From assembly GCA_038045385.1 (NCBI GenBank), contig JBBSYE010000006.1, positions 2,668 through 66,667 on the forward strand: a DNA stretch of 64,000 bases, in the 5' to 3' direction. The notes under the pieces are model-generated. The model saw only the letters and a list, made by a program, of their open reading frames with translations. It was not told where the DNA came from and did no database searches. Position numbers and translations under genes: made by a program. This document shows positions 1 to 64,000 of this stretch, piece by piece. Positions within the stretch are counted from its first letter, which is position 1. Every line of letters starts with the position of its first letter. Source of the DNA: Nanobdellota archaeon (lineage in GTDB: Archaea > Nanobdellota > Nanobdellia > Pacearchaeales > GW2011-AR1).

Positions 1-2
1 GC

Positions 3-218
3 CGTTCATGTGCTCAACAAAGCACAATCGCGGGAATAGCCACACTCGGAGGCTTGGCCGTGGGCGTTTGCCCAATTTGCGTCACAGGTATTTCAGCGCT
101 AATCCTCGGAGCTTTAGGTATAGGTTTTAGCTTCGCAACTCTTCCATTTCAAGGAATAGAAATTCAAGCATTGTTAATTTTGATTCTTGTATTAAATATT
201 AAGTTGTTAAGTAAATAA
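3..218 (+). CDS. 3' end of a membrane protein with a CxxC (CPIC) motif, truncated by the window start
   Basis: Manual translation RSCAQQSTIAGIATLGGLAVGVCPICVTGISALILG...LLSK*, TAA at 216-218; hydrophobic; not in the ORF track. Confidence 0.7.
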   Translation, partial: RSCAQQSTIAGIATLGGLAVGVCPICVTGISALILGALGIGFSFATLPFQGIEIQALLILILVLNIKLLSK

Positions 219-221
219 TTT

Positions 222-470
222 TTAGCCCAATAATTTTTTTATTTTCTCTATTCTTGCCCTATATTTTTCAAGTAATTTATCATCCTTACCAAGAAAACCA
301 AGTTTTATTTCCAGAGCCTTCAATAAACTTTTATCTATCTCTTTGATGTGATATCTTCCCCTATCAAGGTTCTCTTCAGAGATATCCTTCTCAATTTTAT
401 CAAAATGAGCTTCTATCTCTTTTTTTAGACTCTCAATTCCTTTCTCTAGTCGTTTAGTTCTATTAACCAT
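222..470 (-). CDS. small charged helical hypothetical protein coupled to the upstream nucleotidyltransferase
   Basis: 82-aa ORF overlapping 446..1195 by 25 nt on the same strand. Confidence 0.7.
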   Translation of the reverse strand: MVNRTKRLEKGIESLKKEIEAHFDKIEKDISEENLDRGRYHIKEIDKSLLKALEIKLGFLGKDDKLLEKYRARIEKIKKLLG

Positions 471-1195
471 TTTTCAGATAAGTCTACTATATTTTTCAAT
501 TCATTAGCAGAAATAATATTAACTTCTTTTTCATTTCTTTTAACTCTAAGATAAGCTGAATATATCTTATCATCAATAAAGCGCAAGAAATCTCTCTTGG
601 AATACTCCTTACCAGAAAGAATTGCTTTTATAATGTATAGCTCTCTTAATCGCAAAACAAGAGAATAAACAACTCCGTCTGGAACATTAATAGGCTGTAT
701 GTTGCATGTTTCTAAGGTTTCTTTATTTATTTTGAGAACTCTTTTAATTTCAGCAAGAAATTTTTTTACTTTTATCTTTGGTTTTCTTGCCTTATATTTT
801 TCTATTAAGTCTTTGTTTAATAGGACTTTTGCTTCATTAAGTGCACTCAAATAATTAAGATTGCCCTCAAGGTTTTTTGAAAAAGAGCTCTCTGAAACAA
901 GAATAATCTCATAATTTTCAAAATAAGCTAGCTTGTTTATATTATCAGTAATAATCAAGATATCTATATCACTCTCAAAGTCCTGCTCTCCGCGAGCATA
1001 ACTTCCAAAGAGGTAAACCCCTTTCACTTCTTCGTTTAAGTTATGTGAAAAAAGATAGCGTGCAATATCCTGAAGAATCTTTTCTTTTGATGGTTCAAAT
1101 AGAGTTACAACTACCTGCCTATTAAGCCAACTTCTCGGCAAAAGCACTCCTGCAGATGTCCCAACTTCTCGTGTTTTTTTTGTTATGCTTTCCAT
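446..1195 (-). CDS. DUF2080/AbrB-like N-terminus fused to a minimal nucleotidyltransferase (MNT) and a helical C-terminal domain
   Basis: N-terminal KTREVGTSAGVLLP; Pol-beta motif LFGSYARGEQDFESDIDILI. Confidence 0.8.
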   Translation of the reverse strand: MESITKKTREVGTSAGVLLPRSWLNRQVVVTLFEPSKEKILQDIARYLFSHNLNEEVKGVYLFGSYARGEQDFESDIDILIITDNINKLAYFENYEIILVSESSFSKNLEGNLNYLSALNEAKVLLNKDLIEKYKARKPKIKVKKFLAEIKRVLKINKETLETCNIQPINVPDGVVYSLVLRLRELYIIKAILSGKEYSKRDFLRFIDDKIYSAYLRVKRNEKEVNIISANELKNIVDLSEKWLIELND

Positions 1196-1206
1196 TTTAA
1201 CTTGGT

Positions 1207-1224
1207 ATTATAATATATTATAAT
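1207..1224. promoter_or_regulatory. perfect 18-bp palindrome just upstream of the MNT gene, candidate operator
   Basis: ATTATAATATATTATAAT is its own reverse complement; lies 12 nt from the minus-strand ATG at 1195. Confidence 0.4.
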
Positions 1225-1273
1225 GGGATATTTAAAGCCTTCTATTTGGGTTATAATCTTTTCCCCTAGAAAC

Positions 1274-1308
1274 ATTTAAATATCTCATATGTATCTAACA
1301 ATCATATG
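1274..1308 (+). promoter_or_regulatory. TATA box plus candidate ArsR/SmtB operator
   Basis: ATTTAAATA at 1274-1282, then CATATG(1286-1291)-N11-CATATG(1303-1308), the second overlapping the start codon. Confidence 0.45.
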
Positions 1309-1668
1309 ATAAACAAGTCCATATCCCATAGCTGTCACAAAGAAGGCTTTTCTCAAGACGAGTTATATGGGGCATACAAAATTTTCTTTGGAACTTTAGT
1401 TTCAGAATCAAGATTAAAAATAATCAATCTATTAAGAGAAGGCAGGAAAAATGTCTCACAGATTGTCGAAGAACTCAAATCAGACCAAACCTCTACAAGC
1501 CATGATTTAGCAAGATTGAAACAATGTGGCTTCGTCAATATGGAAATAGAAGGCAAATATCGCTATTACACTCTAAACACCAAAACAATCGCCCCATTGA
1601 TGAAGCTAATCGAAGAGCATATGGCAAAAAATTGCATTCACATCTTAAAGGGGATGAAAGGAGGATAA
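1306..1668 (+). CDS. ArsR/SmtB-family metalloregulator
   Basis: SESRLKIINLL...SQTSTSHDLARLKQCGFV..EIEGKYRYY winged HTH; heads the copper operon. Confidence 0.85.
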   Translation: MINKSISHSCHKEGFSQDELYGAYKIFFGTLVSESRLKIINLLREGRKNVSQIVEELKSDQTSTSHDLARLKQCGFVNMEIEGKYRYYTLNTKTIAPLMKLIEEHMAKNCIHILKGMKGG

Positions 1669-1926
1669 ATGGAAAATAAAAATATTTTAATAATTGTTCT
1701 TATAGCTATTTTAATTCTAGTAGGTATATCATCCTTCAGTGGCTTCGGCAGTCGAACAGGCGGATGCTTTTCAGGAATGATGTACGGCTCGGGATATGGC
1801 TCAGGGTTTGGAGGAATGTTTGTATTTGGGTGGTTATTTATGACTTTAGTGCTAGTTTGTTTAGTACTCGGAATAATCTGGCTTTTCAAGCAGGTAAATC
1901 CACAAGTACAGAGGAGACGAAGATAA
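1669..1926 (+). CDS. small two-TM membrane protein with a Gly/Met-rich linker
   Basis: Two hydrophobic segments flanking GCFSGMMYGSGYGSGFGGM; GGAGG RBS; abuts arsR. Confidence 0.75.
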   Translation: MENKNILIIVLIAILILVGISSFSGFGSRTGGCFSGMMYGSGYGSGFGGMFVFGWLFMTLVLVCLVLGIIWLFKQVNPQVQRRRR

Positions 1927-2096
1927 TGGTAAGACAAGATGCAAATCATAAGTGCTATTACTGCGAAGAATGTGAAATTGTTTACATAGACAAAAAGAAG
2001 GCTTGCGAGTGTGAAGAAGGGTGTAATGCAAACAAAAGTTGTAAAATTGAGATAACTAAAAATGCTATCAACAAAAATGATATACGAACCATATAA
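1926..2096 (+). CDS. 56-aa Cys-rich mini-protein
   Basis: MVRQDANHKCYYCEECEIVYIDKKKACECEEGCNANKSCKIEITK...; ATG overlaps the upstream TAA (TAATG); it is the 3' part of track ORF 1764..2096. Confidence 0.7.
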   Translation: MVRQDANHKCYYCEECEIVYIDKKKACECEEGCNANKSCKIEITKNAINKNDIRTI

Positions 2097-2733
2097 CAAA
2101 ATTTACAGAGTGTCAAAAACACAGGCAATTGTTATAGTATTAGCTCTAATATTTATCAGCTCTATAATCGGGGCAGTTAGTAGCAATTTTATTGATAGAT
2201 TAAACCCAGAAAAATCACAAGAACAGCTTATCGCAGAGTTTTATGCTATTGAAACAGCAGTCTATGTTAGCCCACATGGATTGAGGAAAGAAATTGCTGC
2301 AGGCACAAACAAATATATTATTGTTGATTTGCGTAGCCAAGAGGAATATGAAAAGGAGCATATTATCGGGGCAGTGAATATTCCGGCCTACAAAGACAAG
2401 GACACTTCCGACTATGGATCTGTTGAGCGCATCACAGAAGCATTCAAAAAAATTCAGACAGAAAATCCCGAAAAGGAGATATTAGTATATTGTTACAGTG
2501 CGCCATGTATGACTGGTCGCAAAGTAGGAACAATGCTTGCTAAAGAAGGAATATATGTCAAGCACCTTGGAGTTGGCTGGAACGAATGGCGTTATTACTG
2601 GGATTTGTGGAATCACGAACACGAGTGGAGCATAACTGATGTTGAAGATTACATATTCAAAGGGCCAGGGCCAGGAATTTTCAATGGTTTAAACAACACG
2701 GCTTGTCCAATTGGAGGGGGGCTGGGATGTTAA
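2062..2733 (+). CDS. membrane-anchored rhodanese-like domain protein
   Basis: N-terminal TM; IIVDLRSQEEYEKEHIIGAVNIP; LVYCYSAPC active-site loop; C-terminal CPIGGGLGC. Confidence 0.85.
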   Translation: MLSTKMIYEPYNKIYRVSKTQAIVIVLALIFISSIIGAVSSNFIDRLNPEKSQEQLIAEFYAIETAVYVSPHGLRKEIAAGTNKYIIVDLRSQEEYEKEHIIGAVNIPAYKDKDTSDYGSVERITEAFKKIQTENPEKEILVYCYSAPCMTGRKVGTMLAKEGIYVKHLGVGWNEWRYYWDLWNHEHEWSITDVEDYIFKGPGPGIFNGLNNTACPIGGGLGC

Positions 2734-2734
2734 A

Positions 2735-2947
2735 ATGAAAAAACTAAAGCTCTCAATTTCAGGAATGCACTGTTCAAGTTGCGCAAGTAATGTAGAGAGA
2801 AGCATAAAATCGCTTAAAGGAATTAAAAGCGTTTCAGTAAGTGCAATAACAGGAAAATGTTTCGTTGAATGTGAAGACGCAACAAATAAAGAAGATTTAG
2901 AAAAAGCAGTAGCAAAAACAGGCTATAAGGTTGTGAAAGTAGAATGA
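2735..2947 (+). CDS. copZ: heavy-metal-associated (HMA) copper chaperone
   Basis: GMHCSSC motif; start reassigned to ATG 2735 (MKKLKL). Confidence 0.85.
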   Translation: MKKLKLSISGMHCSSCASNVERSIKSLKGIKSVSVSAITGKCFVECEDATNKEDLEKAVAKTGYKVVKVE

Positions 2948-2984
2948 TTGAAAAGTTAAGAAAAAATTATGGAGAGAATATAAG

Positions 2985-4949
2985 ATGAACCACGATGAAC
3001 ACAAACACCACGCAAAAGCCCAAGAGTCAAGCCTAGAAGAAATAGAATTAAAATCTTGGAGTAGAAAAATGGTCGGCTCTTGGATGTTCGGAATACCTCT
3101 GTTGTTAATGATGGCCTATACAAGAATTTTAGGCAGAACAATTTTTACAGAAAATATAGACATAGCTTTATTTCTAATTTTAGGATTTCCAATAGTTTTC
3201 ATCTTTGGTTTTGAAACAATAAAAGGCGGGCTTCGTGGCTTTTATACTTTTTATTTCACCATGGACTCTTTAATAGCATTAGGAACAGTCGTAGCTTATC
3301 TTAGCGGATTTTTTAGTTATTTCGGCATCGTAGCAGATTATTCTGGAGTTGCAGGCGCAATCATGGCAATATTCATTACAGGAAAATATATAGAAACAAA
3401 AGCAAAAGGCAGAGCAACACAAGAGATTCGCAAACTTCTAGAATTAAGTGCAAAAAAAGCACGCATTATGAAAGGCAAGCAAGAAATTGAAGTAGACATA
3501 AGCGAAGTAAAAGTTGGAGACATAATAATAGTAAAGCCAGGAGAAAAAATTCCCACCGATGGAATGATAGTGAAAGGTGCAAGTTCAGTAGACGAAAGTA
3601 TGGTAACAGGCGAAAGCTTACCAGTGGACAAAAAGCCAAAAGATTTGGTAATCGGAGCAACAATAAACCAAGATGGAATATTATATATCAAAGCAACTAA
3701 AGTCGGAAGCGATACATTTTTAGCCCATATAATTCAACTTGTCGAAGAAACTCAAAGTACAAAAGTGCCTATACAAAGACTTGCAGATAAAATAACGAGC
3801 ATATTCGTCCCCGTAATTCTCGTACTCTCTCTTATAGTATTTGCAAATTGGTGGATATTTACAGGAGAATTAAGCAGAGCATTAGGCGTTGCGATTTCAA
3901 TTCTAGTTATCGCTTGTCCATGTTCATTAGGACTCGCAGTTCCAATATCTCTAATGGTAGGTAGCGGTATGGGTGCTAAAAAAGGAATACTTATTCGTAA
4001 AGGCGAAGCAATTCAAACAATGAAGCAGGTAAAAATAATAGTCTTTGACAAAACAGGCACAATAACAAAAGGCAAACCTGAAGTTCGCGAGATTTATAGC
4101 AAAGTAAAACAAGAATATCTCCTTGAAGTTTCTGCAAGTTTGGAAAAATTATCAGAGCACCCACTATCAAAAGCAATAGTCCTCAAGGCTGGTTTGAAAA
4201 AATATAAACCAGTCACTAACTTTAAAATTTTAAGAGGTCGCGGTGTAGAAGGTAAAATTAACTCAAAGAATTTCATAATAGGCAATTCAAGGTTGATGGA
4301 AGAAAAGAAAATAAATATTAAGTCACTTATAGAAAAAATAGAAGAATTTGAAAGTAAAGGATATACAACAATAATCGTCTCTGAAGATGGAAAAGCCATC
4401 GGAATAATGGGCATAGCAGATTCTACCAAAGAAGATTCTGTTCAAGCCATATCCGAATTAAATCTTCAAGGATATAGAACTGTAATGTTAACAGGGGATA
4501 ATGAACGCACGGCGAAAGCCATAGCTAAACAAGTAGGCATTAGAGAAGTAATTGCGAATGTTCTTCCAGAGGAAAAAGCACAGAAAATAGTAGAGCTACA
4601 AAAATCCGGCTTTGTATCTTTTGTAGGCGATGGTATCAATGACGCTCCCGCCTTAAAACAATCTAACGTCGGAATTGCAATGGGCACAGGCACAGATATA
4701 GCAATAGAAGCAGGAGACATTGTTCTTGTAAAAGGTAGCCTTATTGGAGTTGTCCAAGCCATAAACCTCTCAAAAGCAACATTTAAGAAGATAAAACAAA
4801 ATCTATTCTGGGCATTTGCCTACAATGTTGTTGCGATACCTCTCGCAGTCGCTGGCGTTTTACACCCAATTATCGCCGAACTCGCGATGGCTTTATCTTC
4901 AATAACTGTTGTAACAAACGCAAACCTATTAAGGAAAAATAAAATATGA
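2985..4949 (+). CDS. copA: P1B-1 type Cu(I)-transporting ATPase
   Basis: TGES, CPC, DKTGT, HP, TGDN and [10 protein letters not shown] motifs; YN and MALSS in the late TMs; His-rich N-terminus. Confidence 0.93.
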
Positions 4950-5626
4950 GCTTCAAAGAATTCATCAGAGAACTAGACGGAGAACGCATTGAGGGGGAAC
5001 TAGTAAGAACATTTCTTTATTCAATAATTCTTTCCGCAATCACATTCGGCATAATCTATTTTCTCTTTTTAAGTCAATATATAGATTTGCAAAAATCAGG
5101 ACTTTATGTAATCTTAACATTACTTAGCATCGCCTTTATAGTTCCTGTTGCAAAACAAGTTCGCACATACAACGCCTTAACTTGTATGGGTGGAATGATG
5201 GTCGGCATGACTATCGGAATGATTTCCGGCTTTCTCATCGGATTCTATATAGGTGCAACAAACGGGATGTTTATCGGCTCTTTGGCAGGGATGATTACAG
5301 GAATATTCCTCGGAACATGGCTCGGCTCCTGTTGTGGAATTATGGGGTTTCTAGAAGGAATTATGGCTGGATTTATGGGCGGTTTAATGGGCGCAATGTC
5401 AGCAGTAATGATGATAAATGATTATCTTGAAGTGGCTTCAATAATAGTATTCATAGTCAGCGCGATAATACTCATAGGATTAAAGTATATGATATATATT
5501 GAAACAAAACCTCTAAAAAGAGATAGAAAACTTTCAAGTTGGCTAACAATTCTTCTCTCAATAGCTTTCACTATATTTATCTCATTAGTTATTGCCTTCG
5601 CGCCAAAAAGCCTTTTAGTGCAGTAG
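4946..5626 (+). CDS. Met/Gly-rich polytopic membrane protein of the copper operon
   Basis: [13 protein letters not shown] and [15 protein letters not shown] segments; ATGA overlap with copA. Confidence 0.75.
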
Positions 5627-5657
5627 ATTTTTAAGTCCAATTTTCCGAGTTTAGCAA

Positions 5658-5728
5658 GGGCCCATGGTTTAATGGTAAAATACATGGCTGGCAGTCATGG
5701 GATCGGAGTTCGATTCTCCGTGGGTCCA
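5658..5728 (+). tRNA. tRNA-Ala(GGC)
   Basis: Acceptor GGGCCCA/TGGGTCC with G3:U70; anticodon arm CATGG-CTGGCAG-TCATG; T-loop TTCGATT; no encoded CCA. Confidence 0.93.
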
Positions 5729-5730
5729 CT
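5709..5730 (+). repeat. 22-bp direct repeat, copy 1 (tRNA-Ala 3' end)
   Basis: TTCGATTCTCCGTGGGTCCACT, identical to 6381-6402. Confidence 0.95.
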
Positions 5731-5911
5731 ATTGTCCACACATAAAAAGATGATTATTGCCAAAATCAGTACCAACTTCCTTCTTAATGTTTAAGCCTAT
5801 GAATATATTTTATGGTTTAAACCGAAATGCATCCACACAACCCCATAATTATGTTATTACTTTATAGTTAAAGATAGAAAGATTTAAATAGCTATAATTA
5901 ATAAAAAAGAT

Positions 5912-6274
5912 ATGACCCGACTAGCTAATTTAGAGGCATATTCTACATTTCAAAGAGGGCTCGATATAATCAGGAGGCAGTTCCCTACATTAAACTTTAT
6001 ACCTGATGAATCTACTAATCTTATTGATGCAACAAGCGGGATGCATAACGTACTCTATCGAGGTATAAATGAGGCCAAAAGAGTATACGAAATGATCGTG
6101 GCTTACTCATTGTGTGAAGGAAAACCACTTATTCACATTCGTGTTTATGAAAATGACCATAGGGATATAGTTCGCAGAATATTAGAAGAAGACTTGAGGA
6201 TAAAACCCTCTATTGGAGACCAGAGGCCCGCCTTTGATAAGATCGACATTGATGCACCTCTCAATGTATCATAA
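5912..6274 (+). CDS. hypothetical protein (islet cargo)
   Basis: 120-aa ORF with its own GAAAGATTTAAATA promoter-like sequence. Confidence 0.7.
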   Translation: MTRLANLEAYSTFQRGLDIIRRQFPTLNFIPDESTNLIDATSGMHNVLYRGINEAKRVYEMIVAYSLCEGKPLIHIRVYENDHRDIVRRILEEDLRIKPSIGDQRPAFDKIDIDAPLNVS

Positions 6275-6380
6275 CTAAATCGTTACAGAAATTAACCTCT
6301 TTGATTTGTTCGTTTAATCAAGTGCTAGAGTTTTGATTTCCTTTATTTTATAGAACGAAAAAGGTAGCGGAACTTTACTC

Positions 6381-6402
6381 TTCGATTCTCCGTGGGTCCA
6401 CT
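6381..6402 (+). repeat. 22-bp direct repeat, copy 2 (tRNA-Ala 3'-end fragment)
   Basis: Identical to 5709-5730; flanking bases differ on both sides. Confidence 0.95.
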
Positions 6403-6434
6403 CAATTTATAAAATCACATTCCTATAAAAAGCC

Positions 6435-7367
6435 ATGAAAATATTCAGCACACTCCTATTTATCTTACTATTATCTACCATAGTTTACGGCGCATATTTC
6501 CTTTATGGAGAGCTAGATAGAAAGAACTACAATATAACCCCAATAACTAACACTCAAGATGAAATTCCTTCAATTCCTCAACAAAATAGCCAAAGCAAGC
6601 AATTCTATAATAACATGAGATTTACAGACAAACAAATATCATACTATTTTGACGAACGTTGCTCTGAAGAAAAGATAAATCAACTTGAAAAGGCATTTAG
6701 TATATTCGAAGATGAAACAATTCTAGAATTATCTCAAAATTCAGACGGAGAAATTTATATTGCTTGCTCTGAAATAGCTCCAGATCCTCAAACAGAAGGG
6801 CATTTCGTCGCAGGAGAAGGGGGCCCAACAAAAGTCATAAACGGAACAAAATATGCCATAATTCTTGAGGGCAAAATCTCTCTATTTGAAGACGAAGAAT
6901 GTAGCAGACCGAATATTGCAGTTCATGAGCTATTTCATGTATTTGGCTTTGACCATAATAATGACCGCAAAAGCATCCTCTACCCTACTCTAGATTGTAG
7001 CCAAATTTACAACCAATATCTCTTTGACAGAATAAATGAGCTTTACACCACGCCAAGTCTACCAGATTTAAGACCTCAAAATATTGAATTAGAAAAAACT
7101 GGCCGTTATCTAAAATTTTCAATCGAAGTCTCAAACGACGGCCTTAAAGAAGCAAATCAAGTGGATTTAGATTTGTTTATTGATAACGAGAAGACGAACA
7201 CCTTTGAGCTTGGGGATATAGACATAGGAGTAAAGAAAATCTTTAGCGTAGAAAACTTACGTGTTCCAAGAGGCGCAAAAAAAGTCGAATTTAAAGTTGA
7301 CTCCTCAAGTAAGATACCCGAAATATCTGATCTAAATAATAACGCAGAATTTAATATAGAAGACTAA
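6435..7367 (+). CDS. membrane-anchored metzincin (matrixin-like) metalloprotease with a C-terminal CARDB domain
   Basis: HELFHVFGFDH zinc motif; C-terminal LPDL...V.N.G...VDS...I.E....NN pattern. Confidence 0.85.
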   Translation: MKIFSTLLFILLLSTIVYGAYFLYGELDRKNYNITPITNTQDEIPSIPQQNSQSKQFYNNMRFTDKQISYYFDERCSEEKINQLEKAFSIFEDETILELSQNSDGEIYIACSEIAPDPQTEGHFVAGEGGPTKVINGTKYAIILEGKISLFEDEECSRPNIAVHELFHVFGFDHNNDRKSILYPTLDCSQIYNQYLFDRINELYTTPSLPDLRPQNIELEKTGRYLKFSIEVSNDGLKEANQVDLDLFIDNEKTNTFELGDIDIGVKKIFSVENLRVPRGAKKVEFKVDSSSKIPEISDLNNNAEFNIED

Positions 7368-7474
7368 AATCCGTCTTCTTCTATCTCTTCTTCAGCATCT
7401 TCCTCTTCCCAGTCGTCATCAGAGTCTTCTTCTATCTCTTCTTCTTTATCTTTTTCGTCTAAATGTTTTTTCAT
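7364..7474 (-). CDS. 36-aa highly acidic mini-protein
   Basis: MKKHLDEKDKEEEIEEDSDDDWEEEDAEEEIEEDGF*; GGTG RBS upstream; below the ORF-track cutoff. Confidence 0.6.
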   Translation of the reverse strand: MKKHLDEKDKEEEIEEDSDDDWEEEDAEEEIEEDGF

Positions 7475-7487
7475 AGTAACACCGAAT

Positions 7488-8561
7488 TTAATTATTCCCA
7501 GAGAGATTATCCTTTTTTAAACCTTTCCCATGCTTTTTCTTTGCTCTTTTCCTCTTATCCAACGCCCTAGATACAACTATCAAAATCACTAGTAGAAGCA
7601 AAGCGCTAACTCCAAGAACAATCGGAATTACATAGAAAAGGTCAACTTGCTTATCATCAGTTGCCGTTCTTTCCTCAATTGAAAATACTCTACAATCTTT
7701 ATCGCTAGTAAAATCCAAGTTATCTAGCTGATCGTTGTAATTCCATACGCCATTCTGAGCGTCATAAACTATTCTATAATTCTCCGCTCTTCCTCTTGCT
7801 GAAAGGGAAGTTATGTGATCAATATCTTCTTGACTTATGTTAAAAACCCCATTTAATCTCCAATAATCAAGCTCATCTCTCATTATTGTTTGCCAGCTTT
7901 CTTTAGGGCTAAAAGTTGGAGTCATCTCATAAACAATCGGCTTATCAAGAACTTGAGCCCTATAAGACACCAAAAAACTAGAAAAGTCATTACTAATATT
8001 AGCAAATTTCAATATCTGATCAAAATCTTTCTGCATAGCATTGTCAACGCAAAGTTGCTCCGAAGTAACTGAAAAGCATTTACCTGAACATTCTTCCGAG
8101 CAAGCGTCCAGATTATCATCAATCTCAATAGTTGCCTCTCCTCCGTTAAAAAGACTTTCAAGATGCAATTTGCCCTTTGAAAAATCACATCCTAGGGAAG
8201 AACATTCAATTTTCCAGCCAATAAACTCTTTTATTAGTGGCCTTTTTAGCTTTCCAACGCTAGTTGACGTTATTCTAAATCCATTATCTTCAATTGCAAC
8301 AGCATCAGTAGGTAATTGCAACCTCAAAGATAGCCCTTGATTAGTCTCCTTAAATAAGGCTATAATTTTATCATTTGCTTTCGCTTGAGAATAATAATAA
8401 TTAAAATTTCTATCGGTCAAGCTCTCAATCTTAGCAAGATTATAATCAGGAATAACCACTTCAACAGCAAATTCATCGCTAGAAGTCAAGCATTGAGAGT
8501 TAGCATTTGATATAAATAGAGAAGCCAAGAATAGTGCTGTAAAACTCATATTATTTTCCAA
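7488..8561 (-). CDS. secreted protein with a C-terminal TM anchor
   Basis: Signal peptide, Cys pairs, C-terminal hydrophobic helix plus basic tail. Confidence 0.75.
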   Translation of the reverse strand: MENNMSFTALFLASLFISNANSQCLTSSDEFAVEVVIPDYNLAKIESLTDRNFNYYYSQAKANDKIIALFKETNQGLSLRLQLPTDAVAIEDNGFRITSTSVGKLKRPLIKEFIGWKIECSSLGCDFSKGKLHLESLFNGGEATIEIDDNLDACSEECSGKCFSVTSEQLCVDNAMQKDFDQILKFANISNDFSSFLVSYRAQVLDKPIVYEMTPTFSPKESWQTIMRDELDYWRLNGVFNISQEDIDHITSLSARGRAENYRIVYDAQNGVWNYNDQLDNLDFTSDKDCRVFSIEERTATDDKQVDLFYVIPIVLGVSALLLLVILIVVSRALDKRKRAKKKHGKGLKKDNLSGNN

Positions 8562-8607
8562 TCTTAAAGGTATTTAAGTTTTGCGGGGATTTTCAGGAAA
8601 GGTTTTC

Positions 8608-8847
8608 TCAAACTAAGCGAGTTTTTATTGTAACTTCTAACCTAGCACGATAATCCATACCAGATTCATGTTGACCTTTAGGAGGAACAAGAACTCCTGC
8701 TTTAATAGTAGCGTCAAGTCTAGCATCATAATCTACTCCCGATTCACCAGGATATTTGGGGTGAATATCTAATCTGCATTTCTCTACGGCTCTCAATCTA
8801 GCATCATAATCCACGCCAGATTCTCCCGAAGCTCTTTGTAGTGACAT
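8608..8847 (-). CDS. 79-aa protein with three ESGxDYxARL repeats
   Basis: 26-aa (78-nt) period; repeats differ mostly at synonymous sites. Confidence 0.75.
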   Translation of the reverse strand: MSLQRASGESGVDYDARLRAVEKCRLDIHPKYPGESGVDYDARLDATIKAGVLVPPKGQHESGMDYRARLEVTIKTRLV

Positions 8848-8889
8848 TTTATCTATCCGTAATTTATCAAGGATTTATAAATCTCTCTT

Positions 8890-10593
8890 TCATTGCGCAA
8901 ACAATAAATTTTGTACAGGAGACATCCCGTTTGAAACATTAATATTTTTAAAGGCATAATTATTGTTCTCGTCTGGCTCTGGGATGATATTAAGAGAGTC
9001 GGCATAAACATATATCTTATGATTCTTTGAAACAGCCGTCCAAGGAGCGATAACAAGTTGTGTGCTCATGCCCCCAATGCTGATGTTTTTCTCATAAATA
9101 AGTCTTTGATTTGATAATGCATCTAAATAAAAAGATATTGTTATATTATAAGCAGGAGCAGAATGATAATTATGAACCATTGCAAGTATGTTTATATTTT
9201 GCCCTTCAATTGGATTCGGATTAGTAAATCCAATATCACTAGATCTGATAGCCAATTCAGGCAAAACTAAAACATTAACGGTTCTATAAGCAACATTATT
9301 TGTTTTAGTCGCTTCAGGTATCTGATTGAATGGGTCTAATACAACATATATGTCGTGCACCCCTCCTCGCGCCAACCAAGAAGTCTGCGCAAAATAACTA
9401 TCATTTACCCTTGCAGAATTTGAAATATTAGCATAACCAATAAGAGTACCATTATTTGGATTTCCATCGTAAAATCCGACAGTTATTAGTGGAGGATTTA
9501 ATTCTCCACCATTGTAAAATATGGCCGTTATATAAACTAACTCATCTTGAATAGGATTATCATTGCTCAAAATTATATCATTGCCAAATAAATACAAATC
9601 AGTTCTCTCATCAACACTATATTCAAATGTCACAGAATCTCCAGATATTTTTCCAGAGGTATCTTTTGCCCAAACTTTCCAGGTATTGGACCCTTCGTTT
9701 GCTTGCAATCCAGTAACATTTGTACCACAAGTTACAGAAGTATTAGTAACTCCATTGTCAGTCGAATACCAGCACGAATCAAGACCAATATCATCAGATG
9801 CGATATAGCTTAGAATATTTATCTGTTCAAAATAAGTTATGTTTTGAGGAGAAATTATAGATACATTTGGGGCGTATTGGTCAAAGGATATAATTATTCC
9901 ATTTCCATTGTTATAAAGCTGAACTATCTCGCTGTCGCTCAGCGTTCTATTCCACCAAGCCATCTCATCCATCTGCCCATTAAGCCAAAATCCCCCAGTC
10001 ACAGGATTTACTCCCAGAAGAATATCGCCATTTGCGGTTATTAGCCAGTTAGAATTGCCTAAACCTACAAGATTTCCATCAACATATATTTTTCCAAAAC
10101 CTGCAGAATTTTTTGTATAACTAACCATATACCAAGCATTATTTATGAAAGAAGGCACTTGGACTGCAGTTCCGGCCCAAGCACCATTAAAATACCATTG
10201 CGACTGATAAACTTCAAGATGTCCTTCATGTCCTGTGTTTCCAGCCCTGGAAAAAATTACAGGACCGTTTTGACCACCATTAGTAACCCTAACCCAAAAA
10301 TTAACCGTCATATCTTGTTCTCTGAAATCCGTGAATTGATTACCGGGAACATAAGCGTTCCTTCCATTTGCAAATTGTCCACAATTTCCGATTAAACAGC
10401 TTTGATTTGTATACTCTAACACTCCTTGATAATCAATCAAATTATAAATTCCACTAACTTCTTCCTCGGGAGAATCAAATTGATAATACAATTTTAAACC
10501 ATCGCTTAAATTAGCACCAACAAAAGCAGACATTAAAGCTGAAAAAAAGATAAATGATGAATAAACAAATAATTTTTTCATACAAAAAAGCAT
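8890..10593 (-). CDS. cell-surface protein: LamG/concanavalin-like domain, Ig-like domain, two CARDB domains
   Basis: LKLYYQFD, WYMVSYT, GKIYVDG, GQMDEMAWWNRTLSDSEI (LamG); DP.N.I.E....NN (CARDB). Confidence 0.85.
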   Translation of the reverse strand: MLFCMKKLFVYSSFIFFSALMSAFVGANLSDGLKLYYQFDSPEEEVSGIYNLIDYQGVLEYTNQSCLIGNCGQFANGRNAYVPGNQFTDFREQDMTVNFWVRVTNGGQNGPVIFSRAGNTGHEGHLEVYQSQWYFNGAWAGTAVQVPSFINNAWYMVSYTKNSAGFGKIYVDGNLVGLGNSNWLITANGDILLGVNPVTGGFWLNGQMDEMAWWNRTLSDSEIVQLYNNGNGIIISFDQYAPNVSIISPQNITYFEQINILSYIASDDIGLDSCWYSTDNGVTNTSVTCGTNVTGLQANEGSNTWKVWAKDTSGKISGDSVTFEYSVDERTDLYLFGNDIILSNDNPIQDELVYITAIFYNGGELNPPLITVGFYDGNPNNGTLIGYANISNSARVNDSYFAQTSWLARGGVHDIYVVLDPFNQIPEATKTNNVAYRTVNVLVLPELAIRSSDIGFTNPNPIEGQNINILAMVHNYHSAPAYNITISFYLDALSNQRLIYEKNISIGGMSTQLVIAPWTAVSKNHKIYVYADSLNIIPEPDENNNYAFKNINVSNGMSPVQNLLFAQ

Positions 10594-10644
10594 AATAGCA
10601 GATATATAATATTATGTGACTACTAAAATCAAGTAAATAATTTA

Positions 10645-10801
10645 TCCCCTCTCCCAGAGTCGAACTGGGGATCTTCCGGGTACTGTCGTACAACGTGTTC
10701 TAACGAACACGTCCTGCGGGCGTTTCATCCTTCTCCCCAAGGGAGTGTCAACGCTCGACATTGTCTACAGCCAGACGCTTTAACCACTAAGCTAAGAGGG
10801 G
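10645..10801 (-). tRNA. tRNA-Tyr(GTA) with an 84-nt intron at 37/38 (10681..10764)
   Basis: Acceptor CCCCTCT/AGAGGGG (C1:G72); anticodon stem TCTGG/CCGGA; BHB-like central helix CTGT/ACAG with TA|C bulge; mature length 73 nt. Confidence 0.92.
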
Positions 10802-10882
10802 CTATAACTCATTATCAAAAGCGATTTTTAAAGCTTCACATCGTGCATAGATTTAAAATAGCTAAAAAGAGTAACTTGCTTC

Positions 10883-11506
10883 ATGACAAATAGACACAAT
10901 CGCCATAGACCGATTAAACCTAGAATGTTTCCTAAGCATACCTTGCAGGATGTATATAGCGAGGTAATATCAGATGTTAGTCAAGTAAATGGCCTTTTAT
11001 TCGGCCCGGAACCTCTTGGCTTTTTTTCAACATGTAGACAAGTAATAAATTTAGCAATCCCTTGTTTAAGTGAATTTGACCAATCAAGATATGGCCTCCC
11101 AATCAGAGAAGACATTCATACTGTCGAACATGATTGCGCGCAAAAATTTGGATATCTTCTAAGCTCTGCAAGAGAAACCTCTTCATATTCAGATAGATTA
11201 TCTACCGATGCGTATACTATTACTCCTAGCTTACAAGATTGGCATTGCGCTTTTATCGCTCCAGTCTTAATAAGTAAAAGAGAATATTTTCATCTTTTGG
11301 ATGGATGCGCAAGACTTGTGACAGATATCGCACCTGCTTGCATAGAAGATATGGAAAATATTGTTAGTTTAGTTAGACCCAAAAGACATAGAATAATATT
11401 AGAAAGGGAAGTTGTACCAATCAGGCGAAAATTTGATTTAATAGAAGATGGCCTGGTGCGCTGCTTTCGCTCTTCAGAAAAACTATTAACTGCTATGTTC
11501 AGATAA
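10883..11506 (+). CDS. hypothetical protein
   Basis: 207-aa ORF with upstream GATTTAAAATAG TATA-like sequence. Confidence 0.65.
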   Translation: MTNRHNRHRPIKPRMFPKHTLQDVYSEVISDVSQVNGLLFGPEPLGFFSTCRQVINLAIPCLSEFDQSRYGLPIREDIHTVEHDCAQKFGYLLSSARETSSYSDRLSTDAYTITPSLQDWHCAFIAPVLISKREYFHLLDGCARLVTDIAPACIEDMENIVSLVRPKRHRIILEREVVPIRRKFDLIEDGLVRCFRSSEKLLTAMFR

Positions 11507-12874
11507 TCAATTTCCAGATTCAGCAGCCAAGAAAGCCGTATTAGACATCACTTCATGAGTCTGCCCATTCTTTTCAAATACGGCAGTTGTAGCAGGTAAT
11601 TCCACTTTACCAAATATCTTTACAGTAGCATAAGCAATATAAGAATAAACTCTCTCTTCGCCAGCATTCAATTGAGGCAAGTTCCAAATTAATCTTCTTG
11701 TTGTCATATCTATCTTATCTGGCTTAATTCCAAACTTATCATATAGCTTCATTATATTAGGAACTCTATCAATTATCTGAAGATTATCAACATGATTTCT
11801 AGCCTTAACACTTATTCTTACCCTCAAAGCCAACTCTCCGCCTTTAGTCTTAACAAGAGAAACACTCTTTCTAACATTAACTGGCTTCAAAGCAGTAAAC
11901 TTCACAACCCCAACAACAATAATTATCAACACTAATAAGACAAATGGAAGCGTATAATTTGTTTTAGAACTAGCAATTATACTCTCCCCAGGGGCTAACT
12001 CTTTTCTCCAAGTATAAACAACGCTAAATCCTTTACTCTCTGTCGTTTGCGGATTAGGATTATGCGAAGTAAATAGTCGCCCAATCAATCCTTTAGTATC
12101 TGTAATTTCAGCGACGATAGGAATATTTCCCTCATTAGTTTTCTTATATTCAGTCTTTCTAACTAAAAATCCCTCGCTAACTTCAGAGACTGCAAGTGCT
12201 CCCTTCTCAAGATATTCAATATCTCTCATAATCTCAACTTCATTCTCGCCAGATTTTACAGTCAAAGTCACGGGATATCGCCCAGCAGTTTTTTTCTGCA
12301 ATGCGACAATATTAACAGGAATAGTCACAACTTCACTACCAAAAGGGCGAAGCGAAACTCTAGTGTCGTAGTTAAAGAATTCAGATTCAAAATTGATATC
12401 TAAATTATCAAGATGTGTATTTTCCAAATTCTTTAAAACAAGACTTACTTCCTCATCGCCAGGTTTTAATCCAGAACTATCAATACTAATAACATCATTC
12501 AAATCAACAATCTTTACTCTCAAATTTCCCTTACTTATCCCGTCATTCCTACACTTAATTTGATATTCAAAAATATAAAATCCCGCTATATCATTTCGAA
12601 CTCTTTTACTCGGAGAAGCCCCAATCTCTATTACATTAGTTTTTCCCGCTTCAATATCAAACATCTCGCTTGGCATCATTTTAACACTAACAAGAGAATA
12701 AATTTCACAAATATCTTTAACTCCAACACTTGTTATACTCAACTTGAATTTAGCAGGATTATCAAATTGCTTTATCACAACCGAACCCCTATCTTCACTA
12801 GACATTTCAAGAGCACTAACATGACTTAATGGTATAAGCAATACAAGCAAAAGTAGCAAAAATTTTCCTCTCAT
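11507..12874 (-). CDS. secreted/membrane protein with Ig-like beta domains and an internal TM
   Basis: Signal peptide; beta-rich domains; TM LPFVLLVLIIIVVGVV. Confidence 0.75.
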   Translation of the reverse strand: MRGKFLLLLLVLLIPLSHVSALEMSSEDRGSVVIKQFDNPAKFKLSITSVGVKDICEIYSLVSVKMMPSEMFDIEAGKTNVIEIGASPSKRVRNDIAGFYIFEYQIKCRNDGISKGNLRVKIVDLNDVISIDSSGLKPGDEEVSLVLKNLENTHLDNLDINFESEFFNYDTRVSLRPFGSEVVTIPVNIVALQKKTAGRYPVTLTVKSGENEVEIMRDIEYLEKGALAVSEVSEGFLVRKTEYKKTNEGNIPIVAEITDTKGLIGRLFTSHNPNPQTTESKGFSVVYTWRKELAPGESIIASSKTNYTLPFVLLVLIIIVVGVVKFTALKPVNVRKSVSLVKTKGGELALRVRISVKARNHVDNLQIIDRVPNIMKLYDKFGIKPDKIDMTTRRLIWNLPQLNAGEERVYSYIAYATVKIFGKVELPATTAVFEKNGQTHEVMSNTAFLAAESGN

Positions 12875-12932
12875 GCTGACTTCATGGACGATTTATATAT
12901 AAAGATTGCGGTAATAGAAAGAATATCGTCGA

Positions 12933-13439
12933 TTAGGATATTCTTCCTGTAAGTTCAAGATAAGCCTTTATTTCTTCTTTAAAATCTTGAACATCATCAG
13001 AAACTTTTCCTTCTTTTTCATGAGTTCTTTCAACAACTACATATTTATTGTAAACTTCCTTGAAAAACTTCTGCATACTAGACCCTTCCCATTTATTATC
13101 ATAATCTTTCTCTAAAACTCCCGATACTTCAATGCTCAAATCTGCAACTTTATTCATATTTTTCCTTTTTCCATCTACTTCCACTTCAACATCAGTCATT
13201 CCAAGGACTCTCCATTTTATTTTCAAAGCAGATTTATAATAATCGCTCAATTTTTTAGTGGCCACCCATGAAATTTCAATCTCTTTAGAATTTCCACTTA
13301 CCTTCTCGCTGTAAGAATCTTCAGTAACACTATAACCTTCCTTATCAAGTAGCTCTCTAGCAAATTTATAAGCATCCTTAAAACTCATTAAACCAGAGTA
13401 TTTCACTTTCTCTTTTATTATATTATCTTTCTCGACCAC
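12933..13439 (-). CDS. hypothetical protein
   Basis: 168-aa ORF, GTG start, own TATA-like sequence. Confidence 0.7.
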   Translation of the reverse strand: MVEKDNIIKEKVKYSGLMSFKDAYKFARELLDKEGYSVTEDSYSEKVSGNSKEIEISWVATKKLSDYYKSALKIKWRVLGMTDVEVEVDGKRKNMNKVADLSIEVSGVLEKDYDNKWEGSSMQKFFKEVYNKYVVVERTHEKEGKVSDDVQDFKEEIKAYLELTGRIS

Positions 13440-13473
13440 TCTATAAACTAGAAAGTTTTATATTTAAAGCTTA

Positions 13474-14037
13474 TCAGTCAAGCTCGTTCCTGCAATCAGG
13501 ACACAATAGTCTCGAATCAACCCTTACCAAATCAGAAAAAGCCCCACATTCCTCACAAAGCCCTTCAGTTTCCCAGCCCTCTTGAGACGAAAGCTTCCTC
13601 ATTTTACTTTCAGCTTCGCGCATATCAAAAAGCTCGCTTGTTTCAGAATATAACATAGGGTCAATAGCCAGTATATCTTTCAAAGTTAAAACTCCAACCA
13701 TCTCACCCTGTGAAATAACAGGCAGTCTCCTAAAACCATATTCCTTCATCTTAATGAATGCTTCAGCAATAGTCGCAGAAGGTTTAATCACAGCAACTCT
13801 CTTTGTAGCAACATCAATCGCCTTGACCCCCTTTAGGTTAATATTTGGCTTTTTTGTTATCGCCCAAAGAATATCTTTTTGAGTAACTATTCCAAGAAGT
13901 TTATTATCATTAGCAACAACTAAACTACCAACTCTCTGCTTAACCATCTTTTTAGCACATTCAAGTAAATTAGTATATGGCTCTACAGAAACAAAATTAC
14001 GAGTCATCACATCACCGACAGCAATACGACGCATCAT
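13474..14037 (-). CDS. CBS-pair protein with a C-terminal zinc ribbon
   Basis: VGDVMTR...GSLVV..GIVTQKDI; RRLPVI...GVLTLKDI; CEECG...CPDC. Confidence 0.88.
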   Translation of the reverse strand: MMRRIAVGDVMTRNFVSVEPYTNLLECAKKMVKQRVGSLVVANDNKLLGIVTQKDILWAITKKPNINLKGVKAIDVATKRVAVIKPSATIAEAFIKMKEYGFRRLPVISQGEMVGVLTLKDILAIDPMLYSETSELFDMREAESKMRKLSSQEGWETEGLCEECGAFSDLVRVDSRLLCPDCRNELD

Positions 14038-14099
14038 TAAAGCTAAACTCCGAGTTTAATATATGAATATTATGGTATTGAGATATACATATGGAAGAG

Positions 14100-14170
14100 T
14101 GCGGTCATCGGGAATCGGACCCGAACTCCTTGATTGGCAACCAAGTGTTCTACCACTAAACTATGACCGC
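14100..14170 (-). tRNA. tRNA-Gly(GCC)
   Basis: GCGGTCA/TGACCGC acceptor; CTTGG-TTGCCAA-TCAAG anticodon arm; T-loop TCCGATT. Confidence 0.92.
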
Positions 14171-14210
14171 TCAACAATCTTGCGAGAAAGTGTTATTTAA
14201 AGTTTCCGAG

Positions 14211-14864
14211 TTATATAGGATATCCCCATTCTCTTAATCTATCAATAAAATCTTTTCCATGAACTTTTTCCAAATCCCCCGTCTGATCCGTACCCCCAAT
14301 TAAGATTCTATTTCTGTCAGCTCTTTGTTCCAATCTACTATTATGTCTATTAAAATCAGCAGCACATAAGCCGGGGTCTCCATCGCATATCGCTTTTTCA
14401 AATTCACAAAACAATTTCCCAGAATAATTTCTCCTAAAAGCATATTCTCTTTGAACACAGAAAGCACAATCCTTAACTCCGAGTTTTAAACTTTCAACAA
14501 GTTCAAGGCTTCTTTCCTCTCCCGGAACATCAACACAACTTGCAGTTAAAAAACAATTTGCAAAACCCCTCTCACTTAAATCTGTCCAGTAAGTAATAGA
14601 AGTTTCAGCACTAACAAAACTTAAAGGGCTAGTCTTCTTACTATTTACATCATAATCTGAATTAAAGTCTAAAGGACTAACTCTAACATAAATCTCTTGA
14701 TTTTCTCCAAGTAGCTCTCGTCTCTTTTTTCTTTGATTTACCTTATCATTTTCCAAAATAGTTTTTAAATTCCTATAAAAAACAATATTAGCTAAAGATA
14801 ATTCTTTTTCATTTTTTATTCCTTTAGACGGAACAAGAATTATCTTTCCCATATAATAAACCAA
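14211..14864 (-). CDS. hypothetical protein with a C-terminal Cys cluster
   Basis: CAFC...C...ICDG...LC. Confidence 0.65.
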   Translation of the reverse strand: MVYYMGKIILVPSKGIKNEKELSLANIVFYRNLKTILENDKVNQRKKRRELLGENQEIYVRVSPLDFNSDYDVNSKKTSPLSFVSAETSITYWTDLSERGFANCFLTASCVDVPGEERSLELVESLKLGVKDCAFCVQREYAFRRNYSGKLFCEFEKAICDGDPGLCAADFNRHNSRLEQRADRNRILIGGTDQTGDLEKVHGKDFIDRLREWGYPI

Positions 14865-14901
14865 CTTTTCCGCTAGTTAAACTTTATGGTTAAGAAGTCA
14901 T

Positions 14902-15549
14902 TTAATCTCTAATTGAAATAGCTCCCAAACTAAGCAAAAAAAAGCAAAAAGCTGTTTTAATAGCCATTCCTGTTTCCCAGAAAGGGGCATAAGGTACTGC
15001 AACAAAAAAATTAAATAAATGATTCAATATAGTAAAAACGCTTATAATAATAACTAAAATAACAAGATTAAAAAAATACCTTGAATTTTTATAACTATTA
15101 ATTTTCAAAGAGATAGCTGAATTAAATAAAATCAAAGATAAAATCGTTGCTATCGAAGGGACTCCAAACAACGAAACTCTTTCCAAAGGGGATAATATTG
15201 AAAGGTCTAAGGCGTTAAACTCTTGTTCAGATACAGGATATTCCCCAAATAAGGTCAGAAAAATAAGCACCATAATGGTTGTGATAACAAGAAGAGACAA
15301 CAGCAAAGATAAATTCTTATATCTTATTTTTTTAGATTTATTTAATTTATAAGAAGTGATGTAAAGATTAAGACTGCTTATTATAATAAGAAAAGCACTA
15401 GACACCTTCATACTATTTGCTTCAGGGATCATGTTTTTTAAAAAAGGAAGGTTAGCAATCCAACCTATTAGAACTATCAAGCATATTATAATTACAGATA
15501 TTGCGCAAATCCTTGCCACTTTTCCTGATGAATCTCTCTCAAATTTCAT
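14902..15549 (-). CDS. polytopic membrane protein resembling the N-terminal sensor region of bacterial histidine kinases, without a kinase domain
   Basis: LIGW...L....P....MK...A and GMAIKTAFCFFLLSLG segments. Confidence 0.65.
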   Translation of the reverse strand: MKFERDSSGKVARICAISVIIICLIVLIGWIANLPFLKNMIPEANSMKVSSAFLIIISSLNLYITSYKLNKSKKIRYKNLSLLLSLLVITTIMVLIFLTLFGEYPVSEQEFNALDLSILSPLERVSLFGVPSIATILSLILFNSAISLKINSYKNSRYFFNLVILVIIISVFTILNHLFNFFVAVPYAPFWETGMAIKTAFCFFLLSLGAISIRD

Positions 15550-15666
15550 TTTAAAATAAAAACCCCAAACATTTTAACTTAAATCTAACAAGCTATTCTT
15601 TTATTAAATGTTTGCTAATTATCTTAATTAGTAATATTTAAAAGACCATTCGGCATTTCATAAACA

Positions 15667-15737
15667 GGCCCTCTAGTCTAGTGGCAAAACGCCTCGTTTA
15701 CACCGAGGAGTCAGGAGTTCGATTCTCTTGAGGGCCA
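15667..15737 (+). tRNA. tRNA-Val(TAC)
   Basis: GGCCCTC/GAGGGCC acceptor; CCTCG-TTTACAC-CGAGG anticodon arm; TATA-like ATTTAAAA upstream. Confidence 0.93.
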
Positions 15738-15792
15738 TTTTTTTAATAAATATTATAAACCCTAATTTCCTTGTTTATTTAGGTAGTTTAAA

Positions 15793-16896
15793 TTGAAAAA
15801 GATATTTATAATTTTAGGAATAATTATTGTATTGGTTATCGGCTTTTTTGCAATAAAACAACTTACAAGTTCAGAACAAAACGAGTTAAACACACAGACG
15901 ATGCAAAATGAACAAGTAAACCGGCCAAATCCAGAAATTTCAGAAAATGTAAGAAATGAGGAAGAGGCAAATTGTCCTCCTATATTTAGCTACGAATTTA
16001 CAGACTTTTCAAAAATTGATGCATTTCAGCCAATAGGTTCGATCGTAGGAGCATCGCGGGGTAGAAGCTATATAACTATCAAAGAGGGAGAAAGTGTGCC
16101 GGTCTATGCCCCGATGGATGCAACTTTAGTTTCAATAATCTATGCCTATCGTGGACCTGAAGCTGATCATGGAGAATATGGATTAAAATTCGATACTAAA
16201 TGTGGTGTGATTTTCCTTCTTGATCATTTAGATTCTGCATCAGATGAAATAAAAAAATATGCTCCAACAGAGCCAGTTAGATCAACAGCTACAAATGACA
16301 ATTTAGCAATTCCAATAAAAGCCGGAACTCTTTTAGGTTATACTGATGGCACCTCTCAAGCAAGGACTTTTGACTTTTTAGTAATAGACCAAACAAAAAA
16401 AGCCCATTACATTAATCCAGAAAGATGGAAATGGGAACAATCTCTTTATTCATTTTGCCCATACGATTTATACACGCAAGATTTAAAGGAAAAATATTAT
16501 CAAAAAATAGGGGTAGCATATGATGGAGGTTTTAAAAAAGCTGAAAATTGTGGAAACCCTTCATATGACGTTGAAAACACAATTTCAGGAGGTTGGTTTC
16601 TAGATGAACAAGCCACAGATCTTAAAGGAGAATTCCTGTTAATAGGAAAAGCAATGGGATCTGTCGATGTAGTGGTTAAAGAAGAGAGTGAGGGAGTAAT
16701 CTTAAGAATAACAGATAATACTCCCGAGAAAAACCCAATAGACATTGGAATTGGCGAATCAGTTTGTTATGAAGGATTTAGCAATGATTGGGCATACCTT
16801 CATTTAGTTGATAAAACAACAATTGAATTATCTAGCGGGGAAGGCGAATGTCCGTCATCTTTCCCTCAAACTAATTCAAAGAAATATTATCGATAA
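15793..16896 (+). CDS. membrane-anchored extracellular hypothetical protein
   Basis: N-terminal TM; VPVYAPMDATL segment reminiscent of M23-like folds (weak). Confidence 0.7.
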   Translation: MKKIFIILGIIIVLVIGFFAIKQLTSSEQNELNTQTMQNEQVNRPNPEISENVRNEEEANCPPIFSYEFTDFSKIDAFQPIGSIVGASRGRSYITIKEGESVPVYAPMDATLVSIIYAYRGPEADHGEYGLKFDTKCGVIFLLDHLDSASDEIKKYAPTEPVRSTATNDNLAIPIKAGTLLGYTDGTSQARTFDFLVIDQTKKAHYINPERWKWEQSLYSFCPYDLYTQDLKEKYYQKIGVAYDGGFKKAENCGNPSYDVENTISGGWFLDEQATDLKGEFLLIGKAMGSVDVVVKEESEGVILRITDNTPEKNPIDIGIGESVCYEGFSNDWAYLHLVDKTTIELSSGEGECPSSFPQTNSKKYYR

Positions 16897-16940
16897 ACAA
16901 TAGTGGCAAGTTTTATAAATCTACATTAGGGCACCTAATT

Positions 16941-17597
16941 ATGACGTATTATAATGTATCATCTAGATTTGGGAAAGGGTTAGACATAAAACTTGAAGGA
17001 GAATGTGTAAACTATGATCGGAGTTGGGCAAAAGAAGAACTTAAAAATGAGCATCAAAATTTGAATATTCCTAAACATGTTTCTGATACGTTAGAAAAAG
17101 GATGGTACTTTACACTTTCAAGTAGGTTTGACCTTTTCGATGCCAAGAAATTCAAAGAGAGGCTAATTATCTCTTCAATAATTCCAACTGGAGAAGCATA
17201 TGGTTCTAATTGTTTCGGCACTTCGCTTTATCTTGCAGGATTAATCCCTTCAGACATTCTAGTAGATGGCAAGACGGGGGTTAGTAAAGGATGTCCAGGA
17301 ATTGAAGATTATCTAGAGAGATTTAATGGAATAGATTCTTTTGATGAAAATGCAATTATTGTTTATTACAATGAAGGAAAAATCTGTCATTCAGTCTATT
17401 GGGAAAAAGAAAGAAAAGAATTTTTTGATAGAGCTGGACTTTGGAGACCTTTAAGGGGTTACAAATCTTTGCCAAAGCCCAATAGTCTAGATGTAGTGAT
17501 TTTTGATGCTTCGAAGAGTATCGATTTTAGTGATTTATTTCCCGCTTCACTCGAAGATGCACATAATTTTATCATTGCTAGTAGTTTTAACGATTAG
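16941..17597 (+). CDS. hypothetical protein, possible papain-like/NlpC-P60 Cys-His enzyme
   Basis: SNCFGTSLYLAG and later AIIVYY...ICHSVY. Confidence 0.6.
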   Translation: MTYYNVSSRFGKGLDIKLEGECVNYDRSWAKEELKNEHQNLNIPKHVSDTLEKGWYFTLSSRFDLFDAKKFKERLIISSIIPTGEAYGSNCFGTSLYLAGLIPSDILVDGKTGVSKGCPGIEDYLERFNGIDSFDENAIIVYYNEGKICHSVYWEKERKEFFDRAGLWRPLRGYKSLPKPNSLDVVIFDASKSIDFSDLFPASLEDAHNFIIASSFND

Positions 17598-17633
17598 AAT
17601 TTTCAAAAGCTTAATAAACTCAATTTAGAGCCT

Positions 17634-18068
17634 TTGATAATGGAATCAACAAGTATTCAGTTAAAAAATTTAAGAATTCCCTTTGATGACACTTTAGCTT
17701 TCTTTCATAATCCTGAAGATGAACTATGCGGATATTTAGGCAGAGTCATAAGCAGAAAAGAAGAAGAATACGAATTAATTATAATTCCCGGAAAAACCAG
17801 AGGAACTTTCCATAAAGATCGTCTTGAATTTTACCACTTACAGGGAAGAGGCACAAATCTCTATGCCTCTTGCAGAGATGCTAGATGCGGAATGAAAGAT
17901 CTGGCTAAAAAATATTGCGCTCTGCATGAAAAAAAAATTATTGGCTTTTCATGGAGTAACGAAGGACTTTCCAGTTTAGTTAATTTATTTGACTCCCCGA
18001 TAACACCGAAGGAAGATAGAAATCAAAGAAGAAAGATGATACCGGCAAGAGAAAGAGCAATTCCATAA
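17634..18068 (+). CDS. hypothetical protein
   Basis: 144-aa ORF with own promoter-like sequence. Confidence 0.6.
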   Translation: MIMESTSIQLKNLRIPFDDTLAFFHNPEDELCGYLGRVISRKEEEYELIIIPGKTRGTFHKDRLEFYHLQGRGTNLYASCRDARCGMKDLAKKYCALHEKKIIGFSWSNEGLSSLVNLFDSPITPKEDRNQRRKMIPARERAIP

Positions 18069-18131
18069 ATTCCGTTAATAGCAAGACGACATCAGGCAAT
18101 AGCTTTTTAATCATAAAGCCCATATAGATGA

Positions 18132-19535
18132 ATGCAAAAAAGAGGACTGAATGCAATAATAACGACCGTTCTAATTTTGCTCATAGTAATCATAGCAATA
18201 ACTCTTCTTTGGACAATTCTAAGCCCTTCAATTTCAAATGCCTCAGAAGAAGTCGGAGCTACTGCAAGTTGCTTCTCTTTAGTTTTAGAGCCAAAGAGTT
18301 GCCGATATGATGCAGATTCCGAGTTAGTAAACGTCCGCGTAGAGCGTCGATCTGGAACATCAACAATCGAAGGATTAAATTTCATATTTTCAGATAATAC
18401 AAGAAAATCCGTAAATAGTTCAAACACAGCATCTCTAAATGAATTAGAATCAAAAACTTTTACCTTTGATTCATCAGAATTAGGAGGTATCACTTTTCCA
18501 CCAGCCTGGTTTACAATATCTGGAATAATTGATCCTAAAGTCCGCTCATGTGATGAAGTCCGTCCCCCGATAGCTTGTCTCCAGGCAATTTGTGGAGACG
18601 GCATAGTTGACTCTTTTCTAGGCGAAACTTGCGACGAAACAGAATGTTGCGACTCATGTAATAGAATAGCAACTTGCGACGGAATAGATAACAATGAAAA
18701 TAATCTAACTGACGAAGAGGGCGAAACTTTTCCCGCTAATTTCAGAGTGAGTATCTCCGAACCAATTGAAGGAAGACAATATGACACATCTACATCAACA
18801 TATAATAATTTGGCTCTAAGATTCTCGGTATTAAATATTTCAAATCCTCAACAAACCGCAATTGATTTGAAATCCTGTTGGTATAGATTGGACGGACAAA
18901 CAAATATTTTAGTACTTGGGTGTATGACTTTAGGAGGCGGAGCATCACAAGTTTATAGTTTAAATTTAACTCCCCTCAGCCCAGGAAGTCATATCGTCAC
19001 TGTTTTTGCAAATGATAGCTTAAATAGAGTTTCAAGTAGAACTGTTAGCTTCACAGTTGCTCAAGTTACATTAGCCCTTGCAAGTCCAGCAACTTATCCC
19101 CCAGAAATAATGCGCTCAACTGGCGTTGAAATTAGATTTTCTACAACTTTGCAAAATTTGAGTAGATGTTACTATACCTTAAATGGCGGACAAACAAACG
19201 TAACTATCCCTGCATGCCAACAAGGAGCAACATTTAGTGTTAGCGAGGGCTGGCACAATTTTATACTTTATATAAATAATACTTTATTTGAAGTTAGTAA
19301 TTCAGAAAGTTTCTTAGCAACGCCTTGTAGGGTTGATGCAAATGGCGACGGAGTACATAGCTTCTCAGATTTAAGCTCAGATTTACTAGGTAACTGGGGT
19401 TGTACAGGCACTCCTGGTGGAGAATGTGAAGCAATGATTAATAATTCAAATGTTCTCGCGGGAGATTTAAATAGAGATGGAGAAGTTGAAAATCTAGATG
19501 TAGAGATATATCGAAGATATGCTCCTTCATGCTAA
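18132..19535 (+). CDS. archaeal pilin/archaellin-like surface protein with a Cys-rich repeat, Ig-like domains and a C-terminal dockerin-like EF-hand pair
   Basis: Class III signal KRG-LNAIITTVLILLIV; CGDGIVD...ETCD; CDGIDNNENNLTDE; DANGDG...D and GDLNRDGEV..LD. Confidence 0.8.
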   Translation: MQKRGLNAIITTVLILLIVIIAITLLWTILSPSISNASEEVGATASCFSLVLEPKSCRYDADSELVNVRVERRSGTSTIEGLNFIFSDNTRKSVNSSNTASLNELESKTFTFDSSELGGITFPPAWFTISGIIDPKVRSCDEVRPPIACLQAICGDGIVDSFLGETCDETECCDSCNRIATCDGIDNNENNLTDEEGETFPANFRVSISEPIEGRQYDTSTSTYNNLALRFSVLNISNPQQTAIDLKSCWYRLDGQTNILVLGCMTLGGGASQVYSLNLTPLSPGSHIVTVFANDSLNRVSSRTVSFTVAQVTLALASPATYPPEIMRSTGVEIRFSTTLQNLSRCYYTLNGGQTNVTIPACQQGATFSVSEGWHNFILYINNTLFEVSNSESFLATPCRVDANGDGVHSFSDLSSDLLGNWGCTGTPGGECEAMINNSNVLAGDLNRDGEVENLDVEIYRRYAPSC

Positions 19536-19617
19536 TCTAGAAATAGAAAATCCTCAATAACATTTAAATACCCAAAACCCCAACGCTTGAAACCTATGAT
19601 GGTAACACGGAGGCCCA

Positions 19618-19953
19618 ATGGACTTCTATACACTGATTGATAAAGCAAAAAAAACCGGAAAAGTAGACAAAGGTAGCAACGAAGTTACAAAAGCAGCAGA
19701 GCGTGGAACTGCTAAACTAGTTGTTTATGCCGCAGATGTTAGCCCGAAAGAAATAGTTGCACATCTTTCAGCCATATGCGCAGAGAAAAATATTCCTTGT
19801 CATGAAGTTGATTCAAAACAAAAATTAGGTGCAGCAATAGGTCTTCCAGTCCCAACTTCTGCTGTAGCAATTATAGAAGCAGGCGACGCTGCAGATGAAC
19901 TTGCGCAGTTAAAGTCAGGAGCGAAACATGGCAAAGCAGCAAAGTCAGCGTGA
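19618..19953 (+). CDS. rpl7ae: 50S ribosomal protein L7Ae
   Basis: [30 protein letters not shown]. Confidence 0.93.
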
Positions 19954-20221
19954 TTCTAAATCTCAAGAAAATAGACCCCAAAGCAAATTTTCTAATGAAG
20001 GTCCAGTTCCTGCAATAGTTGAAGAAATTCTTGGAAGAACAGGCGCAAGAGGCGAAGTAACACAAGTCAAAGTAAAAGTTCTTGAAGGAAAAAATAGAGA
20101 AAGAACATTAAGAAGAAATGTCAAAGGCCCAGTGAGAATAAATGACTTATTAATTTTAAGAGAAACTGAAATTGAAGCACGTAAGATTCGTCGTAACATA
20201 ACAAAAGGAGCACAAAGCTAA
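19928..20221 (+). CDS. rps28e: 30S ribosomal protein S28e with an N-terminal extension
   Basis: [14 protein letters not shown]...[24 protein letters not shown]. Confidence 0.93.
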
Positions 20222-20568
20222 TGACACAAATAGGAACCGCAGAATCTCGTGCTCCAATCCAAAGAGATATTTCTTCTCTAATAGATTTATTCAGAGAAGT
20301 TAGCGGGAAATATCTAAGATTTACTGATGTGACCAATAATAGAGTGGGCAACAATATGAACTTTTTAATTATTAAAGACGAAGTTGTGGGCGATAGGCAT
20401 TTTCTAGAATTTTACGCTGAAGATATTTCTGGAGAAGACTATCAAGCACAAGCACAAATGAGAGATATAGACCGTCGCCACTCAGGTTATAACACAAAAG
20501 TTTATCATTCAGAAGAAAGAGGATTTACTTTTGTAGAAGTTTTTAAAGGACAAGGAGTTAACATCTAA
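20221..20568 (+). CDS. hypothetical protein inserted between rps28e and rpl24e
   Basis: TAATG-coupled at both ends. Confidence 0.7.
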   Translation: MTQIGTAESRAPIQRDISSLIDLFREVSGKYLRFTDVTNNRVGNNMNFLIIKDEVVGDRHFLEFYAEDISGEDYQAQAQMRDIDRRHSGYNTKVYHSEERGFTFVEVFKGQGVNI

Positions 20569-20801
20569 TGGCCAAATGCATTTTCTGCGGTTGCGAACAA
20601 GCAGATTTTAAAGGAACATTTTTATTGAAGAATGATGGAACTATCGCCTATTACTGCTCCGATAAATGCAGAAAGAATCATCTTAAGCTAGGCAGAGATA
20701 AAACGAGATTAAAATGGACTGAAGCTTATAGAATTGCAAAAACAAAACGCACTAACGCAGGTTCATTAAACAAAGCTCTAAAGCCAAGAAGAAAGAAATA
20801 A
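20568..20801 (+). CDS. rpl24e: 50S ribosomal protein L24e
   Basis: CIFCG...YYCSDKCRKN...KWT. Confidence 0.93.
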   Translation: MAKCIFCGCEQADFKGTFLLKNDGTIAYYCSDKCRKNHLKLGRDKTRLKWTEAYRIAKTKRTNAGSLNKALKPRRKK

Positions 20802-20876
20802 TTCTATTTTATCGTCGGTAAATCAAGTTTTTTGATGTAAAGGTTTTTAAAGTCAATCCCCTTTTAGCATTAGAAT

Positions 20877-22763
20877 ATGGTTGAAAAAGAATACAAAGCT
20901 GAAAATATCAAGGTTCTTGAAGGGCTTGAAGGCGTTAGAATGCGTCCTGCGATGTATATCGGAAGCACAGGCAAAGCAGGTTTACATCATCTAGTCTATG
21001 AGGTAGTAGACAACTCCGTCGATGAAGCTATGGGGGGTCATTGCGATTTGATCGTTGTCAGTTTAAATAAAGATGGTAGCGTAACAGTAACAGATAACGG
21101 TCGAGGAATTCCAGTAGAGATGCACCCAGTCTACAAAGTTCCAGCACTAGAAGTTGTAGTCACAAAATTACACGCCGGCGGTAAATTTGACAAGGGAAGC
21201 TATGCAATTTCTGGAGGTTTACATGGCGTAGGTATCAGCGTCGTTGCAGCACTTTCAAAATTAATGAAAGTCGTCGTAAAAAAAGGCGGTCAGAAATATA
21301 TGCAAGAATACGAAATCGGAAAGCCAATTTACAAGATGAAAACTCTCGGAGAGATAGATAAAAAGGAAACCGGAACAGAAGTTACATTCTTCCCTGATGA
21401 TGAGATATTTTCAACAACAAAATTTGATTTTTCAGTTTTAGAAACTCGCTTTCGTGAGATGGCCTTTCTAAATAAAGGTTTAAAAATAATTTTAAAAGAT
21501 GTGGTTTCAGAAAAGCAAGAGACATTCCATTACGAAGGCGGAATAATTGAATTCGTAAAATGGGTAAATGAAACAAAAGAGCCACTTCATAAACCAATTT
21601 ATTTTATTAAAGAGGAAAAACCATTCATCATAGAATGCGCAGTTCAATACAATAATGGATATCAAGAAAATATCTTAAGTTTCGTTAACACAATCAATAC
21701 AATAGAGGGCGGAACTCATGTAGCTGGCTTTAGAACGGCACTAACAAAAGCAATTAATGACTATGCAAAAAAGAACAAACTAACTAAAGACGACAGCCTA
21801 ACGGGAGATGACGTTCGCGAGGGTTTAACAGTTATTCTTTCGGCTAAAATCCCAGAGCCTCAATTTGAAGGTCAGACAAAAACAAAGCTTGGAAATACGG
21901 ATGTTAAAGGAGTGGTTGAACGCGTTGTAGGCTCAGCACTAACTGAATTTTTCGAAGAAAATCCGCCCATAGCTCGTCGAGTAGTAGCAAAAGCAATAGA
22001 AGCACAAAAAGCAAGAGAAGCCGCAAAGAAAGCCAAAGATTTAGTCAGAAGAAAAAACGCTTTCAGCGTCGGAGGTTTACCCGGAAAACTAGCAGACTGT
22101 TCAAGAAAAAGTTCAGAAGATACAGAGCTTTACATAGTTGAAGGCGATTCGGCCGGAGGTTCGGCAAAACAAGCACGTAACAAAGAATTCCAAGCAATAC
22201 TTCCGCTTAAAGGTAAAATTTTAAACGTTGAAAAAGCAAACGTAGCTAAAGTTTTCTCCAGCGAAGAAATTGCAAATCTCATAACTGCAATAGGCACAGG
22301 AGTAGGCGAGCAGTTTACATTGGAAAAATTACGTTACAGTAAAATAATCATAATGACTGATGCAGATGTAGATGGCGCGCACATCCGCACTCTTCTTTTA
22401 ACCTTCTTCTATCGTTTTATGAAACCAATAATTGAAAACGGCAATTTATACATAGCAGTCTCTCCTCTCTTCAAAGTCCGCAAGCGTAAAGATTACTATG
22501 TTTATTCCGAAGAAGAGCTAAAGAAACTCATCGCAACAATGGGTGACAATACAACCATTCAGCGTTTCAAAGGTCTAGGAGAAATGAACCCAGAACAATT
22601 ATGGGAAACTACTATGGATCCAAAGAATCGCCTTCTAAACAAAGTTCTAGTAGAAGATGCAGTCAAAGCAGACCACGTCTTCTCTATTTTAATGGGGTCA
22701 GATGTAGAACCAAGAAAGAATTTTATTATTGCAAAAGCAGCGGAGGCTAATGTTGATATCTAA
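20877..22763 (+). CDS. gyrB: DNA gyrase subunit B
   Basis: VRMRPAMYIG, GGLHGVG, EGDSAGG, PLKGKILN, DADVDG, QRFKGLGEM. Confidence 0.95.
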   Translation: MVEKEYKAENIKVLEGLEGVRMRPAMYIGSTGKAGLHHLVYEVVDNSVDEAMGGHCDLIVVSLNKDGSVTVTDNGRGIPVEMHPVYKVPALEVVVTKLHAGGKFDKGSYAISGGLHGVGISVVAALSKLMKVVVKKGGQKYMQEYEIGKPIYKMKTLGEIDKKETGTEVTFFPDDEIFSTTKFDFSVLETRFREMAFLNKGLKIILKDVVSEKQETFHYEGGIIEFVKWVNETKEPLHKPIYFIKEEKPFIIECAVQYNNGYQENILSFVNTINTIEGGTHVAGFRTALTKAINDYAKKNKLTKDDSLTGDDVREGLTVILSAKIPEPQFEGQTKTKLGNTDVKGVVERVVGSALTEFFEENPPIARRVVAKAIEAQKAREAAKKAKDLVRRKNAFSVGGLPGKLADCSRKSSEDTELYIVEGDSAGGSAKQARNKEFQAILPLKGKILNVEKANVAKVFSSEEIANLITAIGTGVGEQFTLEKLRYSKIIIMTDADVDGAHIRTLLLTFFYRFMKPIIENGNLYIAVSPLFKVRKRKDYYVYSEEELKKLIATMGDNTTIQRFKGLGEMNPEQLWETTMDPKNRLLNKVLVEDAVKADHVFSILMGSDVEPRKNFIIAKAAEANVDI

Positions 22764-22963
22764 TGGTTAAAGAAAAGACAATACACGAAGCAAGAGAGAA
22801 AAAAACCAGTAGTCAAATGACTAATCGTATTCAGAGATCTGACAGAAACCCTTACGATTTAACTAACGCCCCCAGAGGCATGAACCCGATTGACCCATGC
22901 GATAATCTCTATGATTTAACTCATGTAGCTGAGCAAAGGAGAAGGCAATATAATGGCAGATAA
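22763..22963 (+). CDS. 66-aa hypothetical protein between gyrB and gyrA
   Basis: TAATG-coupled to gyrB, overlaps the gyrA start; internal NxYDLT repeat. Confidence 0.6.
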
Positions 22964-25457
22964 AGAAGACAAAATAGACGAACAGCTTGAAGCTATGGAA
23001 AAAGAGCGCCGTGCGAAAACTCAAATCGGAGATGAGAAAGGCGTTGCAGGCGCAGAAATAGTTGAAGAAATGGAGCAATCATTTATTGACTATGCAATGT
23101 CAGTTATAGTTGATAGAGCCTTGCCCGCAGTTGAAGACGGCTTAAAGCCCGTTCATCGTCGCATATTATGGACAATGCATTCTCTCGGACTAGACCCAAG
23201 TAAACCTACAGTAAAGTCCGCTCGTATCGTTGGAGACACAATGGGTAAGTTTCATCCTCATGGAAATCTCGCTATCTATGATTCTCTAGTTCGCATGGCT
23301 CAAGATTTCTCTTTACGTTATCCGTTAGTTCACGGTCAAGGAAATTTCGGCAGTCGCGATGGGGACAACGCCGCAGCAGATCGTTATACGGAAGCAAAAT
23401 TAAGCAAAATATCCGGCGAGTTATTAGCAGACATTGACAAAGATACAGTAATCATGAATCCAAACTATGACAATTCTCTAAAAGAACCGGCAACACTTCC
23501 AGGACTTCTTCCTAACTTATTAATTAACGGAGCTACGGGTATTGCAGTCGGTATGGCTACAAACATGCCACCCCATAATTTAACTGAAGTTTGCGATGCA
23601 ATTATCGCTTATATAAACAAACCAGAAATTACAATAGACTCATTAATGGAAATAGTAACAGGCCCAGACTTTCCGACAGGTGGCTCAGCAAGCGGTGAAG
23701 GCATTAAAGAAATGTATCGCGTAGGTAAAGGACGTATAGTAATGCGCGGTAAAAGCACAACAGAAGAGCACAAAGGTAGAACATCAATAATAATCACAGA
23801 AATACCTTATATGGTAAATAAAGCCGACCTTGTCAAAGAAATAGCAAGACTAGCCACAGAAAAAAAATTACCAGACGTTTCTGATTTAAGGGATGAATCA
23901 TCAAAAGGAAAAGTTAGAATAGTTATAGAGCTAAAGAAAGATACAACACCAAAATTCACACTAAATAAAATTTACACATTAACAAGACTACAAGATACCT
24001 TCGACGCAAACATGCTTGCTCTTGTTGAAGGCAAGCCCCGCATACTAAATCTCAAGGAAATAATAGAGCAATATGTCCGCTATCGTAATCAAGTAGTTCG
24101 TAACAGAAGCAAATTTGATTTAAAGAAAGCTGAAGATAGACTTGAACTAGTTTTAGGTTTACTAATTGCATTAAAGAAAATAGATGAAATCGTTGAATTC
24201 ATTAAGAAATCTGAAAATGCAACCCTGGCTCACGAAGGGCTAATGAAAAGATTTGGACTAACAACTAGACAAGCAAAAGCAGTTCTTGAAATTCGCTTAC
24301 AACAGCTTACAAAACTTGAAGACTCCAAGTTAAAAGAAGAAGAAAAACAGTTGAAAGAAGCAATTGGAGAATTAAAGAAAATATTATCAAGCAATCAAGA
24401 AATACTTTCAGTCATTAAGCGCGAAGTGATTGAGTTAAAAAAGAAACATGGGGATGAAAGGCGTACAGATATTCTTAAGCGTATTGCCGAGCTATCAGAA
24501 AAAGACTTGATTGAAAAGAAAGATGTAGTCGTCATGTTAACAGAAGGGGGTTACATAAAAAGAGTTGATATTGCAACTTATCGCGAGCAACGCCGTGGCG
24601 GGGCCGGAGTCACAGGCGCAGATCTAAAAGAAGAAGATTTCGTCCGCACAATGGTTCCATGTTCAACTCACGATTATCTTTTATTATTCACAACTCGCGG
24701 TCGCGTCTATTGGCTAAAAGCAAATGACGTTCCATCCGCAGATCGCCAAGGAAGAGGAAAGGCAATAATCAATCTTCTAGATTTACGAGAAGAAAAAATA
24801 GCCCAAGTAATGCCTCTAAAAGATTTTGAAAATGGTTATTTAATGTTTGCAACCAAATTAGGAATGATTAAGAAATTGCCTGTGAAAGATTTAGCAAAGC
24901 CACGCAATACAGGAGTTAGAATAATGAACTTACCAGCAGACGGCACAGATTCAATAATTAATATAGTCAGAGTTACAGACAAACAAGAAGTCTTAATGTG
25001 CACAAGCAAAGGACAAGCAATAAGATTCAACACAGACGAAGTCCGTCCTATGGGAAGAGCTAGCTATGGAGTGAAAGGCGCAGAGCTAAGCAAAAGTGAT
25101 GAAGTCGTATCCATGGAAGACTTACCTCTAGACGGCAAAACAACAATCTTAACAATCTCACAAAAAGGATTAGGTAAACGTTCAGATCTTGAAGAATATA
25201 GAAAAACATCAAGAGGCGCAAAAGGCGTTATTAATCTGGCTGTGAGCGATAAGACTGGCCCAGTAGTCTCCTCTTTATCAGTAGACAATTCAGATTCTAT
25301 AATAATAACAACAACAAAAGGAATGATAGTCCGTGTTAATATGAAAGACATGAGAGTAATGGGCAGAGCGACGCAAGGCGTTCACGTCGTTCGTCTAAAA
25401 GAAGGCGATAAAGTTGCAGATGTAGTTAAAGTCCCAATTGCAGAAAAAGTTGAGTAA
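22953..25457 (+). CDS. gyrA: DNA gyrase subunit A
   Basis: [16 protein letters not shown] catalytic motif; GyrA-box QRRGGAG; beta-pinwheel repeats. Confidence 0.95.
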
Positions 25458-25491
25458 AAAGGTTTTTAAATAATAAAAAATATAAATCAAT

Positions 25492-25875
25492 ATGAAAGGC
25501 AAGTTAGGCTACACAATAACAAGAATAATATTAGGGTTAGCATTTCTATTTTTCGGCGTAACAAAATTCTTGACCTTACCAGCTCCAGAGCTACCGGGCC
25601 CAGCAGCAGATTTCCTAGCAGCTATGGCCTCAACTGGTTATATGATTCCACTGATTGGAATCGCCGAAGTCGTCATTGGTTTATTACTTCTAGTAAATAT
25701 AGCAGTTCCATTCTCAATGATTCTATTATCTGCAATAATGATTAATGTAATCCTATTCAACATATTCCTAGCCCCAAGTCTGTTCGTAATGATAATGCTT
25801 CTAGTCCTAGTAGCCTTACAAGTCTACATAATGTATTGCACTTGGAATGCATACAAGCCATTATTCAGAAGATAA
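25492..25875 (+). CDS. DoxX-family membrane protein
   Basis: RIILGLAFLFFG..KFL; four TMs. Confidence 0.75.
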   Translation: MKGKLGYTITRIILGLAFLFFGVTKFLTLPAPELPGPAADFLAAMASTGYMIPLIGIAEVVIGLLLLVNIAVPFSMILLSAIMINVILFNIFLAPSLFVMIMLLVLVALQVYIMYCTWNAYKPLFRR

Positions 25876-25918
25876 ATAATATCTATATCTTTTTAAAACT
25901 CCATAGTTAAGCAAAATT

Positions 25919-26410
25919 ATGGAAATTCCTCAAACTCTAATTACTTTACTGACGGGACTTTTAGGAGTCCTATTTGGCTCTTCATTTACTTCTTATTTTA
26001 ACCTTCGTTCAGCAAGAAAAGACCTTCTGTTCAAAAAGAAACTCGAGCATTTTGAACGTCTCTCAAAAGATTTAGAAGAGAATTTCAGACTTCACAAAAG
26101 CGCAATTCTCTCTTTATCAACAATGAAAAAAAGCCAAGTTAGCGAAACACTTGAAAATTTAAAAACTTCTAGGAAGCATTTCCTAATGTCCTCAAGTCCC
26201 TTATATCTAAATATTGAAAGAATGTCATGGGTAATAACAAACTTCGTTGAGGTAGAAAAAAGCATTTTCAGCTTTCTAGAACAACTAGCTAAATCAAAAA
26301 CGCCTTCTTCAAAAGAAAGAATTCTATTCAATCTTCAAGAAGCAATAGAAAAATTAAAGTTCGCCCAACAATCTGCAATTCTGGAAATGCGCAGAGAATT
26401 GTATCAGTAA
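25919..26410 (+). CDS. hypothetical protein with an N-terminal TM
   Basis: 163-aa ORF, helical. Confidence 0.65.
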   Translation: MEIPQTLITLLTGLLGVLFGSSFTSYFNLRSARKDLLFKKKLEHFERLSKDLEENFRLHKSAILSLSTMKKSQVSETLENLKTSRKHFLMSSSPLYLNIERMSWVITNFVEVEKSIFSFLEQLAKSKTPSSKERILFNLQEAIEKLKFAQQSAILEMRRELYQ

Positions 26411-26432
26411 TATACACAACCCCTCAAAAGCT

Positions 26433-27095
26433 CTACTTCTTACCTTTAACTTGTTTGTTGAATAACTTCCAGAGCTTATCGATAATAGATTTAGGAACAG
26501 AGATAATTTTTCGATTAATCAGCTTCTCAAGATTTTCTCCCAAGCCCATGATAGCATGTTCATTTCCTAGAAGAACTTGTTCATTAGCCTCTTCTAATAT
26601 AACATCCCAATTCAACTTATTATCGTTTATGATAGCAATTATATCTTCATTATCTTTAGTTCTTCCTGTAACACTTTTCATAATTAAGATATCATTTGTA
26701 GTAGCTACTTTAATAACTAAATTACTTCCGAATTCGTGAGTTTGTGTTGCTCTTTTCTTCATCCCATCAGAAAAGACAGAGCTTACTATTTTATTAAGAA
26801 ATAAATCAAATATGAAATCGCCAGACTCAAGACGTAACATTGCAGGAGTATTCTTCTTTAACCCATATGTTTCTATAACTCGTTTATCATCTTTTTTAAA
26901 CTTCATTCCTTCTAATGTCTCAATGAATAAATTCCTGTCGCTTTCCTTATCAAAAACTAAATCAATATCAAATGTTTCGTTCTTTAGACCTAACAACATC
27001 ATTGCAGTTCCACCTATAGAATAAACAATGAGTTTTTTAGGAAGGGCACGACCTATTTCGTTAAAAAGAGCTTCCTGAGTGTTTATATTTATCAT
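26433..27095 (-). CDS. nucleotidyltransferase (AbiEii/DUF6036-like), putative type IV TA toxin
   Basis: IGGTAM...TFDIDL; ILIMKSVTGRTKDNEDI. Confidence 0.75.
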   Translation of the reverse strand: MININTQEALFNEIGRALPKKLIVYSIGGTAMMLLGLKNETFDIDLVFDKESDRNLFIETLEGMKFKKDDKRVIETYGLKKNTPAMLRLESGDFIFDLFLNKIVSSVFSDGMKKRATQTHEFGSNLVIKVATTNDILIMKSVTGRTKDNEDIIAIINDNKLNWDVILEEANEQVLLGNEHAIMGLGENLEKLINRKIISVPKSIIDKLWKLFNKQVKGKK

Positions 27096-27742
27096 TTAAG
27101 TATCGTATACTCCCGTAAATCTGCACGATTTAATGGGATATAAACTTTCAACTTTTTCTCTATATCTTTAAAATCATCCGAACTAAATCCATTTACAATA
27201 AAAAGATGCTTGTCACCTTTCTTAGCAGTAGTTAATCCTCCAAATCTCTTTGGCATTTTTCTTATTTTTCTTATGAAAATACGAGCTACTTCGTACAAAG
27301 CAGATATTTGCCTTGTAAGATTCTCTTTCTTTGCTAATCGATACAAGTAAGACCAGTCCTCTATTTTTCTAAAAAGAAATAGAGAAGAGATAACATATCT
27401 AATTTTTCCCTTCTTTAGTGCATAAATCAGCAAGTCTTCAGCTTTGATACTCTTTCCATGAACAAAATAATTATCTTCATCATTTATCTTAAATGCAGAA
27501 TTAGGCATATTATCATTAAAGGCCTCTAAATAACTGATTCCATCCTGCTTATTTAACGGAGTTATAGAGTAAATTCTCTTTTTATTGGGAAGATATATTG
27601 TCCTGATATATCCTAATTTTCTTAATCTATGTAAGAGATAAATTGCTTTAGCTCTGTCTATCTTAAGCTTATCTTGAACGTCATCAATTGTTTGAGTGCC
27701 TTCTATTGCGTTAATTATTGGCTTATATTTTTCACTTATCAT
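27092..27742 (-). CDS. winged-HTH protein, putative AbiEi-like antitoxin/regulator
   Basis: N-terminal HTH (KAIYLLHRLRKLGYI); ATGA-type overlap with the nucleotidyltransferase. Confidence 0.65.
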   Translation of the reverse strand: MISEKYKPIINAIEGTQTIDDVQDKLKIDRAKAIYLLHRLRKLGYIRTIYLPNKKRIYSITPLNKQDGISYLEAFNDNMPNSAFKINDEDNYFVHGKSIKAEDLLIYALKKGKIRYVISSLFLFRKIEDWSYLYRLAKKENLTRQISALYEVARIFIRKIRKMPKRFGGLTTAKKGDKHLFIVNGFSSDDFKDIEKKLKVYIPLNRADLREYTILK

Positions 27743-27897
27743 ATCAAATCTATATAACCATAATATATAAACCTTTCTACTATTTGGATAACTATTAAAT
27801 GTATGACCAATAATATATAAATAAAGTCAGATATTTGCCCCTTTATTGACAATTATGATACTAAATAGAGCATTCTCAATTAAATAGTCAAAGTCAA

Positions 27898-28650
27898 TCA
27901 GAAATTAATTTCGAGACTTACTGGACAATGATCTGAACCTAACACATCTTTCAATATTAAACTATTGAGCATTTTATCCTTTAGAGACTTGCTTACAACA
28001 AAGTAATCAATACGCCAACCTATATTTCTTTGTCTTAAATTATTCATATATGGCCACCAAGAATAATGCCCAGATTCTTTAGTAAATTCTCTAAATGAAT
28101 CTATAAATCTCTCTTTTAAAAAACCATCAAACCAACCCCTTTCCTCTTTTGTAAAACCAGCATTCCCATCATTATTTTTTGGATGTGCGAGGTCAATTTC
28201 TGTATGTGCTACATTGAAATCAGATGCAATTATTACCGGTTTAATCCTCTCCAATTCGTTACAAAACTCAATGAATTTCCCATTAAATTTAAGCTTAAAA
28301 TCAAGTCTTTTCAATTCTCTATGAGAATGTGGGAAATAGGCATTAATCAGAAAAAAATCGTTAAATTCCAATGCAAGCACTCTTCCTTCTTTATCAAATA
28401 CTTCTTCTCCAATACCTTCCTTAACTGATATCGGCTTTATTTTTGAAAAAACAGATACTCCACTATACCCTTTCTTCTCAGCATGTGCATGAAATTCATG
28501 ATAACCATTCAACAATTTAGGAATTTTTTCTTTTGTTGCCTTAACTTCTTGGAAACAATATATTTCAGCATTCTCATTATCCATAAAGTCAATTAATCCT
28601 TTATTTACGCAAGCATTGATTCCGTTAACGTTCCAAGATATTATTTTCAT
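27898..28650 (-). CDS. xth: exodeoxyribonuclease III / AP endonuclease
   Basis: MKIISWNVNG (start reassigned to 28650), QEVKA, DFNVAH, GWRIDY, SDHCP. Confidence 0.93.
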   Translation of the reverse strand: MKIISWNVNGINACVNKGLIDFMDNENAEIYCFQEVKATKEKIPKLLNGYHEFHAHAEKKGYSGVSVFSKIKPISVKEGIGEEVFDKEGRVLALEFNDFFLINAYFPHSHRELKRLDFKLKFNGKFIEFCNELERIKPVIIASDFNVAHTEIDLAHPKNNDGNAGFTKEERGWFDGFLKERFIDSFREFTKESGHYSWWPYMNNLRQRNIGWRIDYFVVSKSLKDKMLNSLILKDVLGSDHCPVSLEINF

Positions 28651-28748
28651 CAATCTATGAGATATGGGCAAATTAAAGACTTTTCCATATAACGCACGGA
28701 CCAAAACACGATTGAAGTTGCTATAGTTAGGTACAATGCAAGTTTAAA

Positions 28749-29924
28749 TCAAATGCTTTTTTCAAGCATTTCTATTAAATTTAGAACATCAGTGAAAAAT
28801 ATCTTGCACCCCTTAAATTCCTTAGTCTTATCTTCTCCTTTATAAGAGACTACAAACGCTTTTTTTGGTTTGTAAACTTCGATAAAAGATTGAAGACTTC
28901 TTTCTATTTTATCAGAAGAATTTATTTTTACTTCAATTGGAATTAATTTTTTATCTTTTTCGATAACGAAATCTACTTCTGCTTTTGATTTTGTTCTCCA
29001 ATGGTTAAGTGCAAATCCCGCTTTAATTAATTCGGAAGCAACATAATTTTCAAATAATTTACCGTCTAGTTCGCTATCGAAATTCTTGGTAATCAGATTT
29101 CTTAATCCCGTGTCTACAAAATAAATCTTAGGTTGTTTAGTAATCTCTTTAATTTTGTTTCTGTAAAATGGTGCAATTTTTAAAATAAGATAACTTTTCT
29201 CCATGGCGTCAAGGTATTTTTTTACAGTTTGAAAAGACAGTTTCAGATTATTTGATACTTCTTCATAAGAAATCAAATTACCAATATTTAGGGCTAGATA
29301 CTTGCTAAATTCCTCTAAAGAACCTATGTTTTCTATAGAAAAAGTGTTTGCAATGTCTTTTAGAATCATGGTTGTATTAAGGTCTCGTAATATTGTCTTT
29401 TTTAGTTCAATATCTTCCGTTATAACGACTTTGGGATATCCTCCGTACGTAATGTGCTCCCATATGTTTCTTTGGAGCATCTGCTTTGCGAATTCCTTTT
29501 GATTTTTAGCTTTCAAAAACTCATTAAGAGAAAGAGGATATAATTTTAGAACCGAAACTCTTCCCACAAGAAATGAAAGTACCTCTTTACCTAAAATTAA
29601 CTCGGATGATGAAGTAATCCACATTTTCTTGCCTTTATCTGCAAGATATTTCAAGTTTCTTCCAGCTTCTTTGCAATATTGGACTTCATCTAAAACATAG
29701 ACTTCTGAATTTTCAAGGTATTGCCTCTCAAACTTTTTTATGTCTTGTTCAAAAAGATTTCTAATATCGGGGTCATCAAACGAAAGGTAAGATGATTTTA
29801 ATCCTTTGGCATGTTCTTTAAGAAAGGTCGTCTTTCCAGCTTGCCTTGCACCAACTAGCGCAATCACAGAATATGCATCTGCAATTTTTCGAAAGTTCTT
29901 GTTTATTTCACGTTCTATATACAT
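28749..29924 (-). CDS. AAA+ superfamily ATPase (AAA_14 plus DUF4143 type)
   Basis: GARQAGKTT, VLDEVQ, GGYP, KIYFVDTG, EVDFV...PIEVK. Confidence 0.88.
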   Translation of the reverse strand: MYIEREINKNFRKIADAYSVIALVGARQAGKTTFLKEHAKGLKSSYLSFDDPDIRNLFEQDIKKFERQYLENSEVYVLDEVQYCKEAGRNLKYLADKGKKMWITSSSELILGKEVLSFLVGRVSVLKLYPLSLNEFLKAKNQKEFAKQMLQRNIWEHITYGGYPKVVITEDIELKKTILRDLNTTMILKDIANTFSIENIGSLEEFSKYLALNIGNLISYEEVSNNLKLSFQTVKKYLDAMEKSYLILKIAPFYRNKIKEITKQPKIYFVDTGLRNLITKNFDSELDGKLFENYVASELIKAGFALNHWRTKSKAEVDFVIEKDKKLIPIEVKINSSDKIERSLQSFIEVYKPKKAFVVSYKGEDKTKEFKGCKIFFTDVLNLIEMLEKSI

Positions 29925-30020
29925 GTTTATCAGAATGACGAGAAGTATTTAAATCTTACTAATATTTAACTACAGGTAAGTTTTAGTATTACTATAGTTA
30001 ATCTACAAGTATATTTTAGT

Positions 30021-30551
30021 TTATTTCTTGCGTTTGTTCGCTTCATCCAGTATCTTGAAATAGTCGTCTCCGACTTTTTCTACAAGATCATTAAGTTCGT
30101 CAAGAACATTCTGAATTTCTTCTTCTGAAGGTCCTTCAAGTTCCATAAATTTTAGTTTGGTAGGTTTCGTCAATTCTACAAATGCAATCTCAACCTTACT
30201 CAGTTGCCAATATTCGCGTTCAGAATGATTTTCAAGAAGCGTATAAAACTTCATATGGTTAAACATCTGTGCTACGGCCTCAGGATTATCGACTTTGCTT
30301 GTTAATTCGATACGTTTCCAGATATCGCTTTCTGTTTCGCGCTTACCTTTGAAAGTCAATTCTGCAGCTCCGCCCTTAACACGTAGGCGTACAAAGTCCT
30401 TTGCGTTCTTCATATCAGTATCTTCGAGGCTAAAATAGGTATCTGCTAAGGTGTATTTTTCTTTAAAGGTCGCCCCTAATTTTTTTAGCTGGGCAATCAC
30501 TTTATTTTTGTCCGTGAATGAAAGTTTGATCTCTATTTCGTGCTGGCTCAT
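30021..30551 (-). CDS. CYTH-domain protein (class IV adenylate cyclase-like)
   Basis: EIEIK, DTYF, VRLR, LTFKG, FMELE. Confidence 0.85.
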   Translation of the reverse strand: MSQHEIEIKLSFTDKNKVIAQLKKLGATFKEKYTLADTYFSLEDTDMKNAKDFVRLRVKGGAAELTFKGKRETESDIWKRIELTSKVDNPEAVAQMFNHMKFYTLLENHSEREYWQLSKVEIAFVELTKPTKLKFMELEGPSEEEIQNVLDELNDLVEKVGDDYFKILDEANKRKK

Positions 30552-30595
30552 ATTACTTAGGTACTCCTACAAGCTTCAATTTGAGATTGAACTTA

Positions 30596-31141
30596 TTAAA
30601 TACTGGTTCGCATATATTGTATTGCTTCCTCAAGATTCCTTACTCCATTTAATCTTAAAACTTCTTCAAGTTGCCTTAGGTAAGAAGAATGGTTTCCATA
30701 AATAGGCGACCAAGGCTTACATCCAGAAGAGCCTAAAGAAATCACTACTTCTCTTGCAATATACTCGGCGAAACCCTCACTCATAAATTCAGGAAGTTTA
30801 GCAATACCTTCTGGATCTTCAATAGATTTGCCTATTAATCTACTATGGGCTATATGGCCCAATTCATGTGCCGCCAACCATAGCATATGTTTATTGCTTG
30901 GAAGCGCTAAATGGAGTGCCGGATTTCTACTATAAAATACTCTAGTATCCGCGGCTTTGGCAGTTAATGCAAAAGAAAATTCAAGAAAAGAGAGATATGG
31001 AACCCTTTCCGAAGATAATAATGTATAATATTCTGAAAGAGGTTCGACTTTTATTTTTCCAAGTTTCACATTCATTCTCTCTTCAATGATTGGCTTTGCT
31101 CGCGTAATCGCTTCGGAAAGTCTTTTCTTAATAGTTATCAC
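30596..31141 (-). CDS. HExxH zinc metallopeptidase-like protein
   Basis: AAHELGHIAH...SEGFAEY. Confidence 0.7.
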   Translation of the reverse strand: MITIKKRLSEAITRAKPIIEERMNVKLGKIKVEPLSEYYTLLSSERVPYLSFLEFSFALTAKAADTRVFYSRNPALHLALPSNKHMLWLAAHELGHIAHSRLIGKSIEDPEGIAKLPEFMSEGFAEYIAREVVISLGSSGCKPWSPIYGNHSSYLRQLEEVLRLNGVRNLEEAIQYMRTSI

Positions 31142-31205
31142 AAGAAAACCTATAAGAAAGGTATTTAACTTTTACTACGTGTTTTACAGTTATAGAAGGG
31201 TATTA

Positions 31206-31260
31206 CGCCCGGACCAAGAATCGAACTTGGATATCCTTGCGGAAATCGGTTTACTTGTTT
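31206..31260 (-). other. orphan tRNA-Ser 3' exon (46 nt, 31206..31251) preceded by an intron/BHB remnant
   Basis: AAACAAG-TA|A-ACCGA-TTTCCGCAAGGATA-TCCAAG-TTCGATT-CTTGG-TCCGGGC-G; no matching 5' exon seen in the window. Confidence 0.85.
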
Positions 31261-31869
31261 TTATCGCATTTTACTCTCAACAAGTGAATATGCTTTCCGA
31301 AATCTTTTATATTGACGTTTTTTAATTGCTGGCGGTAGAGCTTCCGGAAGGTAAACGTGCATCATAAAATCCCGAATAGTCTCTAGTTTTCCTCGATTAG
31401 GTAGATTATGGATTATAGGAACTTCTTCGTTAGTCACGTCAATAATATTAATAATACCCAAGGGGTAAATTGCAGGAATTAAATCTGGTAGTCTGTAAGC
31501 TGCAGGATTGCAGCAAGAAATAATTAGTCCAGAAGAAGTTAAACGTTGTTGCATTAAGAAAGGAACGATATCGCTACCCTCATCCCCTGGGCTATCAAAA
31601 TAAAGCCATTTGTCCGCACTAGAATGGCCGTGACATTTTATAAATCTCAGCGGTTTTATAATGCTAGAAGACTCTAGTAAATTGGCGACTTGAGCTGGAA
31701 GCCTTTCAGCGTATTTATTTACAGCGTGACTATAATCCAACCTCATTTGAAGTGCGACATCTTCTTCCGTTTCAAGAGTTGTATCAATCGCTTTTTTTTC
31801 TAACAAACGCTGTTCCGAAATTAGAAATTCTCCAAACCAGGGGCCAACACGACAAGGAAAATTATGCAT
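31261..31869 (-). CDS. hypothetical protein, possible caspase/CHAT-like cysteine peptidase
   Basis: RFIKCHGH and GLIISCCNP; stop codon abuts the orphan tRNA half. Confidence 0.6.
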   Translation of the reverse strand: MHNFPCRVGPWFGEFLISEQRLLEKKAIDTTLETEEDVALQMRLDYSHAVNKYAERLPAQVANLLESSSIIKPLRFIKCHGHSSADKWLYFDSPGDEGSDIVPFLMQQRLTSSGLIISCCNPAAYRLPDLIPAIYPLGIINIIDVTNEEVPIIHNLPNRGKLETIRDFMMHVYLPEALPPAIKKRQYKRFRKAYSLVESKMR

Positions 31870-31919
31870 CTTTAGATTATCTAAATAAGACTTTTATATC
31901 TTTGGACAATTATTGAAGA

Positions 31920-32078
31920 CGCCCGGACTCGGAATCGAACCGAGATATCCTCACGGAAATCGCATGTCTTGTTTTCTTTCCCACATTTAAGGAAGAAAGA
32001 CCCTTTCTTCTTTCCCAGGGGTTTCTTCCTAAGAAAGGCCTTTTCGAGTGCGACGCAATTCCATTATGCGATCCGGGC
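31920..32078 (-). tRNA. tRNA-Ser(CGA) with a 77-nt intron at 37/38 (31966..32042)
   Basis: GCCCGGA/TCCGGGC acceptor, G73; TCGCA/TGCGA anticodon stem; long variable arm; mature length 82 nt. Confidence 0.9.
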
Positions 32079-32102
32079 TAAAGCAATTCAGAAAATGAGC
32101 TT

Positions 32103-32444
32103 TTAATGTCTTTTGCTTATAACCTTCTTTACAGGTTTATTTCCATGAACATAATAATATACAATAGCCCCAATTACGTTTAAGAAAATTATTACTAAAA
32201 TCCACATGACTTTTTGATAGTCTTTATCAAATTTTCTAAAAGAGCAATCCACAATCATATAAATCATAAAAGCAAGACCAAGTATCGTCACAAGAAAATG
32301 CGAAATAATCACAAGTCCGAAAGATGAGAAATCAATCTCTTTTCCTTTAGCTATAGAAAACATAAAACTAAAAAATAAGAAAGTATGTATTAAGAGCCAA
32401 GCAATATAAACAGGGACTAAGTATCTAAATATTTTTTTAACCAC
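32103..32444 (-). CDS. small membrane protein with a PLDc_N-like hairpin
   Basis: MIVDC...KVMWILVIIFLNVIGAIVYY. Confidence 0.75.
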   Translation of the reverse strand: MVKKIFRYLVPVYIAWLLIHTFLFFSFMFSIAKGKEIDFSSFGLVIISHFLVTILGLAFMIYMIVDCSFRKFDKDYQKVMWILVIIFLNVIGAIVYYYVHGNKPVKKVISKRH

Positions 32445-32473
32445 AATAAAAAGTATTTTCTCAATTTAAATAA

Positions 32474-32776
32474 CTATCTTATTTTGTTATGTCGTACGGC
32501 AGTCACAAGAGAAACAAAAACATAAGTCAATATCGTCCCAAGAATCAAAATAGTCCAAGAAATTCCATAAAAAACTTGAGTATAATGAAAAAAGAAGTAG
32601 CCTAAAGGCGATACAACGCCAGAGCTAGGGCAAGGAATAGTCACGCATCTAATTCCACTATCATATTCAACAAAAGGTAGAAATGCAACAACCAATATCA
32701 AAGTCCAAACAATTTGCTTTAAAGATGGTTGCAAAAACCCAAACTTGCTATCCAGATGATACGTTCTCGACCTCAT
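32474..32776 (-). CDS. small membrane protein
   Basis: Two TMs around CVTIPCP. Confidence 0.7.
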   Translation of the reverse strand: MRSRTYHLDSKFGFLQPSLKQIVWTLILVVAFLPFVEYDSGIRCVTIPCPSSGVVSPLGYFFFHYTQVFYGISWTILILGTILTYVFVSLVTAVRHNKIR

Positions 32777-32896
32777 ATAAAATAAAAGAGAAGGAACTAT
32801 AAAAACCTACCACTTGCTAAATCTCAAGGCAGATAGTTACCCCTTTAAGATTACACTAATGGGAAGGTTTAAATATTGAAGAAATAAAAAATAACC

Positions 32897-33871
32897 ATGG
32901 AATCAAACAAAGAACCGCGAAAAGATTTAATCTCTTATTTAGTAACTTCTTCTGTTAAATTGGACGGCTTTGAGAATGGCACGAGAATTGACGAAAGAAT
33001 AGGGCTTGAAAATCGTATAACTCATACTTATGAAGAGTTCCCACAGAAAGACAGACCTAATTTTTCGCCATTATTTTGTTCAATAGAAATTACTCCAGAA
33101 AGAAAGAACGTAAAGGCGCTTACACATTTTAGAGTTGGTCTCAACGGAGAAACTTATTCTCTTTATGAGAATCTAATAAATGCAACTAACTTAATAGCGG
33201 GCACAGAGATAACCCCTTCAAGAACAATGTTATTCAAAGATTTTACCGCTCAAACAAAGTATGAAGGAAATAGAGATGGAACAAGAACGGAAGTTCAATT
33301 TTTAAAGCCCAATATAGAAAAAGATGCAAGACGGAGTATAGAAATGAGGGGGCTTATTGGGGGAACAACAATAGGCGCAGTTTTCGGGTTGCTTGGCGGA
33401 ATAGCCCTTGCTCCATACCTAAATGATCCTATAAGCCCAAGTCACCCTATTTTTGAATATTATACATTGGCTACTTTTGAGGGTGTTATAGGGCTAATAA
33501 CAGGTTTAACAGTTTTCGGACATGCCGGAGAGATAATATCGGGCCAAATTTCTCCACTTTTCTTGAATGGAGCTAAAGAAAGGGTAAAAAGAGATAGATT
33601 AAGAGAGACTACAGCCCCAAATAGAAGAATAAGCAATTTCAAGAGACAACTTAATACTCTAAGCCAGTTAGAAACAGAATCAGTTACGGAAGAAGAGTGG
33701 ACACAATTTAGAGAACAGGAAGAAAAGACAAAGAAAGCTTACGATTATCTACATGCCGTTCACGAGGATATAATCAGATGCGAAGGAATCGCGTTAACTG
33801 TTTATGGTTCGGATAGAGATGAAGTGTTTAATCGTGTAAGATCGATCTATCGTTCTATTGAGCAAATTTAG
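32897..33871 (+). CDS. hypothetical protein with two central TMs
   Basis: Gly-rich hydrophobic segments followed by a coiled C-terminus. Confidence 0.7.
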   Translation: MESNKEPRKDLISYLVTSSVKLDGFENGTRIDERIGLENRITHTYEEFPQKDRPNFSPLFCSIEITPERKNVKALTHFRVGLNGETYSLYENLINATNLIAGTEITPSRTMLFKDFTAQTKYEGNRDGTRTEVQFLKPNIEKDARRSIEMRGLIGGTTIGAVFGLLGGIALAPYLNDPISPSHPIFEYYTLATFEGVIGLITGLTVFGHAGEIISGQISPLFLNGAKERVKRDRLRETTAPNRRISNFKRQLNTLSQLETESVTEEEWTQFREQEEKTKKAYDYLHAVHEDIIRCEGIALTVYGSDRDEVFNRVRSIYRSIEQI

Positions 33872-33911
33872 GAAGTATTTATATATCTCTCCAACTTAAA
33901 ATTAAAAAGAA

Positions 33912-34193
33912 ATGGATGCAGTTCTAATTTCAGGAATTCTCGGAGGTATAGGTGGCTTAACAAGGGGCGTCGTTGGACTCTTGAAAGCCTTATCTTTAAG
34001 ACGAAGGATAATTTGGTCTTATTATCTCATTACAGTTTTGATAGCAGTAATAATAGGAATATTTTCAGGAATAGTTTTCAATTTCGACACTCGTCTCTCT
34101 TTACTTGCAGGCTACGCAGGCACAGATATCCTAGAAGGCATTTACAAAAGCTTTGCTGTGCAGAAAGTCTATTTACAACCAAAGAAAAAATAA
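33912..34193 (+). CDS. small three-TM membrane protein
   Basis: LLAGYAGTDILEG; basic tail. Confidence 0.7.
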   Translation: MDAVLISGILGGIGGLTRGVVGLLKALSLRRRIIWSYYLITVLIAVIIGIFSGIVFNFDTRLSLLAGYAGTDILEGIYKSFAVQKVYLQPKKK

Positions 34194-34219
34194 TCTTAGT
34201 AATTAGAATCATTGAAATA

Positions 34220-34273
34220 TCATTTATCTAAAATTTCGTCTTTCAAACTTTCGACAATGCTTGCCTTGACCAT
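34220..34273 (-). pseudogene. possible truncated toxin remnant downstream of the antitoxin-like gene
   Basis: Overlapping ATG gives MVKASIVESLKDEILDK* (17 aa). Confidence 0.3.
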
Positions 34274-34467
34274 TTTTTATTTAACTCTTTAATGGCCTCT
34301 TCAATTGATATAAATCCTTCATCGGACATCATGAACTCTCTTAATTGTGCTTTGACAGCCAATGCATAAATTCTCTTAATAATGTTATCATAACTTTCTC
34401 CTTTTAGCCCAAATGTTGAAATTTTTTCTTTCATCTCTTTGCTTAGCTTAATAGTCGTTTTCTCCAT
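34243..34467 (-). CDS. ribbon-helix-helix antitoxin-like protein
   Basis: TTIKLSKEMKEKI...GESYDNIIKRI. Confidence 0.7.
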   Translation of the reverse strand: MEKTTIKLSKEMKEKISTFGLKGESYDNIIKRIYALAVKAQLREFMMSDEGFISIEEAIKELNKKWSRQALSKV

Positions 34468-34543
34468 TTCAATCTATAGCCCCATAGTTTATAAATTTCT
34501 ATAAAGAATAATCTATTTATATGCATTTTACCTTAATATAATA

Positions 34544-34888
34544 ATGGTAAACTCCCCCCTAGTAAAATTCATAAAACAAGGTAGAGCAAGAGGCTTTGAC
34601 GATTATCAACTTCGCGAACCTTTAATAAAAAATGGTTGGGATATACGGGATATTGAAGAAGCATTTGCATCATTCAAACAACCATTAAAATTCAAAAATA
34701 AAATATCTGTATGGCTTGACAATGACATACTAAAAATAATTGAAAAACGTGCAAATAGAAACTTAATGACAACAGGCGAACAAATCGAAGATATAATTCG
34801 CAGAAGTGCAGTAAATGTCAAACCCTCAAAAAAGACAGAAAAACTTGATGATAAATTTATTGCATTCTTCTCAAGAAAGAAAAGATAA
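34544..34888 (+). CDS. small protein with a C-terminal ribbon-helix-helix-like region
   Basis: KISVWLDNDILKIIEKRA. Confidence 0.65.
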   Translation: MVNSPLVKFIKQGRARGFDDYQLREPLIKNGWDIRDIEEAFASFKQPLKFKNKISVWLDNDILKIIEKRANRNLMTTGEQIEDIIRRSAVNVKPSKKTEKLDDKFIAFFSRKKR

Positions 34889-35107
34889 TTAATTATTAAT
34901 AACAAAATATTTCTTTCTTGAACTCGCATTCTTCAGTTTGATATCTTTCCAAGAAACCCCAAACTCTTTAGATAAAATTGAGATAACTCTTTTATTTGCC
35001 TCGTTATTTCGAGCAGGCTCTTTTACATTAATCTCATACTCATTAATTCCAATTTTTTTAATGCCTTCTTTCCCAGAATTAGGCTTAACATTAACTTTAA
35101 CTATCAT
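34889..35107 (-). CDS. DUF167/UPF0235 (YggU-like) protein
   Basis: VNVKPNS...VKEPARNNEANKRVISILSKEFGV...SRKK; start reassigned to 35107. Confidence 0.85.
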   Translation of the reverse strand: MIVKVNVKPNSGKEGIKKIGINEYEINVKEPARNNEANKRVISILSKEFGVSWKDIKLKNASSRKKYFVINN

Positions 35108-35114
35108 TCGCAAA

Positions 35115-35348
35115 TCAAACTCCAAGAAACTTCAATATTTCAAAAACAAGAAAAGCAGGCCAAACTAATGCTTTCAACAATCCCAAAAATCCCATCCAAA
35201 AACCACCCGCACTAGAAATATAATAAACTGCCGCACCGATGACTCCAAGACAATATCCTACACCTCCACAAGCTCCAGAATTCCACTTTCCATCATTACA
35301 TCCACAACAACATTCTTCTATATGTTTACTTATAACTTTTTTCTTCAT
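35115..35348 (-). CDS. small membrane protein with an N-terminal CCCGC
   Basis: GYCLGVIGAAVYYIS..GFWMG.LGLLKALVWPAF; start reassigned to 35348. Confidence 0.7.
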   Translation of the reverse strand: MKKKVISKHIEECCCGCNDGKWNSGACGGVGYCLGVIGAAVYYISSAGGFWMGFLGLLKALVWPAFLVFEILKFLGV

Positions 35349-35620
35349 AATAAAACTATGAATCAATGATTTAAATATATTCCTGAAAATTTCAAATAAG
35401 TTTTTCTTATCAAATCTGCCCAGTCTGAATAAACTTTCGCATTGCTTGCTCAAGAATTATTTGAGGAGCAAAACCCTTTCTACTGCAGGCCTTCATGAAT
35501 TCATCAAAAGTAACCTGATCAACCATATAATCAAGTTTTCTTTTCTTTGCCCCAGGGGGTGTTGCTGCCATTACTTATCAAGACAGGCCAGCTATTTAAA
35601 TTATAGTCAAAAAAGTAAAA

Positions 35621-35702
35621 CGCCCGGAGCAGGAGTCGAACCTACTAATCCTTGCGGAAATACGCTCTCCAAGCGTACGCATTACCGTTCTGCCATCCGG
35701 GC
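35621..35702 (-). tRNA. tRNA-Ser(GGA)
   Basis: GCCCGGA/TCCGGGC acceptor; TACGC-TTGGAGA-GCGTA anticodon arm; long variable arm; no intron. Confidence 0.93.
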
Positions 35703-35805
35703 TTAAACTAAATAAAAACGAGGCGTTTTAAGGCTTGCGATTAATTCATAAAGCCAAATATCAAGGTTTCATAAAATATTTATATTTGATTCTATTAAAA
35801 TATGA

Positions 35806-36237
35806 ATGAACAATAGCTATTATGTCGATACTTGCATTTATCTTAATATCTGGCAAAAAGAATCCATAAAAGGAATTGAACTTTGGAGAATTGCAAAAGA
35901 ATTTTTTGATAAGCTCGAAGAAAGAGAAGATACAATATATTATTCAGGTTTTATCTTGAAAGAGCTAAGTTATATTTTAACAGATGAAGAATTTAACCAA
36001 AAAAGAGAACTCTTTAATTCAAACCCTATTTTTATAAAAGAGGTTTTGACGAAAGAAGAGTACGAAGAAGCAAGAAAAATTGAAAACGAATTAAATAATG
36101 AGATTAGTTTTTACGACATAATGCACATTCTTATTTCAAGAAAAACAAATTCAATTTTAATAACAAGAGATAAAAAATTAATAGAAATATCAAAAAGACT
36201 TGGAGTTGAAGCAAAAAAGCCAGAAGAAATTCTATAG
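35806..36237 (+). CDS. PIN-domain (VapC-like) ribonuclease
   Basis: YVDTC, KELS, YDIMH, ITRDK acidic residues intact. Confidence 0.85.
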   Translation: MNNSYYVDTCIYLNIWQKESIKGIELWRIAKEFFDKLEEREDTIYYSGFILKELSYILTDEEFNQKRELFNSNPIFIKEVLTKEEYEEARKIENELNNEISFYDIMHILISRKTNSILITRDKKLIEISKRLGVEAKKPEEIL

Positions 36238-36474
36238 GCGGTTTATTTCATCCAAATCAAACCTTTCTTTAGATAACTTTGCTCTTACATTACTTAATAT
36301 TTCTACAGAATTTCCCTTATTTTTTACACTTCCAACTTCTTTTTCCCATACAAATCTTCTGACTGCGTCCCTGATTACATCCGCTCTATTTGAATAAATG
36401 CCGGTTCTTACCATAGCATCTATTATTTTGAGCAATTTAGGGCTCATTCTTATTTGAATAGTGTCCATTACCAT
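36232..36474 (-). CDS. CopG/Arc/MetJ ribbon-helix-helix protein
   Basis: IQIRMSPKLLKIIDAMVRTGIYSNRADVIRDAVR. Confidence 0.85.
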   Translation of the reverse strand: MVMDTIQIRMSPKLLKIIDAMVRTGIYSNRADVIRDAVRRFVWEKEVGSVKNKGNSVEILSNVRAKLSKERFDLDEINRL

Positions 36475-36513
36475 AGTAATTTAATTGTAATTTATATATT
36501 TAAATGCTTTTAT

Positions 36514-37230
36514 TCACTTATATCCAATCTCATCAAGAAAATTAAAAACCGCACGATGTAGCTCAGGATATACGACATCGGGAGGAGGTTCAGCAGAAAT
36601 TATAACTGCTTTTTCTTGACATCTCCTGCTATAATCATGATAGCCAGCACGAACTTTCTCAAAAAATTCTCTTCCTTTCTGTTCCATCCTATCAAGCAAC
36701 GGATTCAATCTAGTTTGAGCAATTTCAGGCGAGACATCAAAAATCGCAGTCAAATCAGGTCTTGTTCTTGATGTTGCCAAATCTTGAAGCTGCATAAAAT
36801 CTTCCCATTCAAATTTTCCTTTTTGAAATAAACCTCCAGCAGCCCCTTGATAAGCCCAAGTTGAAGGGTAAAATCTATCTGCCAATACAATCTCGTTCCT
36901 CTTAAGCGCCGGAATTATTCTCTGTCTAGTTAATTGCCCCCTAGAGGCGCTATAAAGAAGAAATTCTGCTTCAAGAGTCATTTCTGTGTGAATCGGATCA
37001 AGAAGAATATCCCTAATCCTCTCTCCTATCTCCGTTCCCCCTGGCTCTCTCACTTCCGTAACTTTTTTATCCGGGTATCTACTAGCTAAATCAACTAAAA
37101 GTTTTCTATATTGTGTGCTCTTTCCAGTTCCATCACATCCTTCAAGAACAACAAATGCTCCAGGATACTCATGTCCTCTTTTCATCTCGCCAAGTCGTTG
37201 AGACAAATTATAAATCTCACCTATACTCAA
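36514..37230 (-). CDS. tmk: thymidylate kinase
   Basis: VLEGCDGTGKST, REPGG, DRFYPSTWAYQG. Confidence 0.92.
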   Translation of the reverse strand: MSIGEIYNLSQRLGEMKRGHEYPGAFVVLEGCDGTGKSTQYRKLLVDLASRYPDKKVTEVREPGGTEIGERIRDILLDPIHTEMTLEAEFLLYSASRGQLTRQRIIPALKRNEIVLADRFYPSTWAYQGAAGGLFQKGKFEWEDFMQLQDLATSRTRPDLTAIFDVSPEIAQTRLNPLLDRMEQKGREFFEKVRAGYHDYSRRCQEKAVIISAEPPPDVVYPELHRAVFNFLDEIGYK

Positions 37231-37267
37231 AAATATATATCCACTTGCAAGGATGTTTAAATAAAAA

Positions 37268-37756
37268 CTAAGTTCGACGATAATAAGTTCTAAAAGAAAA
37301 ACCTATTTTTTTCTTTTCTCCAGTCATTTTCCAAAGACTCTCTTTTATTTCAGGGAAATGTCTATCTGCCTTATATTTTCCATCGACTAAAGTTATCTCA
37401 AGTCTATCAGCAATATCGATAGTTTGTTCATATAAATTCTGCCCCCCAATAATATAAGTCTCTCCAGCGTTTTCTGCTAGAGCCTTAGAAATAGCATTTC
37501 CCAAATTAGGAGATACAATAACCTCCTCTGGAAATCGCAAATCTTTATTTCTCGTAACCACTATGTTTATTCTTCCATCAAGTGGCTTTCCCAGACTAGC
37601 ATAAATAGAATCAAAAGTGCTCCTCCCCATAATCACTGGCTTTGCCATTGTCAAAGTTCTAAACATTTTCAAATCTTCAGGAATGTGCCAAGGAATTTTA
37701 CCTTCAAGCCCAATTCCTCTATTCTCATCCATTGCAGCTATAAGAACAAGCTTCAT
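37268..37756 (-). CDS. folA: dihydrofolate reductase
   Basis: IAAMDENRGIG...IPWHIPEDL...VIMGRST...IIGG. Confidence 0.93.
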   Translation of the reverse strand: MKLVLIAAMDENRGIGLEGKIPWHIPEDLKMFRTLTMAKPVIMGRSTFDSIYASLGKPLDGRINIVVTRNKDLRFPEEVIVSPNLGNAISKALAENAGETYIIGGQNLYEQTIDIADRLEITLVDGKYKADRHFPEIKESLWKMTGEKKKIGFSFRTYYRRT

Positions 37757-38814
37757 TATGCAGCCATGGCTCTTTTTATTGAAGGAAGGGGATTATAATC
37801 CTCTACCTTTATTTCATCAAATTTTAATTCTCTATAAGATTTAGAAGGCAAAATTAATTTAGGCAATTTTCTTGGCCCTCTAGCAAGTTGTTCAAGAATT
37901 CCAGTCACATGGTCTAGTCCTTCTTCTCCAAGCCTTTCCGCAGGAGCTCTTCCCACAATATTTTTTGCCAATTCTAAATAATCTTCAGGCTCATTCGCGC
38001 ATTTTATTTTATTCCTCAAATTACTAAATTCAGTCTGATAAAATTTCCCTCTTTCACCACGTCCGCAATAGAAATGAGCATCTCCAAGAGAATGAATAAA
38101 TCTTCCAGCTTTAAGCCCAGCTTCATTTGCGAGAATATGCGTCAATAAAGCATAACTAGCAACATTGAATGGAACACCAAGAAACATATCGCAAGAACGC
38201 TGATACATCGCACAATCAAGCTTTCCATCTAAAGTATTAAATTGAACAAATGAATGACAAGGAGGCAAAGCCATTTTATCAACTTCTGCAGGATTCCAGG
38301 CAGTCATAATTATTCTTCTTGAGTTAGGAGATTTTTGAAGCTGTTCAATCACTCTTTCAAGTTGGTCAATCTTCCCATCTGGAGTTTTCCAATTTCTCCA
38401 TTGCACTCCATAAACCTCTCCAAGAGTTCCGTGTTCTTCAGCAAAAGAATCATCATTCTTTATTTTATCGCTAAACTCTCCAAGTGCTTTATGCCAATCT
38501 CCAGAATACAATTCATATTTGCCCGTCTGTCCTGTTCTTTGCAAATAATATTGAAAAGCGTTTCTATCCCAAATATGAACTCCATCTTTAACAAGAGACT
38601 GAATATTAGATTCTCCGGCCATAAACCACAATAATTCTCTAGCAATACTTTTGAAAGGAATCTTCTTTGTAGTCATTAAAGGAAATCCTTCTGATAAATC
38701 ATACTCTGCCTGATATCCAAACCGAGAGATCGTATCAACTCCAGTCCTATTAGGCTTATATCCAGAACTATTACTTGAAAGAATAATCTTAGAATGTTCA
38801 AGATATTGTTCCAT
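37756..38814 (-). CDS. thyA: thymidylate synthase ThyA with a roughly 50-aa insertion
   Basis: YGVQWR, SRRII..AWNP, LPPCH, YQRSCDMFLGVPFN, GDAH. Confidence 0.93.
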   Translation of the reverse strand: MEQYLEHSKIILSSNSSGYKPNRTGVDTISRFGYQAEYDLSEGFPLMTTKKIPFKSIARELLWFMAGESNIQSLVKDGVHIWDRNAFQYYLQRTGQTGKYELYSGDWHKALGEFSDKIKNDDSFAEEHGTLGEVYGVQWRNWKTPDGKIDQLERVIEQLQKSPNSRRIIMTAWNPAEVDKMALPPCHSFVQFNTLDGKLDCAMYQRSCDMFLGVPFNVASYALLTHILANEAGLKAGRFIHSLGDAHFYCGRGERGKFYQTEFSNLRNKIKCANEPEDYLELAKNIVGRAPAERLGEEGLDHVTGILEQLARGPRKLPKLILPSKSYRELKFDEIKVEDYNPLPSIKRAMAA

Positions 38815-38866
38815 ATAAAATAAAAAATCAGACCTTTAAATATAAAACGCTACTAAATTATATACA

Positions 38867-39481
38867 TCAAACCAGATAGCGTTTTATCACAGGCCAGCTC
38901 ATCTGTGTCCAGCTCTCAACCTTATTTTCAGGATTAGCAAACAATTCTTCAACTTCTTGAGCAGTATAAAACTGCCCATGTGCCATCCCATCAGCAGGCT
39001 TAGCCTCTTCAGTCGTTTCAGCAATACCAACTATCCCAAGATGAACTTCACTGAATCTAGTTGAATCATCGTTAATATATCCAATAAATTTTGGCTCGGG
39101 AACACTAGCCATAACCAACTCCTCTTTCATCTCTCTAACTGCAGCATCCAAAATCAAATTCTCATTCTGCAAGTCCTCTTTATCAATATGCCCTCCAACT
39201 CCCCCAGAAAGCTTATTCAAATGCCTTTCTTCTTTGTAGCTACTTTTGCTTGGCGCACGTTTATAGATAAAAACTTTTTTCTCTTTAGAATTAATAAGCC
39301 AAATATAAGGCACTATCTGTAAGAATGTCGGATCATTCTCCAAACTATCATTTCTCTCTTTATACTCAAACTTGTCAAGAATTATATCAAAATAATTTTT
39401 ATAATGTAATGGTAAAAAACCCTGAAAAGCGTCATGCGGGAAGATATGCTCTCTTTTAACAACAAGAACTTCCGGCCCCAT
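38867..39481 (-). CDS. NUDIX-fold hydrolase (YmaB-like)
   Basis: GVGGHI...AAVREMKEEL; IGYINDD. Confidence 0.8.
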   Translation of the reverse strand: MGPEVLVVKREHIFPHDAFQGFLPLHYKNYFDIILDKFEYKERNDSLENDPTFLQIVPYIWLINSKEKKVFIYKRAPSKSSYKEERHLNKLSGGVGGHIDKEDLQNENLILDAAVREMKEELVMASVPEPKFIGYINDDSTRFSEVHLGIVGIAETTEEAKPADGMAHGQFYTAQEVEELFANPENKVESWTQMSWPVIKRYLV

Positions 39482-39789
39482 TATTCCTTCATCTCAATTT
39501 TAATTTGCACTGAGCGAGGAATCTTAAGCATCATAATAGGATGCAAAACTCTATCTTCAGCAGGCAAATCAATTATTCTCTTATGAACTCTCATTTCAAA
39601 TCTGTCAAAAGTAGCAGTTCCATTTCCACATGGGCTTTTTCTAGTAGTAACTTTCATTCTTCTTGTAGGTAATGGAATAGGCCCGTGCATCATCACCCCA
39701 GTCCTTGATGAAATATCTTTTATCATTCCCACTATGCTATTCAGTTGTGCTATGTCAACACTACTCAATCTTATTCTTACTACTCCCAT
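39481..39789 (-). CDS. rps10: 30S ribosomal protein S10
   Basis: GPIPLPTR...TRKSPCGNGTATFDRFEMRVHKRIID. Confidence 0.95.
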   Translation of the reverse strand: MGVVRIRLSSVDIAQLNSIVGMIKDISSRTGVMMHGPIPLPTRRMKVTTRKSPCGNGTATFDRFEMRVHKRIIDLPAEDRVLHPIMMLKIPRSVQIKIEMKE

Positions 39790-39831
39790 ATCGTCTTTAT
39801 CCTAAATCGGTTTTTAAAGCTTTCCAACATG

Positions 39832-40236
39832 CTAAATATAATCCCTATTCATTATAGCTTCAAGAGCTTCATAAGAAATAGCAGATATTTCCCATTTTTT
39901 CATAATAATATGTACGCGATTCATCCAATATTTATCAACAATCTCGCTCGCAGGCTCGCCAACTTTATCAAAATCAACTAAATAAATAGTTGCCCTTATT
40001 GGTTTTTTAGAAGTTGGAGAGGTGCCGATAACTTCATGATACCTCATAGCCCTATCAAAATCCGCAATAGTTCCAGGAAGCTCCTCGCTAAACTCTCTAG
40101 CTAAGCAATCTAAATCGCTCTCTCCTTCATTGCGCTTACCACCAGGCAATAATACTATTCCAGTCTTTTTTCTAACAAGTAAAACTTTCTTATCCTGCAA
40201 AAGAACACCATTAACAACCTCAATATACTCGCTCAT
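39832..40236 (-). CDS. NUDIX hydrolase
   Basis: LPGGKRNEGESDLDCLAREFSEEL. Confidence 0.85.
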   Translation of the reverse strand: MSEYIEVVNGVLLQDKKVLLVRKKTGIVLLPGGKRNEGESDLDCLAREFSEELPGTIADFDRAMRYHEVIGTSPTSKKPIRATIYLVDFDKVGEPASEIVDKYWMNRVHIIMKKWEISAISYEALEAIMNRDYI

Positions 40237-40288
40237 AGTTTTTCATATTTTAACTCTATAAAAACATTCTATCAATCAAGTATAATGA

Positions 40289-40350
40289 GTGGACCCTCCC
40301 ACGCCGCGTGGAAGGGCCCTTTCATCGTAGCTTAATACGATGAATATGAT
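40289..40350 (-). ncRNA. candidate two-hairpin small RNA; second hairpin resembles an alanine acceptor minihelix
   Basis: Minus strand TTCATCGTA-TTAAGC-TACGATGAA-A-GGGCCCTTCCACG-CGG-CGTGGGAGGGTCC-A; TTTAAAA TATA-like at 40378-40372; ends approximate. Confidence 0.55.
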
Positions 40351-40514
40351 TCAATTCTCAAGAGAAAGGCGTTTTAAACCTTTTCTAATAAAATGTATTG
40401 TTAAACGCAACTCAATCTAATCAATCCCATTCTCAAGCATAATTCAATCAAAAGTCCTTGTTTTTAAGCGTTGTGGAAGCTTATTTAAACACAAATCGCC
40501 AACAAAATAAAAAG

Positions 40515-42212
40515 ATGGCTTCACTATTAATCCAGCTAACAGCAATCATCAGCCTTGCAGCAATTATAGCCCTTCTAGGTCGCGCGATTAAGCAGCCCCC
40601 AATAATTGCCTATCTTATCGCAGGAGTTTTAATCGGGCCACTATTCTTGAATATTCTTTCAGACGGCGAGTCTATCTCTGCATTTGCACATATAGGAGTT
40701 GCATTTCTTCTTTTCATTGTCGGCTTGAGTCTAGATTTAAGAGTTCTAAAAGAAGTTGGAAAAATTTCTTTCTTAGCTGGTTTTGGTGCGCTAATTGCAG
40801 TTTCGGCAATAAGCTTCGTCATTCTTTTAGCAATGGGTTTTACTTACACGCCAGCGCTCTATCTTGCAGCAGCTCTAGCATTCTCATCAACTGTCGTTGT
40901 AGTCAAATTATTATCTGATAAAAAGGAAATTGATACTTTACATGGCAGAATAGCCTTAGGAATTCTAATAATAGAAGATTTCGTAGCAGCCATAGTCTTA
41001 ATGTTAGTTCCAGTTCTTGCAGGAAGCGCAAAATCTCTCATATTTCTTCAGCTAGGAAAAGCTATTCTTCTAATCCTAGCAGTATTTGCAATCGGCAGAT
41101 TCGTACTTCCATTTCTATTAAATCTAATAGCTAGAAATCAAGAAATTCTATTCTTATTCAGCATTGCTTGGGCATTAATAATAGCAATAACCTTCGAAAC
41201 TCTCGGTTTTAGTCTTGAGATTGGAGCTTTAATTGCCGGCATGTCTCTTGCACAATCAAAATTCGCATTAGAAATAAGCAGTAAAGTTAAAGGTGTTCGT
41301 GACTTCTTTGTCGTTCTCTTCTTCGTATACTTTGGCGCACAATTATCGGGTCCTATCACCTCAACTCTTTTAGGCCAAGCACTAATTTTCTCAGCCTTTA
41401 TTCTAGTTGGAAAGCCAATAATTGTAATGACATTCATGCGTCTAGTCGGCTACAAGAAAAGAATAAACTTTTTCACAGGGATAAGCCTAGCGCAGATAAG
41501 CGAGTTCTCTCTTGTCCTAGTTTTATTGGGCTACAATTTAGGACAAGTCCCACAATCCGCACTTTCTCTAATATTATTAGTAGCAATAATAACTATCGCC
41601 TTGAGTAGCTATAGCACCCACTACTCACATTCCATATTTGAAAAAATCTCAAAACTTATTAATGTATTTGATGGAAAGAAGCAATCAATAAGCAATTTCG
41701 ACAAAGAAGAAACATATGAAGTCGTTCTTTTTGGCTGTAATCGTATAGGCTACAACATTATGAAAGCAATCCAGAAGTCCGGAAAGAAATATATTATAGT
41801 TGACTACAATCCAAAAATAGTAATCGACCTTGCAAAACAAGGAATAAACTGTGCATATGGTGATGCAAATGATCGAGAGCTACTAGAAGATTTAAGAATG
41901 AGCGAGGCAAAAATAGTAATCTCAACAATTCCAGATTTAGGCATAAATTTGAAAATAAAAAGCCTCATATCATCAAGCGCAATATTCATTCCAACCTCTC
42001 ATTTCACTGCAGACACTGAAATCTTGTATAAAGAAGGCGCAGATTACGTCCTCATGCCCCATTTTCTAGGCGGAGAACACACGGCTCATTTGCTAACAAG
42101 CAATAAATTCTCAAAGTCAGGCATGCGTCAAGTCGGAGTTCAACATAGAAAAGAACTCAAAGCCCGCGATAACTTAGGCCATAAGCATCCGAGCAATGAA
42201 ACTAATAGCTAA
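40515..42212 (+). CDS. CPA2 cation:proton antiporter with a C-terminal TrkA-N/RCK domain (Kef-like)
   Basis: LFIVGLSLD, FSSTVVVVKLL, LIIEDF, FFVVLFF, QISEFS; LFGCNRIG; start reassigned to 40515. Confidence 0.9.
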   Translation: MASLLIQLTAIISLAAIIALLGRAIKQPPIIAYLIAGVLIGPLFLNILSDGESISAFAHIGVAFLLFIVGLSLDLRVLKEVGKISFLAGFGALIAVSAISFVILLAMGFTYTPALYLAAALAFSSTVVVVKLLSDKKEIDTLHGRIALGILIIEDFVAAIVLMLVPVLAGSAKSLIFLQLGKAILLILAVFAIGRFVLPFLLNLIARNQEILFLFSIAWALIIAITFETLGFSLEIGALIAGMSLAQSKFALEISSKVKGVRDFFVVLFFVYFGAQLSGPITSTLLGQALIFSAFILVGKPIIVMTFMRLVGYKKRINFFTGISLAQISEFSLVLVLLGYNLGQVPQSALSLILLVAIITIALSSYSTHYSHSIFEKISKLINVFDGKKQSISNFDKEETYEVVLFGCNRIGYNIMKAIQKSGKKYIIVDYNPKIVIDLAKQGINCAYGDANDRELLEDLRMSEAKIVISTIPDLGINLKIKSLISSSAIFIPTSHFTADTEILYKEGADYVLMPHFLGGEHTAHLLTSNKFSKSGMRQVGVQHRKELKARDNLGHKHPSNETNS

Positions 42213-42273
42213 ATAATATTTAAATATATCAATAGAAAACTATATAAACTAAATTAGATACGATTAAACTAAA

Positions 42274-42819
42274 GTGGAAACGTATAAACTAAAGTTTACA
42301 AGGCTACAGAATGAAATACTTAGACTTCTATGTATAAAAGTAGGTAGTTCAATAAATCAAAGTGAGATAGCCCGTGCTTTAAAGGTATCTTCTACTGCAA
42401 TAGCAAAATCACTCCCATTGCTTAAAAAAGAAAAACTTATTATCTATTCGCTCTCTCCACGTATGAATCTTACTTTTATTGAGCTTAATCGGGATAATCC
42501 ACAAGCTATATCGTTAAAAAGAATTGAGAACCTTAAGTTAATCTATGAGTCTGGAATAATAACCATTTTAGAAGAAATTTTTCCAGGAGCTACAATTATT
42601 CTTTTTGGAAGCTATAGCAAGGGGGAAGACACAACAGAATCAGATATAGATATTGCAATAGTTGCTGTCAAGGAAAAAGAAGTTAATCTTGAAAGATTAA
42701 GCAAACGGCTTGAGCGAGAAATTTCCCTTAATTTTTATGATTCTTTAAAAAAAATAGATAAGCATTTAAGAAACAATATTCTCAATGGAATTGTCTTAAC
42801 GGGGAGTGTCGACGTATGA
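42274..42819 (+). CDS. wHTH-MNT nucleotidyltransferase (antitoxin-like)
   Basis: N-terminal HTH; LFGSYSKGEDTTESDIDIA. Confidence 0.85.
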   Translation: METYKLKFTRLQNEILRLLCIKVGSSINQSEIARALKVSSTAIAKSLPLLKKEKLIIYSLSPRMNLTFIELNRDNPQAISLKRIENLKLIYESGIITILEEIFPGATIILFGSYSKGEDTTESDIDIAIVAVKEKEVNLERLSKRLEREISLNFYDSLKKIDKHLRNNILNGIVLTGSVDV

Positions 42820-43259
42820 TACAATCGCTAAAAACGTTCGAAGAATATGTTAAGAAAAAAACAGTCAGAAAACAATCTCCAGATATTCAGCGAGCCTCAT
42901 CATTAATAAAAGAATCAGATGAGAAAAGAGAACTCTTTCTGAAGATACTCAAAATACTGCCTAAAAACGAAATCAAACCAAATTTCATTATCGAGAATGT
43001 ATACGACATCTTAATAGAGTTGCTTAGGTCAAAACTGCTAAAAAACGGATTTAACGCAGGAAATTCTCACGAAGCAGAGGTTTCGTATATGCGCAATTTG
43101 AAATTCCCTGAAGAAGAAGTGCAATTTATGAACCAGCTAAGATATCATAGAAACGGCATAAAATATTACGGAAAGATATTTAACGAAGAATATGCAGTAA
43201 AGGTCCTTGAATTTCTTAAGTCAATTCAACCCAGACTAATAAAAATGCTTTCTTCATAA
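42816..43259 (+). CDS. HEPN-like partner of the MNT
   Basis: Coupled to the MNT; SHEA and RYHRNGIKY segments. Confidence 0.7.
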   Translation: MIQSLKTFEEYVKKKTVRKQSPDIQRASSLIKESDEKRELFLKILKILPKNEIKPNFIIENVYDILIELLRSKLLKNGFNAGNSHEAEVSYMRNLKFPEEEVQFMNQLRYHRNGIKYYGKIFNEEYAVKVLEFLKSIQPRLIKMLSS

Positions 43260-43308
43260 TGAGATAATCTCGAATAATCTTTAAATAGACTCCAACACAA
43301 TATAACTT

Positions 43309-44586
43309 ATGATAGACATTCGCCTTATCCGAGAAAGTCCAGAATTAGTAAAAGAAAATATAAAAAAGAAATTCCAAGATTCTAAAATAAAATTAGTTGA
43401 TGAAATAAAGAAAAAAGATGAATCTTGGCGCGAGTTAAAACAACAAACAGATGATTTAAGGGCAAGCAGAAATAAAATCTCAATCCAAGTTGGTGAAGCT
43501 AAAAAAGCAGGCAAGGATGCAAAAAAACTACTGGCTGAAGCAAAGAAGATTCCTTTTGAAATTGAAAAAATAGAATTTAAGTCAAACAAGCTAGAGCGAG
43601 AAATTAACGAGTTATTAATGCAAATCCCCAATATAATGCATCCCTCCGTCCCCACAGGAAAAGATGAAACTAAAAACCCTGAATTGCGTCGCTGGGGAAA
43701 AATTCCAAAGTTTGATTTTGAACTTAAAAACCACGCCGAATTAATAGAAAAGCTTGGACTTGTTGACTTTGACGCTGCACGTATAAATTCAGGAAATGGA
43801 TTTAATTATCTTATTGGTCATATGGCTCTTTTAGATCAAGCATTACAAAGATATGGGCTTGATTTCATAGTAAAGAAAGGTTTCACTCCAGTTGGCCCTC
43901 CAATAATGCTTAATTTCGAGACTCTATTGGGCGCACTAAATGGCTTAAAAGATTTTGAAGACGTAGTATACAAAGTTGAAAAAGAGGATCTTTATTTAAT
44001 CGGGACAGCAGAACACGCTCTTGTAGGCATGCTAAAGGGAAAGACAGTGCAAGGAAGCTCTCTACCTTTGAAATATTGTGCCCTGACGCCCTGCTTCAGA
44101 AAAGAAGTTGGAAGCCATAGTCTAGATACAAAGGGGTTATATCGAATGCATCAATTTAACAAAGTTGAACAAGTTGTTTTCAGCACACCAGAGAACTCGT
44201 TCGCACTGTTAGAAGAAATGCAAAAAATAACTGAAGATTTTTTCCAAAGTCTTAAAATTCCATATAGGGTTATTGAAATTTGTTCAGGAGATTTAGGGGC
44301 TAAATTTGCAAAGCAATATGATATAGAAGCTTGGTTCCCAAGACAAGAAAAATACGGCGAAGTAACCTCCGCAGGTAATTGCACAGATTTTCAAGCTCGC
44401 GCTTTAAATATAAAATACTGGGATAAAGGCGAGAGAAAATTACCTCATATTATTAATAATACTATGGTCGCAACCTCTCGGGCAATGGTCGCAATCCTAG
44501 AAAACTTTCAACAACACGATGGAAGCGTAAAAGTTCCAGAAGTTCTAGTTCCATATATGCATGGAATTAAATTTTTAGGCAAATGA
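43309..44586 (+). CDS. serS: serine--tRNA ligase
   Basis: N-terminal coiled coil, IPN..HPSVP.G, LIGTAE, FRKE, GLYRMHQFNKVE, NCTDFQAR. Confidence 0.95.
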   Translation: MIDIRLIRESPELVKENIKKKFQDSKIKLVDEIKKKDESWRELKQQTDDLRASRNKISIQVGEAKKAGKDAKKLLAEAKKIPFEIEKIEFKSNKLEREINELLMQIPNIMHPSVPTGKDETKNPELRRWGKIPKFDFELKNHAELIEKLGLVDFDAARINSGNGFNYLIGHMALLDQALQRYGLDFIVKKGFTPVGPPIMLNFETLLGALNGLKDFEDVVYKVEKEDLYLIGTAEHALVGMLKGKTVQGSSLPLKYCALTPCFRKEVGSHSLDTKGLYRMHQFNKVEQVVFSTPENSFALLEEMQKITEDFFQSLKIPYRVIEICSGDLGAKFAKQYDIEAWFPRQEKYGEVTSAGNCTDFQARALNIKYWDKGERKLPHIINNTMVATSRAMVAILENFQQHDGSVKVPEVLVPYMHGIKFLGK

Positions 44587-45083
44587 AACCTCCAAAGAGA
44601 ATAGTAACAAGAGTAATCATTCTTCTAGTAATTTTAATATTAGCAATAACCCTCTCTATTTACATAAAATTTTCAAATAAGCAAGTCCAAGAAATAATTC
44701 CAGAAGAAGTCTCAAATAGCAAAATAGAATCCTGTGAGTTAGATTCAGATTGCGGAATATTCACGACTTGTCAGCAATTTAGCTCATCAGAATCTGCACT
44801 TTACGCACCATGTAGCTATTTTGCCACAACCACGCCAAGATGCATAAACCAAGAGTGTATCTATAAAGATAAAAATAGTATCATAACTCGTTGCTTACCC
44901 TCATGTTTAAGCGATGAAATAATTCCAAAAGAATGTTCAACTCCAAGAGATTCAAGCGGACAGCAAAACTCCAACGCCGAATGTATCTCTCATCCAGAAT
45001 CTACCCTTGCCTGTCAAAGCCCAAAGTCATGTAATAACGTGTATAGCGGTAATTGCCGAGGAATTACTGCAGTTTGCGCATGA
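44583..45083 (+). CDS. membrane-anchored Cys-rich extracellular protein
   Basis: N-terminal TM; many Cys including CELDSDC. Confidence 0.7.
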   Translation: MKPPKRIVTRVIILLVILILAITLSIYIKFSNKQVQEIIPEEVSNSKIESCELDSDCGIFTTCQQFSSSESALYAPCSYFATTTPRCINQECIYKDKNSIITRCLPSCLSDEIIPKECSTPRDSSGQQNSNAECISHPESTLACQSPKSCNNVYSGNCRGITAVCA

Positions 45084-45093
45084 AAAAGATTAA

Positions 45094-45864
45094 CTAGAAA
45101 ATACGATTCGCAAGTAAAATCTTCAAATTAACTGGATATTGGACACCATCACGTCGCATCCAGGAATTATAAATCCCCTTAGAGTCATATTGAAATTCAA
45201 TAAGCGCAAAACTTTCGGGAGTCATTGGCCCGCCTATCTCACTAATATCTCGGACAGGATTATCCGGACGTGCGGAATTGACTGCCCCAACTAAAAGCGA
45301 TTCACAAATTCCCCCATGGCCTACAAGCACTCCAATATCCTTTCCAGATTTAAGGCGATTTAACGCCCTAGTTAAACAAGGAGATCTACTTCTAACCAAA
45401 TTATCAAAAGGAGTTATTTTAACGCCCTCAAGTTCTTGAGATTTTGAATTAGCTATCCAATTAGAAATATATTCTCCCTCTCCTTCTCTAAGCGCTTCAT
45501 CATTAAAAACTATATCGCTAAAATCAAGCCTTTTATCAACGCCTATAGCATTCCTTTCAATAGGAACACGATCAAGATCTTTTTGACATGCAGGAATTGG
45601 TTCATATCCGAATGCCCCAGCTATGCGAGCAATTCCAGTATATCTCGTGCGTTTTCTCGAGCTATGAGAAATAAAAAAGCGATTTCCCTCAAGCCCAACG
45701 TTACCTTCAGAATAATTCTTAAATGCTACTTTTGCTTGTTTGTATAAATTACCTATGCTCCAAGAACTAAGAGACTTATCTTCAACATCATCACCATTCT
45801 GCCTTTCAGTAAAACCCTGTCTTGTAATCATCAATATCTTCTCTACCATAAATAACTCGTTCAT
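45094..45864 (-). CDS. histidine-phosphatase-fold protein with RHG replaced by RQG
   Basis: ILMITRQG; HSSRKRTRYT; VLVGHGG. Confidence 0.65.
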   Translation of the reverse strand: MNELFMVEKILMITRQGFTERQNGDDVEDKSLSSWSIGNLYKQAKVAFKNYSEGNVGLEGNRFFISHSSRKRTRYTGIARIAGAFGYEPIPACQKDLDRVPIERNAIGVDKRLDFSDIVFNDEALREGEGEYISNWIANSKSQELEGVKITPFDNLVRSRSPCLTRALNRLKSGKDIGVLVGHGGICESLLVGAVNSARPDNPVRDISEIGGPMTPESFALIEFQYDSKGIYNSWMRRDGVQYPVNLKILLANRIF

Positions 45865-45946
45865 AATAGCTATTTAAATTCTCCGTTATGTAACTATTAT
45901 AAAAAGACAACATATAGCAAGCTTTAAATATCCATTCTAGAGATTA

Positions 45947-45961
45947 TGTATAATCTATACA
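45947..45961. promoter_or_regulatory. palindrome TGTATA-N3-TATACA abutting the start of the AbrB-like gene
   Basis: Read directly; lies between a TTTAAATA TATA-like box and ATG 45962. Confidence 0.4.
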
Positions 45962-46108
45962 ATGAAAGAAAAGAAGTTCATCATAACAAAAAAGATAGCC
46001 AAGCACGGTTCTCAATCAATAATTGTAGTGCCACGTCTAATTGAAGAGCATCTCAAACCAGGCACAATCGTACAACTCACGATAGAAGTTAAGGAGGAAT
46101 TAAAATGA
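45962..46108 (+). CDS. 48-aa AbrB/DUF2080-like DNA-binding protein
   Basis: MKEKKFIITKKIAKHGSQSIIVVPRLIEEHLKPGTIVQLTIEVKEELK*; ATGA overlap with the kinase; not in the ORF track. Confidence 0.75.
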   Translation: MKEKKFIITKKIAKHGSQSIIVVPRLIEEHLKPGTIVQLTIEVKEELK

Positions 46109-48291
46109 GGCTTTTAGAAAACATGACAATTCAAGAGTGCGTAGCTTCAATTTTGGATAGAAGCAAATATTCCGGATTGACCCCCATTGATGAAAAAGAT
46201 CAGGGAATGCAAAGACAAACATTCACAGTAGAATTTGGTCTAAGCCAGAACAAAACTAAAAGAATCGTAAAAGCCGACAAAGCTCCAGAAGGCTCGAATA
46301 GCACATTCGTCGTTTCTCGCGGTTGCGGGACAAGAAGAGAACTAGATTTATTAGGCAGGCTTAGTGTAGAAGATGCAATCAGTAATAATGTAAGCCCCTT
46401 GCTTGATGCTTATATTGAAGATGATTTTGCAGTCTCCGTTGAACCTCTATTTGATAAATGTACAACTTTAAAGAAATTTGTTGCAGAGAAAGGCAAGCTT
46501 AACTATTCTCAAACAAAACAAATATTTAATCAAGTCTTAAAGGGAGCAACTTTTTTGAGAAAAAATAACTTATATCATAGAGATTTGAGTCCATCAAATA
46601 TTCTTGTGCGTAAAACAAAAGAATCTTTTAAAGACGATCTCGAGGCACGTATAACAGATCTTTCTAATGCTCAATTAGTAAATCAGGTAGAACAATCATT
46701 AGCTCCAACTGCTGGCGGTCGTTTAATCAGAGACCCATTACTTGGAGCACAATTCACCGGAAAAGAAGAAACATATTCAGATCAAACAGAAATTTATGCA
46801 TTAGGAATAACTATGTGCTATGCATTAACAGGAGAAACTCCATTTGAATATGATTTTCTTACAGGAGAAGCAAAACATAAAGACTCTAAAGTAGGTGATT
46901 TGTTAGACGAAAATAAAAAACTAATTCTTGAAAATCATAATGCTGTCGTTAAGAATGCATTAAGCAAGCTAAAAGGTCGTTCAAAAAGATTCAAGCCATT
47001 ACTTGAGCGTGCACTCACAGCAGATGAGACCAAAAGATTTGAATCATTAGAAGACTTTGTTTCCGAATACAACAATGTTACTTCAAAAGTTTTCACGGAT
47101 CAATTTATAGACAACCCAGATAGTTTAATGATATGGGGCGTATCGGCCGGAATAGCAATACTTGGTGTAATGGCTGCTTATAGTGGAAGTGAACAACAAG
47201 ATATCCAAAGAAGAATAGACGTCGCAAAAGCCTCACAATATCAAGTTTATGCAGAATTTGACGGAGCAGATATGGAAATTCGTAACAACGCAATAAAATT
47301 AGAAGTGATGGCCTACAATAGCTCAAACGATCTTATGCCTCGTCCAATCTTTCCAGAAGAAGTCACTTTTATTAGAGCTCAACCTGGAGAAAAAATATGT
47401 ATCAGCACTTCACTTAAAGCGGCTCCACTTCCAGAAGAAATTGCTCATGAAATAGAAATGAGTAGCTTTCATGGCCGAGCGTATATTGAAGGATTGCCTC
47501 TAGATGATAAAACAAGTTGCCAGTTATCAGCAATGGCTTACCCAAACGATAACTCAAAAATGATGGGCCAATTTCAAGGCCGTCGCAACTATAATTCAAG
47601 CGGTTACATAACTATTCCAGAAAATCAACCGTCTGGAGTTTATCCAATTGCAGTAGAAATGGACTCTCCAGAAAATGAAAAGCTACCTGGACCAATTATT
47701 AGTGGAGCACAGGGCGGAATTTATGAGTCTGTAAGAGAAGAGCAAATTCCAAAATCAAAAATAAATTATATCAAGCCAAGAGGAATACTTGCAAGAAAAA
47801 GAATTAACGTTGTAGTAGGTAATCCCTCTACAATAATCGATCAATCATATGTTAGAAGAGATTTTGGAGCGCAGAGTTCATTAGCAATAGGCATAGAAGA
47901 CATTGAAAATCGCGAACATATCCCATTTGAAAAATACTCTATTAACTATCCTCTACTTCCGATTAAATGTATCACCAACATAGTTCCAAATCAATGGGTA
48001 GAAGATTCAAACATTGTACGTTATGATCGGGCATTTTTTAATAATCTACCAAGATCAACAAACATTGAAAAAAGAAATGTCCACGTTATATTCCAAGATA
48101 CCAATGGAAAAACGCTCTATTCTTCGGTCGTTCCAATGGAATCATACAATTTTATGGAAGGCGTAAAAGACTACGATGGAAATAAAATGGCTCCTGATTA
48201 CCAATGGAGATTTCGCACTCCAGACAGAAATTTCGGAAAAGAAATAGCCTGTGAAAGAGAAGAGCTTGAAAAAATCATAAATTCAAAATAA
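46105..48291 (+). CDS. membrane-spanning Hanks-type Ser/Thr protein kinase (divergent)
   Basis: YHRDLSPSNILV; ITDLS at the DFG position; EIYALG; central TM; long C-terminal domain. Confidence 0.85.
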   Translation: MRLLENMTIQECVASILDRSKYSGLTPIDEKDQGMQRQTFTVEFGLSQNKTKRIVKADKAPEGSNSTFVVSRGCGTRRELDLLGRLSVEDAISNNVSPLLDAYIEDDFAVSVEPLFDKCTTLKKFVAEKGKLNYSQTKQIFNQVLKGATFLRKNNLYHRDLSPSNILVRKTKESFKDDLEARITDLSNAQLVNQVEQSLAPTAGGRLIRDPLLGAQFTGKEETYSDQTEIYALGITMCYALTGETPFEYDFLTGEAKHKDSKVGDLLDENKKLILENHNAVVKNALSKLKGRSKRFKPLLERALTADETKRFESLEDFVSEYNNVTSKVFTDQFIDNPDSLMIWGVSAGIAILGVMAAYSGSEQQDIQRRIDVAKASQYQVYAEFDGADMEIRNNAIKLEVMAYNSSNDLMPRPIFPEEVTFIRAQPGEKICISTSLKAAPLPEEIAHEIEMSSFHGRAYIEGLPLDDKTSCQLSAMAYPNDNSKMMGQFQGRRNYNSSGYITIPENQPSGVYPIAVEMDSPENEKLPGPIISGAQGGIYESVREEQIPKSKINYIKPRGILARKRINVVVGNPSTIIDQSYVRRDFGAQSSLAIGIEDIENREHIPFEKYSINYPLLPIKCITNIVPNQWVEDSNIVRYDRAFFNNLPRSTNIEKRNVHVIFQDTNGKTLYSSVVPMESYNFMEGVKDYDGNKMAPDYQWRFRTPDRNFGKEIACEREELEKIINSK

Positions 48292-49153
48292 GCAACTGAT
48301 TATTAAGTAAAATAATATGATGACTTAATGAAATTAATTTCTCCTCAAGTGCATTGTTTCCTTTAATTTTGCTCTTAATAGTTTCATAATTCTTAGCGAA
48401 AATCATTAGTTCATGATTATTAAAGTCTTTTAACAGCCTCTTAAACAGCGAAAATTGTTCTTTAATCATCTTCATAATATCACCATATCTAGCTTCTCCA
48501 GACCTCGCCTTATAGCCCAAAGCAGTATCTTTCAAAATATCTCCTATCTCTTCTATTAACATCACAAGCGTATAATAATGTAAACTTTTTTCTGATTCCG
48601 GATGCCCATACTTATTCAAAATTCTCAAACAATAATTAGATATCCTATTGATAGCAGGATCACTCTCTAATACTTCTTTTGAATTTTTTTTATTTTCAAA
48701 CATCATTTCAAGTTCTCCAATCATTGACTCAGTCATAAACAATAATCTTTCAAATAACCCATTAAACTGATTTTGAGAAGTTCCAGTAACGTCTCGCAAG
48801 ATAAATCTTCCACTCTCTTGCTCAAAAATCTCAAATCCCAAAAGTTCATGGATAACTCTTTTTTTGAAATCTTTTATTTTTTCATTTTCTTTTACATAAG
48901 TTACTTCAATTTCATCAGCTCCTCTTACATATAGGGCTATGAGCGCGCGGTTAGTAAGGAGTTCAACATTACTAACATTCAAGCTTACCTTAACTGGCTC
49001 TTGCTTTCCAGTACCAGCTTTCAATATCAGAGAGCTTTTACCTTCTTCAATTTCAATCAAATCTCCTTTCTTGAGTCTATTACTATCGATCCATTTCTTA
49101 GGAAGATAAAGAGTAAATCCTCCTTTTCCCTGTTGGATAAGTTTCCTATTCAT
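48275..49153 (-). CDS. AbrB-PhoU phosphate-uptake-regulator-like protein
   Basis: RKLIQQGKGGFTLYLPKKW...GD; ALYVRGADEI; PhoU-like helical repeats (IEEIGD). Confidence 0.85.
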   Translation of the reverse strand: MNRKLIQQGKGGFTLYLPKKWIDSNRLKKGDLIEIEEGKSSLILKAGTGKQEPVKVSLNVSNVELLTNRALIALYVRGADEIEVTYVKENEKIKDFKKRVIHELLGFEIFEQESGRFILRDVTGTSQNQFNGLFERLLFMTESMIGELEMMFENKKNSKEVLESDPAINRISNYCLRILNKYGHPESEKSLHYYTLVMLIEEIGDILKDTALGYKARSGEARYGDIMKMIKEQFSLFKRLLKDFNNHELMIFAKNYETIKSKIKGNNALEEKLISLSHHIILLNNQLLILNL

Positions 49154-49203
49154 TTTATTAGATGTTATTTGCTATATTTAACTATTTCTATTTTAATATT
49201 AAC

Positions 49204-49232
49204 CCTATAAATGATATGGAATACCTATAAAT
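49204..49232. promoter_or_regulatory. direct repeat CCTATAAAT x2 (20-bp period) in the divergent promoter region
   Basis: Copies at 49204-49212 and 49224-49232. Confidence 0.35.
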
Positions 49233-49275
49233 AGCCACTTTCTATCAAATAGTAACTAATAAGTCGTAACAGAAA

Positions 49276-50352
49276 ATGAAAACAACAAAAACAAAGATTA
49301 CAAGAGTAGGAAAAGCTCTAGCGACAGTTCTAGCACTTGCTCCTTTAAGAGCCTATGCCGAAGAGCCTATAATCGCACCCGCAAAACTAACTTTCCAATC
49401 ACGAAACGCATATGTTCATAGCGCAGAACAAGATACATTAAACACTCAACATTCTCTAATCTATACTCATCCAGATTTTACTTCTAAAACGCTACTTGAG
49501 ACGCTTCCTGAAGGAAAAATCAATATAGGAACAGACTTTAGCACTAATGACTTCAGACTTAATCTTGGCCACGGATTCCGAGAAAATGAAGATATGAGCA
49601 GAGCCTCATTTACATTCTATCCACAACATGACTCCGCAAAGAGTTTCATAGGAGCAACCTATCAATCATTACCTCAAGGCAATCGCGCAATCTTTATTGG
49701 CGGTTTTGACTTAACTGATAAGCTACATCTAGAAGCAACATTTGACACTCAAGGCAACGTACGCGGAGCAATATTCCCTAGTTTAGGAACCGGAAACGGA
49801 GTACTCGGAATCGGCGGAGGAATTTCTAGCGAAGGTAAATTTGACATTAACGCCTCATACAACACAGATAAAATCTGGGCAAGCATCAAGCTTGGCGACA
49901 GACCAATTGACGCTCGTTTTGTCTTTGGAGATGTAGATCCTAACTTTACTCGTTATATCACAACAGTCACAGGACAAGGCGATAACGAACTAGATGTATT
50001 TCCAGATCAAACGCTCAAATTTGATATAGCTAATGGCTTTTTCGATTACTTCGGCCCTCATGCATTTTTCCTAGGAAAAGATCAAGGAGATATAGCCCTA
50101 GATATAAGATTCAAAGAATCAAGTAAGTTATACGGAAATTTTTCTTACCGCCTAGGAGATATCGGCCCATTAAAAGAAACAGCAATAACAGGCGGATTAT
50201 ATAGAGATTTATCAAATGAAAAAAGCGGAGTAACATTAGAAACAGGCTTCAAATTATTTGATAAAAAATCTCCTTTAGAAATCAGACTTAAAGCAGATAT
50301 TAATGAAGAAGGTAAAACAATGATCGGCCTCTTCGGCGAAATCAAATTCTAA
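49276..50352 (+). CDS. secreted beta-rich protein resembling a transmembrane beta-barrel
   Basis: Signal peptide ending AYA-EE; repeated short amphipathic strands; no Cys; C-terminal GLFGEIKF. Confidence 0.65.
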   Translation: MKTTKTKITRVGKALATVLALAPLRAYAEEPIIAPAKLTFQSRNAYVHSAEQDTLNTQHSLIYTHPDFTSKTLLETLPEGKINIGTDFSTNDFRLNLGHGFRENEDMSRASFTFYPQHDSAKSFIGATYQSLPQGNRAIFIGGFDLTDKLHLEATFDTQGNVRGAIFPSLGTGNGVLGIGGGISSEGKFDINASYNTDKIWASIKLGDRPIDARFVFGDVDPNFTRYITTVTGQGDNELDVFPDQTLKFDIANGFFDYFGPHAFFLGKDQGDIALDIRFKESSKLYGNFSYRLGDIGPLKETAITGGLYRDLSNEKSGVTLETGFKLFDKKSPLEIRLKADINEEGKTMIGLFGEIKF

Positions 50353-51056
50353 TGAAAGACTTACCTAGCGCAGATATCTATGAAAAAGAATTTAAGTATT
50401 GGCCATGGGGCAAGTTAGTAAGGGAGGTAGCCGATACCGTAATAAGAGAAGCTCCGCAAAATAGCAAAACTCTCGATTTAATGTGCGGACCAGGATACTT
50501 ACTCAACAGAATTCACCAACAAAGACCAGACTTAGAGCTAACGGGCGTAGATATCAGCGAAGATTTTATTTCGTATGCCCGAAGTAATTATCCAGATATT
50601 AATTTTATTCAAGCTGATGTGCTACAATGGATTCCACAGAAAAAATACGATGCAATTATTTGCACAGCAGGCCTGCATCATCTACCTTATTGGCGACATG
50701 CAGGTTTTATAGTAAGTAGTCATGAACTACTAAACTCGGAAGGTTTTTGCATATTTGGCGATCCAATGTTTGGAGACTATGAAGGCGAAGAAGAAAGAGC
50801 TTTAGCAGCTGCAGAATTGGGATATGAATCTCTTAGAGCCGTAATAAAAAATAAAGGCGATCGGGATCTGGTAAAAACAGCATTAGACGTAATGCACAAC
50901 GATGTCTTAATGGATGGCGAGTTTAAAACATCTGTAACAACATTAAGAAGACTCTATGAAATGATTTTCCCAAGTGTAGAAATGCACAAAACCTGGCCAC
51001 TAGATGGAAAGCAAGGATATGGAGATTACTACTTTATTCTAAGAAACGCTAAATAA
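50352..51056 (+). CDS. class I SAM-dependent methyltransferase
   Basis: LDLMCGPG, GVDIS, IQADV, AGLHH. Confidence 0.88.
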   Translation: MKDLPSADIYEKEFKYWPWGKLVREVADTVIREAPQNSKTLDLMCGPGYLLNRIHQQRPDLELTGVDISEDFISYARSNYPDINFIQADVLQWIPQKKYDAIICTAGLHHLPYWRHAGFIVSSHELLNSEGFCIFGDPMFGDYEGEEERALAAAELGYESLRAVIKNKGDRDLVKTALDVMHNDVLMDGEFKTSVTTLRRLYEMIFPSVEMHKTWPLDGKQGYGDYYFILRNAK

Positions 51057-51105
51057 AGAATCAAAATAAGTAAAAAAAAAAGAAAAATAAAAATTAGATA
51101 ATTGC

Positions 51106-51483
51106 TTATCTTCTTCTTGACATCTCAGCCATTCTTCCGCCTTTCCAAAGCATAACATATCCGGAGATAGCTACAAGATGGAACAACACGTTAGTTGCCT
51201 GAATTTGCCCAGGTGTAGACCACGGAGTGGTTGTTACCAAAGCAACCAATAGTATAACTATTGGAGCCCAAACGGCATATTCAACTTTCCAGTTAGCCAA
51301 GATCATAGCTCCAGAAACAATTTCCAAAATGATAAGAACCCAAGCAAAGAACATTGATGCAGGGAATCCAAGAGAATCAAGGAATCCACTGACCGCTGCA
51401 GGTTTCATGACAAATAGTTTCATCAAACCAGGGACAAGCATAAGCAGTCCAAGAAGAACTCTATTAATAATTTTTAAGTGCAT
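51106..51483 (-). CDS. DoxX-family membrane protein (second copy)
   Basis: RVLLGLLMLVPGLMKL...GFP...LEIVSG. Confidence 0.8.
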   Translation of the reverse strand: MHLKIINRVLLGLLMLVPGLMKLFVMKPAAVSGFLDSLGFPASMFFAWVLIILEIVSGAMILANWKVEYAVWAPIVILLVALVTTTPWSTPGQIQATNVLFHLVAISGYVMLWKGGRMAEMSRRR

Positions 51484-51558
51484 ATTACAAAACCTCCTTA
51501 CAAAGGAGTAATGCTAAATGATTTTAGGATATATAAATTCACCACTTACTAAAAAGTT

Positions 51559-51885
51559 CTAAAAACGTCCCAATATAACAGAGTTCTCTATCATCCTTAT
51601 TGCTCCACCAAATTCTGCAGTACAAACTTGATCTAAGCAGGTAATATGTTTCCTACCATCAAGAAAGCACAAAACTTCAGGCAAGTCTCTTAAATTATAC
51701 ACTCTAGTAGTTTGCTTCTTGAATGGACCAAATCCCTTTGAATATTCAGCCACTATTCGACCATCAGAAGTAATATGTGCACTTGGATTCTCATGGGTCG
51801 GCACACCACGCACACTTAATCTAAAAATGCCTTCTGATAACATGTATTCTTTTAATTCGTCCACAATAGCAAGATAGCCTATCAA
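51559..51885 (-). CDS. hypothetical protein
   Basis: 108-aa ORF, TTG start uncertain. Confidence 0.5.
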   Translation of the reverse strand: MIGYLAIVDELKEYMLSEGIFRLSVRGVPTHENPSAHITSDGRIVAEYSKGFGPFKKQTTRVYNLRDLPEVLCFLDGRKHITCLDQVCTAEFGGAIRMIENSVILGRF

Positions 51886-52067
51886 ATTCTTCTGAGATTC
51901 TTGATTATTTGACCTTGTTCTATAATTTCAATGTTCTCTTTCCTTTTCTGCATTTTCCACAAATCTATTTTTGCTATCCATAAAAATAACCCCTATTCAT
52001 CATATTTAAACTTTTCTATTTGTTATCACTATTAAGAAAGTTCACTTAAACAATCAATGCTCAAAAA

Positions 52068-52277
52068 TTATTGCCTATCAAAGAAGAATAGTATAATATT
52101 CAATACGGTCAAAATAACAATAGCCCATCCAAGAACTGCCGTAACTTGAACAGAAATAAATCTAACGCTCAAGGAGCCTTCAGCCATAGCAAATCCTACA
52201 GCAAGCGAAGCTAAAATACCAGAAATCCAGCCAAACAACTTCATAAGATAACCCGCTAGTTCCCTATTTTCACTCAT
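52068..52277 (-). CDS. small two-TM membrane protein
   Basis: Hydrophobic; coupled to the upstream ORF. Confidence 0.7.
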   Translation of the reverse strand: MSENRELAGYLMKLFGWISGILASLAVGFAMAEGSLSVRFISVQVTAVLGWAIVILTVLNIILFFFDRQ

Positions 52278-52576
52278 GATATTCTCCTATTATACAAAGT
52301 AGCCAAAACAAAACCAGCAATATATCCAAACACATAAACCTCAATCAGACCAACTATCAAAGTCCAATTATAAACGCTAAAAGATATTGGAAACTGCTCC
52401 GCTATCACATCAGCATTATAATAAGAATTAACCCATGACATAAATCCAGCTATAAGGAGAAATATGGAGCTAACACTTCCAAAAGCATTTCCTAAAGCCC
52501 TAGGCCCAAGAAGTTGAGCATTAACATGACCAAAACGCGTAAAAGCACGAACAAGTCTATGCCCTCTTTTTACCAT
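52274..52576 (-). CDS. small two-TM membrane protein
   Basis: GLIEVYVFGYIAGFVLATLYN. Confidence 0.7.
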   Translation of the reverse strand: MVKRGHRLVRAFTRFGHVNAQLLGPRALGNAFGSVSSIFLLIAGFMSWVNSYYNADVIAEQFPISFSVYNWTLIVGLIEVYVFGYIAGFVLATLYNRRIS

Positions 52577-52597
52577 ATCTCATAAAAGAATAATTGT

Positions 52598-53284
52598 TTA
52601 TAAATCTTTGCCGTTTTGTGAGCCAAGAGAATATCCTTTGCCTTCAAATAGCTCAATAATTTTTCTTCTTCTTTCTAAACCATAACCTCTGTAAAGTAGA
52701 GATCTATTTACAGAAGAAGTAAATCTCTCAAAGCAGTTTTCAACTAAACCTCTCCATCCAATCTCTTCTCCAAAGGGATAGCATCCCCAAGAAGGCTTAT
52801 AGTCAAGTGCTTGGAAATCTGGATTCACAGAATGATAATCCACAACTGGAACGAATGAAACCACTCCCGTATGTATCTCCTCAAAACCTGTCCTCTCGAG
52901 AGTATCAACAATTGAACTCATGTTTCTCCCAGTATGCATACAAGTATCAAATACCATAATCGGCAAAGTCTTATCATCGATAAGTTTTTTATAATTTCTT
53001 TTTAATTCTCCAATTATCTTCCTAGAAGACAAGAATTTAAAAAAAGAAGAGTTATCTGATTTAAAGGCCAGAGGATTGAAAAAATAAATTTCAGGCCTTT
53101 TAGCTTCAGGATATTTTGTGTCCCAAACTCTCTTTATTCCAATATATGCCGGTCTTGCAGCTTTATCAACTAGGGCCACATTAGAAATATCATGTCTATG
53201 CAAATAATCTACGAGGTTTTCAACTATCTCAACCATTTCTTCTTCACCAAAATCTCCTAGTCCTGGCCCTTCTAATGTAAACAT
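52598..53284 (-). CDS. hypothetical protein with a phosphoribosyltransferase-like motif
   Basis: IMVFDTCMHTGRNM resembles the PRPP-binding loop. Confidence 0.6.
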   Translation of the reverse strand: MFTLEGPGLGDFGEEEMVEIVENLVDYLHRHDISNVALVDKAARPAYIGIKRVWDTKYPEAKRPEIYFFNPLAFKSDNSSFFKFLSSRKIIGELKRNYKKLIDDKTLPIMVFDTCMHTGRNMSSIVDTLERTGFEEIHTGVVSFVPVVDYHSVNPDFQALDYKPSWGCYPFGEEIGWRGLVENCFERFTSSVNRSLLYRGYGLERRRKIIELFEGKGYSLGSQNGKDL

Positions 53285-53308
53285 AAAAAAATTCGAATAA
53301 ATTGGTAC

Positions 53309-55198
53309 TTAAACCTTTCCTTGAATCATCTGCAATCCTCTAACGGCATCTAAAACTCGCAAATCAGGCGATAAAACATACACATGATCTTTCTCTGAAC
53401 GCAACGCCCGATACACCCTCTGCAAGAATTCACGTCTGGCTTTATCTCTATAAAATTCCCAGAAAAACTCTGCATGTGTTTGTTGCAAGACTTTCCAAAA
53501 AGTATCATTCATATTAGGATTGGGATACTTGGTAAAAACTATTGAATTACAAATGTCTCCAGGAAAATCTATGCCTCTTGAGCATTTAGTGCTAAAAAGA
53601 ATACTTCTATCCTTTCTCTTAAAAGCCCTGACAAACTCTCCATCTTTATCTTGCTCTTGTTGCGCATTAAGCTCTCCTTTAGTCATTACATTTTTCAGTC
53701 CATAGAGTTGCTTTTCCATTTCACTAGGCAAATCCTCAAAAGCGTTGATATGCACCAAAGTTGGCCGAGGCGCTTTACCTATTGCCAAATCAAGAGCCTT
53801 CAAGTAGTCCTCTCTAGTCTTTTTCTTAGCTTGAAAAGTTGAATATTTACAATCAAACTCTTTTCCAGTTCTAATAATCTCAATCACACCAGGGGCTTTA
53901 ATTTCAGCATCAACAACAACTCCTCCAGGAACACCAAAAACTTTCTCAATCAACTTTGGATTATGTAGCGTGCCAGACATCAAAACAATAGCCTTATTCT
54001 TATCAACTAACTCGCGAAATTGTTGTGAAAGGTTTGTCGTCACAAGACTCGCAAACAAATCTTTATCATCTCTCCTAAAAGTCAAAAAAGTCTGTTCGGA
54101 AAATGGAATGAATTGTGCAGCAATTTCAAAGCCCTTAGACAAGTAAGTTAGCTCGTCTTGATGAATCTCATTTTCAAGCTCAGTCGTTGTCAAAAGTAGC
54201 CGCAATATTTTATATACGGAAGTTTCCTCAAGAGGATAGATCGAATCTTCATTAATCATCAAAGGACCTTTATCCATCTCTTCTTTCTCAATAAGTTCAA
54301 CAATCTCCTTACATTGAGAGACAATATCGGGGTTTCCATTAGCAAGCATAGTCAAGCTCTGTCCAAGTTTAGTCAAATTTATAGATTGTTGATTTGCAAA
54401 GCTATCTAAAAACTCATCAGCCTCATCAATTATATCAACATCAGTTTCAGGCTTTCTATTTAGCAAAGTTTCAATTTTATATTTAGCAGAATTAAATATT
54501 ATTACATCAGAATCAATATAAGCCTGATATTGATCGTAATATCCGCATCCCTCTTTCCTATGATAAAAAATAAAATCTTGTCCCCCAAGTCCTCTATATC
54601 TTTTCTTTCTTGCATCACTCAAGGGCATATCCTTATCTGCAGGAACAAGTGGACTCCAATAGGGATTAGCAGGCGCAATACTTATTCTTCTTAGAGTTTT
54701 TATCGGAGGCAAGTCTTTATTTCCCATAAGTGGATTATCTTTGTAAAACCTTTTTATAATATCATAATTTTTCTCAATAAGTTTTATTGTATCGGGCAAA
54801 TAAGGGTCCGCGCAATTTGCATCCTCTTTATAGAGCGATTTATGATTTTCTCTACCGGTAATCATCGAAATCTTCAAGGGAGATCCATTAGTCTTAATAA
54901 TTCCCATCTTTCCCATATAATCTTGTTCATATTGCTTCTGCAAAGCTTTAACAGGCACCACAATTGACGCTCTCCCAAGTCTGCGAGCAATATTCAAAGC
55001 AATCGCACTCTTACCAGTTCCACAAACCCCATTAATAAAAACAATTTTCTTCCCAGATTTAATATGCCCAACAACTTCATCAACAATATCTTTCTGATTC
55101 TTCCCATTAGAGAAAATTAAAGGTTCAAGTTCTTTTCCCGAAGATAATAGAGACCAGCCTTCATTATAAAAAACATTTTCCATAACGCCACTTTTCAT
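53309..55198 (-). CDS. SF2 helicase, XPD/Rad3/DinG-like
   Basis: CGTGKS, IIDEAD, MSGTL, SRGIDFPG, QRVYRALR. Confidence 0.88.
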   Translation of the reverse strand: MKSGVMENVFYNEGWSLLSSGKELEPLIFSNGKNQKDIVDEVVGHIKSGKKIVFINGVCGTGKSAIALNIARRLGRASIVVPVKALQKQYEQDYMGKMGIIKTNGSPLKISMITGRENHKSLYKEDANCADPYLPDTIKLIEKNYDIIKRFYKDNPLMGNKDLPPIKTLRRISIAPANPYWSPLVPADKDMPLSDARKKRYRGLGGQDFIFYHRKEGCGYYDQYQAYIDSDVIIFNSAKYKIETLLNRKPETDVDIIDEADEFLDSFANQQSINLTKLGQSLTMLANGNPDIVSQCKEIVELIEKEEMDKGPLMINEDSIYPLEETSVYKILRLLLTTTELENEIHQDELTYLSKGFEIAAQFIPFSEQTFLTFRRDDKDLFASLVTTNLSQQFRELVDKNKAIVLMSGTLHNPKLIEKVFGVPGGVVVDAEIKAPGVIEIIRTGKEFDCKYSTFQAKKKTREDYLKALDLAIGKAPRPTLVHINAFEDLPSEMEKQLYGLKNVMTKGELNAQQEQDKDGEFVRAFKRKDRSILFSTKCSRGIDFPGDICNSIVFTKYPNPNMNDTFWKVLQQTHAEFFWEFYRDKARREFLQRVYRALRSEKDHVYVLSPDLRVLDAVRGLQMIQGKV

Positions 55199-55268
55199 TT
55201 CAATTTTGTGATAAAACCTGAATTATTAAAACTATTGTATTAGAATAAAGTTACAAGTAAAATTCTCT

Positions 55269-55712
55269 CTATCTATAGTTTGGTCTGCCGTAATCATACT
55301 GCCAATCCCAATATTGACCATTATATCTTGGCTCGTAATAATAAGGGTGATATTGCGAATCATAAACTTCTCTTCTCCATGAATCTTCCCATCCGTATCC
55401 CAAGTGTCTAACATTAGAATTATAACCAGAAGGACCATATTCAAAATAATCAGAAGCATCATTATTTACAGCATAATATCTGTAGCTTCCTCTTGGAGTA
55501 TCGTAATTCTGTATAGTCTTAGTAACAGATGTCTTACCCCAAGGGTCTTGATTCAAACTTCTTTCGCTGTAAGTATATCCATTTCCAGTATAGCTCTCTT
55601 TAACGCTATATTGTCTTTTATAGTCGTTATCGTAGTAGTAAGCAGAGCTTAAAGATAAAATTGCAATTAACGAGAATACGGCAAAAATTCCCAGCATAAA
55701 TTTCTTATTCAT
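55269..55712 (-). CDS. secreted Tyr-rich low-complexity protein
   Basis: Signal peptide; Tyr/Asn/Arg-rich body. Confidence 0.7.
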   Translation of the reverse strand: MNKKFMLGIFAVFSLIAILSLSSAYYYDNDYKRQYSVKESYTGNGYTYSERSLNQDPWGKTSVTKTIQNYDTPRGSYRYYAVNNDASDYFEYGPSGYNSNVRHLGYGWEDSWRREVYDSQYHPYYYEPRYNGQYWDWQYDYGRPNYR

Positions 55713-55809
55713 AATCTACAAGCACAAAGCAGATATTTAAATCTATCGCTTGTCGTCTTTATCAAGTTACATTAAGTAAGGTTTTTATACCTTATTATAA
55801 TCAATTTTT

Positions 55810-56520
55810 ATGGAAGACAAAGAACAAGCGCTAGACAATCTATGGAACACTATTTGTCCTTCGATGGAATCAGATACAAAACCTGTAATTGATATAGAGC
55901 AAAGGGACGGAAGAAATCTATACTTAGTTGGAGAGATTCATGGAGCGATGGCTCCGCTTTATCACATACAACATGAAATTATTCCAAAAATGAGAAGAAA
56001 TCCTAGTAATTGGCTGATAGTAAGAGAAGGATTAAACGCTTACAGGGATTTAGACGAAGCAACATTAATAAAAAGATTGCCTCATGTTTTGTATTTTCAT
56101 AAAGTTCCAGATATATTGGGAATTCCCTCAGCAGACCCAATCGGTTCAATATTTGATCGTGAGACCCAAGATAAAGTTGCACAGGGATCTAGTCTTTCGT
56201 TAGATCAGATAAGGGGATGGTGTATAGCAAGCGTAATACAAGCCAATGGGGACGATGTTAGAAACAGTAGGGAACTCGATGCTATTATTCTTGAGAAGTT
56301 AGGCGTAAATGTAGACGAAGCAACACGAGCTATACGATTTTGCTACGATCCAGAAGCCCATACAAGATTAATGACTGGCTGGAATGCCTGTGCGCGCAAG
56401 GAAATGGATAAAGTGCTTCAATCCCATCCCAATAGACCTGAAGTTTTAATCAGTTGCGGTATTGCACATCTTCCAGCTTTCTCTGATAAACATACTTATA
56501 TTGGTCAAAGAGAATGGTAG
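55810..56520 (+). CDS. hypothetical protein with EreA/ChaN/TraB-like metal motifs
   Basis: LYLVGEIHG, IVREG, ISCGIAHL. Confidence 0.6.
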   Translation: MEDKEQALDNLWNTICPSMESDTKPVIDIEQRDGRNLYLVGEIHGAMAPLYHIQHEIIPKMRRNPSNWLIVREGLNAYRDLDEATLIKRLPHVLYFHKVPDILGIPSADPIGSIFDRETQDKVAQGSSLSLDQIRGWCIASVIQANGDDVRNSRELDAIILEKLGVNVDEATRAIRFCYDPEAHTRLMTGWNACARKEMDKVLQSHPNRPEVLISCGIAHLPAFSDKHTYIGQREW

Positions 56521-56585
56521 CTTTTTTATTCGAAAATAATAGCACAAGTAAGATTTAAAAGACATCAATAACAAGATATTTCATT

Positions 56586-56657
56586 GCTCGCTTAGTATAG
56601 TGGTTAGTACGCTAGCCTGTCGCGCTGGAGACGCGGGTCCGATTCCCGCAGCGGGCG
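56586..56657 (+). tRNA. tRNA-Asp(GTC)
   Basis: GCTCGCT/AGCGGGC acceptor, G73; CTAGC-CTGTCGC-GCTGG anticodon arm; T-loop TCCGATT. Confidence 0.92.
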
Positions 56658-56723
56658 TTTATCAAATAAAACATATATCCTCCTATACACGAAATCTTAA
56701 AAGCCCCAATTACATCTATTATC

Positions 56724-56873
56724 ATGGAACAAAAGCCCCAATGCGAAAAATGCCAAGACAAAAGAAGAATAATTAGGGCAAACGGCGAGATTAGCCCTTG
56801 CTTTGATTGCCTTATCGCCGGACGAATGGACCAGCACGATAAAAATCCTAAAGATTCTGGAATTGCAATTTAA
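56724..56873 (+). CDS. 49-aa zinc-finger-like mini-protein
   Basis: MEQKPQCEKCQDKRRIIRANGEISPCFDCLIAGRMDQHDKNPKDSGIAI*; own TATA-like sequence; not in the ORF track. Confidence 0.7.
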   Translation: MEQKPQCEKCQDKRRIIRANGEISPCFDCLIAGRMDQHDKNPKDSGIAI

Positions 56874-57007
56874 CTAAAAAATAAAAAAGCAAACCTTTTA
56901 AACCCAAATAATAAACAAATTAATGTACGGGGAGAGATCCCAAAAGTTTTAACCCCTCTCCGTACGTTTTACGATAATATTATAAACAAAACCTTCTAAA
57001 TGATATC

Positions 57008-57433
57008 ATGGTGAGCAAAAATTTTGTCAAGGTTTTAAGTGCTCTTTTCTTTGTCGTAGGTATATTCGGCATACTCGCGGGATTAATAATCTCCTTAATT
57101 TTCACAAGCTCATTCAACACATATATAGCCGAGAAAATTCCAGAATTACAACAAGAATTTATTGCTTCTGGAGTAGAATATCAACCAGACTCGCTTATCG
57201 TAATATTTGGAATTTTAATGGCGGTCTTCGGTTTAATCGCCCTAATTTTGAGCATAGGTCTATGGCAATTTAAAAAATGGGCTTGGCTTCCATCAGTAGT
57301 ATTATCAATTTTAATGTTATTCAGCTTTCCAATTGGAACAGCAATCGGAGCGTATGGCCTTGTAATTTTATTCAATAAAGAAGTAAAATCTTATTTTAAA
57401 GAAAAAAAAGTTAGCAAGAAAAAGAGGAAATAA
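57008..57433 (+). CDS. membrane protein
   Basis: Three to four TMs; FPIGTAIGAY. Confidence 0.75.
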   Translation: MVSKNFVKVLSALFFVVGIFGILAGLIISLIFTSSFNTYIAEKIPELQQEFIASGVEYQPDSLIVIFGILMAVFGLIALILSIGLWQFKKWAWLPSVVLSILMLFSFPIGTAIGAYGLVILFNKEVKSYFKEKKVSKKKRK

Positions 57434-57434
57434 T

Positions 57435-57893
57435 ATGAAAATATTTTATACCTTAATTCTCTCGTTAGCTCTTATCGTTGTAGCTTTCTTCAGCTATTCA
57501 GTAATAAAAGATTCTTCATTTAATCTTAACTCAATTTCAAATATCCTATCTCAAAAAAACACGGAAACTAAAAATGAAAATAATCCATCTGTTTCATCAG
57601 GAGGAAGTTCGGGAGGTTCTTCAGGAGCATCAGGAAGCGGAATTAGCGGACAAGTAGTAAATCCAATACCCCCAGAATCCGAGCCAAACATATATTACGA
57701 ACCACACTACTGCGCTCCAGAAAGCAGAGATGTAGAATGCGATGAAAGCCAAGGTGTTGTTTGTGGCTGGTTTACTCAACAACAAGGCTCATGCAATGGC
57801 CCATGCGTTAAAATATTCGTAAACACTTGTCAAGCCTGCGAAGATGACCGAGTAGAATATTGGACTAATGGCGACTGCCCAATTCATGGCTGA
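57435..57893 (+). CDS. membrane-anchored protein with a Ser/Gly linker and a Kazal-like Cys domain
   Basis: C...C.....VCGW...NTCQAC...V.YWT.GDC. Confidence 0.7.
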   Translation: MKIFYTLILSLALIVVAFFSYSVIKDSSFNLNSISNILSQKNTETKNENNPSVSSGGSSGGSSGASGSGISGQVVNPIPPESEPNIYYEPHYCAPESRDVECDESQGVVCGWFTQQQGSCNGPCVKIFVNTCQACEDDRVEYWTNGDCPIHG

Positions 57894-57928
57894 CAATATC
57901 TTTTTATACCATTATAAAATATATTTGA

Positions 57929-58324
57929 ATGGCAGAATTACCATCTAAAGATACAAAAATGCAACAAAGTGCTAACTCCTATATTTTCGGCAATATTTTT
58001 ATAGACTTGACACAAGAAAAAGGCTTTTGTCCTGAAGAATGCCGAGAAATAATGCCTCAGATTAGAGAATTAAATCCTAAAGTCCCATATCATCAAAAAG
58101 TAACTTTAGAAGGTAGCGAACCATTTTATATTGAAGTAAGACCCTCTATGCAAGTTGTAAGCAAAACAATTTTTATTTCTCTTCCAGAAGTTTTAAGAGA
58201 AGCTCGTGATGCAAAACCAGTAACAATGCCTATTAGCAGAGAAATTAGATATTTTGGACAAACAGCAAATAGTAGAAACATAATTAATTTCAACAACGAC
58301 CCTAGAAATTCAAATTATTATTAA
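57929..58324 (+). CDS. hypothetical protein
   Basis: 131-aa ORF. Confidence 0.55.
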   Translation: MAELPSKDTKMQQSANSYIFGNIFIDLTQEKGFCPEECREIMPQIRELNPKVPYHQKVTLEGSEPFYIEVRPSMQVVSKTIFISLPEVLREARDAKPVTMPISREIRYFGQTANSRNIINFNNDPRNSNYY

Positions 58325-58372
58325 TCTCATTTATAGCAAAAAGTTTATAATCTCCAATATTGGACTGAAACT

Positions 58373-58657
58373 ATGGAATTTCAAACAGTTTTATGTCGAA
58401 AATCAATAGAAGGAACAGTTCAATCTAGCTCAGTTGTTACAGGAGAAACAGAGTTAACACAAATTCAACTTTGTGGAAGAAAGGAAATCTTCTTGTACAA
58501 AGGCAATGCTAGGGTAGATGCCTTAGAAAGAGTGAGGTTTTATTCTAACAACGAGCCTGCTCTAGGCAGCATTGTTCGAGAAATCTGTGCAATGCAAATC
58601 CTTACCGAAAAAGGCGATATAAAAACAACTTACGCCCCAGTAGAAATGTTCAGATAA
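58373..58657 (+). CDS. hypothetical protein
   Basis: 94-aa ORF with own TTTATAA promoter-like sequence. Confidence 0.55.
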   Translation: MEFQTVLCRKSIEGTVQSSSVVTGETELTQIQLCGRKEIFLYKGNARVDALERVRFYSNNEPALGSIVREICAMQILTEKGDIKTTYAPVEMFR

Positions 58658-59041
58658 TTATTTCTTCTTACCTTTCTTAAATTCCAAAGCACAAGAATTC
58701 AAGCAATATCTTTCGCCAGTTTCGGTAGGCCCATCATCAAACACATGTCCAAGATGCCCCCCACAATTCGCGCAAATTATTTCAGTTCGCAATACCAACG
58801 CACTTTTATCTTTCATATACCGAACAGCATTTTTTATCGGCTTATCAAAACTTGGCCATCCAGTCCCAGATTCAAATTTAGAATCAGAATTAAATAATGG
58901 AGCATCGCAACCAGCACAACGATAAACTCCATCTTCTTTATTATAAAGCAATTTCCCAGTAAAAGGCATCTCCGTTCCTTTCTCACGAAGAATATGATAT
59001 TGCTCTGGCGTTAGTTTCTTTTCAGCCACTTTTTTTGTCAT
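58658..59041 (-). CDS. msrB: peptide-methionine (R)-S-oxide reductase
   Basis: [37 protein letters not shown]. Confidence 0.95.
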
Positions 59042-59327
59042 ATCATCTAATAGTGCGAAACTATTTAATTCTATCCAGAAATAGGTATTGTAATTTTAGC
59101 TTTATTGTAAAAAGATACTTAGAAAATAAAAAGCCTTCTTAATAACTGCATTTTAACTTCGGAGATAAACTTAATTATTGTTGATATTTATTATTACAAT
59201 TATTAAAGCAAAATCTATGGGCTATGCTATTCTATTCATAAGACAGAGGATATTGCAATAAGTCCACAATATCTCAGAAATAAAATAAATAGAATACACT
59301 TAAATACAGCCAATATAAAGAACAGAG

Positions 59328-59963
59328 ATGATAGGAAAAGAAATAATTGATTCACTTCATTGGCGCTACGCAACTAAAAAATTTTCAGATAGAAAAATAT
59401 CTCATGAAGATTTACAATTACTAAAAGAAGCCACTCGCTTAACTGCATCATCTTATGGTTTACAACCATTCAAAGTAATCCATGTTAAGAATGAAGAATT
59501 AAGAAAAAAAGTCTCCCAAGTAGCATGGAACCAACCACAAATAACTGAAGCTTCAGATTTGTTCATATTCGCAGCGAAAACAAATCTTTCAAGCAAAGAT
59601 ATAGAAGAATACATCAACCTAATAGCTTCAACAAGAAATATAGAAAAAGAAAATCTTGACGGCTTCAAAAATATGATGTTGGGCTTTGAACAAGGAATGT
59701 CAACAGAAAGCAAAACTATTTGGTCTCAAAAGCAAGCATACATAGCTCTAGGGAATCTTCTAACTACCTCTGCATTAACGAAAATAGATGCTTGCCCCAT
59801 GGAAGGGTTTGATCCTCAACAAGTCACTCAAGTTCTCAATTTAGATAAAGAGCATCTTTTAGCGACAGTTATCTGCACTTTAGGCTATCGCTCAAACGAA
59901 GATAGCTCCGCAAGTTACAAGAAAGTCAGAGTTCCAGAAAAAGAATTCTTTATTGAAAGATGA
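59328..59963 (+). CDS. NfsB-like nitroreductase
   Basis: WRYATKKF, ASSYGLQPF, IDACPMEGFD, LGYR. Confidence 0.9.
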   Translation: MIGKEIIDSLHWRYATKKFSDRKISHEDLQLLKEATRLTASSYGLQPFKVIHVKNEELRKKVSQVAWNQPQITEASDLFIFAAKTNLSSKDIEEYINLIASTRNIEKENLDGFKNMMLGFEQGMSTESKTIWSQKQAYIALGNLLTTSALTKIDACPMEGFDPQQVTQVLNLDKEHLLATVICTLGYRSNEDSSASYKKVRVPEKEFFIER

Positions 59964-60002
59964 AACAACAATGTTTTTAAACTGCCTGTAAATTAGCAAA
60001 GA

Positions 60003-60431
60003 ATGAACAGAGAGCAGTTTTTGAATTTTCAAAACCCTAATGGATTATTAGAAAAATTGGCTGAATTGAAAGATAAGAAAGATGAACTTGATTCTAAAAT
60101 TGAGAATATGCAGGATGTGTTGGAGGTCCTATTAGCTCTTAAGCGAACATCAAAGGATACAAAAGACCCTGGCAAATATGGAATGGCGGTTTATTTTGTT
60201 GAAGAAATAATAAGAGATGCAGACCAAATACCTGAAGAAATAAAATTTAGTTATAGTCCAAAAATGATTTATGATGGGCTCCCAGTATTAGGAACATATC
60301 AGCAGACATTAGATAGCGATACTGGAGATACTTGGGAAGCTCAAGCATTTGTTATAAACGATAATCAACAAATAATTGAGATGGGTAGCGTATTAGAAAG
60401 TTATCGCTTTCTCGGAAAAATTTCAGATTAA
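60003..60431 (+). CDS. hypothetical protein
   Basis: 142-aa ORF, N-terminal coiled coil. Confidence 0.6.
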   Translation: MNREQFLNFQNPNGLLEKLAELKDKKDELDSKIENMQDVLEVLLALKRTSKDTKDPGKYGMAVYFVEEIIRDADQIPEEIKFSYSPKMIYDGLPVLGTYQQTLDSDTGDTWEAQAFVINDNQQIIEMGSVLESYRFLGKISD

Positions 60432-60459
60432 TATATAAACTTAAACTTCATAAAAAGAC

Positions 60460-60681
60460 GTGAAAGTTAGCGATTTAGTAATCCCAATCAGGCCAGAAGT
60501 AGAAAAACTTACAAGGCACGAAATTGAGGCATTTGAAAAGCAAGTTCGCGAAGAAATGGAAAAAGATGGAACTGCTGAAGCAAATAGAATAACTGCCCAA
60601 GCGACAATTTTGACAGAAAGAGACTTTGAAGTATACATTGGCCCAACAGCAGAAAATCCAAGAAGGACTAGATTTTATTAA
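60460..60681 (+). CDS. hypothetical protein
   Basis: 73-aa ORF, GTG start. Confidence 0.5.
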   Translation: MKVSDLVIPIRPEVEKLTRHEIEAFEKQVREEMEKDGTAEANRITAQATILTERDFEVYIGPTAENPRRTRFY

Positions 60682-61244
60682 AAGTCTTTCTTCTTTTTCA
60701 AATACCTTACAAGTTCAGAGGAAATTTGTGCTCTTCCGTTAATCAAAGGATAACGATAAGGCAAAATTATACTCTCGCCTTTCTTTATTTTAATTTCAAG
60801 TTCATCTTTAAACTCAATTTCTCCAAGTTCTTTACCTTTTATTATTTCGTTAGTCACAAGCACAGCATTATCAGTTGAAAACTGTCCATTTCCAAGATTG
60901 AAAGCAGGAATATTTTTCATATATTTAGTCAATTCATCTCTAGTGCGCCAATTAAACTTTTCATCTCCGAGAATTCCACCAAAAATAAAATATTCATAAT
61001 TTTTAGCAATCTCTGGCGTCAGCGTTTCTTTTGCATCAGGGTCAAGAATGCACGAATTTTTTAATTGCATAGTTCTAACAGATTTTCCAAAAACCTTCCC
61101 GTAACTTACAAGCTTTCTCCCATTATCCTTTATATTAGTAAACCAAACATTCTCTTTTCCAACAAGCTTTGAAATATTCTTATATTCAATCTCGCACCAT
61201 TTCCACAATTTCGGCTCAAGATGTTCTATGATAAATGTTTTCAT
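60678..61244 (-). CDS. SPOUT methyltransferase, Sfm1-like
   Basis: FIIEHLE...W...EY, LDP, FIFGGILGD, QFSTDNAV. Confidence 0.85.
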   Translation of the reverse strand: MKTFIIEHLEPKLWKWCEIEYKNISKLVGKENVWFTNIKDNGRKLVSYGKVFGKSVRTMQLKNSCILDPDAKETLTPEIAKNYEYFIFGGILGDEKFNWRTRDELTKYMKNIPAFNLGNGQFSTDNAVLVTNEIIKGKELGEIEFKDELEIKIKKGESIILPYRYPLINGRAQISSELVRYLKKKKDF

Positions 61245-61245
61245 T

Positions 61246-61944
61246 TTATTTATTTGATTTAAGTTTATTATTGTCCAACGAACTTGCCAAAAACAACACT
61301 ATCGCTAAGAGAATAGCGAAATGGCAAAAAACTGAAGGAAAACGAATAGATAAAGAAGGGAGGAAAACCAAAAAGACAAAGGTGGGGATAACCATCAAAA
61401 GAACTCCTAAAATAAAAAGATAATATATTTTCTTCTTCTTTCTATCTTTTTTAAAACTTGAAGGATGAACAAGTATAAAGCAGGACAATGAGATAAATAT
61501 CCCATAATAAGAAGCATATAAAATTGATAATACCAAATTAAAATTGCTTATAGGGGTATAAATTAAAAGGCTACTCACTGTAACAAAAATACTATTACAT
61601 GAAGCGTATGATATAAAATCAGATCTAAATATCGCATAAAGTGCAAAAAAAGCAGGAACTAAATAAGAAAGAAAGGTCCATTTTTTTCGCTCAGTCATCC
61701 TTAAAGTTGCATGAATTCCTAATGCAGGTAAAAATGTATAAATGATAAATCCTACTTTTGCCCAGAGAAATGGATTTTCAGAAATGCACAGCATAAATTC
61801 ACTAAACTGATAGAGTCCTAAGAAATACATGATAATTGCAGAAAAAATCGTAATGCTTGATTTGCGGTATTTGATAAATATAAACGAAGCCAAAAATATT
61901 TCAATTATTGCAGTTGTCAGAGAAACTGCTGGATTAAAACACAT
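61246..61944 (-). CDS. seven-TM membrane protein
   Basis: MCF start; YQFSEF; SVFCHFA. Confidence 0.7.
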   Translation of the reverse strand: MCFNPAVSLTTAIIEIFLASFIFIKYRKSSITIFSAIIMYFLGLYQFSEFMLCISENPFLWAKVGFIIYTFLPALGIHATLRMTERKKWTFLSYLVPAFFALYAIFRSDFISYASCNSIFVTVSSLLIYTPISNFNLVLSILYASYYGIFISLSCFILVHPSSFKKDRKKKKIYYLFILGVLLMVIPTFVFLVFLPSLSIRFPSVFCHFAILLAIVLFLASSLDNNKLKSNK

Positions 61945-62020
61945 TTCATAAATAAAGAATTAGGATATTTAAGTTTTAGCGTAAAGTAATGTTTAAATCT
62001 CTCCAATCCTATAGTAATTA

Positions 62021-62590
62021 ATGTACGTGCGTCATATCTTTCGCCTAAAAAACCACAAAATAGCCATATTTCTCGCAATGCTCGCCCTAGCCTATTGGCT
62101 CTTTGACCAGCCAGCAATTCAACAATTATTTAACGGTGCAGAAAATTCAGGATATCTTGGCTCTCTTTTAGCAGGAGGGTTGTACGCTTTAGGATTTACC
62201 GTTCCGATAAGCATAGCATTACTATTAAGCATATCAGTAAAAAACATTTTTTTAGCAAGTATAATCGGCGGAATAGGAAGCGTCATAATTGACTATGGAA
62301 TTTTCAAATATGTTCATCTATCATTTAAAAAAGACTTCCAAAAAATTGAGCATTTAATGATTGTAAAAGAAGCGGAATCAGTCATAGAAGAAAATTTTAG
62401 CTCAAAAGTAAGAAATTATTTTCTTTTTATTTTTGCAGGTTTTATTCTCGCCTCGCCATTACCCGACGAAGTCGGTGTTTCTCTTCTAGCAGGCTTTACC
62501 TCAATCAAGCCACATATTCTAATGATTCTAAGCTTCATAACTCATGCAATAGGAATTGCAATTATTTTATATTTAGGGACGATTATCTAA
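62021..62590 (+). CDS. polytopic membrane protein (DedA-like)
   Basis: LASPLPDEVG re-entrant-type motif. Confidence 0.7.
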   Translation: MYVRHIFRLKNHKIAIFLAMLALAYWLFDQPAIQQLFNGAENSGYLGSLLAGGLYALGFTVPISIALLLSISVKNIFLASIIGGIGSVIIDYGIFKYVHLSFKKDFQKIEHLMIVKEAESVIEENFSSKVRNYFLFIFAGFILASPLPDEVGVSLLAGFTSIKPHILMILSFITHAIGIAIILYLGTII

Positions 62591-62862
62591 GGATCAAAAT
62601 TACTTGTCTTTTTTGGTGGAGTGTATGGTGGTTCTCTAGGAGGTGAAATATTAGGAAAATCTTTATGGGCTCGATAAACAAAAGCGCACATGCATACGCT
62701 CGCCAAACAAGCTGCAACACCCATTCCACCCATTCTGTAAATTTCATTACCATCACTTATTTTATCAACAATAAAAGCTACAGCGGCTGCAGTACAAAGT
62801 CCACCAGCAACTCCTTTTAGGATAGAATAATTAAATTCAAGATTTTCAAGAGGAGTAGTCAT
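62587..62862 (-). CDS. two-TM membrane protein, paralog B
   Basis: Start reassigned to MTTPLENLEF; C-terminal PYTPPKKTSNFDP. Confidence 0.7.
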   Translation of the reverse strand: MTTPLENLEFNYSILKGVAGGLCTAAAVAFIVDKISDGNEIYRMGGMGVAACLASVCMCAFVYRAHKDFPNISPPREPPYTPPKKTSNFDP

Positions 62863-62890
62863 AGTTAGAGAGTGTGATTTAATAATTTCA

Positions 62891-63190
62891 TTAGGGGTTC
62901 CAATTGCTCGTTTTTTTCGGCGGAGTATACGGCTGTTCTTTTCTAATCTCATTCTCAAGGTAACGAAGCGCTTTCCATAGACGATAAATTAAAGTTCCGG
63001 AACAAACTAGAGAAGCAGAGCCAGCCATTGCAATTCCCGCAAGTTTTAATTCTTCACTGTTATAATATTCTGGCTCACTCGCAATAATCAAAGCAGAAGC
63101 CCCAGCACAAAGTCCAGCAACTGCATATCTCCAAGTATTATGGTCAAATTCAAGTGCTTCAAGTCCTTTTCCATCAGCTCTATTCATCAT
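62891..63190 (-). CDS. two-TM membrane protein, paralog A
   Basis: Start reassigned to MMNRADG, 1 nt after the cfa stop; C-terminal PYTPPKKTSNWNP. Confidence 0.7.
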   Translation of the reverse strand: MMNRADGKGLEALEFDHNTWRYAVAGLCAGASALIIASEPEYYNSEELKLAGIAMAGSASLVCSGTLIYRLWKALRYLENEIRKEQPYTPPKKTSNWNP

Positions 63191-63191
63191 T

Positions 63192-64000
63192 TTAAACTTC
63201 AACCTCCGAAGCAACTTTAGAATGTTGTCCATAACTTCGAGGTATTTCTCTTGGAGCCTTATAGCCTCCAGAAACCCCTTCGGGAGATAATACATATTGA
63301 TGTAACTGATATCTTCTTGCACGAAAAGCTCCAGCACAAAAAGTAAGATAATGATGCCATCTTCTATAAAACCTATTTTGCTTTTCCTCAGGCCATTGAG
63401 CAAAAAGTTCAGAGCTTTCCTTTAATTTATCCCAATTTTCCCTGAAATTATGATCCCAAGCCATTAAAGTAGGGTCGTAATCAACTCCAAAGTTATGAAC
63501 ATCTTCAATGACAAATCTTTTTTCAAACGCTCCTGCTAGTTGTTTTGGTGAAGGAATAACCATTCCAGGAAATATCCCATTTCTTCTGGAAAACCAATTA
63601 ACTTCAGAACGCTCTCTATTAGGGAAACTTTCTCTTGAAGTAAATCCATGTAAAACAAACAATCCGTCTTTATCTTTCAATGCTTTGAGTGCACTACCAA
63701 AATAATCCCCATAATTTTTCTGCCCAACATGCTCAACCATCCCAACAGAAACAATTCTGTCAAACTTATCTTTAACATCTCTATAATCTTGAATGCGAAT
63801 TTCAATTTTATCTCCTAAATCTTCACAAAAATTCCTTGCAGAATTAGCTTGCTCTTCCGATAAAGTAATTCCCACAACGTCAACTCCATGTCTCGTAGCA
63901 AAATGCCTTGCGAGTCCTCCCCAACCACACCCAATATCCAAAACTCTCATTTCTGGCTCAAGTCTTGCCTTTAAAGCAATCAACTCCATTTTTTGTCTTT
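63192..64000 (-). CDS. cfa: cyclopropane-fatty-acyl-phospholipid synthase, 5' end beyond the window
   Basis: VLDIGCGWGG, GITLSEEQ, QDYR, FDRIVSVGMVEHVG, IFPG, HNFGVDYDPTLMAW, YLTFCAGAFRAR; frame open to the window edge. Confidence 0.9.
   Translation of the reverse strand, partial: RQKMELIALKARLEPEMRVLDIGCGWGGLARHFATRHGVDVVGITLSEEQANSARNFCEDLGDKIEIRIQDYRDVKDKFDRIVSVGMVEHVGQKNYGDYFGSALKALKDKDGLFVLHGFTSRESFPNRERSEVNWFSRRNGIFPGMVIPSPKQLAGAFEKRFVIEDVHNFGVDYDPTLMAWDHNFRENWDKLKESSELFAQWPEEKQNRFYRRWHHYLTFCAGAFRARRYQLHQYVLSPEGVSGGYKAPREIPRSYGQHSKVASEVEV

Follow-up and report, generated by a model that had tools for sequence, protein, structure and literature searches.

DPANN archaea possess tiny genomes with few recognisable mobile elements, and their gene content differs between species. 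Partial copies of tRNA genes have been described as the attR sites of integrated archaeal elements, as in PYG1 of Pyrococcus yayanosii, which occupies tRNA-Gln with 21.4 kb of DNA between 44-bp repeats, and in other Thermococcaceae, where 9-23 kb of viral or plasmid DNA are involved (PMC9897764). Cryptic integrated elements of 2.6-140 kb were detected in Thaumarchaeota via their integrases (PMC6563490). In bacteria, the CIMEs associated with ICE and IME of Firmicutes retain attL and attR without recombination or transfer genes, and are thought to be decayed and mobilisable by a related autonomous element (PMC5704250, PMC6323972). Additionally, it was reported that repeated integration of tycheposons at a single tRNA in Prochlorococcus leaves behind remnants and extra partial tRNAs (bioRxiv 10.1101/2020.12.28.424599).

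The locus analysed here lies in a 64,000-nt stretch of DNA (the window) from a groundwater genome of Nanoarchaeota/DPANN, which has 783 kb, is 89% complete and is labelled G000 in the comparison of its genus. Against the background of these systems, the islet found at tRNA-Ala(GGC) is a familiar kind of insertion scar, unusual only in its small size and in having no integrase of its own. It provides a clean case at base-pair resolution, with an occupied site, an empty site and an intact tRNA, and shows single genes entering a DPANN genome at tRNA ends. The features of the locus are the following:

4946-5626, + strand: upstream flank, outside the insert; gene of a 226-aa multi-pass membrane protein (ORF call, no Pfam match)
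5658-5728 (5658-5729 in ARAGORN), + strand: intact tRNA-Ala(GGC) gene (ARAGORN; Rfam RF00005, 60.8 bits; reading of the sequence)
5709-5730, + strand: repeat copy 1, attL core, from the T-loop to the discriminator plus 2 nt
5731-6380, no strand: inserted DNA, 650 bp, absent in G007
5883-5890, + strand: TATA-like box TTTAAATA (from the sequence only)
5912-6274, + strand: cargo gene, 120 aa, the sole ORF between the repeat copies
6381-6402, + strand: repeat copy 2, attR, a displaced tRNA 3′ end with no tRNA body 5′ of it
6403-6434, + strand: original trailer of the tRNA, together with the promoter region of the next gene (ATTTATAAAA), aligning with the G007 trailer
6435-7367, + strand: downstream flank, outside the insert; gene of a 310-aa secreted metalloprotease-like protein with a CARDB domain

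The window contains exactly two copies of the 22-bp sequence TTCGATTCTCCGTGGGTCCACT, both on the + strand (5709-5730 and 6381-6402), in agreement with an earlier note on this DNA, which had described an exact repeat running from the T-loop to two bases past the discriminator of a tRNA. No third copy was present in the window even when up to 3 mismatches were allowed, no match was obtained in 100 dinucleotide shuffles, and no exact 22-bp duplication of a tRNA 3′ end is expected by chance. The repeat comprises the T-loop (7 nt), the 3′ strand of the T-stem (5 nt), the 3′ strand of the acceptor stem (7 nt), the A73 discriminator and two trailer bases, and the similarity between its copies ends abruptly at both borders. 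The tRNA-Ala(GGC) has the G3:U70 pair and A73, does not encode CCA, and is matched by Rfam over the full model (positions 1-71), as a functional tRNA at the border of an element should be, while neither ARAGORN nor Rfam called a tRNA at repeat copy 2. In this arrangement, the 3′ part of the target tRNA is present in direct orientation at both borders, as in tRNA-targeting integrative elements. Genome-wide, only two exact direct repeats of at least 16 bp touch a tRNA end, namely those at tRNA-Ala and tRNA-Val. When the 20-mer attachment site was searched in public viral, metagenome and genome collections, only whole tRNA-Ala genes were matched, with no duplicates and no attP-like copy. The perfection of the repeat had previously been read as a sign of recent insertion, for which it argues weakly: a perfect 22-bp copy bounds the divergence since insertion to less than ~0.14 substitutions per site at 95%.

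Between the repeat copies lie 650 bp with one 120-aa ORF, as had been noted before, and the unit from repeat to repeat measures 672 bp. The GC content of the insert is 34%, against 35% in the window. No terminal inverted repeats were detected in the insert, since its left end compared with its reversed right end scored 14 (shuffle mean 17.4), and the positive control, the casposon of the same genome, scored 186. The insert ends form no stable hairpins (end-fold z of -0.2 and -0.9), and no integrase remnant was recovered from the insert by tblastn at E<=10 with four integrases from the genus as queries. The box TTTAAATA is placed ~22-29 nt 5′ of the cargo ATG and is a candidate archaeal promoter, from which a leaderless mRNA or one with a short leader would be made; of the claim that the cargo has its own promoter, the TATA-like element stands, as a promoter by sequence only. 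The 40-45 nt around this box resemble intergenic stretches of many related genomes.

The cargo protein belongs to an uncharacterised family of four members, in which YRG and H-[IV]-RVY motifs are conserved. An exhaustive phmmer search returned three relatives (E 3.6e-11 to 6.6e-7), a word-index search returned only the protein itself, and no family was assigned from Pfam, NCBIfam or PHROG, with no recombinase signature in the 120-aa ORF. Homologues were absent from 400 genomes of the same order and from viral contigs, and the three remote relatives occur in ordinary chromosomal contexts, with no consistent link to tRNA genes and not beside tRNA ends. The family profile searched against PDB sequences gave E values of 0.5 or worse. 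An AlphaFold2 model based on the four-sequence alignment (pLDDT 83, pTM 0.79) predicts an alpha-beta4-alpha-beta2 arrangement, for which Foldseek found no known fold in PDB and BFVD (E 0.037 or worse, none below 0.03; TM <=0.5). Weak resemblances to LAGLIDADG, YbjN and SUI1 folds were rejected as not credible, and the LAGLIDADG motif is absent. No second copy of the cassette was found anywhere in protein collections, a side observation that speaks for a remnant. The downstream 310-aa protein matched CARDB (2.7e-8), Astacin (4.9e-8) and Peptidase_M10 (1.7e-6) in Pfam.

The unoccupied site was identified in G007, a member of the same genus, where contig G007:C47 carries both flanks: the same membrane-protein gene, tRNA-Ala(GGC), 38 bp and the same metalloprotease-like gene, with 66% nucleotide identity from the upstream gene through the tRNA and 65% in the downstream gene. 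The trailer behind repeat copy 2 (ATTTATAAAA) is homologous to the 38 bp that follow the G007 tRNA-Ala (ATAATTATAAATA...ATG). The occupied structure was reproduced by the independent contig L036 (ERZ1292633), which spans the upstream gene, the tRNA, repeat 1, the ORF, repeat 2 and the downstream gene, and contigs from SRR32696708, ERR3858121 and ERZ1292628 each cover parts of it; all four independent metagenome assemblies are identical to the window except for two SNPs. Since independent contigs reproduce the occupied structure, the 22-bp repeat is not an assembly artefact, and because G007 has an empty site and four assemblies agree on the occupied one, the islet is a true insertion. The two doubts raised in the earlier note, concerning the alleles of relatives and the assembly, were thereby checked and settled in its favour. 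Neither a circle junction nor an empty-site junction was seen in the assembled contigs. The breaks of the Logan contigs, at 5684 and 5709, do not coincide with the junctions that attB or attP would produce; they lie inside the tRNA and probably reflect tRNA sequence common to other community members. In G008, the tRNA-Ala(GGC) is 96% identical but has other neighbours, and no repeat of it was present within 3.3 kb on the 5-kb contig.

The single tyrosine recombinase of the genome is XerA, which reached 259.9 bits on its equivalog model against a cut-off of 220 bits and is encoded beside ribosomal protein genes. On the integron integrase model TIGR02249 it scored 218.6 bits, under the 265-bit cut-off, and as XerA was the only candidate, no integron integrase with an adjacent attI was found in G000. 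Serine recombinases (PF00239) and SSV-type integrases (PF16795) remained below cut-off in this genome. No integrase gene or fragment was present in or near the islet, in a genome that is 89% complete and whose extrachromosomal elements may be unbinned; the islet differs in this from a tRNA-targeting integrative element, which encodes its integrase, and the earlier reading of an insertion at a tRNA 3′ end with no integrase aboard was borne out. On the other hand, tyrosine integrase genes are located 49-59 bp behind tRNA-Gly(GCC) in G003 and tRNA-Glu(TTC) in G004, and therefore this lineage is a host of tRNA-targeting integrative elements. In the limited sampling of the genus, the known integrases lie at tRNA-Gly and tRNA-Glu, and neither an integrase at tRNA-Ala nor an element using the same tRNA-Ala site was found. 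The same genome also harbors a family 2 casposon of 19.35 kb at tRNA-Ser(GCT) (C1:94442-113819), carrying a polymerase and the only Cas1 of the genome (PF01867, E 1.1e-60), and ending in perfect 93-bp terminal inverted repeats and a 14-bp target duplication.

The islet resembles PYG1-type elements in having an intact tRNA at one end and an orphan 3′ copy at the other, in direct orientation, at a site that is empty in relatives; however, it has only 0.67 kb and one gene, and the integrase is absent. With the Thaumarchaeota elements it shares an archaeal host, a position at a tRNA gene and cargo of no assigned function, although it is four times smaller than the smallest of them. Like CIMEs, it presents attL and attR and no recombination or transfer genes, but CIMEs are bacterial, extend over kilobases to tens of kilobases and are defined by a known cognate ICE at the same site, whereas no cognate autonomous element was found for the tRNA-Ala site in the limited sampling available. 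Tycheposon islands are alike in that they belong to a streamlined genome, in which integrations at tRNA genes push older inserts outwards and most island DNA lies outside intact elements; nevertheless, tycheposons carry integrase and replication modules and their islands show fragmented integrases, and the islet has no such genes or fragments. The family 2 casposon likewise inserts at a tRNA 3′ end and leaves a direct repeat, yet its fixed 14-bp duplication, long terminal inverted repeats, Cas1 and polymerase are all missing from the islet, which has neither terminal inverted repeats nor a 14-15-bp target-site duplication. By analogy only, integron cassettes are similar in size (~0.5-1 kb), in carrying a single gene and no recombinase, and in the newest unit being nearest to the capture site. 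Unlike them, the islet has no attC-like structured site (the 106-nt stretch separating the stop codon from repeat 2 is no more structured than its shuffles, z -0.2) and no attI or IntI, its capture site is a tRNA, and a promoter-like box is found on the cargo.

Considering all the evidence, it is probable that the 672 bp entered the 3′ end of tRNA-Ala(GGC) through conservative site-specific recombination, catalyzed by a tyrosine-type integrase that is now absent. We infer a circular intermediate, the type of enzyme and a history of erosion. A circular DNA whose attachment site was identical to the final 20 nt of the tRNA and two trailer bases would have crossed over with the tRNA gene of the chromosome somewhere within 5709-5730. 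At attL, an intact tRNA would have been rebuilt by the copy that came in, and the displaced chromosomal 3′ end would remain behind the insert as the 22-bp orphan attR. The tyrosine-type integrase may have been lost from the genome or may never have been in it. The likeliest history would start from a larger integrase-bearing element, such as those found beside tRNA genes in related species, which a compact and deletion-prone genome would have trimmed to one retained gene. As it stands, the islet is unable to mobilise itself; recombination across the repeats is predicted to release a 672-bp circle.

Two further islets were found in G000, at tRNA-Val(GAC) and tRNA-Ser(CGA). The former has a 31-bp exact repeat with a spacing of 803 bp and encloses a toxin-antitoxin pair (PIN and RHH-like), and the latter is closed by a 57-nt copy of the tRNA 3′ half, identical at 45/57 positions and with compensatory changes in the T-stem. 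These repeats, together with XerA as the sole recombinase, are what the genome yielded when further tRNA-end repeats and an integrase were sought, as the earlier note had proposed. Outside the tRNA-derived repeat, the three G000 islets have no common sequence, and they share no backbone or end module. In the same genus, G004 has an islet of 1025 bp at tRNA-Thr(CGT) with a 15-nt repeat, and G006 has one of 2093 bp and four genes at tRNA-Gly with a 14-nt repeat and one of 1323 bp with a 3′-half copy at a tRNA-Ser-like gene, none of them with an integrase. Within 3 kb downstream of tRNA genes, the range of the scan, at least seven repeat-bounded islets were counted in G000, G004 and G006, all without integrase and 0.67-2.1 kb long, with one to four intact genes that take up nearly their whole length. 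Their repeats always begin in the T-arm and stop 0-3 nt past the tRNA; a repeat from the T-arm to the tRNA end is reportedly the classic geometry of integrase attachment sites. Additionally, G006 contains five gene-less inserts of 47-80 nt closed by tRNA-end repeats, in which a two- or three-hairpin module with an antisense copy of the tRNA T-loop precedes the direct repeat. The tRNA-Ala islet has no such module before its direct repeat, its ends are without structure and resemble none of the hairpin inserts of G006, and no antisense tRNA copy was detected within 400 nt of any G000 tRNA. As a side observation, three different tRNAs in one genome require three integrase specificities or one that is relaxed, which sits uneasily with an integrase-made insertion, and seven compact islets without integrase are explained by cargo-only cassettes no less well than by erosion.

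The chemistry of integration could equally have served a different history, in which a small non-replicating circle, with one gene and a mimic of the tRNA end, was inserted by a recombinase encoded elsewhere. This is a possible but less likely origin of the islet; viruses, plasmids, other integrated elements and the symbiont's host cell are all conceivable sources of the recombinase, and the piece could be excised and move again, so that this origin differs from the preferred explanation in history and present mobility. The seven compact islets of G000, G004 and G006, without integrase and filled by intact genes, are as such a cassette would predict, as is the absence of integrase pseudogene fragments, and the 47-80-nt inserts of G006 imply that something in the genus places very small units at tRNA ends. 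However, no second copy, circle junction or attP-bearing contig was found, the three G000 islets share no sequence beyond the tRNA-derived repeat and no end module, their three different tRNAs would demand three cognate recombinases or a very relaxed one, and the relatives of the cargo protein reside in ordinary chromosomal contexts, away from tRNA ends. Once insertion is accepted, the data at hand do not separate the remnant from the cassette mobilised in trans, and the balance leans modestly to the remnant. A bolder proposal, to which we assign a low probability, is that tRNA 3′ ends in this genus are general capture sites for recombinase-less units, from hairpin modules of 50-80 nt to cassettes of 0.7-2.1 kb with one to four genes, inserted and possibly exchanged by a recombinase encoded elsewhere or by a host enzyme. 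If true, cassette capture of the integron or CIME type would have an archaeal equivalent, by which genomes almost without mobile-element machinery of their own would acquire accessory genes, toxin-antitoxin pairs for example.

A tyrosine-type integrase would be dispensable if a circular foreign fragment had entered by host homologous recombination through the 22-bp identity, in a Campbell-type event. The outcome would be the same, a direct repeat of the shared segment, and donor DNA should be abundant, the 20-nt tRNA-Ala end being common to many unrelated small-genome groundwater organisms. Nevertheless, this route is very improbable: 22-31 bp are far under the lengths that support archaeal recombination, namely at least 500 bp for homologous recombination in Thermococcus kodakarensis and ~100 bp for the pTN3 integrase in its relaxed reaction (PMC5495485), a start in the T-arm and an end 0-3 nt past the tRNA are not expected of random homology, and no islet bounded by non-tRNA repeats was found among the exact repeats of the genome. 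Still less credible is a miniature casposon, inserted by the Cas1 casposase of the resident element, with the repeat as its target-site duplication. The casposon at tRNA-Ser(GCT) on contig C1 places a tRNA-end-targeting enzyme in the cell, but its duplication has 14 bp, compared with 22, 31 and ~57 nt inside the tRNA at the islets, which show no similarity to the casposon ends and lack inverted repeats (they scored 14-15, with shuffle means of ~17); the missing inverted repeats and the variable repeat length contradict it. The least probable reading dispenses with insertion altogether and takes copy 2 as the leftover of a decayed tandem tRNA duplicate or as an assembly artefact. Tandem tRNA genes do exist in the genus, as tRNA-Ala(CGC) adjoins tRNA-Ala(GGC) in G008, yet decay is not expected to leave 22 perfect bases beside zero similarity, an intact gene with a promoter-like box lies between the copies, and the G007 site is uninterrupted. 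Four independent assemblies agree and one contig spans the whole locus, and together with the empty site of G007 this contradicts a non-insertion origin.

The islets recur in this genome and in its genus, and therefore tRNA 3′ flanks are where accessory genes accumulate in this lineage; three islets in one genome and at least seven in three species mark these flanks as sites of accessory genes, toxin-antitoxin modules among them. As remnants, the islets would show the speed at which integrated elements are stripped to one kept gene; as cassettes mobilised in trans, they would indicate a system of capture that is as yet undescribed. Under both readings, orphan 3′ fragments of tRNAs are to be expected when such genomes are annotated, and should be called neither tRNA genes nor split tRNAs.

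In five species of the genus, tRNA-Val(GAC) is joined directly to the downstream gene, and among 401 genomes of the family its 3′ end is duplicated only in G000. What survives at this tRNA is a toxin-antitoxin module, an observation in line with a remnant. Cargo without any repeat is also seen beside tRNA-Val in G007 and G008 and, in G000, at its distal side; this is suggestive of a decay series, and the G000 tRNA-Val locus resembles an island built by tycheposons.

At the tRNA-Ala(GGC) gene of the genome under study (G000), 672 bp have been added, and the resulting islet is a genuine insertion with clear borders, of a type already known. The 22-mer TTCGATTCTCCGTGGGTCCACT occurs in two exact copies in the window (5709-5730 and 6381-6402), with no third copy there when up to three mismatches are allowed, and it was absent from 100 dinucleotide-preserving shuffles. 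As read on the sequence, repeat 1 is the 3′ part of the tRNA gene, comprising the T-loop, the 3′ strands of the T-stem and acceptor stem, A73 and two trailer bases. The features are as follows:

5658-5729, tRNA-Ala(GGC) according to ARAGORN (5658-5728 in Rfam, 60.8 bits)
5883-5890, TATA-like TTTAAATA upstream of the 120-aa ORF, a sequence-based assignment
5912-6274, the sole ORF of the 650-bp insert, 120 aa

The window search and both tRNA calls thus bore out the earlier description of a 22-bp repeat reaching from the T-loop to two bases past the discriminator, and the 650 bp between the copies do hold a single 120-aa ORF. Outside the repeat copies, sequence similarity drops abruptly at both borders, and the GC content of the insert (34%) matches that of the window (35%). 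The promoter-like stretch ahead of the gene (5845-5916, AAAGATTTAAATA...) has matches of 25-48 nt at 80-96% in intergenic DNA of many family genomes, and looks like a common strong promoter consensus rather than homology.

The unoccupied form of the site was sought by DNA search against 60 relatives, among which one species of the same genus (G007), distant at ~66% nucleotide identity, has conserved synteny. A single contig of this species carries, in order, the orthologous membrane-protein gene (66% nucleotide identity), tRNA-Ala(GGC), 38 bp and the orthologous metalloprotease-like gene (65%), with a coordinate offset of ~675 bp relative to the window. The 38-bp trailer aligns with the sequence after repeat 2 and not with that after repeat 1; therefore, the chromosomal tRNA 3′ end was displaced to 6381-6402 by the addition of 672 bp. 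The comparison with related genomes that had been proposed has accordingly yielded an empty site, with the tRNA gene 38 bp from its downstream neighbor.

Contigs from other assemblies were retrieved by exact-protein look-ups, and four independent assemblies hold the locus wholly or in part (Logan SRR32696708 and ERR3858121; ENA ERZ1292633 and ERZ1292628, both 'Hain_H41'), all of them colinear with the window. Since two SNPs distinguish the contigs, these represent separate samplings, and one contig (L036) contains the complete locus, with the tRNA, both repeat copies and the ORF, and reaches into the flanking gene on either side. The agreement of the four assemblies and this spanning contig rule out an assembly artefact, which the earlier note had named as a refutation. 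Every available contig indicates that the population is fixed for the islet. In three runs, Logan contigs break within tRNA-Ala, upstream contigs stopping at 5709 and downstream ones beginning at 5684; these positions differ from the graph breaks expected of an empty-site or circle variant, and probably come from tRNA sequence common to other community members.

Family searches gave no assignment for the 120-aa cargo protein. When 1.8 billion representative proteins were searched exhaustively with phmmer, three relatives emerged (104-112 aa, with identities of 35-48% and E 3.6e-11 to 6.6e-7), and because these keep the motifs YRG and H-[IV]-RVY in common with the cargo, the protein belongs to a real gene family. 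The relatives lie on other archaeal contigs in ordinary chromosomal gene surroundings, and no consistent tRNA linkage of the three was found. AlphaFold2 with the four-sequence alignment produced a confident model (pLDDT 83, pTM 0.79), in which the predicted order is helix, four strands, helix, two strands, and Foldseek searches of this model against PDB and BFVD gave nothing convincing. We would guess, provisionally, that the cargo is a small accessory protein of the cytoplasm.

A genome-wide search of G000 for tRNA-end copies, as the earlier note had recommended, revealed exactly three orphan tRNA 3′ fragments, the two additional ones being at tRNA-Val(GAC) and tRNA-Ser(CGA) (C numbers denote contigs of the named genome, L numbers retrieved stretches):

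C4:3995-4872 (L040:1596-2473), tRNA-Val(GAC) islet, exact 31-bp repeat GGCCGCGGTCCGATTCCGCGCAGGGCCATTT, 803-bp spacing
Window 31920-32079, minus strand, intron-containing tRNA-Ser(CGA)
Window 31264-31869, minus-strand islet, 202-aa gene of the tRNA-Ser(CGA) islet, no Pfam family
Window 31204-31262, minus strand, orphan 57-nt copy of the tRNA-Ser 3′ half, 45/57 identical, with compensatory T-stem changes

The three inserts measure 650-772 bp each, have no sequence in common and no inverted repeats, and their ends are unstructured. In the tRNA-Val islet, a PIN-domain gene (PF01850, E 1.6e-11) overlaps an RHH-like gene of 80 aa, and the two form a VapBC-type toxin-antitoxin pair; beyond them lies a 327-aa Ldh_2-family gene without a tRNA-end repeat behind it. 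The tRNA-Val locus is a variable hotspot across the genus. In five other species (G001, G002, G003, G005 and G006), a conserved promoter and a small MKKYLLLIEDE gene follow tRNA-Val(GAC) after ~10-40 bp; in G000 this gap is 1.9 kb, made up of the toxin-antitoxin islet and the Ldh_2-family gene. Unrelated cargo follows the tRNA in G007 (L052:620-3721, C3; 2.9 kb, including a 693-aa secreted Thr-rich protein) and in G008, a further species (L051:780-3300, C17; 2.3 kb, with a 232-aa membrane protein and a 422-aa HExxH-type protein), and no tRNA-end repeats were found at either locus. Among 401 family genomes, the exact tRNA-Val end duplication occurs only in G000.

The absence of an integrase from the islet was upheld, and, XerA apart, it extends to the assembled part of G000 (783 kb in 8 contigs, 35% GC, an estimated ~89% complete), where the phage-integrase family has one match. 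This gene scores 259.9 bits on the XerA equivalog model, above the 220-bit cut-off, and adjoins ribosomal protein genes. Profiles of SSV-type integrases and serine recombinases remained below cut-off in this genome, and tblastn with four dedicated integrases of other species of the genus hit the XerA locus only, with no match inside the islets. The genome also holds a casposon:

C1:94442-113819, casposon, 19.35 kb, at the 3′ end of tRNA-Ser(GCT)
C1:108106-108939 (in L067), Cas1 of the casposon

Its perfect terminal inverted repeats are 93 bp long, and its 14-bp target duplication TTAAAGAATACGCC is found where tRNA-Ser(GCT) ends, with copies at C1:94442 and C1:113806. The casposase is ruled out as the agent of the tRNA-Ala islet, because the islet has no inverted repeats at its ends (score 14 versus a shuffle mean of 17.4) and its 22-bp repeat lies inside the tRNA.

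Integrases are encoded behind tRNA genes in other species of the genus. In G003 (C5, L140:9271-10212), tRNA-Gly(GCC) is followed after 49 bp by a 273-aa tyrosine integrase at the contig end, and in G004 (C1, L141:9302-10646), tRNA-Glu(TTC) is followed after 59 bp by one of 403 aa; no matching tRNA-end repeat was found within ~10 kb of the latter, and the G003 contig ends there. For each of the 73 tRNAs that Rfam calls in two genomes (G004 and G006), the following 3 kb were scanned, with ~0.03 matches of at least 14 nt expected by chance. This uncovered islets without an integrase, one of which (tRNA-Gly) possibly includes a small toxin-antitoxin-like pair. In G006, five tRNA genes also have an insert of 47-80 nt immediately downstream that contains no gene and ends in an exact repeat of 14-35 nt of the tRNA end. 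Both kinds are listed here:

G004 C1:465164-466260 (L145), tRNA-Thr(CGT) islet, 15-nt repeat, 1025 bp, two genes
G006 C9:111418-113600 (L213), tRNA-Gly islet, 14-nt repeat, 2093 bp, four genes
G006 C5:73770-75171 (L206), tRNA-Ser-like islet, diverged 3′-half copy 1323 bp away, one 300-aa gene
G006 C7:90279 (L181), gene-less insert
G006 C5:36405 (L193), gene-less insert
G006 C7:75361 (L194), gene-less insert
G006 C2:63779 (L207), gene-less insert
G006 C2:98185 (L209), gene-less insert

Strong hairpins are present in four of the five gene-less inserts (z -2.7 to -5.7). At least three have an antisense copy of their own tRNA's T-loop right after the tRNA, followed in two cases by a sense copy with which it folds as the first hairpin, and two inserts have the scaffold GAAGTTACCGCGGA...CGCGAGTA in common. 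Such inserts were not found in G000 or G004, and the G000 islets bear no resemblance to them.

The islet matches conservative site-specific recombination at a tRNA attachment site, which a tyrosine-type integrase would have catalyzed, in three respects: its repeat begins in the T-arm and stops a few nucleotides beyond the tRNA gene, the tRNA has been restored, and an empty site exists. Such recombination is well documented in archaea (PMC9897764). Published minimum lengths make it unlikely that homologous recombination acted through repeats of 22-31 bp (PMC5495485).

As for the origin of the insert, we give a nearly even chance to its being the remnant of a larger element. Integrase-bearing elements within the genus, the apparent decay series and surviving toxin-antitoxin module at tRNA-Val, the three different tRNA targets within one genome and the finding of the tRNA-Ala cassette nowhere else in the collections searched all count for erosion. 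A cargo-only cassette mobilised in trans is a less probable origin; in its favor, the repeat-bounded islets seen are all compact, without integrase or pseudogene debris, and G006 shows clearly that tRNA ends do receive very small inserts. The remaining weight falls to other mechanisms. The perfect repeat bounds the change since insertion at <0.14 substitutions per site (<0.06 when the tRNA-Ala and tRNA-Val repeats are pooled). By this bound, the insertion is younger than the split of G000 and G007; the earlier reading of the perfect repeat as recent gains weak support, and the date need not be very recent.

Among the closest described counterparts of the islet are the attR partial tRNAs of PYG1-like archaeal integrated elements (PMC9897764) and the tRNA-anchored tycheposon islands of Prochlorococcus, which include remnants and additional partial tRNAs (bioRxiv 10.1101/2020.12.28.424599). 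The islet has the att-flanked, integrase-less structure that defines bacterial CIMEs (PMC5704250, PMC6323972), although no cognate element was found for it, and it differs from autonomous integrative elements in having no integrase on board. At 672 bp, it is far smaller than the published examples found, the smallest of the thaumarchaeal cryptic integrated elements being 2.6 kb (PMC6563490). The islet is of modest interest. The wider pattern, in which very small units accumulate at tRNA ends in DPANN genomes, merits a systematic survey.

The tRNA complement of G000 comprises 26 genes called by ARAGORN and eight intron-containing ones found by a T-arm scan. These eight escape ARAGORN and the Rfam gathering threshold, and have a full T-arm and a matching acceptor 5′ strand 63-143 nt upstream. 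Seven are on other contigs of the genome and one is in the window:

10645-10805, minus strand, intron-containing tRNA gene missed by ARAGORN and Rfam, T-arm at 10653-10669

Follow-up and report, generated by a model that had tools for sequence, protein, structure and literature searches.

A lone tRNA-Ser 3′ half found downstream of the intron-bearing tRNA-Ser(CGA) gene of a DPANN archaeon (Nanoarchaeota) is probably, with a chance that we put at roughly three in four, an att-type recombination scar, that is, a partial duplicate of the 3′ part of tRNA-Ser(CGA) left by the integration of a small DNA. The locus lies in a 64,000-nt stretch of DNA, analysed as a whole and referred to here as the window, from a genome assembly of 783 kb in 8 contigs with a GC content of 35 % and an estimated completeness of 89 %. 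The two copies of the tRNA 3′ part form a direct repeat on the same strand, the orphan being situated downstream of the intact copy with the 3′ ends 714 nt apart. The initial annotation had offered three readings of the orphan half, namely the 3′ half of a trans-spliced tRNA-Ser(UGA), an att remnant from a different serine isoacceptor, or a tandem tRNA gene whose 5′ half had been replaced by the intervening gene. The first of these is not supported by the present analysis. Of the second, the att-type remnant is favoured, but its source appears to be another Ser(CGA) allele or lineage and not necessarily another isoacceptor, while the third is possible but less parsimonious than an att scar.

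The features of the locus are collected in Table 1. The resident gene was detected solely by ARAGORN in intron mode, being missed by default ARAGORN and by Rfam, and neither the gene nor the orphan half was matched by Rfam at gathering or E-value thresholds, a failure of the tRNA model that is due to the intron in the one and the truncation in the other. The 8-mer AAAACAAG and its 2-nt spacing to A38 are alike in the orphan and in the resident intron tail, and the last base of the ORF202 stop codon is the first A of the intron-tail remnant. The 7-bp hairpin located 5′ of the orphan (ACUUGUU/AACAAGU) places a CUUG opposite the CAAG of the tail, as predicted by RNAfold, and the CTTG..GAG that it contains, 19 nt ahead of the tail, could be left over from the anticodon loop of a donor gene. 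Within the orphan exon, CCAAGUUCGAUUCUUGG would mark any mature tRNA containing the orphan half.

Table 1. Coordinates of the tRNA-Ser(CGA) locus and of two further tRNA-bounded islets of the same genome
Feature	Position	Strand	Description	Source
Resident tRNA-Ser(CGA)	31920-32078	minus	Intron-bearing	ARAGORN intron mode
Resident 5′ exon	32043-32078	minus	36 nt; acceptor GCCCGGA, anticodon stem TCGCA, loop CUCGAA	ARAGORN with introns, sequence
Resident intron	31966-32042	minus	77 nt, position 37/38, tail AAAACAAG-AC; holds a 34-nt insert flanked by the 9-nt direct repeat GGGAAAGAA (31974-31982, 32008-32016)	
Resident 3′ exon	31920-31965	minus	46 nt; ATGCGA, GTGA-loop variable arm, T stem CTCGG/CCGAG, acceptor strand TCCGGGC plus G	Sequence
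Islet between tRNA copies	31262-31919	minus	658 nt; 49-nt spacer, then ORF202	
TATA-like box GATATAAAAG	31891-31900	minus	Promoter-like; in the 49-nt spacer, ~26 nt before the ATG	
ORF202	31261-31869	minus	202 aa; sole gene of the islet	
Hairpin	31253-31285	minus	ACTTGTT (31279-31285)/AACAAGT (31253-31259), across the ORF202 stop codon	RNAfold
Intron-tail remnant	31252-31261	minus	AAAACAAG (31254-31261) plus TA, ahead of the orphan exon	
Orphan tRNA-Ser 3′ exon	31206-31251	minus	46 nt; AACCGA, GCAA-loop variable arm, T stem CCAAG/CTTGG, TCCGGGC plus G	Sequence
Common block CGATTTCCG	31240-31248 and 31954-31962	minus	Candidate crossover site	56-nt alignment
Common block AGGATATC			Other candidate crossover block, directly 3′ of the variable-arm loop in both copies	56-nt alignment
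tRNA-Ala(GGC) islet	Repeats 5709-5729, 6381-6401		21-nt exact repeats; one 120-aa ORFan	
tRNA-Val(GAC) islet	Contig C4		31-nt exact repeat; PIN toxin and small partner ORF	

The orphan and resident segments are identical at 44 of 56 positions (79 %). The presence of a second serine 3′ exon with the same intron tail, as initially described, was confirmed on the sequence and on Logan contigs from SRR32696712 (28261-34869) and SRR32696708 (28261-31951), which are 100 % identical to the assembly where they cover the locus and by which an assembly artefact is ruled out. The 56-nt alignment also bears out that all three T-stem differences between the copies are compensatory and that both variable-arm loops (GTGA in the resident, GCAA in the orphan) are of the GNRA type. 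The reported misfit of the orphan anticodon-stem strand ACCGA to the local 5′ exon likewise stands, as three of its five positions pair with TCGCA. The description of the orphan as not being a decayed copy holds as an observation but not as a sign of present function, because the covariation would have arisen while the halves sat in separate working genes. The absence of any decay in the orphan indicates either that the event was recent or that some constraint persists; continued constraint is compatible with the sequence and would count against a scar.

The ancestry of the two 3′ halves was traced by comparison with related genomes. Between the orphan and the Ser(CGA) 3′ exon of a genome of the same genus, G008 (labelled a Nanoarchaeota MAG, JBBSYO01), 44/46 positions agree, AACCGA included, the two differences constituting one compensatory T-stem pair. 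The corresponding BLAST alignment (96 % over 50 nt, E = 1.3e-16) shows a similarity far above chance, and G008 was the sole match when the genome contigs were scanned for the orphan pattern. All Ser(UGA) genes of the genus have a TTCG variable arm and a CCCGG T stem, while the orphan shows GCAA and CCNNG, as do the Ser(CGA) genes of the genus, and on these features it is assigned to the CGA type within the genus.

The resident 3′ exon shows a different affinity, agreeing with the Ser(CGA) gene of G002 at 41/46 positions, with an identical T arm and acceptor end, and with those of G001, G003 and G004 at only 37-38/46. The resident 5′ exon, in contrast, is nearest to G001, G003 and G004 (34/36 to the Ser(CGA) gene of G001), so that relative to these three genomes it differs at 2/36 positions and the resident 3′ exon at 8-9/46; the probability of at least 8 differences in 46 nt at the 5′-exon rate is 0.004. 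A chimera composed of the resident anticodon strand and the orphan variable arm, T arm and acceptor would differ from the same three genomes at 4-5 positions, and BLAST aligns their 3′ exons with the orphan and not with the resident exon. The combination of variable arm, T arm and acceptor found in the resident gene is unique among 400 genomes of the order (up to 3 mismatches allowed), and in a comparison by segments the switch between native-like and foreign-like sequence falls in the CGATTTCCG region. The two 3′ halves thus most likely stem from two different working tRNA-Ser(CGA) alleles or lineages. Both parents being functional tRNA sequences, the covariation is explained without present function.

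Synteny with G007 and G004 extends through the genes and the promoter block AAAAGACATTAAAAGC upstream of the tRNA, and the locus is therefore native up to the start of the tRNA. A foreign origin of the whole resident gene was rejected on account of this native promoter and upstream flank, and that of the whole resident 3′ exon because its anticodon strand covaries with the native 5′ exon (T27/A43). In each of the other eight genus members, the Ser(CGA) locus that was compared contains one Ser(CGA) gene and no orphan half. The exact empty junction is not reconstructable, the DNA downstream of the orphan being non-syntenic with any relative; ungapped comparison of the downstream flanks gave 15/26 identities between the orphan and G001 (shuffle p = 0.004) and 15/26 between the resident copy and G007, the local alignments not being significant. 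The last 8 nt of the 5′ exon and the first 35 nt of the intron are identical to G001 (43/43), and this shared intron was found in no other of 400 family genomes. G003 has exons as in G001 and no intron, the tRNA-Asn intron is not conserved across the genus, and proteins at the compared loci are roughly 33-87 % identical, mostly about 50-70 %. The 43/43 identity with G001, set against the intronless G003, points to a recent gain, loss or transfer of the intron.

The cargo gene has few relatives. ORF202 was absent from 60 related genomes, and a word-based search of 5.8 billion proteins returned ORF202 itself alone, while HMMER identified two real relatives (46 % and 35 % identity) among 1.84 billion representatives; these lie beside TctA and among the genes for EF-2, S7 and S12, in ordinary chromosomal surroundings that are never tRNA-adjacent. 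Its absence from the 60 relatives and its having only two distant homologues mark the inter-repeat DNA as strain-specific or foreign. The GC content of the islet and ORF202 is 0.371, compared with 0.354 for the genome. ORF202 has no match in Pfam or PHROG, and its profile returned only noise against PDB sequences. Two groups of its residues, H80-G81 and C120-N121-P122, are invariant and would be in keeping with a Cys-His hydrolase, and AlphaFold2, run on the protein alone and with its two relatives, produced poor models (pLDDT 44-50).

In the proposed course of events, foreign DNA, of which 658 nt with the promoter-like box and ORF202 now remain, would have recombined into the tRNA gene. The incoming molecule would have carried a tRNA-Ser-like attachment segment, extending from the intron tail to the 3′ end and derived from another Ser(NGA) gene, and the crossover would have taken place within a short common block, either CGATTTCCG or AGGATATC. 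The rebuilt working gene would consist of the host 5′ exon, intron and anticodon-stem strand joined to a foreign distal part, and the reciprocal product, foreign in its proximal and host-derived in its distal part, would be the orphan now found 714 nt downstream, presumably a non-essential duplicate. The unoccupied site would accordingly have combined the left part of the resident copy with the right part of the orphan, for example ...ATGCGATTTCCG[TG/CA]AGGATATCCAAG... We infer the mechanism, the position of the crossover, the parent of each segment and the non-use of the orphan from the sequence comparisons described above. The copies would differ by compensatory pairs and not by decay because each half had previously evolved in a working tRNA. 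The repeats are not near-identical (79 %), as att repeats typically are; this counts against an att origin but would be explained here by an attachment segment originating from a different tRNA-Ser allele.

Against an att-type origin also stand the lack of a reconstructable empty site, the ordinary chromosomal setting of the ORF202 relatives and the lack of any integrase in or beside the islet; the sole tyrosine recombinase of the assembly (PF00589) is encoded by a single gene at C3:73660-74130, which we take to be of the housekeeping XerA type. A further point against it is that an exact-pattern scan of viral contigs detected neither the orphan exon nor the resident T arm nor one reconstructed attP (that of a CGATTTCCG crossover). 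In SRR32696708, the locus is distributed over two contigs with exactly 30 nt in common, AGGATATCTCGGTTCGATTCCGAGTCCGGG, with the break at the AGGATATC boundary. A 30-nt overlap is characteristic of branching in a k=31 graph, and the branch implies a second molecule in this sample that shares the same 30-mer and differs at 31952 (just 5′ of AGGATATC) or at 31921. This second molecule could represent a second context of the islet end.

A split gene would be expected where a serine tRNA is otherwise missing. The host carries intact tRNA-Ser genes for GCU (contig C1), CGA and GGA (contig C6) and UGA (C8:81639-81720), with regular stems throughout, and as archaea usually carry genes for these four isoacceptors, all of which are intact here, a split serine gene is unnecessary. 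The initial annotation had found no Ser(UGA) 5′ exon in the window, and a genome-wide pattern search likewise returned no 5′ half for the orphan in the 89 %-complete assembly, some 11 % of the genome being unseen; every GCCCGGA was examined, and patterns with a UCGGU or UUGGU stem (G-U tolerant) and a CUNGA loop were sought with at most two acceptor mismatches. The intact Ser(UGA) gene, for which a search had been proposed, together with the absent 5′ half, leaves unsupported the reading of the orphan as the 3′ half of a trans-spliced tRNA-Ser(UGA).

The assignment of the orphan to a Ser(UGA) partner had been drawn from its CAAG tail, an argument that is structurally sound but does not identify a UGA half. 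In the intron-bearing Ser genes of the family, the intron ends in CAAG-NN where the anticodon is UGA and in CGAG-NN where it is CGA (one case), a pattern that fits pairing between loop nucleotides 32-35 and the intron tail. However, the CAAG tail of the resident Ser(CGA) gene pairs with its own loop 32-35 (CUCG) with a C34-A mismatch, as read from the sequence, and the Ser(CGA) gene of G001 has an identical tail, the same mismatch being tolerated. Since the tail occurs in working Ser(CGA) genes, it is no pointer to a UGA partner.

It is extremely improbable that the orphan functions as the 3′ half of a split tRNA-Ser or as an alternative 3′ exon for the resident 5′ exon, even though its T arm, variable arm and acceptor strand are perfect and its CAAG-NN-A38 spacing is correct. 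The orphan acceptor strand also matches the resident 5′ exon, with which it pairs in a co-fold, related Nanoarchaeota have intron-bearing Ser(UGA) genes combining a CAAG tail with an ACCGA stem, and the unseen part of the genome could harbour a partner. Nevertheless, as read from the sequence, an orphan joined to the resident 5′ exon would have mismatches at C30-C40 and A31-A39 beside the splice bulge, so that neither a proper bulge-helix-bulge motif nor an anticodon stem would form. A metagenomic intron-bearing Ser(UGA) with the CAAG tail and ACCGA stem was rejected as a partner, its acceptor stem being different. The CUUG/CAAG hairpin was also rejected as a bulge-helix-bulge motif, as it has neither flanking bulges nor an upstream helix partner for ACCGA, and the leader of the orphan, which in a split gene would contribute to such a motif, is the coding 3′ end of ORF202. 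With all four isoacceptors encoded by intact genes, the orphan is not the only source of its tRNA, and the pattern searches of the 89 %-complete assembly yielded no separate 5′ half with which it could be paired.

Two other origins of a non-functional orphan were weighed against integration at an att-type site. The locus may once have held a tandem pair of tRNA-Ser(CGA) genes, the second of which lost its 5′ half through the insertion of ORF202 or a deletion, leaving the orphan as a truncated pseudogene. This history would account for the agreement of the entire orphan, AACCGA included, with one natural allele (G008, 44/46), for the presence of an intron tail, as in a full gene, and for the possible anticodon-loop relic within the upstream hairpin, but it is unlikely, as no D-arm or 5′ acceptor-strand trace is discernible upstream of the orphan, and in the eight other genus genomes (8/8) no further Ser(CGA) copy or fragment lies close to Ser(CGA), so that a host-specific duplication or acquisition would be needed anyway. 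Moreover, the two other islets of the genome show plain 3′-end repeats, as att sites would. It is more unlikely still that the orphan forms the boundary of a larger block, relocated or transferred, which lies below 31206 and was joined through tRNA-Ser recombination, with ORF202 being incidental. The region 18000-31200 is indeed non-syntenic with the Ser(CGA) neighbourhoods of the eight genus relatives, the genes found after Ser(CGA) in G001, G003 and G004 are located here on another contig (C1:93.9-94.4 kb), and the neighbouring downstream gene, ORF181, is missing from the genus. Documented cases exist of inversion between full and partial tRNA copies (PMC9897764), and the assembly graph of SRR32696708 has its branch within the resident 3′ exon, the 9.7-kb contig on the right being unbroken. 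On the other hand, the downstream region contains core genes (gyrB, gyrA, exonuclease III) of ordinary composition, and a full gene plus one ORFan ahead of the orphan would be left unexplained. Even as the end of such a block, the orphan would still be a recombination scar, which makes this a variant of the main reading.

The probable att-type scar is not the only structure of its kind in this genome, in which two further integrase-less islets of 0.65-0.8 kb are bounded by direct repeats of tRNA 3′ ends (Table 1); short tRNA-Ser 3′-end repeats are also present in other genera of the family. Relatives of the PIN toxin of the tRNA-Val islet were found in four other genomes, where they are not tRNA-adjacent, and the notion of conserved mobile cassettes is consequently unsupported. 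As the toxin relatives are not linked to tRNAs, the islets are more readily regarded as stripped remnants of larger elements or as sporadic events than as small cassettes inserted in trans. That a 0.78-Mb genome harbours three such islets, each integrase-less and with one or two genes, suggests that tRNA 3′ ends are one of the main routes by which new genes reach these reduced genomes.

A more far-reaching proposal, that the locus represents either a nascent split or alternative-exon tRNA or, in a milder version, the docking of single-gene cassettes at DPANN tRNA 3′ ends by a recombinase acting in trans, is very unlikely. In its stronger form, the inserted gene may have parted an intact, intron-tailed 3′ half from a working 5′ exon, and the half may be co-transcribed with the ORF202 mRNA and joined in cis (through an ‘intron’ of ~0.8 kb) or in trans, giving rise to a second serine isodecoder. 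In its milder form, this cassette would still be mobile, and the branch in the SRR32696708 assembly graph hints in that direction.

The recognition of the orphan as a probable scar has several consequences. Finding a tRNA half of perfect structure in a relative of Nanoarchaeum is not in itself evidence for a split tRNA gene, and a false positive is removed. Compensatory differences between tRNA copies can stem from the recombination of functional alleles and are not necessarily due to selection acting on the copy. In addition, the locus is a likely example of integration inside an intron-bearing tRNA gene, with a repeat starting in the intron tail, and is relevant to two proposals, the protection of tRNA genes from integration by their introns and the scattering of tRNA fragments through integration (PMC3293823).

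The generation of partial tRNA copies by integrating elements is well documented in archaea (PMC9897764; PMC3293823). Such copies flank, for example, PYG1 at the tRNA-Gln gene of Pyrococcus yayanosii and proviruses of Thermococcus, these elements being 9-23 kb in length, encoding an integrase and having near-identical repeats of about 44 bp (PMC9897764). In these elements, as here, a partial copy can resemble a tRNA gene fragment, although the present islet comprises 0.66 kb with one gene and no integrase, and its 79 % identical repeats show compensatory differences and start in the intron tail. At the tRNA-Thr(GGU) locus of Caldiarchaeum subterraneum, a fragment lies near an intron-bearing full gene with a short insert between them (Sugahara et al. 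2012, PMC3293823), and the integration of an element was proposed to replace part of a tRNA gene and to scatter the old part (PMC3293823). The Caldiarchaeum fragment is, however, a 5′ fragment located upstream, and the accompanying insert of 1.8 kb carries a recombinase gene and occurs repeatedly in the genome (PMC3293823), whereas here a 3′ fragment lies downstream and the insert is single-copy and lacks a recombinase.

Split tRNA genes are established in Nanoarchaeum equitans, Caldivirga maquilingensis and Staphylothermus (PMC3218864). The present locus shares with them a lone tRNA 3′ half, in a DPANN archaeon, with an intron-like tail before nucleotide 38, but in the known cases a 5′ half that fits, equipped with a complementary trailer, is encoded as well, and no other gene supplies the tRNA in question, whereas here the assembly contains no partner and the isoacceptor set is complete. 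Split tRNA genes were reportedly described by Randau and colleagues in 2005. CIME-like elements are integrase-less islets at tRNA att sites that are either cis-mobilizable or decayed. The islet described here resembles them in having att-like repeats around a small cargo without a recombinase and in occurring alongside others in one genome; it differs in that the relatives of its cargo are not tRNA-linked and that mobilization in trans is only putative. Among these systems, the locus is most likely a small, integrase-less case of the known archaeal tRNA-integration scars, distinguished by its diverged repeats.

The intron of the resident tRNA-Ser(CGA) gene, which lies upstream of the orphan tRNA-Ser 3' exon, was found only in this genome and in the same-genus genome G001, and not elsewhere among 400 genomes of the family. 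The two loci (L073 in G001) are identical at 43 of 43 positions, comprising the final 8 nt of the 5' exon and the first 35 nt of the intron. In G003, another genome of the genus, the Ser(CGA) exons are the same as in G001 and the intron is missing. Relative to G001, the intron carries an insert with the 9-nt direct repeat GGGAAAGAA at both ends, which looks like a small duplication or insertion. The tRNA-Asn intron showed no conservation within the genus.

In the assembly of run SRR32696708 the locus is broken into two contigs (L088 and L091) that share exactly 30 nt (window 31922-31951), all within the 3' exon of the resident gene. Such an overlap marks a branch in the assembly graph, so a second sequence context is present in that sample. 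The genome's Ser(UGA) gene has the acceptor stem GCCGACG/CGTCGGC; that of the fetched genus relatives (G004, G005, G006 and G008) is GCCCGGA/TCCGGGC. This gene may also have been replaced.

Against the otherwise syntenic neighbourhoods of G007 and G004, the PLDc_N gene and the 324-aa ORF are insertions found only in this genome. The PLDc_N ORF terminates in ..SKRH*, and this terminus plus the tRNA promoter block is a repeat of the terminal part of a 100-aa ORF in G007 (..AKRH*). The 181-aa ORF has no Pfam or PHROG match and no homologue among the eight other genomes of the genus. ORF202 belongs to a family in which H80-G81 and C120-N121-P122, each behind a hydrophobic stretch, are invariant, which suggests a candidate Cys-His hydrolase.

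Features of the tRNA loci and their surroundings (C, contig; G092, G156 and G229, genomes from other genera of the family)
Feature	Location	Strand	Remarks
tRNA-Ala(GGC) islet	window 5658-6401	+	exact 21-nt direct repeat of tRNA 3' end (5709-5729, 6381-6401)
181-aa ORF	window 30596-31141	-	immediately downstream of orphan; HELGH (HExxH) motif
ORF202	window 31261-31869	-	family of 3 members in public data
5'-exon end and Ser(CGA) intron	window 31966-32050	-	compared with G001 locus L073
Intron insert versus G001	window 31974-32016	-	34 nt
PLDc_N gene	window 32103-32444
324-aa ORF	window 32897-33871
tRNA-Val(GAC) islet	C4:3995-4872		outside window; 31-nt exact repeat of tRNA 3' end
Ser(UGA) gene	C8:81639-81720
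tRNA-Ser 3'-end repeat L036	G092:C32
tRNA-Ser 3'-end repeat L041	G156:C72
tRNA-Ser 3'-end repeat L045	G229:C6

Repeated tRNA 3' ends also occur at other loci. Outside this genus, the family has tRNA-Ser genes whose own 3' end recurs 110-210 nt downstream as short direct repeats of about 12-30 nt; the spacer at L036 is dense with hairpins. The 3' end of tRNA-Ala(GGC) recurs 672 nt downstream, and the islet so bounded lacks an integrase and holds a single 120-aa ORF, whose sole match in a search of 5.8 billion proteins was itself. The copy of the tRNA-Val(GAC) 3' end sits 803 nt downstream, and the islet has a GC content of 0.296 versus 0.354 for the genome. Its cargo is a VapBC-like pair, in which a PIN-domain toxin (PF01850, E = 1e-11) is accompanied by a small RHH-like ORF.

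What the first reader, a model, noticed from the sequence alone, without database searches (positions are those of the whole stretch)
49154..50352. Outer-membrane-style beta-barrel candidate in an archaeon, divergent from the PhoU-type regulator
Seen: Sec signal with AYA cleavage, about 330 residues of short Gly/aromatic-rich alternating strands joined by tight turns, no Cys, and a terminal GLFGEIKF. The shared promoter region has a CCTATAAAT direct repeat. Known: a C-terminal Phe on an amphipathic strand is the beta-signal of Gram-negative outer-membrane proteins; archaea generally lack an outer membrane and BamA. Inference: a secreted pore-former that inserts into a host or own membrane for nutrient (possibly phosphate) uptake. 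It could instead be a soluble beta-sheet protein.
Basis: inference. Interest (0 to 1): 0.65.

Follow-up and report, generated by a model that had tools for sequence, protein, structure and literature searches.

The report
Porin-like barrel protein in DPANN archaeon
A tiny, host-dependent archaeon carries a switch-controlled, optional gene for an exported protein confidently predicted to fold like the pore barrels of bacterial outer membranes, a protein type I found no report of in archaea, so which membrane it enters is an open, testable question.

Summary
Window 49276-50352 (+) encodes a 358-aa protein with a Sec-type signal peptide (cut after AYA), no Cys, 10% Gly, 11% aromatics and a C-terminal GLFGEIKF. 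The contig is archaeal: archaeal-type uS10 lies 10 kb away, TBP is in the genome, and synteny recurs in independent Woesearchaeota/Nanoarchaeota assemblies.

AlphaFold2 with 36 homologues gives pLDDT 90.3 and 20 antiparallel strands. Foldseek returns only outer-membrane barrels (OprD/Occ, OmpG, ushers). All 20 strands have a family-conserved hydrophobic face, and 27 of 36 members end in Phe. No Pfam, NCBIfam or PDB sequence match exists. The genome lacks Omp85/BamA, MlaD and a GGGP synthase.

New here:
- The gene belongs to an optional island. The same site is empty in three sister genomes.
- It always sits beside a receptor Ser/Thr kinase and an AbrB-type regulator.
- In other genomes that slot holds another secreted family or a Liv-type ABC importer.
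- All loops are short except one conserved acidic 55-residue loop on the termini side, the reverse of classical porins.

Best reading: a regulated, self-inserting channel in a lipid layer outside the cytoplasmic membrane, probably the partner cell's. The phosphate and PhoU link is unsupported. Nothing is shown experimentally.

The parts
49276..50352 (+). Gene for the 358-aa porin-like beta-barrel precursor (P0001); the stop is TAA at 50350-50352
   Evidence: ORF list and translation. AF2 model with pLDDT 90.3 and 20 strands. Foldseek returns only outer-membrane barrels.
49276..49359 (+). Sec-type signal peptide, residues 1-28, with predicted cleavage after A-Y-A
   Evidence: Read from the sequence. 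The n/h/c layout and A-x-A followed by Q/E/D are conserved in 36 homologues. pLDDT is below 50 here, as expected for a cleaved leader.
49927..50091 (+). The one long loop (residues 218-272) between strands 14 and 15, carrying the most conserved motif of the family (GDNELDvfPDQTlkFdI). It is acidic and is the putative constriction or plug.
   Evidence: Conservation. Length is 51-61 aa in all 36 members. Net charge is -7 here and averages -3.5 across the family. pLDDT is 72-95. Its position inside the lumen is inferred.
50317..50349 (+). Last strand, ending in Phe (TMIGLFGEIKF); it resembles a beta-signal
   Evidence: 27 of 36 members end in F. F358 is in register with the hydrophobic face of strand 20.
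49204..49232 (.). Two CCTATAAAT boxes 20 nt apart in the divergent spacer; most likely the two TATA boxes of back-to-back promoters
   Evidence: These are the only two copies in the window. Orthologous spacers each hold their own pair of AT-rich 7-10-nt boxes about 20 nt apart, with different sequences. The promoter function is inferred.
48275..49153 (-). Divergently transcribed 292-aa regulator with an AbrB/MazE-like N-terminal domain and an unassigned helical C-terminal domain
   Evidence: Pfam MazE_antitoxin scores 22.7 bits, below its cut-off of 24.7. No PhoU match was found. It is adjacent to the barrel gene in L004, L005, L006, L013 and L015.
46105..48291 (+). 728-aa receptor-type Ser/Thr kinase: cytoplasmic kinase domain, one membrane segment near residues 343-365, and a 360-aa outer domain of unknown family
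   Evidence: Pfam Pkinase at 3.7e-19. Hydrophobic segment. It is the only such kinase in the genome. It is conserved next to the regulator in L004, L005, L013, L015, L025, L026 and L027.
50352..51056 (+). 234-aa class I SAM methyltransferase whose start overlaps the barrel gene's stop (TAATG)
   Evidence: Pfam Methyltransf_25 at 4.9e-15. Overlap seen in the sequence. Same arrangement in L004. Not conserved in L005.
44587..51105 (.). Variable island between the SerRS and DoxX/helicase genes that carries kinase, regulator, barrel and methyltransferase
   Evidence: The site has no such block in sister genomes G002, G003 and G004, and holds different genes in G008. No flanking repeats or mobility genes were found.

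Best explanation
The gene encodes a Sec-exported protein that folds into a monomeric barrel of about 20 strands, of the kind that forms channels in bacterial outer membranes.

Shown by computation:
- Signal peptide.
- Twenty amphipathic strands with a conserved hydrophobic face.
- A terminal Phe.
- A confident barrel-type model.
- Archaeal ownership of the gene.
- Absence of Omp85/BamA from the genome.
- Optional-island status of the gene.
- Fixed pairing with a membrane Ser/Thr kinase and an AbrB-type regulator.

Inferred:
- After export the protein inserts without a machine into a lipid layer outside the archaeon's own cytoplasmic membrane. This is most likely the membrane of the partner cell at the contact site.
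- Only turns of 1-6 residues would have to cross the bilayer. The termini and the single long loop would stay on the producer's side.
- The conserved acidic 55-residue loop folds into the lumen as a constriction.
- The channel passes small solutes (amino acids or cations are more likely than phosphate) to an organism that cannot make its own lipids or most metabolites.
- The kinase senses an outside cue and, through the regulator bound at the divergent promoter, switches the gene on.
For: Fold:
- AF2 with 36 sequences gives pLDDT 90.3 and pTM 0.82, with 20 strands. An 8-sequence run already gave the same strand map.
- All 50 Foldseek PDB matches listed are membrane beta-barrels (OccD2 3sy9 at E 1e-6, TM 0.38-0.42; OmpG, OprB, ushers). 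The best viral-library hits are porins.
- Family-averaged hydrophobicity is +1.49 on one face of the strands and -1.36 on the other, in all 20 strands. 27 of 36 members end in F.
- The protein has the top alternating-hydrophobicity score of 605 ORFs in the genome.

Archaeal ownership:
- Archaeal-type uS10 on the same contig and TBP in the genome.
- Homologues lie in four Woesearchaeota/Nanoarchaeota species genomes, one on a 760-kb contig.
- Extended synteny holds at 31% protein identity.

No assembly or lipid machinery:
- No Omp85.
- No MlaD.
- No PcrB/GGGP synthase above cut-off.

Accessory and regulated:
- The gene is in 4 of 9 genomes of the genus, 0 of 52 genomes outside the genus in the sampled family and order, and 2 clear hits in 401 genomes of the phylum.
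- The site is empty in G002, G003 and G004.
- The triad sits elsewhere in G004.
- The barrel is the fastest-evolving gene of the syntenic block: 31% identity against 55-88% for its neighbours.
- The slot next to the kinase-regulator pair holds a Liv-type ABC importer in G009.

Topology:
- The ten turns on the side away from the termini have family median lengths of 2-6 residues.
- The only long loop (51-61 aa) lies on the termini side, in all members.

Literature:
- Unassisted insertion of large barrels into liposomes is documented (PMC13018214).
- Ultrasmall groundwater cells lack an outer membrane and attach to diderm hosts (PMC7906910).
Against: - Everything rests on prediction.
- I could not read the model's coordinates, so barrel closure, belt thickness and the loop's position in the lumen are not measured.
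- The host of this lineage is unknown.
- Spontaneous insertion of a 20-strand barrel into a foreign membrane has no precedent that I know of.
- A conserved terminal Phe is usually explained by BAM recognition, and BAM is absent here.
- TM-scores to known barrels are only about 0.4.
- The ABC-importer argument is guilt by association. The regulator family also sits next to unrelated genes.
Confidence: 0.45

Rival explanations
1. It is a porin of the archaeon's own, so far unrecognised, outer lipid layer. This would be a true outer membrane or sheath, as in the few double-membraned archaea.
For: The bacterial-style kit is complete: signal peptide, amphipathic strands and terminal Phe. Earlier notes of this scan report several other barrel-like families in related archaea; these are leads only.
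Against: - It is the only such protein in this genome.
- It is absent from 5 of 9 sister genomes, and the site is demonstrably empty in two of them (G002, G003). It therefore cannot be a core envelope part.
- The genome has no Omp85, no MlaD-type lipid transport and no GGGP synthase.
- The long loop lies on the termini side, opposite to proteins assembled from a periplasm.
- Cryo-TEM of ultrasmall groundwater cells saw no outer membrane (PMC7906910), although those cells were not identified to lineage.
Confidence: 0.15
2. It is a secreted or S-layer-associated beta protein that is not embedded in lipid. Its apolar face would serve oligomer contacts or binding of a hydrophobic surface or ligand, such as scavenged lipid.
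For: The organism must obtain lipids from outside: no GGGP synthase was found. AF2 tends to close amphipathic beta sheets into barrels. There is no insertion machine. TM-scores to real porins are about 0.4.
Against: All 20 strands keep a strict apolar/polar alternation across a family at 22-50% identity, with strand lengths of 8-13 residues, typical of membrane spans. Neither library returned a soluble fold among its best matches. A 20-strand single-layer barrel cannot bury its apolar face without lipid, detergent or a partner protein; this last point is inference.
Confidence: 0.2
3. It is an offensive pore-former: a toxin that permeabilises a competitor or host, not an uptake channel.
For: Fast evolution, patchy distribution, island-like gain and loss, and replacement by another secreted family in the same slot all fit conflict genes. 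The tight turns on the far side resemble the membrane-crossing hairpins of beta pore-forming toxins.
Against: It is a monomeric full barrel with a conserved internal loop, not an oligomerising hairpin donor. No immunity gene is evident. The same regulatory slot holds a nutrient importer in G009.
Confidence: 0.1
4. It is a bacterial gene present through mis-assembly or contamination, or the model is a misprediction of a non-barrel protein.
For: The look of the protein is entirely bacterial. The most distant family member (P0041, 22% identity) lies on a GC-50% contig with PabB/PabC and penicillin amidase, whose domain of origin I could not settle.
Against: The same gene order with archaeal genes occurs in five or more independent assemblies. 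GC matches the neighbours. Stop and start are coupled to the next gene. The five AF2 models agree (pLDDT 88.6-90.3).
Confidence: 0.05

Closest known systems
OprD/Occ substrate-specific channels of Pseudomonas and Acinetobacter (e.g. OccD2 3sy9, OccK8 4frx, OccAB3 5dl7)
   Same: They are the best structural matches (Foldseek E 1e-6 to 1e-5, TM 0.38-0.42). Both are monomeric barrels of similar size with a signal peptide, a terminal Phe, and a pore narrowed by inward-folding loops.
   Different: - There is no sequence relationship: no Pfam hit for any of 36 members and no PDB profile hit.
- This protein has 20 predicted strands against 18.
- Its loops are short on both sides, and its single long loop lies on the termini side rather than among the extracellular loops.
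- The producer is an archaeon without BAM.
General and monomeric porins (OmpG 2f1c, Omp32 2fgq, OmpU/OmpT, OprB 4gf4)
   Same: Same fold class and amphipathic strand pattern. An acidic inner loop facing a barrel wall rich in Lys/Arg recalls the L3 eyelet of general porins; this parallel is inferred from residue counts (and the polar-face residues listed).
   Different: Strand number differs (14-16 against 20). TM-scores are lower (0.25-0.39). There is no sequence similarity. Those porins have long outer loops, which this protein lacks.
Mitochondrial VDAC/Tom40 barrels
   Same: Both are large barrels (19 strands) with very short loops on both sides and a segment lying inside the pore. This comparison rests on general knowledge.
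   Different: VDAC and Tom40 have an odd strand number and an N-terminal helix, and they need SAM50 for insertion. They were not among the top 50 structural matches, and there is no Pfam Porin_3 hit.
Beta pore-forming toxins (alpha-haemolysin, aerolysin types)
   Same: Both would be secreted proteins that enter a foreign membrane without a machine, with only tight hairpin turns crossing the bilayer. For the protein studied here that route is proposed, not shown.
   Different: Those toxins donate one hairpin per subunit and oligomerise. This is a complete single-chain barrel, and no such toxin appeared among the fold matches.
Other porin-like barrel candidates next to kinase/AbrB-regulator cassettes in Woesearchaeota-type DPANN archaea
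   Same: Same theme: an exported protein predicted as a barrel of about 20 strands, beside a Ser/Thr kinase and an AbrB-type regulator. I re-derived the triad independently on my own loci.
   Different: Those notes concern other genomes and are AI notes, not evidence. No look-alike stretch was found by sequence look-up, so family identity with them is not established.

Membership tests
Outer-membrane beta-barrel proteins (bacterial OMP class) | Cleavable Sec signal peptide | tested here: met
   The n/h/c regions and A-x-A are read from the sequence and conserved in 36 homologues. No dedicated predictor was available.
Outer-membrane beta-barrel proteins (bacterial OMP class) | Even number of antiparallel, nearest-neighbour strands forming a closed barrel | tested here: inconclusive
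   DSSP gives 20 strands at pLDDT 90, and all the best fold matches listed are closed barrels. I could not inspect the coordinates, so closure is indirect and rests on prediction only.
Outer-membrane beta-barrel proteins (bacterial OMP class) | Alternating apolar (lipid-facing) and polar (lumen-facing) residues in every strand | tested here: met
   Family-averaged Kyte-Doolittle values are +1.49 against -1.36, and all 20 strands are polarised.
Outer-membrane beta-barrel proteins (bacterial OMP class) | C-terminal beta-signal ending in an aromatic residue | tested here: met
   27 of 36 members end in F and one in W. F358 is in register with the apolar face.
Outer-membrane beta-barrel proteins (bacterial OMP class) | Short turns on the termini side and long loops on the far side | tested here: not met
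   Far-side turns have family median lengths of 2-6 residues. The only long loop (51-61 aa) is on the termini side.
Outer-membrane beta-barrel proteins (bacterial OMP class) | Omp85/BamA insertase in the same genome | tested here: not met
   PF01103 was not found at E <= 10 in the 89%-complete genome, while the controls responded.
Outer-membrane beta-barrel proteins (bacterial OMP class) | Residence in an outer membrane | not testable with these tools
   This needs fractionation, imaging or bilayer assays.
OprD/Occ family (Pfam OprD) | Match to the family profile | tested here: not met
   No Pfam family matched the protein at E <= 1, and none of the 36 members matched a porin family.
OprD/Occ family (Pfam OprD) | 18-strand barrel | tested here: not met
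   The model has 20 strands. TM-scores are 0.38-0.42.
PhoU-type phosphate regulators (claimed for the neighbouring gene) | Match to a PhoU profile or to a solved PhoU | tested here: not met
   Pfam at E <= 1, NCBIfam and PDB sequence searches gave no PhoU match. The only hit was MazE/AbrB at 22.7 bits, below its cut-off. The fold of the C-terminal domain was not tested.

The most novel reading that the evidence does not exclude
Some DPANN archaea make genuine transmembrane beta-barrels without any BAM-type machine. They plant them, under kinase control, in the membrane of the cell they live on, as a self-inserting uptake channel. This would be the first membrane beta-barrel family native to Archaea. 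Its 'inside-out' loop layout would be a signature of insertion from the outside.
Probability: 0.3. Interest if true: 0.9.

Novelty: new variant of a known kind. Interest (0 to 1): 0.68.

Why it matters
Membrane beta-barrels are, by general knowledge, treated as a hallmark of bacterial outer membranes and of the organelles descended from bacteria, and their assembly is thought to need an Omp85 machine.

This family is conserved, owned by archaea, and found in genomes without that machine and without lipid synthesis. It would therefore either reveal an unrecognised outer layer in these cells or give the first molecular handle on how ultrasmall archaeal symbionts open a route into their partners. 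Both questions have been open since DPANN archaea were discovered.

The protein is small, lacks Cys and is single-chain, so it is directly testable by refolding and bilayer recording. Its on/off presence among sister genomes offers natural controls.

In four full-text searches I found no paper describing such proteins in Woesearchaeota. The nearest is one sentence on a possible Altiarchaeales relative of a different family (PMC12228718).

Tried and rejected
- Sequence-level assignment failed. There was no Pfam or NCBIfam hit for the protein or for any of 36 family members. A family profile found no PDB sequence match at E <= 10.
- P0038, a 3524-aa phmmer hit, is not a relative (hhalign probability 0.1%).
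- The neighbouring secreted protein P0043 and the G209 protein P0044 show no significant profile similarity to the family.
- I looked for a second barrel or paralogue in the genome and found none.
- I looked for mobile-element marks around the island. There are no flanking repeats beyond chance size and no integrase or transposase.
- I tried to settle whether the most distant member (L019, GC 0.50) is bacterial. The ValRS model hits are ambiguous and a search with P0041 found no further relatives, so this stays undetermined.
- I rejected CCTATAAAT as a conserved operator. Orthologous spacers do not share it.
- SSU rRNA is absent from the assembly.
- The wide alignment was too divergent for a pattern scan.

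Full report
**1. What is there**

The ORF at window 49276-50352 (+) encodes 358 aa.

- The N-terminus MKTTKTKITRVGKALATVLALAPLRAYA|EEP has the three regions of a Sec leader.
- The mature 330 residues contain no Cys, 10.3% Gly and 11.5% F+Y+W.
- The protein ends in GLFGEIKF.
- CCTATAAAT occurs twice, at 49204 and 49224, and nowhere else in the window.
- The stop overlaps the start of a SAM methyltransferase gene as TAATG.

**2. Whose gene it is**

The assembly is 783 kb in 8 contigs and 89% complete. Several results show the gene belongs to the archaeon:
- An archaeal-type uS10 lies 10 kb upstream on the same contig (TIGR01046 above its cut-off), and TBP is present in the genome.
- The gene's GC (0.386) is within the range of its neighbours.
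- Homologues lie in four GTDB species genomes. All four are labelled Woesearchaeota or Nanoarchaeota, and one gene sits on a 760-kb contig.
- A JGI contig whose barrel is only 31% identical keeps the whole neighbourhood: dUTPase, S10, NUDIX, Na/H exchanger, SerRS, kinase, regulator, barrel, methyltransferase, DoxX, helicase.

A bacterial chimera is excluded. One far-flung member (P0041, 22% identity) sits on a GC-50% contig whose domain of origin I could not settle.

**3. Fold**

No Pfam, NCBIfam or PDB sequence match exists for the protein or for any of 36 relatives. A phmmer scan of 1.84 billion representative proteins found 38 proteins, nearly all 330-410 aa.

With 8 sequences AF2 gave pLDDT 73. 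With 36 sequences it gave pLDDT 90.3 and pTM 0.82, and the five models agreed. DSSP shows 20 antiparallel strands plus one long loop at residues 218-272.

Foldseek against the PDB listed only membrane barrels among its best 50 matches. The best were OccD2, OccK8 and OccAB3/4 (E about 1e-6, TM 0.38-0.42), followed by OmpG, OprB, ushers and TamA. The best matches in the viral library are phage-borne porins.

Averaged over the family, every one of the 20 strands has an apolar face (mean +1.49 Kyte-Doolittle) and a polar face (-1.36). 27 of 36 members end in Phe, and that Phe is in register with the apolar face.

I could not read the coordinates. Barrel closure and the hydrophobic belt are therefore inferred, not measured.

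**4. An unusual layout**

Turns on the side away from the termini have family median lengths of 2-6 residues. On the termini side the loops are also short, except the loop between strands 14 and 15. That loop is 51-61 residues long in all members and carries the best-conserved motif, GDNELD..DQT.KF. Its net charge is -7 here and averages -3.5 across the family.

Classical outer-membrane proteins have the opposite arrangement: long loops on the far side and short turns on the termini side. I read the layout seen here as the cheapest one for unassisted insertion from the producer's side. This is inference. I read the acidic loop as a constriction inside the pore, which is also inference.

**5. 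No machinery and no second barrel**

The genome lacks Omp85, MlaD and a GGGP synthase above cut-off. The protein has no paralogue. It is the top-scoring ORF of 605 for strand-like alternation, and no other candidate combines a leader with a terminal aromatic residue.

**6. Distribution**

The family is found in 4 of 9 genomes of the genus. It is absent from 52 genomes outside the genus in the sampled family and order. It gives 2 clear hits in 401 genomes of the phylum.

The absences are real and not due to incomplete assemblies:
- In G002 and G003, SerRS is followed almost directly by DoxX and/or the helicase, without the 6.5-kb block.
- G004 has the same site empty too, but carries the triad about 85 kb away among other genes.
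- G008 holds different genes at the site.

No flanking repeats or mobility genes mark the island. The barrel is the fastest-evolving gene of the syntenic block: 31% identity, against 55-88% for its neighbours. In the closest relative the gene is split by a frameshift, and a different secreted 396-aa protein ending in GLQVRF sits between it and the regulator.

**7. The regulatory cassette**

A receptor-type Ser/Thr kinase and a 290-310-aa regulator with an AbrB-like N-terminus flank the barrel gene in L004, L005, L013 and L015. The kinase is the only one in this genome.

The regulator family is much wider than the barrel family. It occurs in 27 of 61 related genomes, with up to six copies per genome. 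The divergent slot beside the kinase-regulator pair is variable:
- In G011 and G033 it holds members of the P0043 family.
- In G009 it holds a complete Liv-type ABC importer: binding protein, two permeases and two ATPases.

This suggests the slot houses regulated uptake or surface functions, and it supports a transport role by association only.

The twin CCTATAAAT boxes are not conserved. Each orthologous spacer has its own pair of AT-rich boxes about 20 nt apart, as expected for two back-to-back TATA boxes.

**8. Phosphate**

No PhoU similarity was found for the regulator. There are no pst genes nearby, and the loop is acidic. The phosphate suggestion has no support.

**9. Literature and earlier notes**

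Four full-text searches found no description of such barrels in Woesearchaeota. The nearest item is one sentence on a possible Altiarchaeales relative of the PopA family (PMC12228718).

Two papers bear on the mechanism:
- Cryo-TEM of groundwater found that ultrasmall cells lack an outer membrane, attach to diderm hosts, and that Pacearchaeota are strongly host-attached (PMC7906910).
- BamA and SonA insert into liposomes unaided (PMC13018214).

Earlier AI notes of this scan report the same triad theme in other genomes. I treated them as leads and re-derived the triad on my own loci.

**10. Verdict**

The most likely mechanism is a kinase-controlled, self-inserting channel placed in a lipid layer outside the cytoplasmic membrane, probably the partner's (confidence 0.45). 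The rivals are:
- a soluble or S-layer-bound beta protein (0.20);
- a porin of the archaeon's own outer layer (0.15);
- an offensive pore-former (0.10);
- an artefact (0.05).

The optional-island status argues against a core envelope role. Nothing has been tested at the bench.

Noticed in passing
L004 4693-5883 (+); also L026 3759-4874 (-) and L027 6076-7416 (+): A second family of secreted, Gly-rich proteins (P0043, 396 aa, ending GAYIGLQVRF) occupies the slot next to the kinase-regulator pair in three other genomes. It has no profile similarity to the barrel family and no Pfam hit. The G033 member has a lipobox-like SGC in its leader. It may be another barrel family, but I could not fold it.
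   Followed up: partly
L004 5971-7084 (same DNA as L010): In the closest relative (67% identity) the barrel gene is split into 323-aa and 84-aa ORFs by a frameshift. This is either decay after the neighbouring P0043 gene arrived, or an assembly error. Only one assembly is available.
   Followed up: no
L025 3423-10369 (G009): Here the kinase and regulator face a complete Liv-type branched-chain amino-acid ABC importer (Peripla_BP_6, two BPD_transp_2 permeases, two ABC ATPases), in the position the barrel gene has in the window.
   Followed up: yes
window 44587-51105, compared with L035, L036, L037 and L038: The gap between the SerRS and DoxX/helicase genes is a variable spot within the genus. 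It is empty in G002, G003 and G004, holds different genes in G008, and holds the 6.5-kb kinase-regulator-barrel-methyltransferase block here. No repeats or integrase mark the borders.
   Followed up: yes
L022 1441-2547 (G209): A 368-aa protein from another class-level relative has a near-identical style of leader (…AGSLAGAYAQEE) and a Gly/aromatic-rich body ending GLTVWLGKKSK. Only the leader region matched the family profile.
   Followed up: partly
G000 C8:48900-49511 (+), outside the window: A 203-aa ORF starts MMKLANRLVAGSVGLAGMLNLTGC. This looks like a bacterial-type lipoprotein leader with a lipobox Cys, in an archaeal genome.
   Followed up: no
whole genome G000: No GGGP synthase (PcrB family) above cut-off and no MlaD were found in the 89%-complete assembly. 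This fits dependence on a partner for membrane lipids. An earlier first-reader note places a bacterial-type cyclopropane fatty-acid synthase at window 63192-64000.
   Followed up: partly
L019 (Logan contig, GC 0.50): The most distant family member (P0041, 22% identity, ends in L) sits beside ValRS, a PabB-PabC fusion, a penicillin-amidase-like protein and a TPR protein. This gene content is unlike the small DPANN genomes, and it could mark a bacterial or larger-archaeal branch of the family.
   Followed up: partly
L014 3-749 and L015/L006 downstream genes: Class I SAM methyltransferases of at least two different types lie directly next to barrel genes in several loci: after the gene here and in L004, and before it in L014. 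This may be coincidence.
   Followed up: no
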